DNA of 64,000 nt, from positions 17,484,001 through 17,548,000 of the forward strand of contig OX597819.1 in NCBI GenBank assembly GCA_951406725.2, given 5' to 3'. Made by a program: the position numbers and the translations under genes. This DNA is from Octopus vulgaris. Lineage: Eukaryota. The notes beneath the pieces are model-generated. The model worked only from the letters and a program-made list of their open reading frames with translations. It made no database searches and was not told where the DNA came from. This document shows positions 1 to 64,000 of this stretch, one piece after another (within the stretch, counting starts at the first letter, position 1; every line of letters starts with the position of its first letter).

Positions 1-133
1 TTTGTCAAACGGTGGCAGGGTACAAACACAGACACAGAGACATACATTCGTACATTGGAGTCACTTTGGAGTCTATTTCGTCCTACACACACACACACAC
101 ACACACACAATGAGTGAGAGAAGGAGAGAAAGA

Positions 134-210
<77 letters not shown>

Positions 211-507
211 TATTGATAATACCTAGAAGACGGTGCTTCTTTTCCACCTCCCAAGGTGAATGCAGATTTGACCAGGAGGAAATGAGTTCATCAGTCGTTA
301 TCCAACGATCATCGGGTGTTTCTGCCCTGAACCGTAATGCCCTCTCGTTGGTGATGTCAGAAGATGTGGCCTAATCCCTTATCATCATTTTTTTCTGGCT
401 TCCAGCTTAACTCATCTAGGTGATGTCAGTAACCGATGTGTGTCTATATACATACATACATACATACATACATACATACATACATACATACATAAAGAAA
501 TGAATGA

Positions 508-551
<44 letters not shown>

Positions 552-577
552 GCACAAATGTATATAATCTTCTACTC

Positions 578-1030
578 TAACTTGTTTCAGTTATTGAACT
601 GCGGCCATACTGAGGCACTTCGTTGAAGGTTTCAATGCACACATCGATCCCAGTATTAAATTTATCGTTTTCTTTTTGCCGAACTGAATAGTCACGGAGA
701 AAATCAACACCAGTTCTGAACTTGAAGCGGTGGTAGGGAAAAAAACGCAACCATAACAAAGATACAGTTAAATATATGCGACGGGTCTGTCAGCTTTTGT
801 CAGCCAAATCCACTCACAAGGCTTTGATCGGGACTATAGCAGAAGATATTTGCTCAGGGTGTCAAGCGGTGGTGGTGCTGAACTTAAGAACACATGCTTG
901 GGAAGTATGCTTCTTAACCACAAAGCCACGTCAACGACAGGCTTCCGTGCAGTTTTCATCTACCAAAATCACCCACACGGCATTGGTTAACCTGGGGCTG
1001 TAGTAGAAGACGCTCAAGTTGCCGTGCAAC
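578..1030 (-). mobile_element. Decayed fragments of the bipartite tRNA-derived SINE (family of 7485-7905)
   Basis: Reverse-complement similarity to the tail (cttgtttcag...ctgcggccat at 581-609) and to head motifs (aaatccactcacaaggctttg; two partial heads, 780-1030). Confidence 0.65.
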
Positions 1031-1397
1031 GACGTCGGAAATGACTTTCTTAATCAGTTATTTATTCCTGCGCCTTTTGTTCGTTGAGGTCAATTTTTAA
1101 TTTCAGCCTTTTGTGGTAATGTCAGCTATTTAAGTCCTATTTACCGCAGCTTCGAGGCTGCAAATGACAGCCATTGTTGATGCACTAACTACCTGCATTT
1201 TCTATAATATTAGCTTTGAAAATTGAAAATGTAGCTTTCAGAAACTCTGCCTTATTCTGGTATGTATTTGCCGGTTTAGCCCCATGGTTACAAAATTTGT
1301 TTTATAGAACCGTTGTTGGGTCTCCATCACGCTGTGTTCACGCATGCACAGGTAAACACACAAGCACGCACGACCACCTACCTACACACACACACAG

Positions 1398-1437
<40 letters not shown>

Positions 1438-2624
1438 ACACACACACATATATTTATATAGAGCAATATACACACACGCATTGTATATACAAGCGAAATT
1501 ATATTTACATATGAAAGAGAAAAAATATTAATTCAACTTGAAATTGTGGTTTGACTCGATCACTGATTAAATGACTACACTATTCTACGGTTATTGAGTA
1601 CTTCTATTATTTTAAAATACAAGCGCCTGTATATGTGTCAGTGTTAGCGTTTATGTGTGAAAAGTATAATGTGCTTTGTTTGTAGGCTTTTGTGAAAGAA
1701 TTGCTGACGTTTCGGCCAATCATCATTTTTCGTAATCGTGAATGGCTTTACTTCTTTAGTCCATGCGATGCTGCATACCGTGTCTACGTTCGTATCCACT
1801 TTGGGAAGAAAACATTATATTTACCAATAGACGCAAAGCTTTGCTGACACTGGTCATTACTAATCTTCTTGAAAAAGGAACGAATTGTAGCATGATTCTA
1901 GTTGAGAATATGAAGGACATGCTTCCACCAACGGACACTGGAGTCAACGGGAAGAAAAATAACGAAACGAAAATGAAAGTACGTTCTCGATTATATTTTA
2001 CAGAGGATTCGAAGAATCAATCTTTGTACGAAATAAAGCGCGATTCTGGAAATTTGAATTAGGATTCAAGGCTGTGGTATTTACTTCCATCTCGTTAATG
2101 GTCTTAGAACGAACTCTAACCCCCAATTTACCTTATATTAGATGAGTAAAATGAATACCCCAGTAAAATTGATCCGGTGAAAGGTCAATTGAATCACCTC
2201 TTCTTCTCCATAAAACTTTTATGATACACGATTGGGTTAAACATCAAGTGCTGGAACGCTACATACAGATTCCTGATCCGTAATCGTCTTAAATAAGGAA
2301 ATTTTATTGCACTAACGACGCTTCGTTGACATGACGAATAACAAGATTTGTATGATGAAATTTCATTTGACAGAAAATGAAGTGAGTTATATTCCTCAAA
2401 TCTCTGAGAAACGAAACTAGTCGGATTGATCCCCATTTCGAACTTCCGGTTCACCTCTCATTCAAGTATTATTATTGACTGTTAATATTTTGCCAATGAG
2501 ACGACGAAATGCGTGGATATTAATTTTTTTCCGTTTGACGCATGTAGAAATAAAAGTATGTGTGCGTATGTGTATATGAGAGAGCGAAATACCTATAAAA
2601 ATTGTGTATGTGTGCGTGTCTATG

Positions 2625-2655
<31 letters not shown>

Positions 2656-2879
2656 GCATATTTATATGTACGTACATATATATAAATATATATACATATA
2701 TGTGTGTGTGTCTGTGTATGTATAGGAAAGAACAGGAGCACAAACATAAAGAAAGAAGGGGAGAAAAAGGAAAAGGAGAAAATGAGATAACTAAACGTGA
2801 AACACCAAGCCACCAAGCAAAAGACAGAAAACTCAAATATGGAGGCTCCAACGGAATCCAAAACCCTAGAGGAGAGAAG

Positions 2880-3290
2880 AAATTTGGAGTGAAATCAAGG
2901 ACATGCAAATTTTACCTGCAAGGCAAATGTTGGCTTTGAGAAGAAGGTACAAACTGCCGGTTTGTTCACCCGAGACCCCGCCAAAACTACAGGGGCCTTA
3001 AGGAGAAATACTTCCCCGAGGAAAGACACCAATCACCGCCAAAGAAGAAATATACAAATGCAGTGCGCTCTTCAGAAGTTATGCGCAAAGCAGCAGCCGA
3101 GAAAGAGTCTCTTTTGTGCATGGCGCAAAAGATTGTGCAGCAGCTGACCTGGCATTATCAAGCGCAAACAAGGAACTCCCCCCCCCCCCCCACTGTGCAA
3201 GGCCACCACAATCAACAGACATGGTATGGTCTCCCCTAACACCTGCAAAGTCGTCACGCTAGTATTTTTACTAAATATCGGGGGCCTATT
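2880..3290 (-). mobile_element. Possible highly decayed LINE ORF 3' remnant
   Basis: GC-richer non-microsatellite block with weak resemblance to the 3' part of the Tx1-like element at 40.7-42.4 kb. No intact motif. Confidence 0.25.
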
Positions 3291-3490
3291 GCATCACAAC
3301 AACAAAAGTAAAGTTTTTTTTCCTGAATGACCTTGCTGCATGCAATCAAGCCCTATACATATCACTCGTGGAAGCGCATCGGAGCTCTGATATAGAAGAT
3401 GCAGAAGTATATGTAACAAAATATCAGGTCATCCCATATATATACATATATATATATGTGTATATGTATATGTGTGTATATATATATGTG

Positions 3491-3545
<55 letters not shown>

Positions 3546-3547
<2 letters not shown>

Positions 3548-3790
3548 CGGGAAGCTTTATGAAAATAAACAAAAGACGAAGGCAGGTGGAAAACAAACGA
3601 ACAATTGTATTAGTATGGCGCTCAGGAAATATAAATAAAACAAGTCTTTAACGTTTCGAGCCTACACTCTTCAACAGAAAGATACACAGAGAGAGAAAAA
3701 CACAGAAAGAAGGAGAGAAAAAAAAAAAAATGCGTGCAGTAGCTAACGAATCAACATGGCGATCTGATTTCGGCCAGAGGTCAAAGATCA
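3546..3790 (-). mobile_element. Penelope-type pseudo-LTR fragment with degenerate minimal hammerhead (3645-3682)
   Basis: Minus strand reads TCTTT-CTGTTGA-A-GAG-tgtagg-CTC-GAAAC-GT-T-AAAGA. Homologous to 37417-37620 and similar to 18300-18510 and 20820-21010. Abuts (TA)n. Confidence 0.65.
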
Positions 3791-4021
3791 AACATGAGAC
3801 GCGAGAGCGAAATAAGGGGAGATAATAGGGTTGATAAAAGGGTTGAGGGACCAGCTAAAGGTGCATGGGAGGGGTCTGGATGTGTGTATGTATAGGGCTG
3901 GTGTATGTATTAGTATGTATAAGGGTGTGTGTGTGTGTGTGTGTATGAGAGAGTATTAGTGCGTAAGATTGGTCTGGACGTGCGTATGTATGGGGTTGGT
4001 GTATGTATTAGTATGTATTAG

Positions 4022-4078
<57 letters not shown>

Positions 4079-4480
4079 ATCATCCCCTAGCACGTACAGA
4101 AATAAATATAACTATTTATTTCTGTGTTTAAAATAATCAATCAAGCATGTAATAAGATATAAAGGAATAATGCCTCTTGGGGCGGGATATGTGTTGCGTC
4201 ACGTGACGGCAAAAGTTAAGTTCTGTTGCTTTCGAAAATGCTTTTGTAATGATATTTCGGTAATTAATAATTTCTCATCAATTCTTTAGACGCGCTAGAC
4301 GCAATTATTTCTCCATACATGCTTTAGAATAAAGTCCATTATTTTGTGAAATTAGTATACCGTTAAATTCTCCAGACTTGGATAATCTTACCATTAGAAT
4401 GATCGAAAACAATGCAAGATTTGCTAAGAGGAAATTTAGTGTGTATTAATTATGGTCAAATTACAGTCTTGTTGTTGTTG

Positions 4481-4586
<106 letters not shown>

Positions 4587-4680
4587 ATGTTTCATATTTC
4601 GGTTTTTTGTTTTGTTTTTGATTCTTTTTCAACTCTTTATTTTTACAACTGGTGTTTTATTTGCTTAAAAATGTCTCCAT

Positions 4681-4736
<56 letters not shown>

Positions 4737-4827
4737 TACTCGAGAGAGAGAGAGAGAGAGAGAGGGGAAGAGAGAGAGTGAGAGTGAGAGAGAGAGAGAG
4801 AAAGAAGAGCGAGAGAAAGAGAAAAAG

Positions 4828-6074
4828 AGTAGTTTTACCATTTATCATTATTATTACTCCTGTTACTTCTTAAAGAACACATTCAGTCATTTATTTTGGA
4901 AAGTTCCAAAGGATGGCGACGCCGTCGCCATTTGCTACATCCCCTGGATGGTGACTGCACCACTTACCATGGGATTTAATTTTATACTATTTACAAGCAT
5001 TCCACTGCATGTGCTGATTTGAAGCTAATGCGACTGTCTGTGAATCACAAATGTTCGTGGATACTGAAACTACATATACCTGAAGATTGTGATAAGCTTG
5101 AAAGTACTTGTAATATCACAATATGTAATACAGTAAAACTAGAAAATATACAAAAATAAAGCTGCAAAACTGAGACTGCGATGGAATTCTCGATATTATT
5201 ATATTGCAGCAAGTCGGTAGAGCGCCGGACAAAATGCCACGCGGTATTTGTTTTGACATTTTAACTTCTGCTTCCAAAACATCCGATAAAGATCTGCTGT
5301 GTTATTCTTCCATTTAGGCTCAATAAAATAAATTAGAAGACCACTGACCCCGGCTCACTTAATTTGCTGGCACTCTTCCGAAATCAGAGACTATTATAGT
5401 CCTCTGTGTACCATACATAATGCAGGTGCATCCCGAAATGCAAATTATCTGCTGTATTCATCCGGGGATAATAACACGCATGGGCGTGCTGCATGTATAA
5501 ACATGCAATGAAAAATTGCAAAGATAAAGCACTATACAAGAAATTGAAAACGAATGAAACTGAAAATAGGTGTAATGCATGTATGTATGAATGTGTGTAT
5601 GTGTGTGTGTTTTGTGTTAGATAAAAGGATGGATATAGGAAGTATAAAGGGAAATATGAGAATAGAAATATGAATATATGTAGGATGTTACAAATGCAGT
5701 TCCTTATATTCGACCCTACTATTTCCCTCTAGTTATCTCTCTCATATCGTCTCTGATGGAGCGATAAGACTACCGTTCTCTTTATATGTACTTCTAAAGA
5801 TTTTTTATTCACTGTTCCCAGGGCTCCGACAATTACTAGTACTACTACTACCTGTTTCATCGCCCACAACTGCTTAACCTCCCAAGCTAACCTGTCATAT
5901 CTATCGACTTTTCTTTCTTCCTTATCGCATGCCTTGTTGTCAGCTTGGTATGCTAGATCTACGATCCAGCATAGTTTGCTTTCTTTCTGAAGATTATGTC
6001 TGGCTTCCTATTCTCTATCTTTATTTTTAAGATTCAGTGCGACCATGAGATAGAGATTATTGTTGTTATTATTA

Positions 6075-6130
<56 letters not shown>

Positions 6131-6161
6131 GTTGTTGTTGTTGTTATTATTATTATTATTA

Positions 6162-6224
<63 letters not shown>

Positions 6225-6657
6225 GTAGTAGTAGTAGTAGCAGTAGTAATAATAGTAGTTTTACCATTTATCATTATTATTACTCCTGTTACTTCTTAAA
6301 GAACACGTTCAGTCATTTATTTTGGGAAGCTCCAAAGGATGGCGACGCCGTCGCCATTTACTACATCCTCTGCATGGTGACTGCACCACTTACCATGGGA
6401 TTTAATTTTGTACTATTTACAAGCATTCCAATGAATGTGCTGATTTGAAGCTAATACGACTGTCTGTAAATCACAAATGTTCGTGGATACTGAAACTACA
6501 TATACCTGAAGATTGTGATAAGCTTGAAAGTACTTGTAATATCACAACATGTAATACAGTAAAACTAGAAAATGTACAAAAATAAAGTATTTTTCGCAAA
6601 ACTGAGACTGCGGTGGAATTTCAATGACTAATATATTTATCTCTGCAGAATAATGCA

Positions 6658-6713
<56 letters not shown>

Positions 6714-7265
6714 TGCATTAGTCTGCAGAGATACATACATACATACATACATACATACATACATACATACATACATACATACATACATACATACTTACAT
6801 ACATACTTACATACATACTTACATACATACTTACATACATGCTTACATATATATACATACATACATACATACATACATACATACATACATGCATACTTAC
6901 ATACATACTTACATACATACTTACATACATACTTACATACATGCTTACATATATATATATATGTAAGCATGTATGTAAGTATGTATGTAAGTATGTATGT
7001 AAGTATGTATGTAAGTATGCATGTATGTATGTATGTATGTATGTATGTATGTATGTATGTATGTATGAATGTGTGTATGTGTGTGTGTTTTGTGTTAGAT
7101 AAAAGGATGGATATAGGAAGTATAAAGGGAAATATGAGAATAGAAAGTATGAATATATGTAGGATGTTACAAATGCAGTTCCTTATATTCAACCCTACTA
7201 TTTCCCTCTAGTTATCTTTCTCATATCGTCTCTGATGGAGCGATAAGACTACCGTTCTCTTTATA
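4828..7265. repeat. Local imperfect tandem duplication
   Basis: 4828-5188 recurs at 6254-6620 (offset about 1426) and 5579-5786 recurs at 7057-7265, both near-identical by eye. Confidence 0.9.
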
Positions 7266-7484
7266 AATGTCCTTTAAATTCCATTCCACAAAGCCTTGAC
7301 TTTCTCGTCTCATTTTATTTCACAAATACATGCTCACACTAGACCCGAATTAGTGTCCTCTCTTGTATCATTATCGAACCGAGAGTCTCACCAGTCATCC
7401 CGTAGCACTTACATAGCATTTCCTGCCATCTTGGTCTTCTGGGTACCTACACTCCCCTCATATATATATATATATATATATATA

Positions 7485-7649
7485 GGCGCAAGAGGGGCTG
7501 TGTGGCAGGTAGCTTGCTTGCCAAACCACATGGTTCCGGGTTCAGTCCCACTGCGTGGCATCTTGGGCAAGTGTCTTCTGCTATAGCCTCGGGCCACCAA
7601 TGCCTTGTGAGTGGATTTGGTAGACGGAAACTGAAAGAAGCCGGTCGTA

Positions 7650-7708
<59 letters not shown>

Positions 7709-7902
7709 GTGTATATATGTCTGTGTTTGTTCCCTTAGCATTGCTTGACAACCGATGCTGGTGTGTTTACGTCCCTGGCAAAAGAGACCGATAGAATAAG
7801 TACTGGGTTTAAAAAGAATAAGTCCCGGGGTCGATTTGCTCGACTAAAGGCGGTGCTCCAGCATGGCCGCAGTCAAATGACTGAAACAAGTAAAAGAGTA
7901 AA

Positions 7903-7905
<3 letters not shown>
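7485..7905 (+). mobile_element. tRNA-derived SINE, bipartite with internal (TA)n (octopus OK/OR-like)
   Basis: tRNA-like head with B-box-like GGTTCAGTCCC, CORE-like ttgggcaagtgtctt, internal (TA)n, and 3' tail GGCGGTGCTCCAGCATGGCCGCAGTCAAATGACTGAAAC plus (GTAAAAGA)2. Multiple copies in the window. Confidence 0.85.
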
Positions 7906-7994
<89 letters not shown>

Positions 7995-8168
7995 GTATAT
8001 TCAAAGGGCAAGACCACTAGGTAGTCGGCCGTATGCTAGAAATAGATCATCTACGATCAAACTACATAGAAAAGAATGTTCTCTAGAGGAAAATTCAGCG
8101 GACACCAGAACAAATAGGCGGGCAAGACAAATGAAAATTATATAAAAAAATCAGAATTTTTATATATT

Positions 8169-8209
<41 letters not shown>

Positions 8210-8478
8210 ACACCCATTCCAACACAGATACATGTACACATACGTGTTTATGAGAACTAATTTCGCATTCCGTTAATTACTTAACAGATGTGATTAACAA
8301 ACTAATGATTATCTAATAACCATTTATTGTGTTTGCACAGTTTATTTTGAATTATTTCATAAAATATTTCAGTTTGTTGTGTCTACTTGAGTTCTGTTGG
8401 TTTGTCTGCCGAAATTATTCTTTCTTTTGTCATCACTGGCGCTCTTGTTGTTGTTGTTGTCGTTGTTTTTCTTGCTGC

Positions 8479-8856
8479 TACCACCACCATCATCACCACC
8501 ACCATCACCACACCGCCACCACCACCACCACAACCACTACCACCATTACCCCCACCACCATCACCCCCACCACCATCACAACCGCCACCACCACCACAAC
8601 CACTACCACCATCACCCCCACCATCACCCCCACCATCACCACCGCCACCGCCACAACCACTACCACCATCACCCCCACCATCACCACCACCACTACCACA
8701 GTCATTACCATCACCACCAGTAACTTGGTGATAGTGATGGTGGTGGTGGTGATGGTGGTAGTGGTTGTGGTGGTGGTGGTAGTGGTGGGGATGGTGGTGG
8801 TGGTGATGGTTGTGGTGGTGATGATGGTGGTAGTGGTGGTGGTGGTGGTGGTGGTG
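8479..8856. repeat. (CAC)n-like tract followed by inverted (GTG)n-like tract
   Basis: CAC/CAT repeats at 8479-8718 switch strand to GTG/ATG at 8727-8856. Confidence 0.9.
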
Positions 8857-8881
8857 AAATTGTTCTTGTTGTATTTATTGT

Positions 8882-9235
8882 GGAGGCGCAATGGCCCAGT
8901 GGTTAGGACAGCGGACTCGCGGTCATAGGATCGCGGTTTTTCGGGCGTTGTGAGTGTTTATTGAGCGAAAACACCTAAAAAAAGCTCCACGAGGCTCCGG
9001 CAGGGGATGGTGGTGATCCCTGCTCTACTCTTTCACTACAACTTTCTCTCACTCTTACTTCCTGTTTCTCTTGTACCTGTATTTCAAAGGGCCGGCCTTG
9101 TCACTCTCTGTGTCACGCTGACTATCCCCGAGAACTACGTTAAGGGCACACCTGTCTGTGGAGTGCTCAGCCACTTACACGTTAATTTCACGAGCAGGCT
9201 GTTCCGTTGTTCCGTAACCAACGGAGTGCTTCCAT
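8882..9235 (+). mobile_element. tRNA-derived SINE (GGAGGCGCAATGGCCCAGTGG family)
   Basis: A-box-like TGGCCCAGTGG. The first 150 bp or so are shared with 28406-28710. Confidence 0.8.
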
Positions 9236-9524
9236 ATCCATGTATTTATTGTTTGTGTTGGCTTCAAATCAGTTGTAATTCAGCAAACCTATGGTCAAAG
9301 TTATTGCTGTTTTGACTAATCATGCTTTTCTAAACATTGTACGAGACAGCGGATGGTAGGTGGGCTGGGCTTTGGATAAAACAAAATACAGGAGGATCAG
9401 TTAATTATGATTTCATTCAACATATTCCCCCTCACAGATTCAAACACTTATCGCGGCGGTCCTTCTGTTTTTTGGGCCTCCAACCAGGCTTTTCGCAATA
9501 CACTTAAATCAGATTACATCTCCA

Positions 9525-10115
9525 ATACCATCGAAGACCACCACCACCTCGACCACCACCACCACAACCTTCATCACCATCACTACCACCACGACCACAA
9601 TCATTACCATCACCACCACCACTACCACAAACATCACTACCACCATCACCACTGCCACCGTCACCACCACCACCACCACCACCACCACCACCACCACCAT
9701 CATCACCACCACCACCATCACCACAACCATCACCACCACCACCACCATCACCACTACCACTACCATCATCATCACCACCACAACCATCACCACCACCACC
9801 ATCACCATCATCACCACCACCATCATCACCACCACCACCAACACCATCACCACTACCACCATCATCACCACCACTACCACCATCATCACCACCACCATCA
9901 CCACCACTACCACCACCACCACAACCACTACCACCATCATTACCACCATCACCACCGCCACCACCACCACCACCACAACCACTACCATCATCACCACCGC
10001 CACCACCACAACCACTACCACCATCACCCCACCATCACCATCACCACCGCCACCACAATCACTACCCCACAAATACCCCACCCTCACCATCACCACCCCA
10101 CCACGACGACAACAA
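9525..10115. repeat. (CAC/CAT)n low-complexity tract
   Basis: Trinucleotide repeat that explains the poly-His and poly-Val ORFs. Confidence 0.95.
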
Positions 10116-10714
10116 CAACTACAAACGCTTACAGTGTTATTACAAACACTATCACTTCCGGTACTGCTGCTGCCGCCGCCAATGACCAACGTCGACACCT
10201 CCATCGCCGCCACTGTCGCCATCACTGCCACTGCCGTCGCAACCCCTGCCACTACCGTCGGTGCCACCATCTCTACTATCATCTTCCTAACGTTTTTGGT
10301 GTTATTTTTGTGTGTTCTTACTTATTTTCCGAACTTAATATCAACCGGAGCATATCTTCCACCAGAACTGAACGCACCATCACTGTTTCGGGCCCTTCTC
10401 TTATTGCACTGAATTTGGGGTCACCAGCCGTCCTCATGGTTTCAGATCTGAACCAACAACTATCAATCTGAAAGATGGTGAAACTGTTTTCTATAGATTT
10501 AGATAATTCACCGAGCGAGGAAGATATCAAGGGTGCAGTAGCCTCCCACTTGTGTGGGTCCCTAGCTTCGTAGTTAGACTGTTTGGCTGCCAATCATAAG
10601 GTTATGGGTTCAATTTCTACATTGAGCAATTCATTTCATGCCACATTCAGTGCAGTGAGTACCACTCAAGATGCTGATGAATCTTGTCTTCTTTTACATG
10701 ACACACCCTATATC

Positions 10715-10928
10715 CTATTTCTTTACTACCCACAAGGGGCTAAACACAGAGGAGACAAACAAGGATAGACAAACGGATTAAGTCGATTGTATCAACTCCA
10801 GTGCGTAACTGGTACTTATTTAATCGACCCCGAAAGGATGAAGGGCAATTTGAACTCAGAACGTAGCGACAGACGAAATACTGCTGAGTATTTCGCCCGG
10901 CGTGCTAACGTTTCTGCCAACTCGCCGC
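10715..10928 (-). mobile_element. tRNA-derived SINE (GGCGGCGAGCTGGCAGAAACG family)
   Basis: Reverse complement matches 50264-50493 and 20588-20800. Flanked by a repeated ctatatccta (probable target-site duplication, TSD). Confidence 0.85.
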
Positions 10929-11879
10929 TATATCCTATATCCTAATGGGTCAGAGATGAGAAGGTGGTCGAGGAACTGTCTATATCGGTTCGAGTTTACT
11001 TAACAACCGACAACAAACGATGAGAACAAGGTTAATTCCACCAAGCCATACTCACGAGTGATGCTTCGCTGTATCAAATGCTCATGGATTAATTTCACTA
11101 TTTTCGACTCACTATAATATTTAATTTAAAGTGATTCTGCCTGCCATGTACGACACATCTTGACCTTCGCAGGAATCTTAGTAAAACAGCTAAGTGTTGC
11201 TCTTCCGTGATTTAAATCGAGATAATACTGCTTTAACCATGATATAGCATACTATGTCATATTGCTCCTACGTAAAAGAAAAAATTCTATCAGCAGATGA
11301 TTTATTCAGAAGATTCACTGATACAGAGACTGAGCGAGATATAAGCAGACTCCTTGATAACTGTAGGAATATTATATAGTGTTACATAGAGATCAAGTCT
11401 CTTATTTCTTTCTTTCTTTCTTTCTTTCTTTCTCTCTCTCAATCTCTCACGCACACAAACAAACACAAACAAACACACACACATACATACAAACACTCAA
11501 ACAGTCTGATAAATTGCTAAATTGATAATTATTGAAATGTATATTGACACACGCGCACACACAGCCGCTCGAACACGCACGCACACGCACGCACACGCAC
11601 GCACACGCACACATACCCACATACACACACACACACACACACGTATATATACATGCATCAATTCTTATATCCATATATATAACTAGAAATAAGAGATATA
11701 ATATGTTAGTAGGAAGTAAAAAAGATGGGAGGAGACAAAGAAGAGAGAGAGAGAGAGAGATGGAGAGGGAGAAGGGGGAAAGATGGGGATAGTGTGAGGA
11801 AGGCAATAATTAGATATTTAGGTAGAAAACTGGAGATTTCATTAATAAGAAATAATCGATCATGATATATAAGGAGCAG

Positions 11880-12480
11880 AAAGTAAGAGAAGAGAGAAGA
11901 AAACTGCAAGAAAAGAAGGAAGAAGAACAAAAGGAGGAGGAGGAGGAGAAGAAGAAGAAGAAGAAGAAGAAGAAGAAGAAGAAGAAGAAGAAGAAGAAGA
12001 AGAAGAAGAAGAAGAAGAAGAAGAAGAAGAAGAAGAAGGGGAAGAAGAAGAAGAAGAAGAAGAAGAAGAAGAAGAAGAAGGGGAAGAAGGAGAAAAAGAA
12101 GAAGGGGAAGAAGAAGAAGAAGAAGGGGAAGAAGGAGGGGAAGAAGGAGGGGAAGAAGAAGAAGAAGAAGGAGAAGAAGGAGAAGAAAAGAAGAAGAAGG
12201 AGAAGGAGGAGGAAAGGAGAAGAAGAAGAAGAAGAAGAAAAGTAGGAGAAGTAGGAGAAGAAAAGAAGTAGGAGAAGAAGAAGAAGAAGAAGGAGAAGGG
12301 GAAGAAGGAGAAGGAGGAGGAGGAGGAGAAGAAGGAGAAGAAGAAAAGTAGGAGAAGGAGGAGAAGAAAAGAAGAAGAAGGAGAAGGAGGAGGAAAAGGA
12401 GAAGGAGAAGAAAAGGAGAAAGAGAAGAAGAGGAGGAGGAGAAGAAGAAGGAGGAGGAGGAGAAGAAGAAGAAGAAGCTG
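11880..12480. repeat. (GAA/GGA)n polypurine tract
   Basis: About 600 bp of nearly pure purine repeat. Confidence 0.95.
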
Positions 12481-13826
12481 GTGCAGTTTGTGCTGTTGCT
12501 GCTGCTGTTAATGATGAGATGATGATGAAGAGGCGAAGGAAAAGAAAGAAGAGGTGTACGAGAGAAACTGAAAGGAGAGAAGAAAGTAAAAACGAAAGAA
12601 AAATAATTGAAACAGAAAGTAGAAGGATGAGGGAAGGAGGAGAGATATAGGAAGAGGAGAAAGAAGAAATTGAAGACGAAGAAGAGGGAGAAAAGAAAAC
12701 AAATTTTAAGATGAAGGATTAAAATTACTAAAGAAAAAAAGTGAAGAGAAATTAAAATGAAGGGTAAGATGTCAATTAATTCAGAGAGCATTTAGCTGCT
12801 GTAACCCCACGAAGACAATGTTGCAATTTTAGGGCAAATGTTTCTAGTAATTAGTCAACATCTAATTAAAGCTAATTACCGGCGTTTACTCGCAGGTTCT
12901 TTTTTTTTTTTTTTTGTTTAATTTATATAAACTTGTCGAATTGAAATTGTTGCCAAAGAACTTCGATGTTTGAGAACATGCCGAAATAGTGAACCCAACA
13001 CGCGAAGAAACGAACTCAATGAGAGTGTTTTTATTTCGTCATACCACACGCTACTCTTGAAGATATCAACATTGGATAGTATATCTAAATATCAGTTTAT
13101 GCAATGTATGTACTGTAGCGCTTTGACTAAACTGTTACAGGGTCGAGCAAGACGTTCTTTGACAGCAGCATCCACGGTGAGACTGGTGCTAAGCTATATG
13201 GGCTCAAACCGGTGGCTTTTCTCTTGGATAGATAACAGGGTAGTGGTTTGGTGAAAGCATTTCAGGGTTGGGCAGATGACTTTTGCTGTCGGTTCCACTT
13301 GATTGCATTCTGTCAGCAATATCTGTTATGAGAGACGCCTATACCAAGCTATATTGGCCGAAGTGGGCCGCCTTTATATTGTATAAACTATAGTGTCATG
13401 CAGGGGGTAATTTGCACGTGTAGGCAACGGACAGTTTCCCTCAAACAATCTGGGCAAAACCTGTCATACATGAGCTAACGCATGGTTAATATTGACCAAT
13501 GGAGAATCTAATAAAAAATATTTGAAAGAAAAAAAGAAACATTGCTTCTTGTTGACATTCCACCTGTTATTTAAATAATTTCTTCCTTCATTTTTAAGTT
13601 TGAGTGTAACTCATGATTTCTGCCTGCAAAAACTTCTTTTGAGTAAAAAAAGGTCCTTAAATTTTCTGTGAGACTTCAGGAAAACGCAAATATAAAGCGA
13701 ATTCTTTGTTTTGAGGAACACTTGTCTCGTCAAACACCTTTTATATTCAAACACATTCTGTTAATCTCTTTTTACTAGCTGTCAACCTAGAGTATTGCGA
13801 CAAGGCTTGTTAATTTAATTAAAATT

Positions 13827-13871
<45 letters not shown>

Positions 13872-14468
13872 GCACACGCAGAGAAACACTCGCAAAAACA
13901 CACACACACACACACAAGTAAAGAATCCCACACACACTCCTATACACAACGACACACAAACAAACACACCCACCCACTTAAAAGGCGATGACCCGGCAGA
14001 ATTGCTCAAGAGTCAAAAAAGGTGACTTAGCCAAATTGCTTTATTGCTTCTTCTATTCTGCTTTACCCTCCACCTAACAATGACTTTGTCTTTCATCCTT
14101 CCGCAATCGGTAACCAATCAAGAACTGGTGTCAGTATAACCACCCCTCCACTAAAATCAATAGATCTCATGAGCCGTTGTTTGCTCGGATCACTGAAATG
14201 TAAAGAATGGATAAATATATGCGTTAGTAATATCATGCCTCAGTCAAAATTGTAATCCATAGACAATATGTTAGCCTATGGACTTGTAACAACATAATTA
14301 TTTTAGAACAACGCTGGAAATATATTCTCATATATCTTTAATTTATTAATAATCTAATCTACGGTGTAATATGTAATTTTCATCTACACAAACTGGCAAA
14401 TATACAGGAGCCGATTATTCCGGATATTGACTGGATGTATAAACAAGCTGACAAAGAGAGAAATAAGC

Positions 14469-14500
<32 letters not shown>

Positions 14501-14629
14501 AAGAGGGAAGGAGGGAGAGAGGAAGTGAGAGTAAGGGCTGTAAACGTAGGATAATGTACAGGCTCTTGATAGATTGTATTGATTTATGGAAGTATTGTGA
14601 GTGAAACTATGCGACTATTCTCGGTGTGA

Positions 14630-14780
14630 GGGCGGCGACCTGGCAGAGTTGATGGTGGATTGGTCCCAATTACGCTCGTCGAAATGTCTGGCGGTATTTA
14701 ACCTTGCATCTTGCTTTCTGAGTGAAAATTCCGTCGCGGTCAACTCTAACTTACAACATTTCAGGGTCGATAAAAAGGCC
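14630..14780 (+). mobile_element. Decayed SINE (family of 50264-50493)
   Basis: ggcggcgacctggcagag head, ttctgagtgaaaattccgtcgcggtc, tttcagggtcgataaa. Confidence 0.6.
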
Positions 14781-16779
14781 TCATTCCAAGGAGGTCGACG
14801 AACGGAAACCTCAGACTTTTATAGGAGGTGTGTTGCGGTATTTGATTCGACTCTTTGTGTTGTTGTTTCAAATCATGTGACCCACTCATTTGGAAGGGTT
14901 AATTCGTCACCCAAATAAAATATCATCATATGACCTCTGAATACCTCGAGCGGAGTGCATCCCGTTGTGAGCAATTTGACTAAGATTTCAGTTTCTGGGT
15001 ATTTTCTTCATTCCTTCCCATAAGTCTCTGCGGCCCTGTAAAAATTCATAGGAATTGCTCTTTTCCCCTGATTAAGGGACAGAAACAAAAAGAAAGAAAA
15101 AATATTGCAAGCAACAGAAGCACTGTCAGGTGAGTTTCTGTTGCCCCACAAGCTCTTGATGTTTGTGTTGGATTGACTTTTAGAATTGTGCTACAAATGC
15201 TTTGCTCTGTTGTTGCCATGTTGTCTTTTGTTTAATGCAAATTGAGCTTCGTTATCATGTTCGGTAATGTTTGGCTTTCATATGTACAGCGTGACTGGGG
15301 TTATTGTTTTAGTATCGGGCTGAGGTTATACGATATCATGCCTAATACTAAAACAAAGATCATGTTCTCTGTAGGCCTCATTAGAACAAATCTAAGTTTT
15401 CCGAGCGGTTGGTTTTTATAGTATCAGATATTGATTAAGCAGTGATATGTGAGATGTTATTTCATTCGCCGTGCATTGTATGAGTCGTGTAATGTTATTG
15501 GTTTCTAATAATATAATGTATGACATGCATGATTATATTAAAGTATGTAATGTGGGCCACTGCTGGAGTTAGAGATGTCCTAGCTTCGGGGTTTGATTGT
15601 TTTGGAAATATGGGTACAACTATGCCGAAGTGGTTAAACTGTTTACTTTGCAACTGTGTAGTTCAGGTTTCACTCCCTCAGAATATAAAGTGGGATAGAA
15701 TACAGTTCTTTGGTAGAATATAAAGAGCATCTCTGTCCTACAATACTTTCGATTTGCACCAAAACTGCAGAGGGAAATTGAGCTGATAGAAACAGTAGAC
15801 TAACGGTGTTCTGCAGTGGTAGACTTAGCCAGTTGCTGAGTGTAATAACAACACTTGATGTTTATTTGCTTTTGAAGCAGTTCATTATGTTGCAAGGACT
15901 GAGAAAAATCACTAATCTGTCAATAAAATTCTCCCCCCTTTCCACTAATCTCGGTGGGAACAGGAAAAGTGCTTCCACCTGGTGGTAAGAATCTCTCAAA
16001 GCAGCTGAACAGCAGAAGGTCTTCAAAGAAGAAACCAATCCCCAGACAAGTGTTTGGGTTCTTAACTTCTTACAGTCTAAGGGATCCGGGCCGCATCCAA
16101 GTCACCAATCTTGCTACCCTTCTATTGACACTTTCTCGCCACTTGGATATTGGTGACATGTGCATTGAACCCGCTTGGTGGTTTGATCGGGCTGGAGCGC
16201 CTCTCCGTTGCCTTTGCCTTTAAACTTATATTTAAATAAGAGACAACGATGGTAGTCAACGTTACAACCATGACTCACTCAGAGTTACTTCCCTTGGCGT
16301 TAAAATAACAGCATATTGTCCTCAAGTGATATGGAGGTGGTTTGTGGACCTTTTCGACCAGATCCAGCAGGAAAATCTCTCTGTAGTTTCGAATAATCAT
16401 ATCCTGTGTATAACCTTTTTTAAGATTCCTTTATGACAAAAAAGCATTTATATACTGACATGATTATTTCATGCATTCAAATAAGGAAGCGATTCAAAAA
16501 ACAGATATTACACATGCCTCACTCTCTCGCACCCCCCGCTCTTTCATATGTATATTTGCATATCTTATTAACGTAATATTTCTTTTGTTTTTTCTAGTCA
16601 GTCTCTTTCCGTTTACACAGCACCTGTGCTAAGCTGAAACCTGGTAAGCTGTCGCGTAATGGGTTTCATTGAGACCAGATCATAAAATTCGACCAATACT
16701 ACAAATGTCTATCTATATTTTAGCAGTCCAATCTGAATTAAATACGCATCATATTAGCCCGCTATATATATATATATAT

Positions 16780-16848
16780 TTGATTTTTGATTTTTGATTT
16801 TTCCAGTTTCAGCTAATGAGCTGTGGCCATGCTGGGGCACCGACATTT
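16780..16848 (-). mobile_element. SINE/LINE-type 3' tail fused downstream of 7SL
   Basis: Minus strand CGGTGCCCCAGCATGGCCACAG-CTCATTAG-CTGAAAC plus (AAAAATC)3. It is 20/22 identical to SINE tail 7851-7872 and retains the CAG...CTG hairpin. Confidence 0.8.
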
Positions 16849-16854
16849 AAAAAA
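16849..16854 (-). terminator. Pol III terminator-like T6 run after 7SL
   Basis: aaaaaa on the + strand, directly at the 3' end of the 7SL body. Confidence 0.7.
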
Positions 16855-17150
16855 TTAGATTGGTGTTCAGTTATATCGAACAGGCTGCTAACCGACAACT
16901 ATTCACAGGCGCGGTCCCACTACCGCTCGACACGGGGCCTTTTGCCTGCTGCGTTTCCGCCCTGGGCCGAAGCGACCCTCCTTAGACAACCTGGTCCTGA
17001 TGAGCTCCCTCTCCAGCACCATATTGATGCCGAGCTTAGCGCGGACACCCGATCGCCATAGAAGACCGACTACCAGGACTCCCATCCTCAAACCGGTCAA
17101 CCAACCAAGCCTCCGAGTAGCTAGATTACAGGAGCACGCCACAACTCCCA

Positions 17151-17152
<2 letters not shown>
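16855..17152 (-). ncRNA. 7SL: 7SL (SRP) RNA, full length 298 nt, probably a retroposed copy
   Basis: Minus strand begins GCTGGGAGTTGTGGCGTGCTCCTGTAATCTAGCTACTCGGAGGCT (Alu domain). It contains CGATCGGGTGTCCGCGCTAAGCTCGGCATCAATATGGTG, helix-8 CCCAGGGCGGAAACGCAGCAGG and GTAGTGGGACCGCGCCTGTGAATAG, all colinear with metazoan 7SL. Confidence 0.96.
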
Positions 17153-17239
<87 letters not shown>

Positions 17240-17358
17240 CATATATATATATACTTTATTTAAAGCAGCAGAAAATTCAACAAAACCTGTTACTCTGAGT
17301 TTCCGTTGCAGGCAATATTTGAGTACTCTTTTTTCACCTTGTTTCACATTTATGTATT

Positions 17359-17406
<48 letters not shown>

Positions 17407-18299
17407 CCGTTTGACCAATCAAATTCGTAAGGAGCCATGACAGCTACGATTTGTGGGTTTGATTCAGCCAGAGGTTAGCTCATCATGTTTCGGTCATTTG
17501 TTTATATTTAAACATTGCTGCTTTAAAATCAGACATTTTTACGGCCCAGTAAAAAGTCATAGGAACTGCTCTTTTCCCTTGACTAACCAAAATAACTCAT
17601 ATAGGCATAAAATATCATGTGCGCACGCGCACTCGCTCGCACGCACAGAGCTCACACATACACAAACATATATATATACAGCTCTCACATGCATGCATAC
17701 AAACTCACTGACACACAGAGATAAACGCACAGGAATCTGAACCTGTGACTGCCTCTACAATGTTACTTGAAACCTGCTGGAAAGTCGAATTTTTCTACCA
17801 TTTACAATAAAGAGAAATGACACATTGTAGTGTAACCTTAGATATATTGCATCTTAATAATTCTAAATACATTGTAGAACATGTAGTCCTTGATACATTG
17901 TGCCTTGATACATTGTCTCAGTCGATCACATATGACGGGCTAAAAACAGTAAACGTAATTCAGAATATACAAAAGTATTCAACTCTATGTAAATGAAAGA
18001 GAGTCTACACGTCTACTTGACTATCACGAAATAGTAATTTCTCTTTCACTCACTTGCTACTGCTATGTCAACTACCTTTCGCCCTACGTACACACACTTA
18101 CATACAGACGCACGCACTAACATATACATATATTTTTTTCTTATCTCGCCTCACACACACATACACACACGCACACGTACACACTCACACATACATACAC
18201 ATTATCTTTCCTATTCATCGAGTTGTTACCAACCTTCCCTTCTCCGCTCTTTTGTCTTTAAAAACTAGCCCCCGTTATCCAAAACTTCCGGCCTTTCAG

Positions 18300-18505
18300 C
18301 ATGTTTACTTCGTAAAAACCAGTCGCGTTTTTTTCCCTCCGTTCGCCCACCTCGGGATCTTTGTTTCTTCCTTCTCTTATGTTTCCGACGAAGAGCTCCA
18401 CTCGAAACGTCATACCCTCCTTCTTCCCTCTTTCCTGAGCGCCTAATAATAATACCTTAATTGTTCAACGTGTTGTTGTTTTTTCTGTTTTTCCCGTTTG
18501 GATTA

Positions 18506-18510
<5 letters not shown>
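18300..18510 (+). mobile_element. Penelope-type pseudo-LTR fragment with degenerate minimal hammerhead (18381-18415)
   Basis: GTTT-CCGACGA-A-GAG-ctcca-CTC-GAAAC-GT-C-ATAC followed by ttcctgagcgcc, as in the 3.6 kb copy. Ends at (TA)n. Confidence 0.6.
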
Positions 18511-18565
<55 letters not shown>

Positions 18566-18922
18566 TGCATCGAAACCACGTGGATTCTAGTTTCCAAAGC
18601 TGAGCAGAGGAGTTCTGTACATAATTTGTCCGTTTCCATGGCCCTCGTCGATTTTACTGCTGCATTTACTCTTTCCCCCCTCTCTCTCTCTCTCTCCCAT
18701 ATACACACACATACAAACTCACACGCGTGCACACACATGCACGCACAGATACATGATATGTACATACATATATATATATGCATGCACATATATGAATTTG
18801 CCTGTATATATATGTGTGTATGTGTTTGTGCGCGCGTGCGCGTACATGTATCTATATATGTAGGTAGAAATGTATCTGTATTTGTATAAATATATTCCTA
18901 TGCATCTTTTTAGCTTCCCACG

Positions 18923-18958
<36 letters not shown>

Positions 18959-19069
18959 ATAAAAACTTACTTGAAGAATGCTTTTACGTCCTGTTCTTGT
19001 CACTTGTTTTACCCTCTGCAAAATAATTTTATTTAATTCCTTTTGCAGGAAGGACTGCTTCAGCCGGGT

Positions 19070-19133
19070 CGTGTTCTGCCCTTACCTTCGAAACACGCAT
19101 TGAGTCGAACCAGGGGCAGCTGATGAAGGGTAA
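19070..19133 (+). ncRNA. Candidate rearranged (non-circularly permuted) hammerhead ribozyme
   Basis: Stem III CGTGT(19070-74)/ACACG(19093-97); stem I CTGCCC(19076-81)/GGGCAG(19114-19); CTGATGA at 19120-26; GAAA at 19090-93; stem II between 19082-89 and 19127-33; NUH site is GUU at 19073-75. Confidence 0.5.
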
Positions 19134-20506
19134 TTTTCCTTGTATTGTTTGTCCTGTACTCTGTTTTTTCGTTGTTAAAAAAATTCCGTTTCCTTGTTTG
19201 ATTTTATGTTTTCGTTTCTCGTTGTGTTCTACGTTTATTTGTGGTGTCCTGTACTCATATATTATGCATGTATATATACATATAGATGTAAGTATGTACA
19301 TATATGTATGTATATATGTATATGTTTTATTTATTTATTATATTGTTATTATATATATATATAAAATTGTTTGTATGCGATAGCAATTTCACTCACTCGA
19401 CCTTATTGACTTACTATTTAAAAACCTGATTCGTTTGAATCCTAAAGTTTTGTATAGATAGATAGATGGATAGATATAACTTAGTCGTCATTCACAAGTG
19501 AATATAATCATTTAGCTTCTTCCACGCTTTCGTAAATAACTTTAGGAGTCTATGTTGCTTGAGTAGATATGTGCACATTCTTGATTTTCCTATCTTTAAA
19601 TAAAAGAAGCATCGAGAACATATGAGAGTGAAATTCACCAACATCAAGCTCTTACTCACCTACAATTGAGCAGCGTAGACCACAACGAACCGCGTGGCAC
19701 ATGAGTCCAACCCCCAGCCAATTTAGCGTGAGCCCGACATGCTAATCACTAGGCTACGTACCTTCTCTCGTTCATCCTCCATTATACTTTTATATATATG
19801 TTCACTTGTTTCTGTCATTGGACTGTAGCCGAGCTGTAAGGACTCATTGGACCACTGATAGGAAAGCCGGAAGTTAGGGTTAGGGTGAAGTTCCTAAATT
19901 TCACATCATTATGTCTATAGTAAGGTATTTAACTTTCAACAAACAATTACCTAGCTATGTACAGTTGATATCAAAACCATTGCCCTCTGTTGGTAACTGC
20001 AACGTTACTAGTATAGAATTTCTAATACTAATGGTAATTCCCTTGGTGCCTAGCCTGGAAAGGAACCAGTTTCGCCGTTGTAACTCTCCCTCTGATAATT
20101 ACAAGAAAAATAAATGAGCAACAGTGTGATTCTCTTCTTCATGAATACGTTTTGGTTTCCATGTGGAAATAGCGCTGGAATTATTGCAGGCATGATGAAT
20201 TATTGATAGATTCCAATTTCCAGATGGAACGAAATATTGAGAATATGACGAGAGGCAAAATATATAAATAACCGAATACAATTCATTAATAATTAGTAAA
20301 AGAAGATCAAATTAATTTTGAAATATTTTAAAGCATAAGATTTTAAGATAGAAACTTACAAAATCACACAGCGACACACATACCGATACATACTAACCTT
20401 TATACATACAAACGTACATACATACATACATACATACATACATACATACATACATACATACATACATACATACATGCATACATACATACATACATACATA
20501 CATACA

Positions 20507-20539
<33 letters not shown>

Positions 20540-20587
20540 CTGTGTGTGTGTAGCGCAAATATGACGATAAACACGTAAGACGAAGAA

Positions 20588-20800
20588 GGCGGCGAGCTGG
20601 CAGAAACGTTAGCATGCTGGGCGAAATGCTTAACGGTATTTAATCTGTCTTCACGTTCTGAGTTCAAATACCGCTGAGGTCGGCTTTGCCTTTTATCCCT
20701 TTTGGGATCGATAAATTAAGTACCAGTTGTGTAATGGGATCGTTCTAATCGACTGGCCTCCTCCCCCAAAATTTCGGGCCTTGTACTTAGAGTAGAAAAG
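20588..20800 (+). mobile_element. tRNA-derived SINE (GGCGGCGAGCTGGCAGAAACG family)
   Basis: A-box-like TGGCAGAAACG and B-box-like GAGTTCAAATAC. Body matches the 50264 copy but the 3' end differs. TSD-like taagacgaag/taagatgaag. Confidence 0.85.
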
Positions 20801-20819
20801 AAATAAATAAGATGAAGTT

Positions 20820-21010
20820 AAAAGCAAAATACAGAATTAGTGTTAGTTTGATGCTCAGCAAACGGTAAAATAATAAAGAATTAGCTTTCACGTTTCGAGC
20901 ATTCACTCTTCTTCAGAAAGATAGGAAAGTTAAAGAGAGAAAAGAAAGGAAAGCACAGAACCTGAAGAAATAGACAAGGACGTCTATCCAACCGTGACTA
21001 CATGGTGAAA
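20820..21010 (-). mobile_element. Penelope-type pseudo-LTR fragment with minimal hammerhead (20885-20920), cleavage triplet mutated
   Basis: Minus strand CTTT-CTGAAGA-A-GAG-tgaatg-CTC-GAAAC-GT-G-AAAG. Confidence 0.6.
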
Positions 21011-21951
21011 AACCTTATATTTATATATTGATGTTTGCTTCTATACGTAATTATATTGGAAACAGACCTCAAATAGAAGAACCACTAGATATTTAATTGT
21101 AGAGTGCCTTATTTTAAATTCAAGAGGGAAGGTTGATAGAAACGTCAAGGGTCTTAGTCACTGGACTGCAGCCATTCTGTTTCACTGCCCTGAAGATATT
21201 TAGGACTCTTTGGGTCGAAGATAGGAAAAGTGAGAGAGCTTGAAATTATACATTGTTGTGTCTATAGTAAAGTATTTAACGTTCAGTTAAGTAACAGTCA
21301 CCTAGCTGCACACAGTTGTCATGATGGGGAAAACCATAATGTCCAGAGAGAGAGAGAAACAAAGAGAGGGAGAAAGAAGGTGAGAGCTGGGTTAATTCTG
21401 AACTGGTATCTTATTTATCTCCTCCATTAACCTTCACTGGACACATCGATGAAGGCTAACTAAAACTTCGAAGTAATCCCCAAACTTTTCCTGCCAATGC
21501 CCATTACCTCATAGTGGGAACACGAGGGAGCAGTTGTGAGCTACGGTTGGTGAGTCTTGGAGAATTAAATATGACAGAGATTATTCCTCTCCTGGTTTGC
21601 TAGAAATTGGCTACTTACAGAGAAAGAAAGAAAGAAAAAGAGGTAGAGAAAAATGGAGAGCTGGGTCAACTGAATTGTCTGCCCCAATAAGATGAATAAT
21701 AAAACGACCTTTGATGAGATTAGAACTTAGGGATCTGCGGGTGGAAACACATGCTGTAAGGTATTGCATTGGTTATTCTAACATTCGTCCAAATGCCTTT
21801 GCACCCCCTCACACATAAATATAATTCTAAACAATACACATATGTATTTACATACATACATATAGATATATGTGTGTATGTGTGTTGGTATTTATATTTG
21901 TAGGTGTCTATACACACACACATATATATATATATATATACATATATCTAT

Positions 21952-22002
<51 letters not shown>

Positions 22003-23468
22003 TATATATATATGTATGTGTATGTATACACATCTCTATATACCTACATACATACATGCATACAGATATAACTACACACACACACACATACATATATATA
22101 TATATGCACAGACATATATGTATATATATATATATACACACATGTATTTCTGTATATATATGCGTATATTTGCTTGTGTACATTTGTGTATGTATGCGTG
22201 TGTATACATATGTACTGGTGTACACACAAGTTAATGCTATTTACGTATGTTTGTGTGAGCTTTGCAATTATATGACAATGTTACTGGACTAATTAAATAT
22301 TGTCATGTTCGCAAATACAACAACAACGACATCTACATAACCACCACCCCCACCACGACCACCACCACCATCTACAACAACTACAACAACATGACTAGGC
22401 TAAGACCACTGACAGCACCAGCACCAGCACCACCACCACCAACACCATTGCCAATAACAGCCACAACCACCACCATCACAACAACAACAACAACAAGAGA
22501 AACAAAATGTATTGAAGAATGGGCATTGTGATTTAATTTAATATGCTTAAGGCGAGAAAAGTTTTCCTGAATACCTGATTAGTAATTATGAAGACAGAGT
22601 TATGGTGGTGGGGAGAGGAGGTGAGATAGTGAGAGGAGGAGAAAGAGATTGAGGGAGAGAGAGAGATTGAGAGAGAGAGAGAGAGAGAGAGGAAAGATCG
22701 ATTGATAGAGAGGGATGTTGCGGGTGGAACACGTAGGCTGCACTTGAGGTGAATTCTTAGAATATAGGTAATTAATGTCATGTAATTAGTAGATAATACT
22801 ATATGGTTGAACTTTAACCTGTCCTTATTAGATTGCAGATTGCAAGCGTCAGTCGAAGAAACGCCATCGTATAAGCAACAATATTGCTTTGCCTCGACTT
22901 TCCAGCTTTCGAGGTTAGCTGGGTCAGTATTGGACACAACACTGTGCGTTGTTGTCATGTGGTGTCTTTACGTCACTAGCCATGGCTAAATTAGTGACCG
23001 GTCCGAATACGTGATTAATCAGAAGTTTTACTTGGGAAGACTTAGCAAAATCCCGACTTGGCAGCCGAAATTCTTCTGAGATGTCTTCGAGAAGAGATTC
23101 CTCTCTTTCAATCATAATTGAAAATTAAATTTTGGTAATTGTTCTCATTCCAGAAGAATAGCAAATTAATCCGAATGTTCACCCCTCGGGGGTTTCGCTT
23201 TAATATCAACCTTACCAGTAGAGCTTCGTAAATCCATCGTGATATTATTAAAAGCGAAATCTGTTGTACCATATTGGTAGAAACTCAATGAAGTTAGTTA
23301 CTGTGCTATGTTTAAGCACTCTATTACAAAATTGCATCCAGGTTTCGATTCCGCGTTGCAAATATTTTTCTCGAAATTCTTCGGGACATCATCTTTCAAT
23401 TATTGTTTCTTGCTTTGCAATAACACGAACGCCGTAAATTACACTACGTAATAATAATAATAATAATA

Positions 23469-23503
<35 letters not shown>

Positions 23504-23508
23504 AATCA

Positions 23509-23610
<102 letters not shown>

Positions 23611-23649
23611 TACCAATAATAAGACTAGTGATAATAGTAATAGTAATAA

Positions 23650-23915
23650 TCGCATGGAGAGTAGATGAACTAAACAGCTTAGACAGAAAGACAAGGAAGC
23701 TGCTAACTATATATGGATCACTACACCCAAAAACTGTCACAGACAAACTGTATGTACCAAGAAAAACAGGGGAAGGGACTTATTGGATGTGAACACAGCA
23801 TTAGAGCAAAACAAAATAACATAGCATGGTATCTAAAAATACCACAGAACCGCTATTATTAGAAGTAGGAAAGTCAGGCTTGTGTAAGATGAAAGATTGC
23901 AAAGATAAAGACGGA
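23650..23915 (+). mobile_element. R4/Dong-like non-LTR retrotransposon fragment (post-RT region)
   Basis: Translates WRVDELNSLDRKTRKLLTIYGSLHPKTVTDKLYVPRK, typical of this region in restriction-like-endonuclease (RLE) LINEs. Adjoins a (TAA)n tract. Confidence 0.7.
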
Positions 23916-25561
23916 AAGGGCCTTAGATAAAGGAACACGTTTCCTTCTGCATCACATTATTTCCCCCTTCCTGTCTTCAGCGATCTTACCATTGGTGTAA
24001 AGGTACCCATGTATGCCAGGTGCTGTATTCATAAATATATCAGGCCCTGTCAGTGTTAGGCCTTTAGTAACCAGCTTGGACAATTTCCTTTCTGCTACAA
24101 CTATATTTGGGTAAACCATGAGCAACATACATTCTTACTTTCCCTTCATAACAAAGAGAAAATAAGCTTCTTGTTAACCAATATACTGGTTCGATAAAAG
24201 ACCTTTTGACGCTAACTATTGCCAATTGCAATATGTAAATGCCAAAACCAGAGCGAATAAATCTGGCTTGAATTCAGAAATACCACAGGACCGACCATCC
24301 AGGCTAAGTGATTTACGTCTAGCACAACATGTTGCCAACCATATCTCAGCTGCTGTTTTATGCTTTTAGCAACCCTACGCCTCTGACGAGAACGTTAGTC
24401 CGCGGAGACAGGTAAAACTTACTAGTCTTCTTTACCGCTGCCCTTAACAGCAGGATAAAGTTCTATCGAAAACTCGTACACAGCTTAAAAATGGGGTAGT
24501 TTACACTCTATGTCATCTGTCAAATTTCTAATTAGGCATTTGTTTCCCAAAAAGCGCCCAGAGCCCAGGACCTGCAGACACTTTAATATTGGCAACAAAA
24601 GTTTTCTATCAGAGAAATTATCAAGCGATGTTTTACCATTTGGCACGGTATATGCAATGCCTTTTCAAATTACCTTTTCAAATCTGATGACAAACTCACC
24701 CAGTTTGCTCTCTCTTCCTTTGTTACTAATTCCTTGCTAATATACCGAGTGTTCTGTAGTAGGTTACTTTAGAGAGAGCGGCCACTTGTTGACACAAATC
24801 GTAGCCAGTCCCTGCTTGGCTAGTTTAGTAGCCCAACAGTGTTGGCTTGCTACGGTGGGAACAAGAACAACGTCTTCAGCTCTTCAGGCATGCTGAACAG
24901 AATAGTAGTAAACTTGTAACGAGCGTAGTTGACAAGCTGAAATTATAATTCCCCAATTCCTATCCTTGTTCGCTCACCTAGCAACCGCTTTGTATCGATA
25001 CAATATGGATGAGCTGCGGATGAATTTTGTTCAAGGTCACATAAAATGCTACTGGTACTCGTAAAAGATGGTTGGATCTCGAAGGTTTTAAGCATCTCTC
25101 CATTATCAGCAAATCCATGACAATTACAGTTTGCAACAGAGATGCCATTCCAGACACCTTTAAGAATAATTAGTGGTACGTCTCTAAGAATACTTCTAAA
25201 TGCCTAAAAATCTTAACTATCCTGTTCCAGGTGGGGTATAAATGGATAGCAGTAAGAAGGCACACTGCTGTTCAACACCAGAAATACTGACCTAGATCTA
25301 AACCATTGTGCAATAATAATATCTCCCCTGCATCACATTCTAGGTCCCGAAAAGCCCAAAATAATCGTGATTGAGTAGAGGAATATTTTGTTTCGCTAAT
25401 TTCAACCAAATCTATATCTTGTGACCTGAGCGCCTAACGCAAGTGACCATGTTTCCAGATCAACTCAAATCATTTGCATTCTGCCAAGGTAATCTTAGAA
25501 GGGCCAAGTTCGGCGGAGAAAACTTAAAAGCGACCGCTTAAGTCTGTATCGAAGAATAAGA

Positions 25562-26410
25562 AAATGGAGCTGTCACTATAATAGTAGTAAAGATGGCGTG
25601 ATGATGATATTGCAATCATGTTGTGGTGTTATTTTGATAATTATAAAGTTCTCTAAACGAGTAGCAATGATGGTGCTTAGATTCTGACCGTGTTACTATT
25701 TTTGCTGTTACCAAGGAAATGTTATAATTCTCTTTTGATGAAACCAGCCTTGACATGGAGAGGCTTTTATTCTTCAAGGTTAGACAAACTCTTGGCCTCG
25801 TTTGCACCATTGTTTATTTTCTCATTCTTTACGAGAATTTTCTTCAAGCATTCTGTTTTTGATTCTGTGTCGCTGACATTTATATATTACATCAAATCTG
25901 AAGTTAAAATAGACTCGTATCTTCCTTCGTAGACCGCTGCTGCTGTTGTTGTTTCTATTATTTTCTTGCATTTGTTATAATTACTGCTATTTCTAGCACT
26001 TCAATCGATTACTCACAGCGATGGCGTTGGTGTGGCAGTCAAATAGTACAGTCGTTGTTATAGGGACAGTAATATGTTGCTAATGAAATAGAATAGTTAT
26101 TTTCATATTGCTAGTGCTACAATATTAGTGAAATAGGACATATTTTAGTGCTGGTGTTACTGTACTAATGAAATAGAATGGCTAATGGTAATGATAATGG
26201 TGCTGGTGGTGTTAAAATAGCGATGTTATTAATAGAGTGATAGAGTTTAGTGTGTTAGTGAAATGGAGCTGTCATTATAATAGTAGTAAAGATGGCGTGA
26301 TGATGATATTGCAATCATGTTGTGGTGTTATTTTGATAATTATAAAGTTCTCTAAACGAGTAGCAATGATTGTGCTTAGATTCTGACCGTGTTACTATTT
26401 TTGCTGTTAC
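25562..26410. repeat. 150-bp direct repeat pair
   Basis: 25562-25711 is nearly identical to 26261-26410 (offset 699). Confidence 0.9.
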
Positions 26411-27879
26411 TGTAAAATCGAATGTTTTCTTCCCGCTATGTTCACTTGCAAATATCTCAGTGTTTTTTTCTATTTGAATTTTCTTTTTAGGTGTAATTTA
26501 TTTTTGGTTTTTCGAATTTTGTTTCCTGAAATAGCAACATTTTGTATTCTTCAAACCTAAGGTCAAATTTAACATTTAAAATATTTGCAAAAATGTCCAT
26601 TTTTCAGATTTTTAGCTGATAATCAATGAAAAATTTATAAAACCTGGAGGTATTTAAACCGTGAAATAATTGTCAAAACTATAGATTTAAAAAAAAATTA
26701 TGTTTTACCCTATTTTTATTTTATTTTAGGTATTCAAATATTCAGATGCGTTGCTAACTTTTCGTGTGAGTTCGCGAGTTGCTGCCAATATCAGCAGGAT
26801 TGCTCAGAAATAGTTTCCTAATTTTCAGCAAAGATTTCTGACATTTTAATGAATGAATTTAGGGCTGGTGTTTATGGCAGGGATGTGGGGTTAGGTGTAT
26901 GGCTGGCATGTAGGGTTTGGTTTAAGGCTGGGGAAAGCTACATTCATTTGGAGGCAGCGAATTACCAATTTTTAAAGTGTTGGTAGACTACTTCAAGGGA
27001 TTTGTTCCTTGACTTTTATGGAGTCAGTAAAAAATATAAAAAATTTTGGGTGCGAGGTCTTGTAGCACCTGTTCTGGCTTTTTATGTTCTGATAGCGAAG
27101 CTTGCAACTCGCTGGTGACGAGATCTATCAATCGGCTCAAGTCGGTGGCTTTTCCCTTGGTTACACATCAGTGACTTGTAGAGAAGATGCTTGCAAGCAT
27201 GGGTAGCTGGTTGTCTTCTGAGAAAAATCTTACTCACATCTGCAAATACAGACACAGATACATGATCAAAATTTACCGACAAAGGCCGTAATAATTTCCA
27301 TCAATCAAAACCGTTTATTTACTGATTATTTCAACAAAAAGAATGAAAAGTAAACTTAATTCTGATGAGTTTTGAACTTGGAATGCTGAGTGACATAACT
27401 AATCGCTAAAAGTGCCCAGGTGAGAATTTCTAGTGTAAATTCTCCACAAAGCAACAGATTGAATATCAATATTTGGTCCTTGGATGATACGAATACAAAC
27501 TGTTGCAAGTATTTGCTCCTGGTCTCCGGATGCTGAGTATTATTTCCTCACTTCCCAAAAGAGTAAATAAGCGTTGGTTTATCTTTTCTCACTAAACAAA
27601 TTATAAGGTTCTTATTTTTTCTTCCAGTTCCTTGGTGGCTTGGTGGCAAAACCTTTAGATCGTCAAAAGATGTTTTCCCATATTTCACATCGGTCTTAAC
27701 ATGTTTAGTTCATATCCCGCCAAATCCAATCTTTCTTTTCATTTTTGCGGGATCGATGAAATAAAATATCGATTAAGTACCGATTGATGGTATCGACCAA
27801 ACCTCATCCCTTAAGAATTGCTAGTAGATCACTTGCGAAATTGCTTGTGCATCTCGTATGTCGTATTAAATCTTGTAAA

Positions 27880-28130
27880 GTTGCCACTTTAGCAAAGATT
27901 TCTACTCGCCACCTTGGAGGATGACACACACCCCACACCGGATAACTGACAAACAGGATAAATGTCACTGACCATACAATTAGCTGCGTAACCAATCACA
28001 TGTTCATCCACAGACAACTGGTCACATGATAAATTCTCAAGCACAACCTTCATGCTGATTCCTGTCAGTAGGAAGCGAATCATCAAACTGTTGCCAACCA
28101 CATCATCAACCGCACGGTTAACCAAAAGCT
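27880..28130 (-). mobile_element. Possible piggyBac-like transposase remnant
   Basis: QLSVDEHVIGY resembles the piggyBac xSVDExMIxF motif and is followed in another frame by PPRWRVEIFA (cf. PxKWGxKIF). Confidence 0.35.
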
Positions 28131-28405
28131 TTCCTCGTTTATAAATATCCTAAGCACCATTCAAGGGAATACTTCAGAATGAACCATCAGTACAGTTAAT
28201 CTGTAGACACAAGGATCTAATCCTGTTTACTCCCCCAAAACACAATTTTCTACCTATCTGTCCATCAGTTCATCTCCCCATCCGTCCATCTATACATCCA
28301 TTAACTTATGGGGATGCGGAGGACCAAGTAGAGAGTGAGAGAGAGAGGGAATGGGAGAGAAATAGATAGATAGAAACATGCATATATATATATATATATA
28401 TATAT

Positions 28406-28706
28406 GGAGGCGCAATGGCCCAGTGGTTAGGGCAGCGGACTCGCGGTCGTAGGATCACGGTTTCGATTCCCAGACCGGGCGTTGTGTGTTTATTGAGCGA
28501 AAACACCTAAAAGCTCCACGAGGCTCCGGCAGGGGGTGGTGATCCCTGCTGTACTCCTTCACCACTCTTTCTCTCACTCTTTCTTCTGTTGGCCTGCTCG
28601 CTTAGCCAGTGGGGTGGCGTCATTTGAAGGCTAAAACAATGCGAAGCGCATTGTGACCAGCGATGTATAACAACATCTGATAGCCTGGTCGGTCACGGTG
28701 ATCACG

Positions 28707-28710
<4 letters not shown>
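28406..28710 (+). mobile_element. tRNA-derived SINE inserted in (TA)n
   Basis: A-box-like TGGCCCAGTGG and B-box-like GGTTTCGATTCCC. Ends in (TCACGGTGA)2 with (TA)n on both sides. Confidence 0.85.
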
Positions 28711-28753
<43 letters not shown>

Positions 28754-28761
28754 ACACCCAT

Positions 28762-29166
28762 ATGTTTTCCAGAGGCTAAATAACCGTAACATCGTCCTTG
28801 TATACGACTGTAATATTATGTTGGCAAATAAAATTTACTGTTCGGTACTGTTGCCGTATATTTCTCGCTCACAGATTTAAAACAAGTTGGTTTTTCTCTT
28901 TACGAGATCAGCAACCGTGTGTCGTTTAAAAAATATATATAGTAATTGTTGCAACTGGAGGGAGCCTTCATCATTATCCGGTGATTGTCTCACACTGAGG
29001 ACGGGTGGCTACCCAGAAACATAGAGGTCTGTGAGTATTACGTAAGGCTACAGATGAGAGCGATGCCTCCCCATACATATAATACACGGGCAGAAACTGT
29101 GTGCCAGTAGCCAAGTGGAAAAGATGTTTTCCTGGGGCTAAATAACAGTAACATCGTCCTTGTATA
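28762..29166 (+). mobile_element. Retrozyme-like 362-bp monomer with 43-bp direct terminal redundancy
   Basis: 28762-28804 is repeated at 29124-29166. Internal hammerhead, no ORF, (TA)n flanks. Confidence 0.75.
28989..29035 (+). ncRNA. Type I hammerhead ribozyme
   Basis: CTCACA-CTGAGGA-C-GGGT-ggct-ACCC-A-GAAAC-atagag-GTC-TGTGAG. Predicted cleavage after 29029. Confidence 0.8.
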
Positions 29167-29171
29167 TGTAC

Positions 29172-29225
<54 letters not shown>

Positions 29226-29231
29226 ATTATT

Positions 29232-29335
<104 letters not shown>

Positions 29336-29923
29336 CATTATTATTATTATTATAATTATTATTATTATTGTTATTATTAGCGACGAAAGCAGCATTAATG
29401 CCAAAAGATAGTGCTTCTATTCAACTTAACATGAATGTCTTGCTAGAACACCGAATACTGCGCTATTAGCGTTGAGCGATCTTCTCATATAGGTGCTTGG
29501 TGCATAAAACCAAACACATAAACCGCAAGTTGGATATAAAGATTACCTTATATGTGCGTGTGCGTGTGTGTGAGGGGGAGAGAGAGTGAGAGAGGGAGAT
29601 GGAGTGAAAGGAGAGAGTGTGTATGTGTGATATACTAGGTAATATATTCGCTTGCTAGAAACATTAGCCAAAGCTCCCTCTTATATAATAATCCGGCTAA
29701 CTTAATTAAATGAAATATGCGATTGGTTAAGTAGTCTAAAGAAATATAGAAAAGCGGAACATGGTGGGAATCCGTTTGATGTGTGATTTATTCAATCAGG
29801 GACTAAAACCTCGATAAAATAACAACTAACGACAAGAAAGTAAGGAAACGTGAAATGTTTTTATTGCACTTGTCAATTCGGTAATGGAACTGGATTTCGT
29901 ATATAGGGACACCAATGAAGCAA

Positions 29924-29957
<34 letters not shown>

Positions 29958-30387
29958 GCATACTTGCACATACACGCGACTATGTGTGTATATAGTGTGT
30001 ATACATGTAACACTTAAAATGAAAGCAACGAAGTCCAAGATCGAAACCGAGCAGTGTTGTGTCATTGTGTTACCGGGAAGAACTTAAGCATAAAGTCTAA
30101 TGATTCTTGGCATGTAATTACAGTAATATGCTGACTGTATTTACGAATCTCAACTGGAAAACTGTAGAGCAAAGGGTAAAAATATTGTTGACATGAAGAT
30201 TAATTAAAGATTCAAGTAGAAAAAGTGACGACTAATTACATTAACGCTACAATAGATAACTGCTTAATGAAGGAAGCACATCATTGAGGAATGGTATGTG
30301 TAATTTTGTGTGTGTGTGTATGTGTGTGTGTACGTGTGTGTGTGTGTGTGTGTGTGTTTGTATGTTTGTAAGTACACGCATACAAAG

Positions 30388-30448
<61 letters not shown>

Positions 30449-30590
30449 TATATAACTGTATACAGGTATATATGTATGTACGTACATAGGTATATAGGTG
30501 TGTGTGTGTGTGTGCGTGTGTTTGTATGTTTGTAAGTACACGCATACAAAGATATACATATATATATATATATATATATACATACATACA

Positions 30591-30647
<57 letters not shown>

Positions 30648-30689
30648 CTGTATACAGGTATATATGTATGTACGTAACGTACATAGGTA

Positions 30690-30726
<37 letters not shown>

Positions 30727-30884
30727 TTTGTTTGCTGCAGTTGTATTTTTGAGGAAATCGATAATCTACATGACAAATTCTCTTCTTGGCTAATGAACTT
30801 GGATGACAATTATCGTCATCATCATCATAATCATCATCATCATCATCATCATTATTATTATTATGATTATTATTATTATTATTA

Positions 30885-30924
<40 letters not shown>

Positions 30925-31300
30925 GATGATGTTGCGGATGATAATGATGACAGCAATGATGGATGTGGCAGTGATGATGGTGGTGATGAGGCTGATGTTG
31001 ATGAAATTATGCAAGAATAGCATAAAGAAAAATACAATCTCGGCAGCAATGGCAACAACAACAACAACAACAACAAAAGAAATACGACTGTCACCATAGT
31101 AACAGTGACAGCAACAGTGACAAGTCTATTAGCAAATGAACCGTAACTATCACTTTTAGCAAAAGCCGGCAAAAGACAAAAACAAAATATTCGCCACCAT
31201 CTCCCCCACCTACAAAAATGCCTGCAAAACCACAACTGTTAAAAAAAAAATAACAACAATAACTAGAAGAAAAGGGCAAAACTCAGTAATATTGAGACCA

Positions 31301-31331
<31 letters not shown>

Positions 31332-32101
31332 TAACAGCAGTAACTACACTGACACCTTAACCACCTCCACCGACAGCAGCAACAACTACAACAACATCAG
31401 GCCTAAAATCTGTAGGGAGGGGTCTTGGATTAACATCAATCCAAGTATTCGATTGATACCCCATTTTATCGACTCCAGGAAGATGAAAGCTTAAGTCGAC
31501 TGGTGAGATTCGAACTCAGAATATAAAGGGCCAGAACAATACTGGTATTTATTGTTAAGAAGTTTCGGAAACAGCAGTATCAAAGACAACCATTTCATAA
31601 TACAACACCAATAAGGACATCAATATCAACAACATTGTTAATAGCCAAGAGAGAGAATGTCAGCTGTGACCCTAACGATAAGTAATATCAGCAACAATGA
31701 CTTCGCCGTTGCATAAGCGAGAAGTGCAAGTGAAAACGCACTCAAGTTAGACTTTAACATATTGGAATCAGAGAGTCACATTGGGAAATGTAATCAGAGG
31801 TACTGACTAGATTACACACCGGCTGTTGTATTATATCTGTGCAGCAGCTATTTTGGTAGTGGAATGGGTGGTCTTGGTAGGTTAGTCAACTGTGGAGTCG
31901 AAGGGAGTGTATTAGGGAAGTACAGCTTTTTTGGGATCCTTAAAACATAGCGTAATCAATCTCTCGCAGGTCTGAGCTCGACCGATTTCTACCAGAAAAA
32001 AAAGCATGTAAGAGTGAGATTTGGGAAATGTATACGCCATGGGAACAAGGAAACCGGTCCTTTTGAGACGGTAGGACTCAGGAAGGAAACTTTACGTTAC
32101 C

Positions 32102-32133
<32 letters not shown>

Positions 32134-32186
32134 TGTATGTATGTATGTATGTATGTATGTATGTATGTATGTGTATGCTGTCTGTC

Positions 32187-32302
<116 letters not shown>

Positions 32303-32307
32303 GTCTA

Positions 32308-32356
<49 letters not shown>

Positions 32357-32374
32357 ATGTATGTATATGTTTGT

Positions 32375-32580
32375 GTGTCTGTGTTTTTTCCTCCCACCAC
32401 CGTTTGACAACAGATGCTGGTGTGTTTACGTCCCGATAACTTAGCGGTGCTGTTCGTTAAAAAAGGACCTATAGTATAAGTACTAGGCTCACAATGACTG
32501 AAATCTGGGGTCGATTTGCTCGACTAAAGGCGGTTCTCCAGCATGGTCACAGTCAAATGACTGAAACAAATAAAAGAAAT
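32375..32580 (+). mobile_element. 3' half of the bipartite SINE
   Basis: gatgctggtgtgtttacgtccc...ggcggttctccagcatggtcacagtcaaatgactgaaac matches 7720-7905. Confidence 0.8.
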
Positions 32581-32666
32581 CAGCGATAACAACAATAGGA
32601 GCTGCAGCAGTGACCACCACTACAGAAACATTAATAGTAGCGGTAAGAATAAAGCATGGAAGACAA

Positions 32667-32717
<51 letters not shown>

Positions 32718-32946
32718 CAGCAGCCATAAAAAGGAAAACAACAGTTAGAAGAGCAGTATCAGAGAGAGCGAGAAATATCACAACAACGATAGCAGTAATA
32801 AGATGGGGGAAACAAAGATGGGGTACAAAGATACAAGTGATTTTATGAAAGGAACGAAATGCGTCATCATTAAAAAAAAAGAACCTGAAACGAGAGAGAA
32901 GGAAAATTACAAGGAATCTACAAAACGGCCACCAAAGGAATAAGAT

Positions 32947-33025
<79 letters not shown>

Positions 33026-33373
33026 ACCACCACCACCACCACCACCACCACCACCACCACTACCACTTTTCGTCACAAACAAACTTTGCATCGGAGGCGG
33101 CAAAGGCGTCGAGTCCAGTGTTATACACCGATGTGTGCACGAATGTGTTTGCGGGAGTGTATATATACGTGTACGTATGCACGTGCATAGACATACAAAC
33201 ACATAAATATATAAGTATATACATATAATATATATATGCATATGAATACAGTATACATATCTCACACACACACACACACACATATATATGCGTGTGTGTG
33301 TATGTATATGTGTGTCTCTCTCTCTCTATATATATACATATATATATATCCATATATATATATCCATATATTC

Positions 33374-33415
<42 letters not shown>

Positions 33416-33807
33416 ATGCATTGTATAAATACAAATGTATATTATAAATGTGTGTTCGTATGTGTGTGTGTGTGTGTTTGTGAGGTCCGTAATAGCGCTT
33501 AACGTCTGTTTTTATGGCTGGTGATCAAAAGATATAGTCGAGTGGCCTCCTTCGCTTCAATATAAATGAGTGGAAAGGGTCTTTTGCTATGGGAAACTAA
33601 TAACTTAATACATCTATTAGCCTGGCACGAAATACACATACCCAGATTTAGCTACACGCCTACATACATGCGCAGAATCACTAACACATAAATTGAGTTA
33701 TATTTTTTCCTTCCCAAAACAGCGTTAAGATCAGCTAAACATATATACTGTGTACATATATATATATATTGATCAGCTAAACATATATACAATGTACAAA
33801 TGTATAC

Positions 33808-33912
<105 letters not shown>

Positions 33913-34119
33913 ATATAAGTGTGTATATGACCACACACACACATACACACACAGACACACACACATATATATACATGTATATATATACACATATATACAT
34001 ATATATACATGTATATATGTGTGTGTATATGACCACACACACACGTACACATACACATTAATATATATCCATTTGCACATACATATTTACCCACACATAA
34101 ACGTATACATGAATGTCTA

Positions 34120-34182
<63 letters not shown>

Positions 34183-34974
34183 GCATACTTACATACAAAC
34201 ATACACGCGTGCATACATATATACACACTCACATGCATACTCACACACAGACATGTATATAAGCATTTATGCGTATATAGGTTGTGTATGCGAATTAGTT
34301 TTCTTATAGAGCTGGTCCATTGAATACAGGATTGCGTACTAGTGTTATAGTTCTTAAGAAGACTATTCTCTTCATACGATTTCCTTACTCTTTATCGAAA
34401 TAACATTCCGAAATCCATCATCAACACTTCCAGAACTTCATATGTACAAAAGGAAGTGGAAGTTGGCACGTTTTGTTGTCGCTTTATACCTGTGAGGGGC
34501 AACGAGATAAGCACTGTCGTTACAAACGGAATTTGAATACTTGAAGTTTTAACTGCAATCAGCCAAATGTCTATGTTTCTTCGTGATTAAAGTACACTGT
34601 TTAAAGTTCTCAATCGGATCATCTCTAACTATAATAATCGTCTATTTTCTCTGTGGGAATTCTACTAAAATATAGATATATTGTTTACTAATGTTTTCTT
34701 ATCTAATTTTGCTTTCTATCTCGTGCTGACATGAGGGTATCCTTCTTGTTTGACTCATGTATCGGTTTTACTTGTGATACTTACGACCTCTAACTTTCTG
34801 ATGGAATCTATAAATGGCATCGTTAAAAAAAACTCTAATACCGTTGGTGCAATATCGTTACAAATCCCAGTGGCTTTACCTACCGTTAAGAAGTGTTGAA
34901 ATGCACTAATAATAACTCTTCCCGAAGATAAGACAACGAAAGTCTGTAAATATTTGAAAACTCTTCTAAATGTT

Positions 34975-35125
34975 TCTGTGGTAAGTAGCTTGCTTACCAA
35001 CCACATGGTTCCGGGTTCAGTCCCACTGCGTGGCACCTGGGGCAAGCGTCTTCAATAACAGCCTCGGGCCTACCAGAGCCTTGTGAGTGAATTTAGTAGA
35101 TGGAAACTGAAAAAAGCCCGTCGTG
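34975..35125 (+). mobile_element. 5' half of the bipartite SINE
   Basis: Matches 7498-7648 (gtagcttgcttaccaaccacatggttccgggttcagtcccactgcgtggca...). Confidence 0.85.
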
Positions 35126-35184
35126 TATATATATATATATATATATATAGTGTGTATATATATATATAGTGTGTCTATATATAT

Positions 35185-35641
35185 ATAGTGTGTCTATAGT
35201 CAGCTGGAGGAGATACCTTCCTGGGGCTACAAACTACAGTAGCATCCACCCTTAGGGGTTAGCCATATTCAAATGGCAAATATACGTCACGATGTGTTAC
35301 CGCTACTGTTTATAACTCGCTCTGAGATTTATCATTGTTTGATTTCACTTTCTCAATATCAGTGTCAATCGACACTGGAAAAAGTATATGTATTTGTGAA
35401 GGGAGCTGACTTCTCGTCGACAACCATGATTGTCACACGCTGATGATAGGTAAACACCTTGAAACTCGAGTCCGTGTGTATCATGAGTTGAAGACGGGGA
35501 GGATGACTTCCCTTCACAAATACTGAGAGGGCACAGATAGTGTGTCTATAGCCAGCTGGAGGAGATACCTTCCTGGGGCTACAAACTACAGTAGCATCCA
35601 CCCTTAGGGGTTAGCCATATTTAAATGGCAAATATGCGTCA

Positions 35642-35645
<4 letters not shown>
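35185..35645 (+). mobile_element. Retrozyme-like 352-bp monomer with about 109-bp direct terminal redundancy
   Basis: 35185-35293 is repeated at 35537-35645 (offset 352, few mismatches). Hammerhead at the apex of a long hairpin, (TA)n flanks. Confidence 0.85.
35434..35478 (+). ncRNA. Type I hammerhead ribozyme with palindromic stem III
   Basis: CACACG-CTGATGA-T-AGGT-aaac-ACCT-T-GAAAC-TCGA-GTC-CGTGTG. The stem III region ACTCGAGT is self-complementary. Predicted cleavage after 35472. Confidence 0.88.
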
Positions 35646-35681
<36 letters not shown>

Positions 35682-35721
35682 ATATATATATCGTGACGCA
35701 TATTTGCCATTTATATATATT

Positions 35722-35759
<38 letters not shown>

Positions 35760-35765
<6 letters not shown>

Positions 35766-36658
35766 TTAGAGACAAAACCACTATTTTGCAAAACAAACAA
35801 GGAAAGACTTAATCAACACATAAAATTTTAATAAAAAGTAAAAAAACCGCCACTACAATTGTTTCATGTCTTCTGATGACAATCTTCAGGTGGATTTCCG
35901 ATCTAAAATATCAATATATTAAAATATAAGTTTAAAATATTTTAAAATAATAAAAAATATAAATATATAATCTATATATAACCTATATATAATCCATATA
36001 TAATCAATGTATAATCTAAAATAAACCCTATCAACAATTAAATATAAAACAAAATAAAAATAAACTATACATACACACATACGCATACACTTATAACTAA
36101 GTATATATAACCATATCTAAATACATACACTAACTCACACACCTACATATATATCCCTATACATACACATAAAAACGTCTAGGCAACGATAAATAAATAA
36201 AATAGCCAAATACTTCAACACATTACTTATTCATACTCCCTCACACACACATACAACCCACATACATAAACAATATACATATATCCGCTCACACATACAT
36301 ATACATACATACAGAACTCGATATATACTCCAATATATTCACACCCACATCTATACCGATAAATAAATTACGCAAACAATCACACACACACACACACACA
36401 CACATTCACACATACATAAACACTCAAAAGAAAAATAAACAATTCTTTACACGTGGTGATCGAACGTATTTTTTAAAATTATGAACGGAATAATATATAA
36501 TCAACGTAAATTTACTCCAAAACATTAATAAACCATCATGATAAATGAAACCCATTTTACTATAAAATTGGATTTAATCCTAAATCTGATTTTTTCCCTG
36601 TAAATTTGGATTTATTCCCTAATATTTATTATTATTATTATTATTATATATATATTAT

Positions 36659-36691
<33 letters not shown>

Positions 36692-36955
36692 ATGTATGTA
36701 TGTATGTATGTATGTATATATGTTTATATACACATACATACATACATATATATTAAAAAAAGATATATATATATAATAAAAATATAATAATTTATAAACA
36801 TAAGTTTAAAAATTTTAAATTTTAATAATTTAAATTATAAATTTCATATTTTGTATATATATTGTATATTATATTAATTATTTTTTATTTTTTATGTTTT
36901 GGTTTATGTCTATCACTGTTTGAGTTGCCTAATAGTGGTTTTATCTCTAATTTAA
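35760..36955 (-). mobile_element. Non-coding Penelope-associated element with inverted terminal copy
   Basis: Contains hammerhead 35850-35893. aattagagacaaaaccactatt (35764-35785) is inverted at 36930-36951. Confidence 0.55.
35850..35893 (-). ncRNA. Minimal type I hammerhead ribozyme
   Basis: Minus strand CCAC-CTGAAGA-T-TGTC-atcagaa-GACA-T-GAAAC-AATT-GTA-GTGG, with palindromic ACAATTGT stem III. Confidence 0.8.
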
Positions 36956-36977
36956 GTTATATATATATATATATATA

Positions 36978-37355
36978 CTAGCAGTATCGCCCGGCGTTGC
37001 TCAGGTTTGTAAGGGAAATAACTATAAAGCATTTTCAGAGAGTTATAGCCAAAAAATAGCAAAAAAATGGAAAAAAAATTATGGTAAATTTTTTTGAGTT
37101 AAAAAAGGTCGAGTTGCGTCCCCTAGACATTCTGTGGTTTGTGTTTCTGATTCTCGACCCCATGTCGAATTTATCGATTTTTTTCAGAACTGGGGGAACT
37201 TTTCAAAATTTTCGCTGCGTTAGTTTTGAATTATGACATTGGGCTATGTGTGTGTCAAGTTTCATCAGAATCGGTTGAAAGCCGTGGTCAGAGTGAGGGT
37301 ACAAGCAAACAGACACACAGAAACACGCACAGACAAACTGCCGTTTATATAATAT
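36978..37355 (-). mobile_element. Non-autonomous Helitron-like element
   Basis: Minus-strand 3' end ...CCTGAGCAACGCCGGGCGATACTG-CTAG|T gives a GC-rich subterminal hairpin and CTAG terminus before T. There is a TGTC/TGTG microsatellite near the 5' end and the element is inserted in (TA)n. Confidence 0.65.
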
Positions 37356-37356
37356 A

Positions 37357-37409
<53 letters not shown>

Positions 37410-37416
37410 ATGTATA

Positions 37417-37620
37417 GTTGGAATTTACAAAAAAAGAATAAACAAAACAAAAGAAGACAGGTGTGTAAACAACAAACAGATATATTAGTTTAATGCTCGG
37501 GAAATGAGAAAGTGTTTTATGTTTCGAGCCTAGGCTCTTCGGCAGAAAGAAACACAGAAATAAACAGAGAGAGAAAATATAAAAAAAAAGGTTTAGTGGC
37601 TAGCAATCAATCATGGCGAA
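37417..37620 (-). mobile_element. Penelope-type pseudo-LTR fragment with decayed hammerhead (37514-37550)
   Basis: Homologous to 3546-3790. Minus strand TCTTT-CTGCCGA-A-GAGCC-ta-GGCTC-GAAAC. Confidence 0.6.
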
Positions 37621-37649
37621 TATGTGTGTGTGTGTGGGCATGTGTATAT

Positions 37650-37860
37650 GTTTGTGTGTCTGTGTTTGTCCCCCCAACATCGCTTGACGGCCGATGTTGG
37701 CGTGTTTATGTCCCCGTAACTCAGCGATGCGGCAAAATAGACCGATAGGATAAGCACTAGGCTTTCAAAGAATAAGTCCTGGGGTCGATTTGTTCGACTA
37801 AAGGCGGTGCTCCACCGTGGCCGCAGTCAAAGGACTGAAACACAGAAAAGAATAAAAGAA
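37650..37860 (+). mobile_element. 3' half of the bipartite SINE
   Basis: Matches 7715-7905, including tail ggcggtgctccaccgtggccgcagtcaaaggactgaaac. Confidence 0.85.
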
Positions 37861-38102
37861 ACTCAAACGAAAATAGAAAATGATAAAATTACAATAATAT
37901 TGCTTTGAAACCTTAAGAATTCCGTTGAGAAGAAACACCACATCCCTGCGTTACTCCTGTAGTATGTCTGTGTAATATATAGAGAATACCAAACGAGTTC
38001 CCTATGGATACCGTATTTATTACAACTAGTGGCTTGTAAACGTATCTAACGAGCGAAATTCTTCACGTTTAGTTGTAACTTATGAATGACAAAAGTAGTG
38101 CC

Positions 38103-38206
38103 GTCACCGTGACCTGAAGTCATCACCATGGATAGACCAATCAGAAGCAGCGCTGTCACCGTGACCTCGGGTCATCACCATGGATTGACCAATCAGAAGC
38201 ATCGCT
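38103..38206. repeat. 52-bp tandem duplication containing CCAAT
   Basis: gtcaccgtgacct...catcaccatggat.gaccaatcagaagca.cgct occurs twice (38103 and 38155). Confidence 0.85.
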
Positions 38207-38651
38207 CGCAGTATCTGACATATGTTAGATACCAAAAATATCTCAAAGTGTTCTCACTCACATGTGTGTAATAAAACATGGATAGCACACTTTATAGAAT
38301 GAGTCGTTTATAAACATACATCATTATGTTAACGTACAACACACACACGCTCTCGCGTACACACTTTCACACACATCTACATATATATACATTATTACTT
38401 TTAAAAACAGTTTGGTCCAAGTAAGAGTTTCGTAGGCTCAGCACACGAACCTGTCTTGTCAGGCTTAGAGGAGCCAACGAAACGTTAGGTGCCATCCAAC
38501 CGAATCAAGCCGCTACCAAATAATGATGCATTTCAATCTTACCAAATGTTTTCTGTGCCTCTTTCGATTGTCCACGCATACATATGTGTGTGTATGTGCG
38601 CGCGCGTTTATACTTGTGTGTATGTGTATATATATGCACACACACACACAT

Positions 38652-38710
<59 letters not shown>

Positions 38711-38758
38711 CATACATATGTAAATATGTATATATATACGCATATATATATGCACATA

Positions 38759-38804
<46 letters not shown>

Positions 38805-39929
38805 CCCGCATGCATATAGACACACACATATCCATATATATATAACCATACATAGCCATACAAACACACACACTTATATAGTTATCTGTAAATCAATAGC
38901 TATATCTGTATCTTTCTATCAATCTAACTCTTGCTCTCCCTCTCTCTATCAATGTATCTGTATATACACGTATGTATGTATGTATGTATGTATGTATGTA
39001 TGTATGTATGTATGTATGTATGTATGTATGTATGTATGTGTGTATGTATGTATGTATGTATGTATGCATGCATATATGTATAAATGTATATAGCTCACAG
39101 CTCTGTTTATCATTCTTCTCTACAGATTCCTGTTGCTCATCCTAAACAGCTGTTGTCATGTTTTCTACCACAGCAGCATTGAATTTTTTATTCACATCAA
39201 AGCAACATCCCTCTGTTTTGTTTAACCTTTTCATATCAGGCAATTCCTATCAGACATTCAACTCATCATCTACACGCTTCTCACCGTTGATCGAAATCAA
39301 TGCTATAGCCATAATAGTGACGAGTTTCTTGACCTTGCTCCAATATTCTTTGATGTTTTTGCAGTTGTCATCTACGCATCTGTTGTTAATTGATATTTTA
39401 TGATCTGTCTTAATATTCAAGTTAAACTGGTCATCAGTGTAATAACAGCAGTTGCTGCTGCAGATTATTATTGATGAATTTATTTTCCGAATCAATATTA
39501 CACGTATTTTCCACAACGTGATTTATAATCGTAAATTTTCAAATCTATTTTGTTTTTTTATATTCTGTCGTCATTGATTTTTGCTGTTGGTCATTCCCTT
39601 CCATATGCAGAGCTGAACGACTCCACGCAAGACAACTGTATAATGCGTCTCTATTTAGTTCCTCTGACATTTATTCTCTGCTTACTGTGTTGTTGTCTCA
39701 ATTGCAATAGAATTAGTTCAGTTCCTTCACAGGCCTAATAACAAGAACTTTAAACTCCTCTCGCGTTCCGGTGAGTTTTCGCTATATCCGCATTCACTTT
39801 TCTCAAATGTCCGTTCCAGACGACAGCTGTCTGGCTTTTCAGCATTTTATCTTGTATGCTAAGAATCTTGTTGGGATTTCTCTTTGCAATCATCATCATC
39901 ATCACCGTCACTGTTTTGCACTTCTTGCC

Positions 39930-40500
39930 TGGATGGTAAGCAAGGAATCATTCTCAAATAATTTTCGGTTCCTTTTTTGATCATCGCAAAAACTCCTACA
40001 AACACTGGTATTGTAACCGCCTTGATATGTCACATTTTTGCGATTTCTATGAGCAAATCTTCATATTTTCTGAGCTTGTCAAATTCTTTTACTGGGATAT
40101 TATCACAAGGAATACTCATGTCGATGGATAAACAAACTTTATTGTTTTGCTCTTTCACAACAATATCTGAATGAATCGCTTTGAGGGGTTTTACCTGTAT
40201 GTACGTGAAAGTTCCAAAGAATCGTTAAATTTTCTCCCTCACTTACAGCCCCATGGTGTTGACTATTCCATTTGTCAACAGATTTGATCTTATAGTGCTG
40301 CCATATCAACCAGTGTAGATATTGGTCGTCCCCGTCATGTCTTGATTTATACCTCGCTGCTGCTAAAAACTTTACATCCAGAGATTAGGTGGTCCACTCT
40401 CTCAACCTAATCGCTGCAGAGTGGCAGCGGGGGGGGAGGCTGTTTAAGTCTCCTCCATGTTTCATCACATTAGCTAAGTAGTTCCGGGTCAATAAGCTTT
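39930..40500 (-). mobile_element. R4/Dong-like LINE remnant, restriction-like endonuclease domain
   Basis: Minus strand SDIVVKEQNNKVCLSIDMSIPCDNIPVKEFDKLRKYEDLLIEIAKM*HIKAVTIPVFVG fits a degenerate PD-(D/E)xK RLE pattern. Homologous to 53645-53926. Confidence 0.75.
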
Positions 40501-40583
40501 GATCATGAGTTATTTTTGTTGTTGTTACTATAATAAGAATAATGATGATAATGATGATGATGATGATGGTGATGATGATGTTG

Positions 40584-40717
<134 letters not shown>

Positions 40718-40744
40718 TATTATTATTATTATTATTGTGCTGCG

Positions 40745-42400
40745 AAATGCTGATGTCAGCTGAAGAGATACGTGACGTGTTGGCTAATTGCACGAGGGAA
40801 AAGTCTCCGGTATTGGATGGCGTTCCCTTCGAGCTTTATATTCATATGCCAGACTTGTTTGATGAGCTTTTGGTAGATGTCTACCGCAACTGGCAGCAGG
40901 ACGGGAAAATCCCCATATCTGTAAGCCGAATTTTGGTGACGCTACTGAGAAAGGATTCGATCAAGGGGAATATTATTGATAACTTTAGGCCTGTAGCTCT
41001 GCTAAATGCAGATTACAAAATCTTGGCCAAGTTGTTAGCAAAGAGGTTGGCGCTTGTTACCAGACTTGTCGGTGGTGTGCAGACTTGCACATCACCGATA
41101 ACAGATCTATATGCGACAAATTCCACCTCACACAATACATCATAGGGTGGTCTGGTAAAGAACCTGGCATGGATGAGGCCCTGATCAATTTGGATCAATC
41201 GAAAGCCTTCGATGGAGTCGACCATAAGTACTTGGAGGCTGACCTTAAGGCAGCTGGTTTCGGCCCCGTTTTCAGAGCCTGAATCGCTGCAAAGTACGAC
41301 ATCTGCTCGGTGATCAAAATAAATGACCGCCTATCAGAATTCTTTAGCATCGCACGTTCCGTCCGTTAAAGATGCCCACTCTCACCCCTTCTCTATGTAT
41401 TGATTTCGTTCCATTACTGCAGAAGCTGGATGTTTCGAGGGGTATCCCGCCTGAGATAGGATGCGGAAAGTTCGTGTTGGCGTGTGCGGACGACGTCACC
41501 GTGATAGTGTCAGATGTCTCGGAAATCGAGATGGTCGGCACTACCCTAAGGGCATACGAAACAGTGACAGGTGCAATGATTAACCAGGAGAAGTCAGTGG
41601 GTCTGCAGCTCTGCACCTGGAGAGGCAGGTCCATGCCAACCAACAGCGTTGTGGGGTGTGAACGGAAGGACCAGTCAAGTTGCTCTGCTTCGGTCCGGAC
41701 CTTTAAGTGAACAACTGGGGTGAGGTGACAGACACGGTGGTCAGTCTCATTCAGAAGTGGGCCGGGGGTGTCAAATGCGTACAAGGCATCTGTCAGTTAC
41801 TACTGTCTGACTGTCGTCCTTTGCCCCGCTTCGTGGCTGAACGGATTGGTGCGCTTGCTCTTTCGCTTCCTGTAGAAGGGACAGGTACCGCTTGTCAGCC
41901 GGTCCATTTGCTGTCAGTACTCGCTGCATAAGGACGGGCAAGACATGCGCTGAGGCTGCAACAGCTCCAGCGATGCCTTAATGGTGAGCAGATGTGGTCG
42001 CCGTTTGTTTGACGCGCTCTTGCGGTGCTCGTCTCCTTGACAGAGCTGCAATCCTGGATCAGGAGTAGACTGAAGCAGGGCGCTTGGCACCTAGAGTATC
42101 TCTAAGTGCTCACAGCCCTCAGCCGGTCGGGCAATGCGGTTGGTGAAAGTTCCACCTTGGAGCTCTATAGCGGATTAGAGGAGGATAAGTGCGACGATGT
42201 TCTTGGAGAGGTTCTGGGCGCCGTGAGGGATCTACTGGCTGGTCTATTCCGGAGGATTTTCAAGCCGGGACCTATGGAAAACTTCCAAATCCCTGGCCTG
42301 GCAGTGCTACCGGGGATCTCAGCTGGTTCGGGATAAGCTCCACATGTACGGGTGTGCAGTCAGATGATCTTTTCAGAGACGCACGCTGAGCGATGAAACT
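40745..42400 (+). mobile_element. Decayed L1/Tx1-like LINE reverse transcriptase
   Basis: Frameshifted RT motifs KSPVLDGVPFELY, NFRPVALLNADYKILAKLLAKRL, LDQSKAFDGVDH, ACADDVTV (YADD site) and GAMINQEKS. Confidence 0.85.
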
Positions 42401-42420
42401 GCACACGTGTGCGTGTGTGT

Positions 42421-42479
<59 letters not shown>

Positions 42480-43191
42480 CGAGACAGAGAAAGAGAAAGA
42501 GAGAAGCAGAGAAAGAAACAGGGAGTGAGGGAGAGATCGATAGAGACACCAAATTACACTGCGACCACTACGACACCTGACATATGGCGCATTGCCCACT
42601 TACTTGTCCAGGCAACGTCCATTTCATGGCGAGAGTGAGCACTAACATATGATTACTATAAACAAATCACCTGTCAGGAATGCTCCGCAAGAAGTTACAC
42701 AAACCTCATTTATAACAAGAGAGCCACCCATATCTCTACGGTTGCCAAGCAACTATCTCCACCATGGCCACAGCACTACCGCCATGCTGGCAAAATTTTA
42801 CGCTTAATGGAGTAAAATCTCATTCAATATTTTTTTCCCTTTTACTTCGTAGCTTCATAAACAGACAGAAGTTAGCAAAGTCTAATTTACTTTAGAAAAA
42901 AACCAAACTTACCAATTAAGAAGCCCGAAGAGAAGAAGTGATATGGAGATAAGTGTGGCCACGTTGCCTTTCCATAATAGCACCATCCCTTCTAAATTAC
43001 ATTGTTCTCTAAAATGAGTCAGGCTTCTTGTCTGTGGAGAATTATCTTCACTATTTGCAATTTACATAATTCTATTTTCATAATTTAATAATTTTCAACA
43101 TTTTTACCGTAGATACGATGTCGTGTTCTACCATTTCAAATTATTACTGGGAAAGTTATTTGCCTTTTCTGAAAATTATATATATGTGTGT

Positions 43192-43285
<94 letters not shown>

Positions 43286-43520
43286 ATTGGTTATATATGT
43301 CCATGTATACACGCATACGTGTGTATATAGAGGGAAGTGTGCACATAAAAGTGTCTGTGCGTCCACACATGCGTGTATGTATGCATATTATATATTGTTA
43401 GTTCTTATATAAGGTGGCTTATGTTAGTATGTTGTTGTGCTTAGATTTAAATTTGAGTTATTAAGTGTATATACGCGCGCGTGTTTTCAGGGCATATGTC
43501 TGTGTGTACGCAGACGCACA

Positions 43521-43585
<65 letters not shown>

Positions 43586-43590
43586 CTCTT

Positions 43591-43656
<66 letters not shown>

Positions 43657-45099
43657 CCTATCTATCTGTCTACCGGTTTGAATATTTATCTGAATATATA
43701 TATTTATATATCTCAATATACCTGTACCTATCTCCATGATTATATTTGTAAATATGAAAGTGTAAGCGTGCGTGTGCGTGTGTGTGTGTCTACTCATGTG
43801 GCTGTATAATAGATATAACAAAATGGTGTTCTAGCTAAAAGACTGTGAAATAATTTTATCTCACGTACGACAACATGTTCGAATTTCGCTCTGGAAATCC
43901 ACAATAGTAATTTAAAAATGCCTCTACTGCTTCGAGCCCTATGAGTTCCAGAGCCGGTTACGCGGTTTGCGTGGCTTCGAATTGACCGATATCGCAACAT
44001 TAAGCCTGAAAAGGACACCAGTGTAAATATAGAGTACTCTGATGCATGTTTTGATGCAGTATATCACAAGTATAGTTCCATCTTTGGATGATAACCGACG
44101 TAGATATTTTAAAAATAGACCCAGGAAAATAATATGGTTCGTCCCATCCCTCTCTAAATCTTAAAAGTAACGTAGGCAAGAATTTCCCAGTAAACTATAA
44201 ATAGAGGAAGAATTTTAATAGACGCTCGTTAAAAATATGATACAACTGAAGAAAATTATCACTCATAATCTTCACCAAGAGCCGACTCCCAGTTGTAACC
44301 GTCGAAATACTGAAGTTTGATCCCTTGAGCAGAGGTGTATGATAAAACTCTGTCGTCTATGAAGCAGAAATCACATCAACGCCTCAAAATAATGTTTATT
44401 AGTGAAAGTTATATTATAAGGGAGACGACACCGTTTGAAGGCACAAGGCTCTGAGTACTCGTATGTATATTTATTGAAACACTCGATTTCGATTTCATGA
44501 ATGTCCTTGCACTCATTTAGTCAGCTGCCCTTTCTTACTGAAAGTAGGTAGTGGACACTTATTAAACATGCAAAACAACCGTAGATACGCGAAACTTTGA
44601 AAAGAACGGCGAAGCTGGTTGCATATGTTAATTTACTAAAGGACTGGAAACATATTAGTTTTAAAGGTTTGAACATATATATGGATTTTGAATTTATCCA
44701 CCATCCCAAAAATAGTAAAAATGCACCCAGCTGCAAACCAAGAGATCTTGTTTTTTTTTTAAAAAACGTACCAAAAATATACATGGAACCCGTGTCACTG
44801 GGCTGAAGTTTGAAAGCAGATTAGTCTTTGGACACTACGATCAAATAAATGGTTAGTTAAGAAATCATATCGACAATCTAAAGTAAATAAAGTGCTAGAT
44901 ATTAATTTCGAAATTTCGGTTATAAAAAAGAAAATGTTTAAATACAGACGAGATGAACACGTTTCAATGCTGCGCGCCTTTATACCTTCTGCATATTTTA
45001 CAGCTAAATCGTAGGAGATGAAGAAAACTATAAATATATTTAAGTATATAATTTAAAGGGAAATAAAAGTAACTTGGATCCCAAGTTACTAACAAACTT

Positions 45100-47220
45100 A
45101 CGAAGACACATTCTCAAAACCAAACATTCATAAACATTAAAATATAACACTTCAAAGAAAGAATGCATAAAGAAGACAGCAATACGAGAGAAGGAAATAG
45201 AAAAACAAAAGAAAACATAGAATGATTAAATATGAAACGAAACAAGAAAGTCATTGGCAATGCAAGCCATGAAGATAGATCTTCTACAGCCAAAATAAAC
45301 AAGACAAAAACGAACTTGTAAAAGAAGCTGAACAGAGAGCATTTACATAATATTGGTCAATAAAAGCAAAGCAGAACAGCAGAAACGATAACATGAATAA
45401 AAGAAAACATGAAGAATATTCAACAATGGAAAATTATTTAAAGTTGGAAATCATGAACATGACAATAATTTAAATTCAAAAGAATAATGAGTCTTGCTTT
45501 GGACCAACAAATGACTTCCCAGCGGATACAACACAACAATAAAATATCAACAAAAATGTTTCAAAAAATGCAATCCTGACCATCGTAAGCCAATTGAAAA
45601 TAGACACAAACATGATTATTATGAAGATAAATGAAATAATTTATGCAACAGCAACAGCAATTATAAAGAAGCTTCGGTATCGCCTCTCATCTCGTCATCG
45701 TGTAAGAGCAAAATGTAAACAAATAAAGAGTCGAAAATAAGCTATCAATACTTAATGAAATTAATGAGTAAAAGACATAACGGAAGGAAAAGGAGAGACA
45801 AATATTCCAGGAATGTAAGAAAAAATAAGAAATAGTCGTCTGGAAGAAAAGATCTTCGCAATATCGCAAAAAGCCCGTTGTTATGAAAGCAAAAATTGCT
45901 TCACTTCAAACCAAGTAACATAATCAAGAATTAGGTGAATATAAAATATCAATCAATGCTTCACTATCTTAAAAATAGGTAAAAGCGTTTATACATGTAT
46001 GCGCAGCAAAATAGTAGCGGCAGAGGGAATTGTTGAAAACAACCGGTGAAGTGTCTGAGCAGACATTTTGTGTGATTTCAAATCAAGAAGCTGAATATAG
46101 AGAACAAACAGTGAACAGTTGAAAGGCAACAGAAAATGGATGTCTAACCTCTAATTGTAATAGTGAACAGGCAAAAGTAAAGATCTTTAAGAACCGTTGA
46201 AAGAGTTTGGAAGAAGAGTTAAGTGACTGACGGTGTGTGGAAGAGAATCTAAATTTTGTGTAAGAGAAAATTGTAAAATCCTCAGTCATAACCTTCCAGT
46301 ACTCGACTTATAAAAGCCTGAACTACATTTGTGTTGTAGGGAATAAATAAGTACGCGGGGAAAAGATCTGTTCCAGATGAGTAAAAGGAACATTGCAAAG
46401 GTTGAAACAGCTGCAAAGATCAATTACTGACCAAGAATCTATAATTGAAGACTATTTCAAAATATCTAGTGGAGAACTAGAAAAATATGTATGAAAGAAT
46501 TATGGGAAATGTATAAAAATAACAAACGAAACACAAAGTAAATCTAAATCAATGTCTTTTCTGTTTAAGTATGTTGACCTATGAATTAGAGATGATGAAC
46601 TGAGACTTGTGAAAAGGAAAAAAGAAAGTACATTAGACATTGCTAAGCAAGTAAGATCTATGCAAACAGTGAGCTTATTGCATATCATAGAAAATGCAAG
46701 ACAGATCACCATATGACCAGCATAAGGTAAGACTGTAAGGGGAAGACAATAACAACTAAAAGCTGAGGATGACATTTGTGATTGCAACACAAAATGAAAG
46801 ACTTTCAAATGCAAACCACCAAAAATGTATAATGATTCCTGATTTAGGTACAAGGGTAGCAATTTTGTGGAAATGGAGTTAGTCGAAAAGATGTTTACAG
46901 AAGAAATTCAAGAAATATCCATACAAAGATTTGGGAATAGGGGCAACCAGAAAAATGAAGGTACTGAGGTGAGAGGAAATTCTTACAACACAACATGTGT
47001 TGGGGATAATTTAAATAATGAAAACCAAAGCCCCATAACATAAATTTATACAAAACGCATAAAAAGTCTTTATCAAGCAGTGGGCAAGGATATTACTCCG
47101 AAGATTTCAAATGTAATTTGAAAATATAGAACAATACAGTGATGTTGTTAAGGTGCACGAAAGTATGTTTAATTGTGAAGGAAAAAACCATATAAGACAT
47201 GTAAGACTATTAAATGGCAA
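45100..47220 (+). mobile_element. Probable highly decayed LINE (possibly Dong-like)
   Basis: Long A-rich stop-riddled block ending in (TAA)n. No clean motif recovered. Confidence 0.3.
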
Positions 47221-47221
47221 G

Positions 47222-47300
<79 letters not shown>

Positions 47301-47496
47301 GAGTAGTAGTAGTAATAATAATAACAATATTAATAGTAATATTAACAACAACAACATCAACAATCATGATAGTAATAACATTATCAAAAGTAAAAGTAAC
47401 GATAATGATAATAATAATAGTAATAATAATAAATAATGTTGATGAGGATGATGATGATGATGGTGATAGTAAAAAGCAACAACGTCAACCAAAAGC

Positions 47497-47569
<73 letters not shown>

Positions 47570-50263
47570 GCAATGGAACTTTTTTCCCGAGAAGATAAAA
47601 ATATCTCAAACACCATTAATAACTACTTTTGTGTTTTTAACTATTGAAGTTAAGAGGAATAAAATAGTGGTATATAAGGGGGAGAGAAAGAGAGAGAGTG
47701 TGTGAGAGAGAGAGAGAGAAAGAGAGAAGAAAAAATAACAGTTTGCCAAGAAGGAAATATCTCACGTGACATTGGCCATTTTCAAAATGGAGGTATTTAC
47801 TTTAGTTCTGCATTTTAAAGCACATTGTCAGCGTAATGTAACATTAGATAGATCTATATTGCCAACGGCAGTGATTCTTGTCTTGCGGCATGCTAACATC
47901 ACGATTTGTCATACAAAAGCATTCTCTGATAATCCTGCATTAATCTTTGGAAATTTATCCTGATTTCCGCTTAAGCATTACTAGACTTGGCACATGTCTC
48001 AAGGCTACAGGTAAGTCATGTAACGATAGCGGAGGAAAGAGAGTGAAAAGAAAAATAATCAATATTGAGGAATAATAGCAATGCCAGGTAATTTTAAAAG
48101 ATTTTAGTAATAAGGGATATCATGATTCACTTGAAACAGTGAAGACAAGTGTGTGAAGAAAATACATTTAAGCTGTGTAGATAATAGGATATAATGTGAG
48201 GCATATGCTGCTAACGATCCTCTTAAGAGAAGTAGTTGCTAAATCTACCTCAAACTTCAGTTTACCAGCTTAAAAGAAAGAATACCGTCTGCAGTGAATT
48301 CGTTGCTATTCAAAAAAGACAGAATCATCTTGACTAGAACATCAACAACTGGGTATGAGAGAGAAAGACAGAGAGAGAAAGGGAGAGAGAGAGAGAGACA
48401 GAGAGAGGGAGAGGAATGTAGCTAGACTAAGTCGTTATGAGATTAAGTGCATTGTTCTAAATAGAAGTTAAATCTTCGTCAAATCCCACAGTTTAAATAA
48501 AAGAATATCTGCCGAAGGGAGCCACTCTGACACTGTCTCAACCAAAAAGAATGGTGGCCAGAACGATTTTAAAGTTATTTATGCTGAATCGAACAGCGGA
48601 GCAGTAAATTTGATAGTTCTGTGGAATACAATCAAAGATTGAGTTCAGAATTATCAATGGTGCTCCATTCATTTACGTAAATAAATCTTGTATGGTTCTG
48701 CCAGAGGGACCAATACAAAGGGCATGTGTTGAAATCCTTGTGACCACAGATCGATAATCGTCCGGTACTGATCTACTATTTTTGTCCTATACCCCAAAAC
48801 GTCCATAAAAGATCTTATCGCCGGACGAACACCGCTGTCTCTTTGGCTTTCCGTGACGTGTTTGCATCAAGTATGGACACACCGACGATCATATAAGTTA
48901 ATATATCTTAATTTGTTGGCGTTGTAAGAATGTGAAATCAAATCTTTGCGAAAACCACCGCTGTGTGACGAAACATTTGTTCAAATGAAAATAATTAATT
49001 AATAAGTAACCCTTCAATTAATTTACAATAGAGAAGGAAACTACAATCTGTGGTTTTCTTTTCATTGGGAGAATTACTTAGTCCAAGTACAAAAATAACT
49101 ACTTTTTTTTATATAATTACTTTATATATTGTATGTGTCTGAATTACATCAAACTTTTAATGTTCTGATACATGCTATAGAATGTATTTTCCCACACTCG
49201 TTTATATATAACTTTATCTCAACTGGTTTTCAAGGCGATATGTATATTTATTTTATTGCAAAGGTGTAAATGCCCTCATGACAATAAAAGACGCGATTCT
49301 TCTTCTTCTTCTTCTTCTTCTTCTTCTTCTTCTTCTTCTTCTTCTTCTTCTTCTTGTTTTTCTTGTTCTTCTTCTTCTTCTTCTTGTTCTTGTTCTTGTT
49401 CTTTTTCTTCTTCTTCTTCTTGTTCTTCTTCTTGTTCTTCTTCTTGTTCTTCTTCTTGTTCTTCTTGTTCTTGTTCTTCTTCTTCTTTTTCTTCTTCTTG
49501 TTCTTGTTCTTCTTCTTGTTCTGCTTCTTCTTCTTCTTCTTGTTCTTCTTTTTCTTCTTCTTGTTCTTGTTCTTCTTCTTCTTCTTCTTCTTCTTCTTTA
49601 CTAGTTGTAGTAGTAGTAGTAGTAGTAGAAACAGCCGGAGCCACAGTACTGTTTGCGTTTGTTGACCTCCGACACGATTCACTCACGCTCGGTATTCTTT
49701 GAGTTTACTTCATTTGATCGACAAAGACTTTTCTTTGAGTATTAAAACCTCTGGGATATTTGTAGGTCTATCTATTGGCAGAAAAAAAACCCCTCCCTTT
49801 TTAAAAATATGATTTAAATTTCCACAGCAATTTGCATATTAAACATTCTTTAGAACAGCCTCGATTTCGATAGTGCTTTCGGATATTTTGCGGAAAACAA
49901 TTATTCCCCAAAAGAGGGAAAAAATAAAAATAAATAGAAAGAAACCATATAACACTTACAGAAGCTGACACTTAGAAATAATAGTTGTAGGAATAGAATG
50001 GTATCAAAGCAGAAAGAATTCGACAAAAGCAGTAAATATTTTCCTACAAGACAGAAATTATGAATATGTGCCGACTCTCACTACAAAAATGTTTGGGGTT
50101 CTTTATGACTGAAACTTATGTTTTCATACGATTTTATCGGGTTAAAAGGATAAGGAGTCAAATGACATAATTCTGTCTCTCAAAAATCAAGTGGGGTTTC
50201 ACTGTATTCTCAAAGAAACAATTGAAGGAAGCTTTGGTTGATATATGCGATGTTGTGGCTTAA

Positions 50264-50493
50264 GGCGGCCAGCTGGCAGAGACGTTAGCACGCCGGGCGA
50301 AATGCGTAGCCGTATATCGTCTGCGGTTACGTTCTGAGTTCAAATTCCGCCGAGGTCGACTTTGCCTTTCATCCTTTCGGGATCGATAAATTAAGTACCA
50401 GTTACGCACTGGGGTCGATGTAATCAACTTAATCCGTTTGTCTGTCCTTGTTTGTCTCCTCTGTATTTAGCCCCTTGTGGGTATTAAAAAAGA
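50264..50493 (+). mobile_element. Full-length tRNA-derived SINE with about 23-bp TSD
   Basis: A-box-like TGGCAGAGACG and B-box-like GAGTTCAAATTCC. TSD atatatgcgatgttgtggcttaa (50241-50263) versus atatatacgatgttgtgacttga (50495-50517). Confidence 0.9.
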
Positions 50494-51304
50494 TATATAT
50501 ACGATGTTGTGACTTGAATCGATCAAGGTAAGACATTTGCTAAATATTCCAAAACCGACAAAGAGCCCAAATGGCCGAGTTGGTGTGCTACTCATCTTCT
50601 CTCAGGCACGTGCAGCAATATAGCATCACGACTGGGGACATTCATTGTGATTGGCTATTGGTATGAATGACGTCATTTTTACGAGGCATTTCACTAATTT
50701 TGAAAACTAGTATGACGAAAAACATCTTATGAGCCAAGCCATGCTGGAGCTGTACATGAATGTAGGTGTAGAAAAAGAAATTGATACATTTAGTGTTGCC
50801 GAGCAGAGACTTCAATTGTTACACAACGTAGCAACAAGGACCCTTTGAAAGCATCTTCTCTGAAGAGTAAGATAAGGTAAGGAGAGCAGGGAGTAATTAC
50901 AGAGGAAAAATAGGGGGCAGTCGAAGAAACTGCTTTTTCATAACGTCAAAAAGAACAAGCTCCACATATGAGCAAAAGTATTTTGGTAAGCCCTAGTATA
51001 AGCAAAGTTGAATCTGAGTCGGACGAACTCCCATCCAGTACCATTACTAACAATATTCCGTTGCTGATGGACAAATGGATGCAGACAGAAGAAAAGAACC
51101 ATAGAAAATGTTCTAGATGCATACACAAACCCGCAATCTCACCTTAGATGGGCCACAGCAAAGAGGAAATGCAAGTGGATATGTTGAACGTCTTGACATA
51201 TCTAAAGTCAATATCCATAGCAGTGAGAAAGAGTTCGTGTGAGTGATAAAGTTTTTTTATTCCTATTGAGTGTGTTTTATCCTCATTTATTGTATCTAAA
51301 ATCA

Positions 51305-51341
<37 letters not shown>

Positions 51342-51476
51342 AAAGCTTTTATCCCATGAGGTCTGTATATTGAGAGGCGTCATGTAATCCTTGTAATCCC
51401 CTTTTGTAGAGCCTGGTTATGCCTATTATTGGCCAATAGGACTATAAATGAAATAATAATAATAATAATAATAATG

Positions 51477-51622
<146 letters not shown>

Positions 51623-51649
51623 CGAGAGGTTATATGACAACTGTCTTTA

Positions 51650-53200
51650 CTCGTTCTGACCATTTGAGATTTAAAATCAAACACAGCAGTAATCATAATT
51701 GATTACTTTTCGGATAACTTTCTGGAAAGCTTCAAAGCTGCTTCACATCCCGGTTGAAATATAAGTTCTGTCATTTTGGGGTAATTTATTTTTTGTTGAC
51801 TCATCTCATAAACAAAATGTCAAACTGAACAAATTCTTTCTTTCATTTCTTATTTTCTATGTATTTACATTCACCATGGCAAATGGTTCGATGTCTGATG
51901 TTGTTGTTTGCGTATTTATTTATCTGCTCGTATTTCTTATCACTACTAGGTTAGCTATGATTATTTAGGTGGTTTCTGATTGCTGTCTGGCCATTCTGGT
52001 TGTCTCTATTTTCAGATCCTTTCCACTTCCTATGAAAGAGAGTATCATTTGTTCAAAATTTTACTTCACTTAGTGGGTATTTCTAGTATTCTTTGACAAC
52101 AATATTTATCAGAGAAGTTTTCATCTCTTCTAGTTGCAAATGGTGAATATCAGAAATTGTGCTCACTTTGTCAGCCTTCGCAGTGTATATTAACACCACC
52201 TTTTTTTCTGTAAATAATCGTAATTCTGGTATAACGTCCAGTGCATTTAAAGACCCATCTCTTTTATGATGTATTATTTCTTGGTTAAGCCTGGGCAGCA
52301 AGAAACTGTATTTTTATGATTTCTTACGAACCACTACATATTCTGTAGTTACTTATTATCTTCTGCTTCGTTAGATGCTTTTGTTTTACTTTTTTTGTTG
52401 GAAGGTTTTGATCCTGTAAAACGATTTAGAATCTTTCATATTCAGCTTTGATTCTTGCTCTTCTCAAGCAGATGAAATTCTGCTTGTCCTGATCAGTTTT
52501 TTCCTCTATTACCCATACAGGGGGCATCTAAGGCTTTTCTGTTAACGTTGCAATTTTAGCTTATAATATCTTATTTAGCTTTTTATGATTTTAAGCCTTT
52601 TTTTCAGTTTTTCTTTTCTATTTCCTCTTAACAGCTATCATTTTGGACAATCTTCTGTATATGTTGGATTTCTAGAAAGCATAAAACCCTTACGGTCATG
52701 GTTTGTAGCTGTTTGTGGCAGATTTAAATTAGTTTTACAAAATAATTTTCATATCCTACGATAGATATTTTATAATAATTTTCTGGTTGCATTATGTCTC
52801 TCTTCTGTATTCTTGGCAAGCAGAATCTTTATCAGATCTGAAATAGTTCATTTTGAAGGAAATGATTATATTTTGTATTTGTATCTAGTTTTGCTAATTT
52901 ATTTTCCGTCCAGTTGAGGAGAGTTTTACTTAACACTGGGACAACTTTGATCATTATTTCTTCATATTTTACATTTAGTTCGCTTTTGTTTATAATCTAA
53001 TCCGTCTATTATATTCTATGCTAATGGATTTTTTTTACCACGAATGGATTCTTTTCTGTCTAGTTCATTAATTCCAAGGTATTTGTATGGCTGTTGTGAT
53101 CGATCGAATTCTTGTATCAAAGCATTTTTTAAAAATCTAGCATTAGCATTCTTATTAAGTTCCTTCTCTGGAATACTGACTTGGTGCAGTTAACTAATCG
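51650..53200 (-). mobile_element. Probable highly decayed LINE between (ATT)n tracts
   Basis: T-rich block with a minus-strand QPYKYLG motif (about 53075-53095, RT thumb-like YKYLG). Bounded by ATT repeats. Confidence 0.45.
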
Positions 53201-53223
53201 GCAACATGTTATTATTATTGTTG

Positions 53224-53296
<73 letters not shown>

Positions 53297-53358
53297 CATA
53301 ATCATCATCATCATCGTCGTCGTCGTCGTCGTCGTCATCATCATCATCATCATTATCA

Positions 53359-53429
<71 letters not shown>

Positions 53430-53431
<2 letters not shown>

Positions 53432-53926
53432 CTTCTTTCAATTCTGTTTACATTCCTTGCCGAGTGTCTTTCTGACACCTAGAGTAGAGAAACACATTGT
53501 ATACATTGGTAGGCCATTAAAATAAACACACCATATTGTTCAAATGCAAATTCACGTGATAGAGAAAAAGGGGAAGACAGAGAGAAAAAGGAAAATAAAA
53601 AAGTAAACAAAGAGAATAAAGGGGGAAAAAGAAAAGAAAATTCCTTACGACAATGCTCCTCTCAACACGTGTGACCTACCAGTTAAGACAATCATTTGCA
53701 CTCCCTGCATGGACGGTAAGCCAGGGATCATTCTTAAATAAGTTTTACAATTCCTTTTTTGATCATTCCAAGTGCTCCTACAATCACTGGTATTATAACC
53801 GTCTTGAGATGCCACATCTTTTTGATTTCGGTTTGCAGATCTTTATATTTTCTGAGCTTATCAAATTATTTTGTCACAGGGTATGCTCATGTCAATGAAT
53901 AAACAGACTTTATTGTCTTGGTCTAT
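53430..53926 (-). mobile_element. 5'-truncated R4/Dong-like LINE 3' end inserted in (TAA)n
   Basis: Minus strand KVCLFIDMSIPCD...DKLRKYKDLQTEIKKMWHLKTVIIPVIVGALGMIKKG...HVLRGALS*, then a 3' UTR and (TAA)n. Confidence 0.8.
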
Positions 53927-53962
53927 TATTATTATTATTATTTTAGTAATATTAAATTTCTA

Positions 53963-54355
53963 AATGTCTCAAAGAGACATGAGCGGTGGTGGAGCGATAG
54001 AGAGGTTGTATACTGTCAACATAACTTGACAGTCCCGTAAGGGAATTACATCACCGCTATTTAGCCCTAGGAATCGTCGACGAAATTTAATATTTCTAAT
54101 TACGGTGACCAGTGAATAGATTTCACTGTAAATATGTATATTTGCGAAGGGTAGATAGGCATCTCAACCAGCAGGTCTCACTATTCTGGGCTGATGATGG
54201 GTTAAGACCCAGAAACATGCATGTCCTCAGGTGTGAATCCTAGCTGGTGGGGGATGCTTGCCTCCCCTTCGCAAATATAAGGACACAGGAAATGTGTCAA
54301 AGCTGACAGGAAGCGTCGATGCTTCCTAGGGCTAAACAGTTGACTGTATACAACC
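53963..54355 (+). mobile_element. Retrozyme-like element copy with inverted partial duplication
   Basis: Same hairpin/hammerhead/hairpin order as the 35.2 kb copy. TTTAGCCCTAGGAA (54060-73) is the reverse complement of 54323-36, and 54004-20 of 54339-55 (1 mismatch). Confidence 0.75.
54186..54230 (+). ncRNA. Type I hammerhead ribozyme with palindromic stem III
   Basis: CTGGG-CTGATGA-TGGGT-taag-ACCCA-GAAAC-ATGCAT-GTC-CTCAG. ACATGCATGT is self-complementary. Predicted cleavage after 54225. Confidence 0.9.
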
Positions 54356-54388
<33 letters not shown>

Positions 54389-54949
54389 TTGTTGTTGTTG
54401 TTGTTGTTGTTGCTATTAAGATGATGGTGATGACGAAAACTTTTCTTCGCTATCTTCAGTATTTATACATTATCCACTGGGCGCCACCCAGACACCTGAG
54501 GTAAATAAATAACGAATATGATGTTCTTAATACACTGGAAGATTTTATGATGCAGAGAAACGCTAAGACTAGATAAAGTTTCGAATGAAAAAAAAACAAA
54601 AAAAAATAACAGAAGAGAAAGCACGTGCGCCGACAAGAGCACAATAAAAACGTTATAAAATTATGAAATTTAAGGAGGTGATTCTATTCGTAGTGTTCAT
54701 TAGGTATTTTCTGTAATTCTTTTAAGCATGGTTCTCTTGCTTCTATAATTATCATCAATATTATTATCAGGCCGAACCAAATGCTTAAGAGCATTTTTTC
54801 CGGTTTTAGGTCGTATGCTAAATTTCCTAGCACTGGGATCAAGGAAATCGCCCGATCTCCTTCCACAAAATTTCAGGCCTTGTGTCAGTATTGGAAAGGA
54901 CAACAACAACAACAATTATTGTTATTATTATTATTGAGTGAGAGATCAG

Positions 54950-54950
54950 T

Positions 54951-55011
<61 letters not shown>

Positions 55012-55059
55012 CATCATTATCATTATTAATAATTTTTATTATTTTTATTATTTTTATTA

Positions 55060-55108
<49 letters not shown>

Positions 55109-55116
55109 CATTATCA

Positions 55117-55191
<75 letters not shown>

Positions 55192-55221
55192 ATATCATTA
55201 TTATTATTATTATTAGCATTA

Positions 55222-55279
<58 letters not shown>

Positions 55280-55290
55280 CATCATTATTA

Positions 55291-55324
<34 letters not shown>

Positions 55325-55325
55325 C

Positions 55326-55369
<44 letters not shown>

Positions 55370-55382
55370 CATTATCATTATT

Positions 55383-55426
<44 letters not shown>

Positions 55427-55454
55427 CATCATCATTATTATTATTATGATTATG

Positions 55455-55497
<43 letters not shown>

Positions 55498-55510
55498 TAT
55501 GATTATTATT
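54950..55510. repeat. (ATT/ATC)n microsatellite
   Basis: About 560 bp of trinucleotide tract, representative of dozens of (TA)n, (CA)n, (ATT)n, (CATA)n and (CTAT)n tracts across the window. Confidence 0.95.
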
Positions 55511-56298
55511 ATCCTGTGCTGACCCATTGGTCCGTGCTTTAAAATCGATCCGCAAAATTCTGGATTCTGTTCCGCGAGATATCAATTGCGCTTTATTTTC
55601 ATTTATGATCTTTGTATTGAGCGATTTTGGAAATCGAAAACGCACGGATTGGAATCCATAAAAGTTTTCTTTTTGTTTTAATCATTCAATCTTTCTCACA
55701 CAGTATAACTTTCTGATCAAACATAGTATCCGATACACAGGCGCCGCCTACAATTACAATGCTGTCAGACAGAAAGGAATCTCCTAACAACAACAACAAC
55801 AACAAACAAAGAGAAAAACGAAAAACAAAAATAACGGCCAAAGCAAATATTAATGACTAGACAAACAGAGATTGATTGTAGAAAGTGAATTGAAAAGTAA
55901 TGACATTTGAGAAAAACTTAACATTAAAGACAACACGTTTTACAACATAAAGCAAAACCAACAACAATAAGACTTGCATGTATTCAACGACTCTTGCAAA
56001 TAAAAGTGTTTTAAAGAAAGGTCAAACACCATTTTTTGGAAGTATGCATTCAGACAATGCAACCCCAGAGATGATTCATTCTACGGAGAAGACAAATGGA
56101 ACGGCATACATTGGTTCTAAGACAGGTGTCTGTCTCAATCTATTACACAATTATGAAAGATATGGTAGTGTACCTGTACCTTAAAATAGCTACGAGAGTT
56201 TCTTTTGTTCCATCAACGTGGCCATTAGCAGCGGCCCTTAAAGCTACATGGAGTGAAATCATTTTCATAGAATTTGGAGAGAGTATAGGTCAATATAT

Positions 56299-56520
56299 GG
56301 AGGCGAGTGGCTTAGTGGTTAGGGTATCAGCATCATGATCGTAAGATTGTGGTTTCGATTCCTGGACCGGGCGACGCATTGTGTTCTTGAGCAAAACACT
56401 TCATCTCACGTTGCTCCAGTCCACTCAGCTGGCAAAAATGAGTAACGTCGCGATGGACTGGCGTCCCGTCCAGGAGGGGAACACATACGTCGTAGAAACC
56501 GGGAAACCGGGTCCATGAGT
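56299..56520 (+). mobile_element. tRNA-derived SINE with CORE-like central region
   Basis: A-box-like TGGCTTAGTGG, B-box-like GGTTTCGATTCC, ttgagcaaaacactt...cagctggcaaaaatgagta, and gcgatggactggcgtcccgtccagg. Confidence 0.8.
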
Positions 56521-56699
56521 GCATTTATTCATTTTTATTATAGGTCCATATGCTTTGCATTCAAAAGCGAGAGCAAAAGTGATGCGTATATTTTCTATGC
56601 TGTAGAATAGGGCGAGAAGTAAAGCAAAGCCGCAAACATTCGAAGAGATATGAATATAGATAGGCAAAGCAAAAATAAAAATAAAACCACGAAAATCAG

Positions 56700-57204
56700 A
56701 GCATACACAATGGATGTGTTAGGTTGAGGCTCAGCTTAAGATGGGAAAAAGAAGGGATTTGTGATGTTTCGATCATTGCTCTTCGTCAGAAAGAGGAACG
56801 AGGAAAGATACGGAGAGAAAGAAAAGAATTGTCCGAGAAAAGTATGTGTGTGGTTACATGTCAGAAGTGAGCGGGGGTGATGGGGATTAAGGGAAAGTGG
56901 TTTTTGAAGGGAGGAGGGTGCGAGAATGGCCAGTGTGTGCATATGTGTGGTTTTAGTAGCATCTGTGTGTGTGTTTCTGTTTATGTCAGGGATGTATGTG
57001 TGAAGGAGTTGTGCATCAGGTTAGCAGCGGTGGTGAGAGACGAGGTGGCGAGTGTGCGAGAGTATTGGCATTGCTGTGTGTACGTATGTATTTATGTGTG
57101 TGTGTGTGTGTGCGTGCGTGTATACGGTTGTGTGTGTGTGTGCGCGCGGTAGCTATGTAGTATGTTCGTAAGTGTAAGTTAACATTTTTAAGGATTTAAG
57201 GATT

Positions 57205-57239
<35 letters not shown>

Positions 57240-57244
57240 ATATG

Positions 57245-57317
<73 letters not shown>

Positions 57318-58150
57318 GTGTGGAAGATAATTTAAAAATAAAAGTAATTAAAGAATTAAGAAATTAAAATCGACATAAACTTTAAATTAAAATTTTTTCA
57401 AAAAGTTAAGAAATTGAAATTGAATCAAATGATTAAAATTAAATTTAAGAAAACGAACCGAACGTGTTACAGGAAGAATGTTTTTTTTTTAGTTCAAATG
57501 GTGTCTGGGTCCGAAGAGAGATGTAGCGCTGTTGAAGGCGAAGTCTCGTGGTGGTGGATCCATGGTGTAAAGCCAAGCCGAAGACAGTGAGTCGTTCCGT
57601 GGAGTGGTTGGTAGAACGAAAATGACGGGCGACGAGGGTAATTTTATGCAGGCAGATATCCCGTAGGTATTCAGTTAACCGATCGGTTAGCCGACGGCCC
57701 GACTGACCGACATATAAAGAGTTGCAGAGGTTGCATTGGATGCAATAGATAATGTTGGAAGAGATGCAAAAGAAGGGCCCGGATGTGGATAGTGTGTTAG
57801 CTGGGTCTAGGTGATATTGATGATGAGTGGACAGGTGTGACAACGGGGTTTGGAGCTAGGGAAAGATCAAGAATTGAGCGAACTACGGACCAGTAAATCG
57901 CGTAGGTTACAGGTGAGTTTGAAGGAGGGTAGGGGCGGGTTGGGGAAACAGGGAGGGTGGTAGGATTGGATTGGAGACGAGGGAACGCCAGTAGGATTTT
58001 CCGACTAAGGGGTATGAAGGAGGGGTGGTAAAGAGGGGAAAAGGGATGTAATTGGAACATGGGTGTGGGAAAGGAGAGAGGGCAAATCAAATGGTGATGC
58101 TCAAACACGTCTGAAGTTCCATCAGACGTGCACACAAGATTTCCTACAAC
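56700..58150 (-). mobile_element. Penelope-like retroelement remnant (GIY-YIG endonuclease plus 3' pseudo-LTR with hammerhead-like motif)
   Basis: ORF 57445-57843 reads NIIYCIQCNLCNSLYVGQSGRRLTDRLTEY...VARHF. Downstream minus-strand motif CTTT-CTGACGA-A-GAG-caatg-ATC-GAAAC at about 56758-56794. Confidence 0.8.
57445..57843 (-). pseudogene. GIY-YIG endonuclease domain fragment of a Penelope-like element
   Basis: IIY...CxxC..LYVGQS.R.L..R motif. No upstream RT in frame. Confidence 0.8.
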
Positions 58151-58151
58151 T

Positions 58152-58580
58152 GTCATGGTTTTTGGAGTTGTCAGTAATGAAGGACATGTGATGCCTCCTC
58201 ACTTCTTTTCACTTAGAGTTAACTCTGCTGATTACCTTATGTTCTGGAAACGGTTGTCAGGCTCTGGATAGATAAAGCATACAATAAAAGGTCATACATT
58301 TTTCAGCAGGATCTGTGCCATCCCATAAGGCTCAGGCAACCTAAGAATTGACGGCTGACAATTTTTCATGATCACAAAACCCCAGATCTCAATCTATTGG
58401 AGTACTATGTGTGAAGAGTTTTTGAGAAAGAACTCAATCAACATCCCCAGAGCATCATGGATTATTCGAAAGCTACCAGAGACAGACTAGTAACCGAGGA
58501 CCGATTAACTGGGGCATGTACACGATACGGATCTAGCATAGAAGCAGTTATTGATGTTGAAGGTGGCTACATTGAATTAA
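58152..58580 (+). mobile_element. Tc1/mariner (DDD-type) transposase remnant
   Basis: Frameshifted VMVFGVVSNEGHVMPPHFF, FQQD, PSHKAQAT and PDLNLLEYYV (cf. SPDLNPLDY). Confidence 0.7.
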
Positions 58581-58771
58581 AGTTAGAAAGAAAATAATCT
58601 ACTTTCTATGTACAAATGTTCCCCTTGATAAAGTTGCTTTCTGTCATTATATACACACAGTGATGCTTTACTTTAGCGTCGTATATTATCGACTGCTATT
58701 TCCAGTAAATATTGGTGCATCGTTGTAACCACTATACTATACTATACTACACACACACACACACACAAACT

Positions 58772-58839
<68 letters not shown>

Positions 58840-58853
58840 CACATACATACATG

Positions 58854-58886
<33 letters not shown>

Positions 58887-59161
58887 GTAAAAGAGTAAAA
58901 GAGCGTGATACATACTCATAAATGTGCATGAGAAGTGATAGTATGACAAGTTGAGGCGACATATGCAAACACACACACTTATACACACGAATTTTCCAGG
59001 TGAAATGCACTTAGCTGCCCACGTTTTGACTTATCACGTGATCAAACGTTAATGGTGCTAACGGCACAGATTTAAGATTAAAAAATAACCGAGTCAGGGC
59101 GAATAAGTACACATACATACACATATGTATGTATATAAGTTTATGTATATATATGTATATA

Positions 59162-59203
<42 letters not shown>

Positions 59204-59899
59204 TATATATATATACACACACTTATGAATATATATATATGTGTGTGAATGTATATATTTATATATCTGTATATATGAATGTTGGTACAAAAGGACGCAC
59301 GTATATACCGTTTATGTTTATAGGTGTTTATATACATGTCGTTCGTCAAGAGATTTCAAAAACACGTTTTAACTTTTGTTTTGGCCAAATATAGCTTGTA
59401 TGGCAGATATGCATCAGGAACGCAGTCTTCTTCTTCTTCTTCTTCTTCTTCTTCTTCTTCTTCTTCTTCTTCTTCTTCTTCTTCTTCTTCTTCTTCTTCT
59501 TCTTCTTCTTCTTCTTTTTCGTCGTCCTCGTCGTCTGCATTATCGTCCTCGTCGTAGTCATGATGTTGATGATGATGATGATGATCAGCATCATCATCAT
59601 CATCGTCAATAACAACAATAATAGCATTAACAACAAGAACAATAACAACATCTTCCTAACATTACTTTCATTATTACGAAAAAAGAACCAAATAGTTAGT
59701 GCTGTTGTTGTTGTCGGTGTCATCATCAACATTATTATCATAACTATTATTATCGTTTGTATTATTAATGCTATTAATTTCTTTTCTATTATTATTATCA
59801 TTGTTGTTGTTGTTGTTGTTGTTGCTGTTGTTGATGTTGTTGTTGTTCTGCTGTTGTTATTAGTATAAAGGAAGTAACAATGGTAAAATTACACAGGAT

Positions 59900-59935
<36 letters not shown>

Positions 59936-60791
59936 AATTGTCATTATCTAGAAAACGGTTGCGGAGCAAAAAACGTGAAAGAAAAGAGCTGGACAGACAA
60001 CTGTATCAACAACATCATCATAAACAGCACAATACGTAGACAGCAACAACAACGTGAACAATCGCTAGAATAGCAACAAGGACAGCAGAATGTAGAGATA
60101 GCAATAAGAGTAATAGCAACAGAGCAATACAAAGACAATAACAACAACAACAACAACGGCTGCAGCAGTAGCAGCAACAGTAGCAGCAGCTATGACAACA
60201 AGAATATCAACAAAATCGTAATAGAGAAACAACTGTAACATTAGCAAATAATGAACAAAACAACTCAGACATAACTACAACAACAACAACAAGAAGACAA
60301 TATTCTGACGCCAATATCACTAACAAGAATAACGATAGAATAGGAATACAACGACAGCAAATAAGAAAATAAAAACAACGACAACAACATTGTAGAGATG
60401 TTAACAATAACAACAACGATAAGAATACAATAAAGGCCCCCAAAACAAAATAAACTAAATCGTATAGCTTGAAGAGAGACTATGAGATTGTAGACTGACA
60501 TTATCAATGAAAGCAATAATATTGGAACTGCAACAATAACACAAACAATACGGATACTTCATCATCAACAATAATATAGAGACATCAACAATAATACGGA
60601 GACATCAACGATTATAACAACAACAATAGGTCTTCAACAATAATGACATGCAGCAACAGGCTTCTTAAAACAGTAAGGATATTTATAACGATGGCAACAT
60701 TTCTAAATCTCTCTGTCCTTTCATCTACTCTCTTTCTCTCTCTCTCTCCCACCCTCTCTGTCTCACTTCATCTCTCTCCCCACCTCTCACT

Positions 60792-60840
<49 letters not shown>

Positions 60841-61198
60841 GTGAGTGTGTGTGTGTATGTGTCAGAATGTATATATATATATATATATATATGTAAACAC
60901 AAGCATGCGCGCACACACACTCAAGCACATACTCACACATACACACATGCACACTCATATAACTTCTTCAAAAAGCCGCGACCTTGATGCATTTCACGAT
61001 TCCGCGCTAAGAAGAATCTCTCGTTTCCATTCTGTCCTCTTAATTTCATGTACTTGAGATCAGGCCCATAACGTCCGCAGAGTTGAGCGGTCGTTTTCTT
61101 CTATTGCACCAGATTTCAAAATTTAACGTACATGCATACGTACGTACATACATACATACATACATACATACATACATACATACATACTATGCACATAC

Positions 61199-61495
61199 GA
61201 GCCTTGGATCTAGGTTAGAAAGCCACTCTCTCTATTGACAAGTGATCTTGAAATAAAACTGAAGACTGACATACATACATACATACATACACACATACAT
61301 ACATACATACATACATACATACCAACATACATACATACATAAATACATACATACGTACATACATACATACATAGAAATAAAACTACCCAGTTGTTGATGT
61401 TGAAATTCCGATGAAGGAGCCATGATTCTAGGTTAGAAACCGGCTCTTTCTCTTGGCAAAAAACTTGAAATAAAACTGAACAGTGACAAATATAC
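61199..61495 (+). repeat. About 218-bp tandem repeat with internal (CATA)n
   Basis: gagcc..gatctaggttagaaa..ctct.tctc...cttgaaataaaactgaa...tgaca occurs at about 61199 and 61417. Confidence 0.75.
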
Positions 61496-62851
61496 AGATA
61501 TAGAATGAAGGTCAGGTGTTGTTGCCAGGGAGCTGCATATATTCTGTGCCGTTACTGGAACAAATTCGAGTTGATTTTTAGCTTCCTTAATGGCCATACG
61601 TTCAGTGTTTGGATTGAGAGACTGACAGACCCTGACTAAAACGTTCTCAAGTTACGTTTTGCGAACACAATTGTGGACGAACCGTGAGAGGAAGTTTATT
61701 AGTAAAGTCAAAATCAGAGAGACACAAGGGGTTCTGACTTAAATATTAGCTCTTCATGATAACGAAATAGTTGCATGCGATGACGTCAGCATTTTGCATA
61801 TGAATCTGTGGAAGTACTGCAACACGTAGGTCTATATTCCTTCCCTCCAAAATAACCGCTCTAGTTGGAAACTCTTTAGGTGCACCGTCTATGATTTGTT
61901 CAGAGAATGACGGATTTTCTTTTTGTGTGTGTGTGTGTGTGCGTGCGTGCGTGTATATGCAAGTGGGTGTGTGTCCTTGTGCGTGCGTGTTCGTGTGTAT
62001 GTGTGTTTGTGTGTGTGTATACGTGTGTGTGTGTGCATGTGCGTGCGTGTATGTGTGAATGTGTGTGAGTAAGTGTGTGTATGTGTTTCGGTTTTGTCTC
62101 TACCATTACTCTTTTCTCTGTGTCTATGTTACATTGAAAATAATGGAAAAAGGAAAATATAAGGATGAATATTAAATATGAGTAAAAGAGGATGTGTAGA
62201 TAAAGCATGAGATACAGTTTGGTAAAAGAGGGTCAATACCAGAGAGAGAAAAAAAAAGAGGGGGAGAGAGAGGAATCTGAAAAGAACAAATGAACAGTAA
62301 AAAGAGAAAACGAAATATTAAGTAAAATAAGGTAAAAATAATTCTCATTGCAAACTTTGCATTTCAATTATTTTTTTCTAAATCACATTCGTGGTGACTC
62401 CGTAATATGGACTTATCCTTTTTTCAACATTTAGTGAACACTTACGACTTTCCATTGAAATATATCTCTGATTTTACTAAGTGTTTGAAGATACACCGCA
62501 TGTTTTTGTGTTATTCAAAGGCTTTCAGTTTACAGTGCACAGCTATGTTTGTTTGAGGATTAGGGTGTACGTCGAAAGCTTCGGTGCATGTCATTTATAT
62601 ATTAGAGTTCCTGCGTGAAGAGGTCTGATTATTTAGTCTTATTTTAAATAGAATGATCGTTAGCTTTCGCGTTTACAGATTTTAATTACACGTCATACGT
62701 GAGAGCTTTCACCTGCACCACACGTACAAACTCGCATATACACAGGAAACACACCCGCAAACACACGAATATAAACAAACATACTTTAAAGTAGAACTAT
62801 ACTAAAATCCGCAGGTAATTACATGTAATAACTGAAAGAAGTAATATATAA

Positions 62852-62911
<60 letters not shown>

Positions 62912-63312
62912 TGTATGTGTGTCGTATATGTGGGCATAAGTGTGCGTGTGCATATATAAGAACATACATACGTAAATATGTATATATATCTCTTTTCACA
63001 CCCGACACCGTTTGGAAATCAGTGCTCATTTAAAGCCAGTGAACAGCATTTGACGATGGGGGTATGACTTTAAATCTCTTTAACAATTCAAAATAATGAC
63101 TTTTATACCTCTTAATTCTACCTCAGTTCATCTAATTGTATATATTTATCGCTGGTCTCCATAAAAAAGCCTTTATTTTCTATATCTAATGTGCATTTTC
63201 TCTTTTTTCGTTTTACTTTTCCCATATTTATACCACGTGTAGTCTCTTTTCACTTTGAAACCTATTTCTATTATATACATACCTATACACACACACACAC
63301 ACACACACGCGC

Positions 63313-63371
<59 letters not shown>

Positions 63372-63404
63372 CATATATATACATATACATATATATATAT
63401 ATAC

Positions 63405-63435
<31 letters not shown>

Positions 63436-63468
63436 CATATATATATACACATATATATATACATATGT

Positions 63469-63523
<55 letters not shown>

Positions 63524-63545
63524 TGTATATAATTATGTATGTATG

Positions 63546-63583
<38 letters not shown>

Positions 63584-63860
63584 TACGAATAAATTTCTAA
63601 ATTCATTGTTAAAAATGGAAGAAATTACAAGATTCATGTTCATTCCTTGTTACCTACAAGTAAAAGTGGCAAAATTCAGCGACAGACATCGTTACAGAGA
63701 TACTTGCACGAGAAATCACTTCAAATATTAATAAACTTCACAAAGGTTATATAGCTCCAGACTAAATCATAAACAACCAATAAATATTTATGATAATTTT
63801 TAACATATGAATTTTAAAATGGAAGCCAAAGTTTTCTGTAATCTGTTTGAAAAAATTACC

Positions 63861-63999
<139 letters not shown>

Positions 64000-64000
64000 T

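Follow-up and report, generated by a model that had tools for sequence, protein, structure and literature searches.

The repeat at 35185-35645 of the window, by which we mean the whole 64,000-nt stretch of Octopus vulgaris DNA analysed here, raises the question of what kind of mobile element it is, and from which template and by which enzyme its copies are made. Positions 35185-35536 form a 352-bp unit and 35537-35645 a 109-bp repeat of the unit's start, with 3 differences (97%); (TA)n flanks the copy 35185-35645 on both sides, and the longest ATG open reading frame in the unit, read head to tail, is 56 aa. Coordinates, alignment and ORF scan thus bear out the arrangement given in the initial annotation, an ORF-less unit followed by a direct repeat in (TA)n. 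The copy is made up of the following features.

35126-35184 (+): (TA)n target in which short pieces of the element's 5' junction recur as a stutter (from the sequence; TRF period 19)
35185-35536 (+): family A 352-bp non-coding unit (fold z -6.3)
35294-35336 (+): 43-nt "tail", bounded by the fixed 3' ends at unit positions 106 and 149 (from segment-end counts)
35391-35522 (+): long rod hairpin with the ribozyme at its tip; base arms 35391-35404 with 35509-35522
35434-35478 (+): type I hammerhead with a short stem III and palindromic loop; predicted cut after 35472
35537-35645 (+): 109 bp of a second pass, up to the fixed 3' end without a tail (position 106)
35646-35689 (+): (TA)n target at the 3' junction (from the sequence)
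35690-35712 (-): short inverted copy of the 3' end, beyond the microsatellite

The inverted copy at 35690-35712 probably arose by fold-back duplication across the (TA)n tract. At 6640-6731, 6915-6996 and 35623-35712 of the window there are palindromes with (TA)n at their centre, the flank being copied inverted across the microsatellite.

In the descriptor scan, stem I of the hammerhead pairs 35434-35439 with 35473-35478 and is followed by the core CUGAUGA, a 4-bp stem II and GAAA; stem III is 2 bp long and closes the palindromic loop UCGA, with the predicted cut after 35472. The scan of both strands of the window gave four matches, three of which are the copy described here and its two relatives discussed below; in all three, stem I is 6 bp long, the core is intact and stem III is short. 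Among the best 150 of 260 Rfam rows for the window there was no hammerhead, only SRP RNA and microsatellite-driven miRNA noise, so the hammerhead call depends on the descriptor scan and on covariation. On that footing the annotated intact type I hammerhead at 35434-35478 holds as a sequence motif, and the arms claimed for the base of the long hairpin (35391-35404 and 35509-35522) were recovered in the fold, where the ribozyme sits at the tip of the rod (unit z = -6.3 against 100 shuffles). The window copy holds a single ribozyme and would therefore not release a monomer; it is likely a dead-end product of 1.3 passes and no source of monomers. The SRP RNA match itself is full-length and metazoan (239 bits, 16855-17152, minus strand), and its 5' end adjoins (AT)n; it may be either a gene or a retroposed copy. 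An A/TA-rich stretch at 35380-35392, just ahead of the rod, is kept in all three families described below and is possibly a promoter element or a site that pairs with (TA)n.

Two divergent relatives lie in the same window.

28762-29163 (+): old family B copy of 1.1 units, hammerhead at 28989-29035
53943-54082 (-): family C copy, inverted tailed arm
54082-54357 (+): family C copy, sense arm, hammerhead at 54185-54231, internal deletion near the 3' end

The family B copy aligns across the whole family A unit (62%, E 3e-22) and ends short of its family's fixed end, and 54124-54357 aligns to the family A unit at 64% (E 3e-10). Both relatives had been said to keep the same order of hairpins. In 53963-54355, the first 120-140 bp are an inverted arm and the order is kept only from 54082.

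We searched the genome assembly (2.8 Gb, 227 contigs) for exact matches to the ribozyme core shared across families and to a 32-base motif of the 3' end, and found at least 1,155 and at least 1,088, respectively, both counts being lower bounds, with none for the reversed controls. Units repeat every 347-355 bp in families A, B and C, whose consensus sequences are colinear; single copies from different families are 50-66% alike, and the families' circular folds reach z values of -6.5 to -8.9 (40 shuffles each). Covariation was assessed in 16 copies chosen from 99 to span the diversity. Two-sided changes occur in 28 of 69 named pairs, a value reached in none of 500 shuffles (slid structures gave 7-14), and in this set all six stem I pairs show compensatory changes; in the middle of the rod, pairing across families amounts to only 60%. 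Because a single family A copy supplied the structure and the copies are related to one another, these values are support and not a probability. The pattern of substitution indicates that the repeat's RNA structure is under selection. Contigs from five sequencing runs in four studies, presumed to be RNA, reach nearly all bins; they may be DNA, and their depth cannot show expression level, ends or circles. A further hammerhead repeat, unrelated to these families, has a period of about 466 bp, a long stem II and two arms, and likewise lies in (TA)n (L088 2037-2884; L242 6706, minus strand).

By sequence, the repeat has what defines a non-LTR retrozyme: a hammerhead in each unit, a non-coding unit within 150-450 bp, a self-paired fold and no LTR. 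Tandems of at least two ribozymes are found in the family, not in the window copy; they occur in only 2 of 63 unselected loci, and family arrays reach 2-9 units.

The ends of the copies show how they are inserted. Our end sample consisted of the first listed matches to the 3' motif on contig C1 and the start of C2, not selected by length and anchored on the motif ending at position 106; it comprised 64 loci (63 after one duplicate was dropped) and 105 segments. Family A 3' ends fall at position 106 in 46 segments and at 147-153 in 41 (87/105 together). The 5' ends are spread out, and the majority of segments do not reach the length of a full unit. In 30 loci found with a whole-unit query, the same two 3' ends were present. 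Counted in nucleotides after the cut, the fixed ends lie at 173 and 216 in family A, 168 and 222-228 in family B, and 173 and 225-231 in family C, and those of B and C fall at columns homologous to A. The 43-nt tail would then sit between two reverse-transcription start sites. Most ends adjoin (TA)n (69/92). A T stands at position 104 in 33 of 68 terminal passes and in 3 of 129 internal ones, which would follow if the junction is made of TA bases from the target. Three large public runs, filed under three organism labels and one of them perhaps the assembly's own source, also contain loose ends at 35290/35293 and 35336, most of which continue into TA-rich sequence.

Inverted insertions are especially regular. 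Pooling our samples gave 54 of them. In 44, the two arms stop at different points, 106 for one and 149 for its partner; a single insertion is tailed on both arms and another on neither, and the remaining eight have an end elsewhere and are unclassifiable, so that one tailed arm is joined to one untailed arm in 44 of the 46 classifiable cases. Towards the 5' side, stops are enriched at the 3' arm of the rod (22 vs 8.3 expected, p = 6e-5). Of the 36 segments that extend to the predicted cut site, 33 cross it. An early impression of a 5'-end pile-up at the ribozyme cut was rejected, with 3 stops vs 4.0 expected in the unselected sample. One short copy (L048 1464-1586) lies in non-microsatellite DNA between 10-bp direct repeats resembling a target-site duplication.

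Copy phases are therefore not random, and the pattern of two fixed ends is the Penelope pattern: fixed 3' ends, an optional tail at one end, 5' truncation, partial tandems, inverted arms and a microsatellite target. The differing start points that had been read as a sign of rolling are actually 5' truncations and inversions of copies whose 3' ends are fixed at two sites. The initial annotation had also set fixed ends with an attached Penelope ORF against its own reading; the ends proved fixed, and such attachment was not seen in the copies inspected.

This end pattern largely rules out a satellite or SINE-like sequence that merely carries the hammerhead along while DNA recombination or a LINE disperses it, an origin to which we give a very slim chance. 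Signs of local amplification in arrays L160 and L342 would agree with it; dispersal of the copies, the two fixed internal 3' ends, the one-tail rule and the covariation speak against it. No A box or B box match, tRNA or poly(A) was present in the unit, and the repeat accordingly lacks the Pol III boxes or small-RNA head of a tRNA- or 7SL-derived SINE. Open frames that resemble, by eye, pieces of a LINE-type reverse transcriptase (RT) lie at 40717-41710 (+) of the window.

We then compared the repeat with the Penelope elements of the genome. A GIY-YIG endonuclease fragment of a Neptune/Nematis-type Penelope is present at 57445-57855 (-) of the window; this fragment, PF01541 and the RT of element N4 seeded the searches, which cover top-scoring matches only. 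Among the Penelope loci sampled there are about eight families that combine an RT and a GIY-YIG domain with a CX4CxxC linker, which marks Neptune/Nematis according to the available text of PMC8557442. Elements N1-N4, which were read to their ends, terminate in (TA)n and have a small hammerhead-like motif ahead of the terminus; the tails measure 38 nt in N3 and 32 nt in N4. N4 is very young, with 138 of the 141 matches listed being 100% identical over 272 aa, and all nine inverted N4 insertions fetched have exactly one tailed arm. The one-tail rule common to the repeat and N4, together with the fixed ends and (TA)n, implies that the repeat inserts as Penelope elements do. N4 (L241, L263, L281-L308) has a 775-aa ORF and more than 130 identical matches and occurs in tandem arrays of about 4.27 kb and in inverted pairs; it is a candidate for the helper enzyme. 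In N3 (L234 800-2200, L238 800-2500) an open frame precedes the 781-aa RT-endonuclease ORF, which suggests a two-frame element of Neptune type; a PDB search with the N3 protein gave no match.

No sequence shared with the repeat was found in the roughly eight autonomous families sampled in 90 Penelope loci, a sample outside which rarer families and the Naiads, which target (TA)n as well, lie. A profile of families A, B and C matched 5 of the 90 Penelope loci, and the two that were read are separate insertions, beyond (TA)n or far downstream. Conversely, Penelope protein matches occur in 10 of 190 repeat-centred loci, and in the six read the element has its own 3' end or lies apart. Four apparent Penelope-repeat fusions (L227, L241, L138, L263) were rejected, since the partners' own ends with (TA)n, or else unrelated stretches, lie between them. 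These counts bear on the idea that the copies are 5'-truncated pseudo-LTRs of an autonomous Penelope outside the sample, with the 352-bp period as its terminal repeat. Every insertion mark is a Penelope mark, Xenopus retrozymes resemble pseudo-LTRs in the available text of a recent preprint (bioRxiv 10.64898/2026.07.22.740005), and our survey of autonomous families is made of top-scoring matches. The repeat units, however, follow one another seamlessly up to 7-9 times without an ORF, the few co-occurring Penelope sequences that were read proved separate, and neither an RT plus GIY-YIG ORF between pseudo-LTRs nor a Penelope pseudo-LTR was found among the repeat copies inspected. We regard this idea as very improbable. 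That the element is of retrozyme type and moved by Penelope machinery appears, in turn, highly likely, and the class assigned to it at the outset, a non-LTR retrozyme using Penelope-like enzymes, is supported by its sequence features and its insertion footprint alike.

Which template the enzyme reads can be approached by comparing units within insertions. At non-CpG sites diagnostic of subfamilies, tandem passes differ in 24 of 487 comparisons (15 at site 104) and inverted arms in 32 of 433 (17 at site 104); for random pairs the share is 41.7%. Searching with 786 bases, a length that selects for long copies, brought to light a young 353-nt subfamily of dispersed insertions of 2-7 units with the same two ends and (TA)n flanks. 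This set numbered 18 loci, or 17 without one duplicate, and its ribozyme junctions are exact in 71 of 71 cases (18 loci). In 7 of the 17 insertions, variants seen in no other of the 17 are present in every unit that covers them, and in four also in the inverted arm; 10 multimers have no such private variants and are uninformative. Substitutions confined to a single unit number 60 in 26,638 bases (0.23%), a comparison in which the assembly method could blur near-identical units. An A>G excess among private variants (3/13) was considered and is not significant.

The presence of private variants in all units implies that one unit, its own mutations included, was multiplied at or before insertion, and rolling synthesis on a circle would account for this most simply. 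Of the proposal of rolling reverse transcription of a circular RNA, the repeated reading of one unit is thus backed by private variants and exact junctions, although the start-point evidence first cited for it falls away. Variants that are mosaic or shared by neighbours only were found in arrays L342, L346 and L351. The longest array seen, L160 3399-6549 (G000:C2:14086399-14089549), has nine units, no (TA)n flanks and the core variant CCGAUGA; its whole units differ by 1-10 bases and its 5'-most unit by 16-22. We rejected this 9-mer as proof of rolling on account of the divergent 5'-most unit, and together with the mosaic arrays it implies that local recombination or template switching also acts. 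Among 17 long family A copies, five stop within 10 nt of the cut at its second crossing (p = 0.016, post hoc in a length-selected set), which fits some cut linear templates.

The mosaic arrays and the second-crossing stops favour another account of the same Penelope-borne element, in which the enzyme reads either uncut linear multimers transcribed from tandem arrays or, by precise template jumps, a cut monomer, and any circles are by-products. Possible parent arrays of 6-9 units exist, and for the Anolis Penelope enzyme uncut RNA was the main substrate in vitro and ribozyme cleavage was not needed (PMC11167929, available text). A linear multimer would nevertheless require a separate step that multiplies one unit, given private variants in all units and both arms. 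It should also leave pass differences that recur among sibling insertions, and they do not (207 differences, 179 of them distinct, with site 104, a CpG site and ten pairs as exceptions). Compensatory change in all six stem I pairs, moreover, implies that cutting matters. Template jumps, as in R2, are expected to add bases at junctions; here all 71 junctions are exact, without added bases. We consider this account rather unlikely.

Our main reading is therefore that a hammerhead repeat is copied by a borrowed Neptune/Nematis-type Penelope enzyme, which would reread an RNA unit of about 352 nt, probably a circle; we put the probability of this reading at roughly 0.7. The cycle would begin with transcription of a locus carrying two or more ribozymes and cutting of the RNA to unit length, likely by ribozymes acting as a pair since stem III is short and palindromic. 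The unit would be ligated to a circle, as in known retrozymes. A Penelope protein, suggested by the footprint seen in the copies, would cut both strands of (TA)n and start synthesis at an internal RNA position, 103-106 for one strand and 149-152 for its partner. Synthesis would then pass the ribozyme junction, which the copies cross without an extra stop for up to seven units, with frequent stalling at the base of the rod. The products would be those found in the genome: copies truncated at the 5' end, partial tandems, and inverted insertions of which one of the two arms is tailed. For the more specific version, we see about even odds: the insertions would record a Penelope-type RT rolling round a single 353-nt, ribozyme-made circle from two internal starts, one per strand, and the repeat would be a parasite recognised by its fold and not by sequence shared with its helper.

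Penelope copying of animal retrozymes from circles is a published hypothesis, for which the literature available to us holds no insertion-level evidence. The octopus family supplies evidence at that level: an end rule common to an autonomous element, private variants in all units and both arms, and exact junctions. It also points to a direct test: the RNA to use is 353 nt long, two start sites on it are predicted, and the same genome encodes very young enzymes as candidates. If true, the rolling-circle reading would bear out the life cycle put forward for retrozymes in 2014 and 2020 and provide Penelope insertion with a minimal circular substrate.

The kind of element is already known. The family is a new member of the non-LTR retrozymes, set apart from published families by their descriptions: it is not described in the available text of PMC7229834, whose supplement may list further invertebrate families, nor in the portions seen of the literature on octopus and cephalopod retrozymes or hammerheads, Repbase and Dfam lying outside this comparison. 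In giant squid 235 Rfam hammerhead hits were counted, not described (PMC6962438, available text). The seen parts of the 2026 Octopus vulgaris annotation and its supplement (PMC13282606) do not mention ribozymes; its repeat library, where the family may stand under "unknown", SINE or Penelope, lies outside the comparison.

As described in the available text of Cervera and de la Pena (2020, PMC7229834), metazoan non-LTR retrozymes measure 350-390 bp in mussel and 330/350 bp in axolotl, the latter with a palindromic stem III. The octopus repeat has in common with them its size, the lack of an ORF, one type I hammerhead per unit, tandem units, GC under 50%, a compact fold and Penelope elements in the same genome. 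That text covers no cephalopod family. The octopus copies are mostly shorter than a unit and scattered through (TA)n tracts, and they have tails, inverted arms and two fixed ends, which are not described there; for the metazoan retrozymes, cleavage and circles were demonstrated, whereas the octopus family is known here from sequence. The Penelope link was proposed in PMC7229834 and PMC4209133 and, to judge from the available text, was argued by phylogeny for vertebrates by Li, Clavereau and Pollet (2026, bioRxiv 10.64898/2026.07.22.740005), in whose sample, without molluscs, one of nine retrozyme dimers cleaved in vitro. Mobilisation by Penelope machinery is thus proposed for the vertebrate retrozymes as for the octopus repeat. 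The vertebrate link is one of co-occurrence and pseudo-LTR similarity, with local tandem growth discussed, whereas the octopus link is the insertion footprint; here no pseudo-LTR similarity was found, and the multimers are dispersed fresh insertions.

The closest likeness in mode of insertion is to Penelope elements themselves. For Poseidon of Anolis it was shown in vitro that the Penelope protein cuts and extends both strands, and two internal start sites bound the tail (Frangieh 2024, PMC11167929, available text). From the parts seen of this work and of Craig 2021 (PMC8557442), the octopus repeat shares with Penelope two internal starts bounding a tail, extension of both strands, an AT-rich or (TA)n target, an inverted 5'-truncated arm and a tail at one end. 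It differs in having no protein, a tail of 43-59 nt vs 30-40, and a full hammerhead with a 6-bp stem I in a long rod vs a minimal one. Chlamys MRC1, as covered in the same parts of Craig 2021 (PMC8557442), is like the octopus repeat non-coding, head-to-tail and Penelope-dependent. Non-autonomous Chlamys elements have a 3' end that resembles the one of the autonomous partner, and hammerheads are missing from most Chlamys, whereas the octopus repeat has a hammerhead and no detected similarity to a partner.

Follow-up and report, generated by a model that had tools for sequence, protein, structure and literature searches.

A predicted branched fold shared by hammerhead retrozyme families of Octopus vulgaris

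Introduction

Three loci in a 64,000-nt stretch of the Octopus vulgaris genome (the window; contig OX597819.1, positions 17,484,001 to 17,548,000) each carry a hammerhead motif followed by hairpins, and the paired strands differ in sequence between the loci while remaining able to pair. An initial annotation read this as selection on RNA structure, linked it to Penelope-like elements and proposed that a hairpin ending in TRGGGCTA, within or at the edge of a duplicated terminus, is recognized by a reverse transcriptase or endonuclease. The question is what these loci are, whether their structure is selected, and for what.

Metazoan non-LTR retrozymes are non-coding units of 350-390 bp with a type I hammerhead, found as tandem copies flanked by long target duplications (Cervera and de la Pena 2020, PMC7229834). 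The main text of that study makes no mention of octopus or cephalopods. Vertebrate retrozymes have been argued to be non-autonomous Penelope derivatives (Li, Clavereau, Pollet 2026, bioRxiv 10.64898/2026.07.22.740005), and non-autonomous Penelope-like derivatives have been noted in algae (PMC8557442). How Penelope-like elements choose their template (PMC11167929) and how retrozymes are mobilised (bioRxiv 10.64898/2026.07.22.740005) are both stated as open.

Results and Discussion

The three loci are copies of separate retrozyme families

The loci at 28.8-29.2, 35.4 and 54.1 kb are one copy each of the separate high-copy families C, B and A, which are built of hammerhead retrozyme units of 352-354 nt. 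All three families are hammerhead retrozymes, an already-known class of non-autonomous Penelope-like elements. Their features are as follows, with helices numbered P2 to P9 and the two 3′ ends of insertions called E1 and E2.

28762..29166, plus strand: family C copy, 405 nt, with the hammerhead core at 28995-29029 and P3 at 29109-29139
35185..35645, plus strand: family B copy, 461 nt or 1.3 units, a partial tandem that ends at E1 and is followed by (AT)n
Parts of the family B copy, plus strand: core 35440-35472, P2 35530-35546, P3 35550-35580, P5 35600-35611, P6 35614-35629
53943..54082, minus strand: family A inverted arm, 5′-truncated but with the tail, starting in the P3 loop and covering P4 and P8 as far as end E2
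54082..54357, plus strand: family A main arm, ending at E1 before an (ATT)n tract, with about 36 nt deleted after 54339
54110..54128, plus strand: copy A hairpin P9, which covaries across families
54139..54277, plus strand: copy A long rod with the hammerhead as its cap, base TATTTGCGAAGGG/CCCTTCGCAAATA
54186..54230, plus strand: copy A type I hammerhead motif with stem I CTGGG/CTCAG, core 54191-54225 and a palindromic stem III
54282..54298, plus strand: copy A hairpin P2
54301..54333, plus strand: copy A bulged hairpin P3 with TAGGGCT at its end

All the motifs that had been pointed out are present where they were placed. The base of the rod pairs TATTTGCGAAGGG (54139-54151) with CCCTTCGCAAATA (54265-54277) in copy A and TATTTGTGAAGGG (35391-35403) with CCCTTCACAAATA (35510-35522) in copy B, a true two-sided change. 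The hammerhead cores, each flanked by its stem I, are at 54191-54225, 35440-35472 and 28995-29029; from the hammerhead consensus, the predicted cut in copy A falls after 54225. The downstream hairpin P2 and the bulged hairpin P3 occur in all three loci, and the inner pairs of P3 do switch. Homology extends beyond the ribozyme core, as the consensuses of families A, B and C are 57-66% identical over the whole unit and a model of the region from P2 to the tail, run over the window, picks out only these loci with their partial duplicates.

Copy B is 98% identical to its family consensus, and its unit junction is spanned by a complete P4 (35236-35243 with 35302-35309). Copy C is old and decayed, with 85% identity to its consensus. 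Folding energies lie far below those of shuffled sequences for copies A (z -9.3) and B (z -6.2); copy C, which has lost the base of the rod stem, folds no better than shuffles (z +0.43). No ORF of at least 120 aa overlapping copy A or B was found in the window, and an open frame over part of copy C is on the opposite strand and mostly microsatellite. Rfam scans targeted at the three copies found no match to a hammerhead. The matches listed for an Rfam scan of the entire window were SRP RNA and microsatellite noise; the former is a full-length metazoan SRP RNA gene (16855-17152, minus strand, 239 bits). A short inverted duplicate of the copy B 3′ end lies across (AT)n at 35690-35718 (minus strand) and can form a hairpin. 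The window also has fragments at 23424-23792 and 40717-41710 that we take to resemble LINE reverse transcriptase/endonuclease ORFs.

At least seven families in the genome

The genome is microsatellite-rich and comprises 2.8 Gb in 227 contigs. DNA searches gave 1,922 (A), 2,890 (B) and 1,238 (C) first-look candidates, which are not copy numbers. The best matches, 40 scored per family, were 89-95%, 96-98% and 76-83% identical for A, B and C, respectively. An exact pattern for the TRGGGCT hairpin (P3) matched 9,973 times in the genome, with no match for the reversed control and none for the pattern itself in metagenome contigs. Families were sampled from 30 automatic loci out of the first 100 matches listed and from 40 regions picked for variety. 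Further families came from this sampling, namely D, E and A2, together with several sparsely sampled lineages; three were sampled more deeply. There are at least seven families in total, the seventh, lineage J, being known from one locus. The six consensus units are 350-362 nt long and 61-79% identical.

Every unit has a type I hammerhead, with core and stems I-III identified by motif and covariation. The units are non-coding and arranged in tandem or partial tandem, as dimers, trimers and an array of about 11 units. That array, head to tail and of family E, is at G000:C4:13620761-13624365 (L219-L234). Hammerhead core variants were seen in family E, with a U3-A8 swap, and in A2 and J, with CCGA.

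Other kinds of element were considered and rejected. An autonomous Penelope-like element does not fit, since the units, 350-362 nt long, follow one another head to tail and no ORF separates them. The inverted arms vary in length and 5′ junction and lack the fixed terminal inverted repeats of a MITE. A tRNA-derived SINE would have a fixed 5′ head resembling a tRNA and one 3′ tail, whereas here the 5′ ends scatter all round the unit and the 3′ ends are of two kinds.

A common branched fold is predicted in at least seven families

Folded singly, the units have the helix order P9, the rod with its hammerhead cap, P2, P3 with TRGGGCT, the P4 multiloop and P8, and the six family consensuses folded separately gave the identical order. 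P4, a long-range helix, closes a multiloop containing P5 and P6, with P5 absent in A2 and weak in E. The strands of P4 are at nearly fixed positions, 6-8 and 79-81 after P3. P8 includes a conserved TCTC..GAGATTTA motif, and this motif, P2 and P3 have the strongest sequence conservation with little covariation. Circular folds of A, B and C are 9-12 SD below shuffles. The initial annotation missed P4 to P8 because copy A lost about 36 nt there and stops before the 3′ strand of P4.

Among 351 consensus pairs, G-T outnumbers A-C by 7 to 1. The sense fold is more stable in all six families, by only 1-15 kcal/mol, and sense and antisense energies are close in four of them. The evidence modestly favours a fold acting as RNA of the hammerhead-sense strand rather than as single-stranded DNA.

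Pairing is kept between families and lost in single copies

In the least biased test, pairs predicted from one family alone were transferred to another by a sequence-only alignment. Compared with random placement of the same substitutions, broken pairs were fewer than chance (p<0.05) in 26 of 30 directed comparisons, which share six families and are not independent. Changes on both sides kept pairing in 284 of 412 cases across these comparisons (186 expected). The signal was strongest in P4 (43/46 against 20.6 expected), P9 (28/34 against 14.5) and the rod with stem I (168/252 against 115.5); P5-P7 gave 27/45 (20.0 expected), and P8 and other pairs 9/18 (7.7 expected). In the same test the hairpins downstream of the rod showed little covariation beyond chance for P3 (9 of 16 two-sided changes paired, 7.4 expected) and none for P2 (0 of 1). 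The hairpin ending in TRGGGCTA, put forward as covarying, is thus mainly conserved in sequence.

Alignments of real copies agree, with the reservation that the structures for these alignments and for the private mutations below were chosen on the same sequences and are biased towards pairing. Across 19 copies from seven lineages, two-sided changes affect 35 of the 54 named pairs. Pairing holds in 92% of cells, many of them as G-U; the figure is 78% for shuffles and 29-46% when partners are slid. The module from P2 to the tail alone, in 17 copies, has two-sided changes at 13 of 27 pairs. In these alignments P3 alternates A-U with G-C at its inner pairs but barely varies at its outer ones. Stem III is a perfect palindrome in all seven families with a different sequence in each, an arrangement described for hammerheads working as dimers (PMC4209133).

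Private mutations, those found in a single copy, leave pairing intact in 75 of 311 cases, compared to 277 of 463 for changes common to at least four copies. They occur in stems at 324/26,073 (0.0124) and elsewhere at 673/50,449 (0.0133), and so look neutral. As private changes are neutral and shared changes keep pairing, inserted copies drift and the replicating source lineages are constrained. Structural conservation in this known class of mobile RNA is therefore well supported and goes far beyond the four items first named, with the rod, P9 and P4 strongest; the selection that had been proposed holds for the source lineages and does not act at the inserted loci. An RNA-editing footprint was rejected for these families, as private A>G and T>C changes are symmetric in stems (97 and 110, p 0.83) and loops (113 and 75, p 0.19).

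Insertions end at two sites and the two arms use different ones

Of 342 runs of at least 60 nt, 152 end at E1 (58-72 nt past P3) and 145 at E2 (102-126 nt past P3), or 297 together. At most eight end within 8 nt of P3, so the TRGGGCTA hairpin is not the terminus it was taken for, the ends lying about 64 and 102-126 nt downstream. It appeared terminal in copy A because about 36 nt are deleted after TAGGGCTAAACAG. P3 does lie within the duplicated segment, as had been suggested: it is wholly inside it in copy B, and the 5′ junction is in the P3 loop in A and C. As a recognition element, the hairpin is plausible as part of a P2-P3-P4-P8 module, without being a terminus and with little covariation of its own.

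E1 is about 60-71 nt past P3 in all six families and inside the P4 multiloop. P4 therefore needs sequence beyond E1, which fits internal initiation. E2 is just past P8, at about 108-111 nt in B and E and 117-124 nt in A, A2, C and D. We found 95 back-to-back inverted pairs, of which 72 are E1 with E2, five like with like and 18 with an unclassified end. E1 with E2 accounts for 72 of the 77 classifiable pairs (p 3e-16 against one half), with all six families represented. Copy A is such a pair, with an E2 arm at 53943-54082 (minus strand) and an E1 arm at 54082-54357. Outside microsatellites, 19 of 32 back-to-back insertions have target duplications of 8-15 bp, against 6 of 992 mismatched controls with duplications of at least 8 bp. 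The E1 and E2 arms and the target duplications are the tail signature of Penelope insertions (PMC8557442) and match the two internal start sites and the extension on both strands seen in vitro (PMC11167929), and this insertion anatomy supports the Penelope link of the initial annotation.

The 3′ flanks are 68-94% AT. (AT)n adjoins most ends of B (39 of 54) and A2 (36 of 48) but few of D (3 of 76). Family differences in target preference and E2 position hint at different partner enzymes.

The predicted cut site is read through in 226 of the 342 runs and 143 have more than one unit, in a length-selected sample; in a position-ordered sample of 46, 16 read through and three exceed one unit. Runs that pass the cut site or exceed a unit imply that most templates were circles or uncleaved multimers. 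Among 192 unselected runs, 17 5′ ends are within 4 nt of the predicted cut (5.3 expected), a 3-fold excess in a region where the palindromic stem III blurs junctions. It is not significant at ±2 nt, and an equally strong peak lies 43 nt downstream. This weak excess suggests that some templates were cleaved linear RNA.

A model for copying by a Penelope-like enzyme

We favour the following explanation, with a probability of roughly 0.7 for the whole of it: the three loci are insertions from retrozyme families with one branched fold, likely copied by a Penelope-like reverse transcriptase-endonuclease. It is based on the family structure, the compensatory changes in the fold, the two 3′ ends, the pairing of E1 with E2 arms, and the target duplications. 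Tandem transcripts would self-cleave as hammerhead dimers through the palindromic stem III, and the cleaved units would be ligated into circles. A Penelope-like enzyme would bind the P2-P3-P4-P8 module and open an AT-rich target by one nick in each strand, staggered by 8-15 bp. Each nick would prime cDNA at a different internal site, E1 in the P4 multiloop or E2 just past P8, and synthesis would run round the template beyond the ribozyme cut site. Spreading would continue only from source copies with an intact fold, which would explain why families covary with one another and copies within a family decay neutrally. The fold would then be a testable candidate signal for borrowing a Penelope-type enzyme.

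It is also possible, if on balance doubtful, that the fold is selected only for the life of the RNA, that is for stability, circle ligation, a quiet ribozyme and nuclease escape, with the starts set by short motifs. The highest sequence conservation, with little covariation, is indeed in such short stretches (P2, P3 and TCTC..GAGATTTA), and the retrozyme circles described so far tend to be extensively self-paired (PMC7229834). In one autonomous Penelope-like family of the octopus the terminal region folds weakly, so a complex fold is no general need of these enzymes. However, stability alone needs no constant branch order or spacing, and both the P4 distances and the position of E1 are nearly constant across six families. 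Copying of uncleaved linear tandem transcripts instead of circles, with the ribozyme of little importance for insertion, is unlikely. Cut-site read-through fits such transcripts as well as it fits circles, the array on C4 shows that genomic tandems exist, some templates were probably linear, cleaved RNA, and a ribozyme-dead RNA of the anole Penelope-like element inserts normally in vitro (PMC11167929). Against this, every family has kept the hammerhead core and the stem III palindrome, with cores intact in 194 of 217, so cleavage is under selection; and most copies have fewer than two units, leaving few sources for long linear templates.

The helices could instead be selected as DNA hairpins, in first-strand cDNA or target cruciforms, for endonuclease recognition. 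The Drosophila Penelope endonuclease needed tail DNA for recognition (recounted in PMC11167929), and the close sense and antisense energies of four families would fit. We consider this improbable, given the wobble asymmetry towards the sense strand and because the fold runs on into a hammerhead, a motif active as RNA. That the loci are host-domesticated structured RNA genes, selected in place, is hardly tenable: covariation itself is all that speaks for it, and there are thousands of dispersed copies whose private mutations are neutral for pairing, with copy C decayed and copy A carrying a deletion.

Within the favoured reading of copying by a Penelope-like enzyme, we tentatively suggest that P2-P3-P4-P8 is a template-positioning domain like that of telomerase RNA, used by a dimeric Penelope-type enzyme with its subunits starting at E1 and E2. 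If so, each subunit's start site would serve one nicked DNA strand, the retrozyme would recruit its enzyme by shape alone with no sequence in common with its partner, and a portable handle of 170 nt would be available for Penelope-driven gene writing.

Comparison with known retrozymes and Penelope-like elements

The octopus families resemble metazoan retrozymes in the unit, the hammerhead, the tandems, the duplications, the paired fold and the proposed Penelope-like mobiliser (PMC7229834). Cleavage and circles have been shown for those retrozymes and are predicted for the octopus units. The published account of those retrozymes gives folds of single sequences; it is not known to describe a module conserved beyond the ribozyme or to map where insertions end, both of which are available for the octopus families. 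Vertebrate retrozymes belong to the same class and have the same proposed partner, in a sampling described as having no molluscs (bioRxiv 10.64898/2026.07.22.740005). In Xenopus, 24 of 57 families match known elements, mostly Penelope-like termini (same source), while the octopus module is in no terminal repeat sampled.

Like the Poseidon element PAc of the green anole (Frangieh et al. 2024, PMC11167929), the octopus units have AT-rich targets and apparently two internal starts, which lie 3′ of the hammerhead and delimit the tail, with extension from both target strands. PAc is autonomous with start sites in the start of its ORF, whereas the octopus unit is non-coding with ends 43-60 nt apart. 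In the octopus, moreover, E1 falls within a multiloop that covaries, and counts across genomic insertions show different sites in use for the two arms of one insertion. Partial tandems, an inverted 5′-truncated arm, a tail at one end and a bias to microsatellites are shared with Penelope-like insertions (Craig et al. 2021, PMC8557442). The tail of the latter is given there as 30-40 bp with no RNA structure assigned, compared to 43-60 nt between the octopus ends.

As far as our searches reach, the new part is a conserved non-ribozyme module with two mapped start sites, in a class that is itself known; in the open-access literature, supplements aside, we found no description of this module. It pinpoints the helices to be mutated, nature supplies compensatory variants of them, and a Penelope-like protein can already be assayed in vitro.

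Penelope-like elements in the octopus genome

Intact Penelope-like ORFs of 781-1,200 aa are abundant in the genome and form several families. A Penelope-like GIY-YIG fragment in the window (57445-57855, minus strand) served as a query for autonomous families. Potential partners were sought by protein and Pfam GIY-YIG searches of the genome, and 80 loci were scanned by BLAST and a covariance model. The module was in the terminal repeat of none of the 80, which represent about eight families, so looking for the same hairpin in Penelope terminal repeats, the check proposed by the initial annotation, turned it up in no autonomous family sampled. Four of the 80 have an independent retrozyme copy nearby, outside the terminal repeat. 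A profile search of retrozyme loci for more distant Penelope clades returned only the same kinds. The autonomous families have (AT)n-flanked ends, and their cysteine linker appears to be of the Neptune/Nematis kind when read against PMC8557442.

At one locus (L256, G000:C7:92344900-92345532, minus strand), an A2 unit is joined directly to the 3′ end of an autonomous Penelope-like element, on the same strand with no (AT)n between. This fusion is possibly a template switch naming a partner; no second one was found among 40 scored. An apparent repeat-ORF-repeat arrangement at L153 was really a local duplication.

In one Penelope-like family, four long-ORF copies have a single in-frame TGA within the endonuclease match (L100, L101/L111, L112 and G000:C2:150726807), at the identical place in L111 and L112. 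It may be a shared stop or be read through, like the selenocysteine Naiads of PMC8557442. The 781-aa family (L295-L304) has repeated GATTGG, TGACGT and a TATA-like box in the terminal repeat after the ORF stop. This set is presumably promoter-like.
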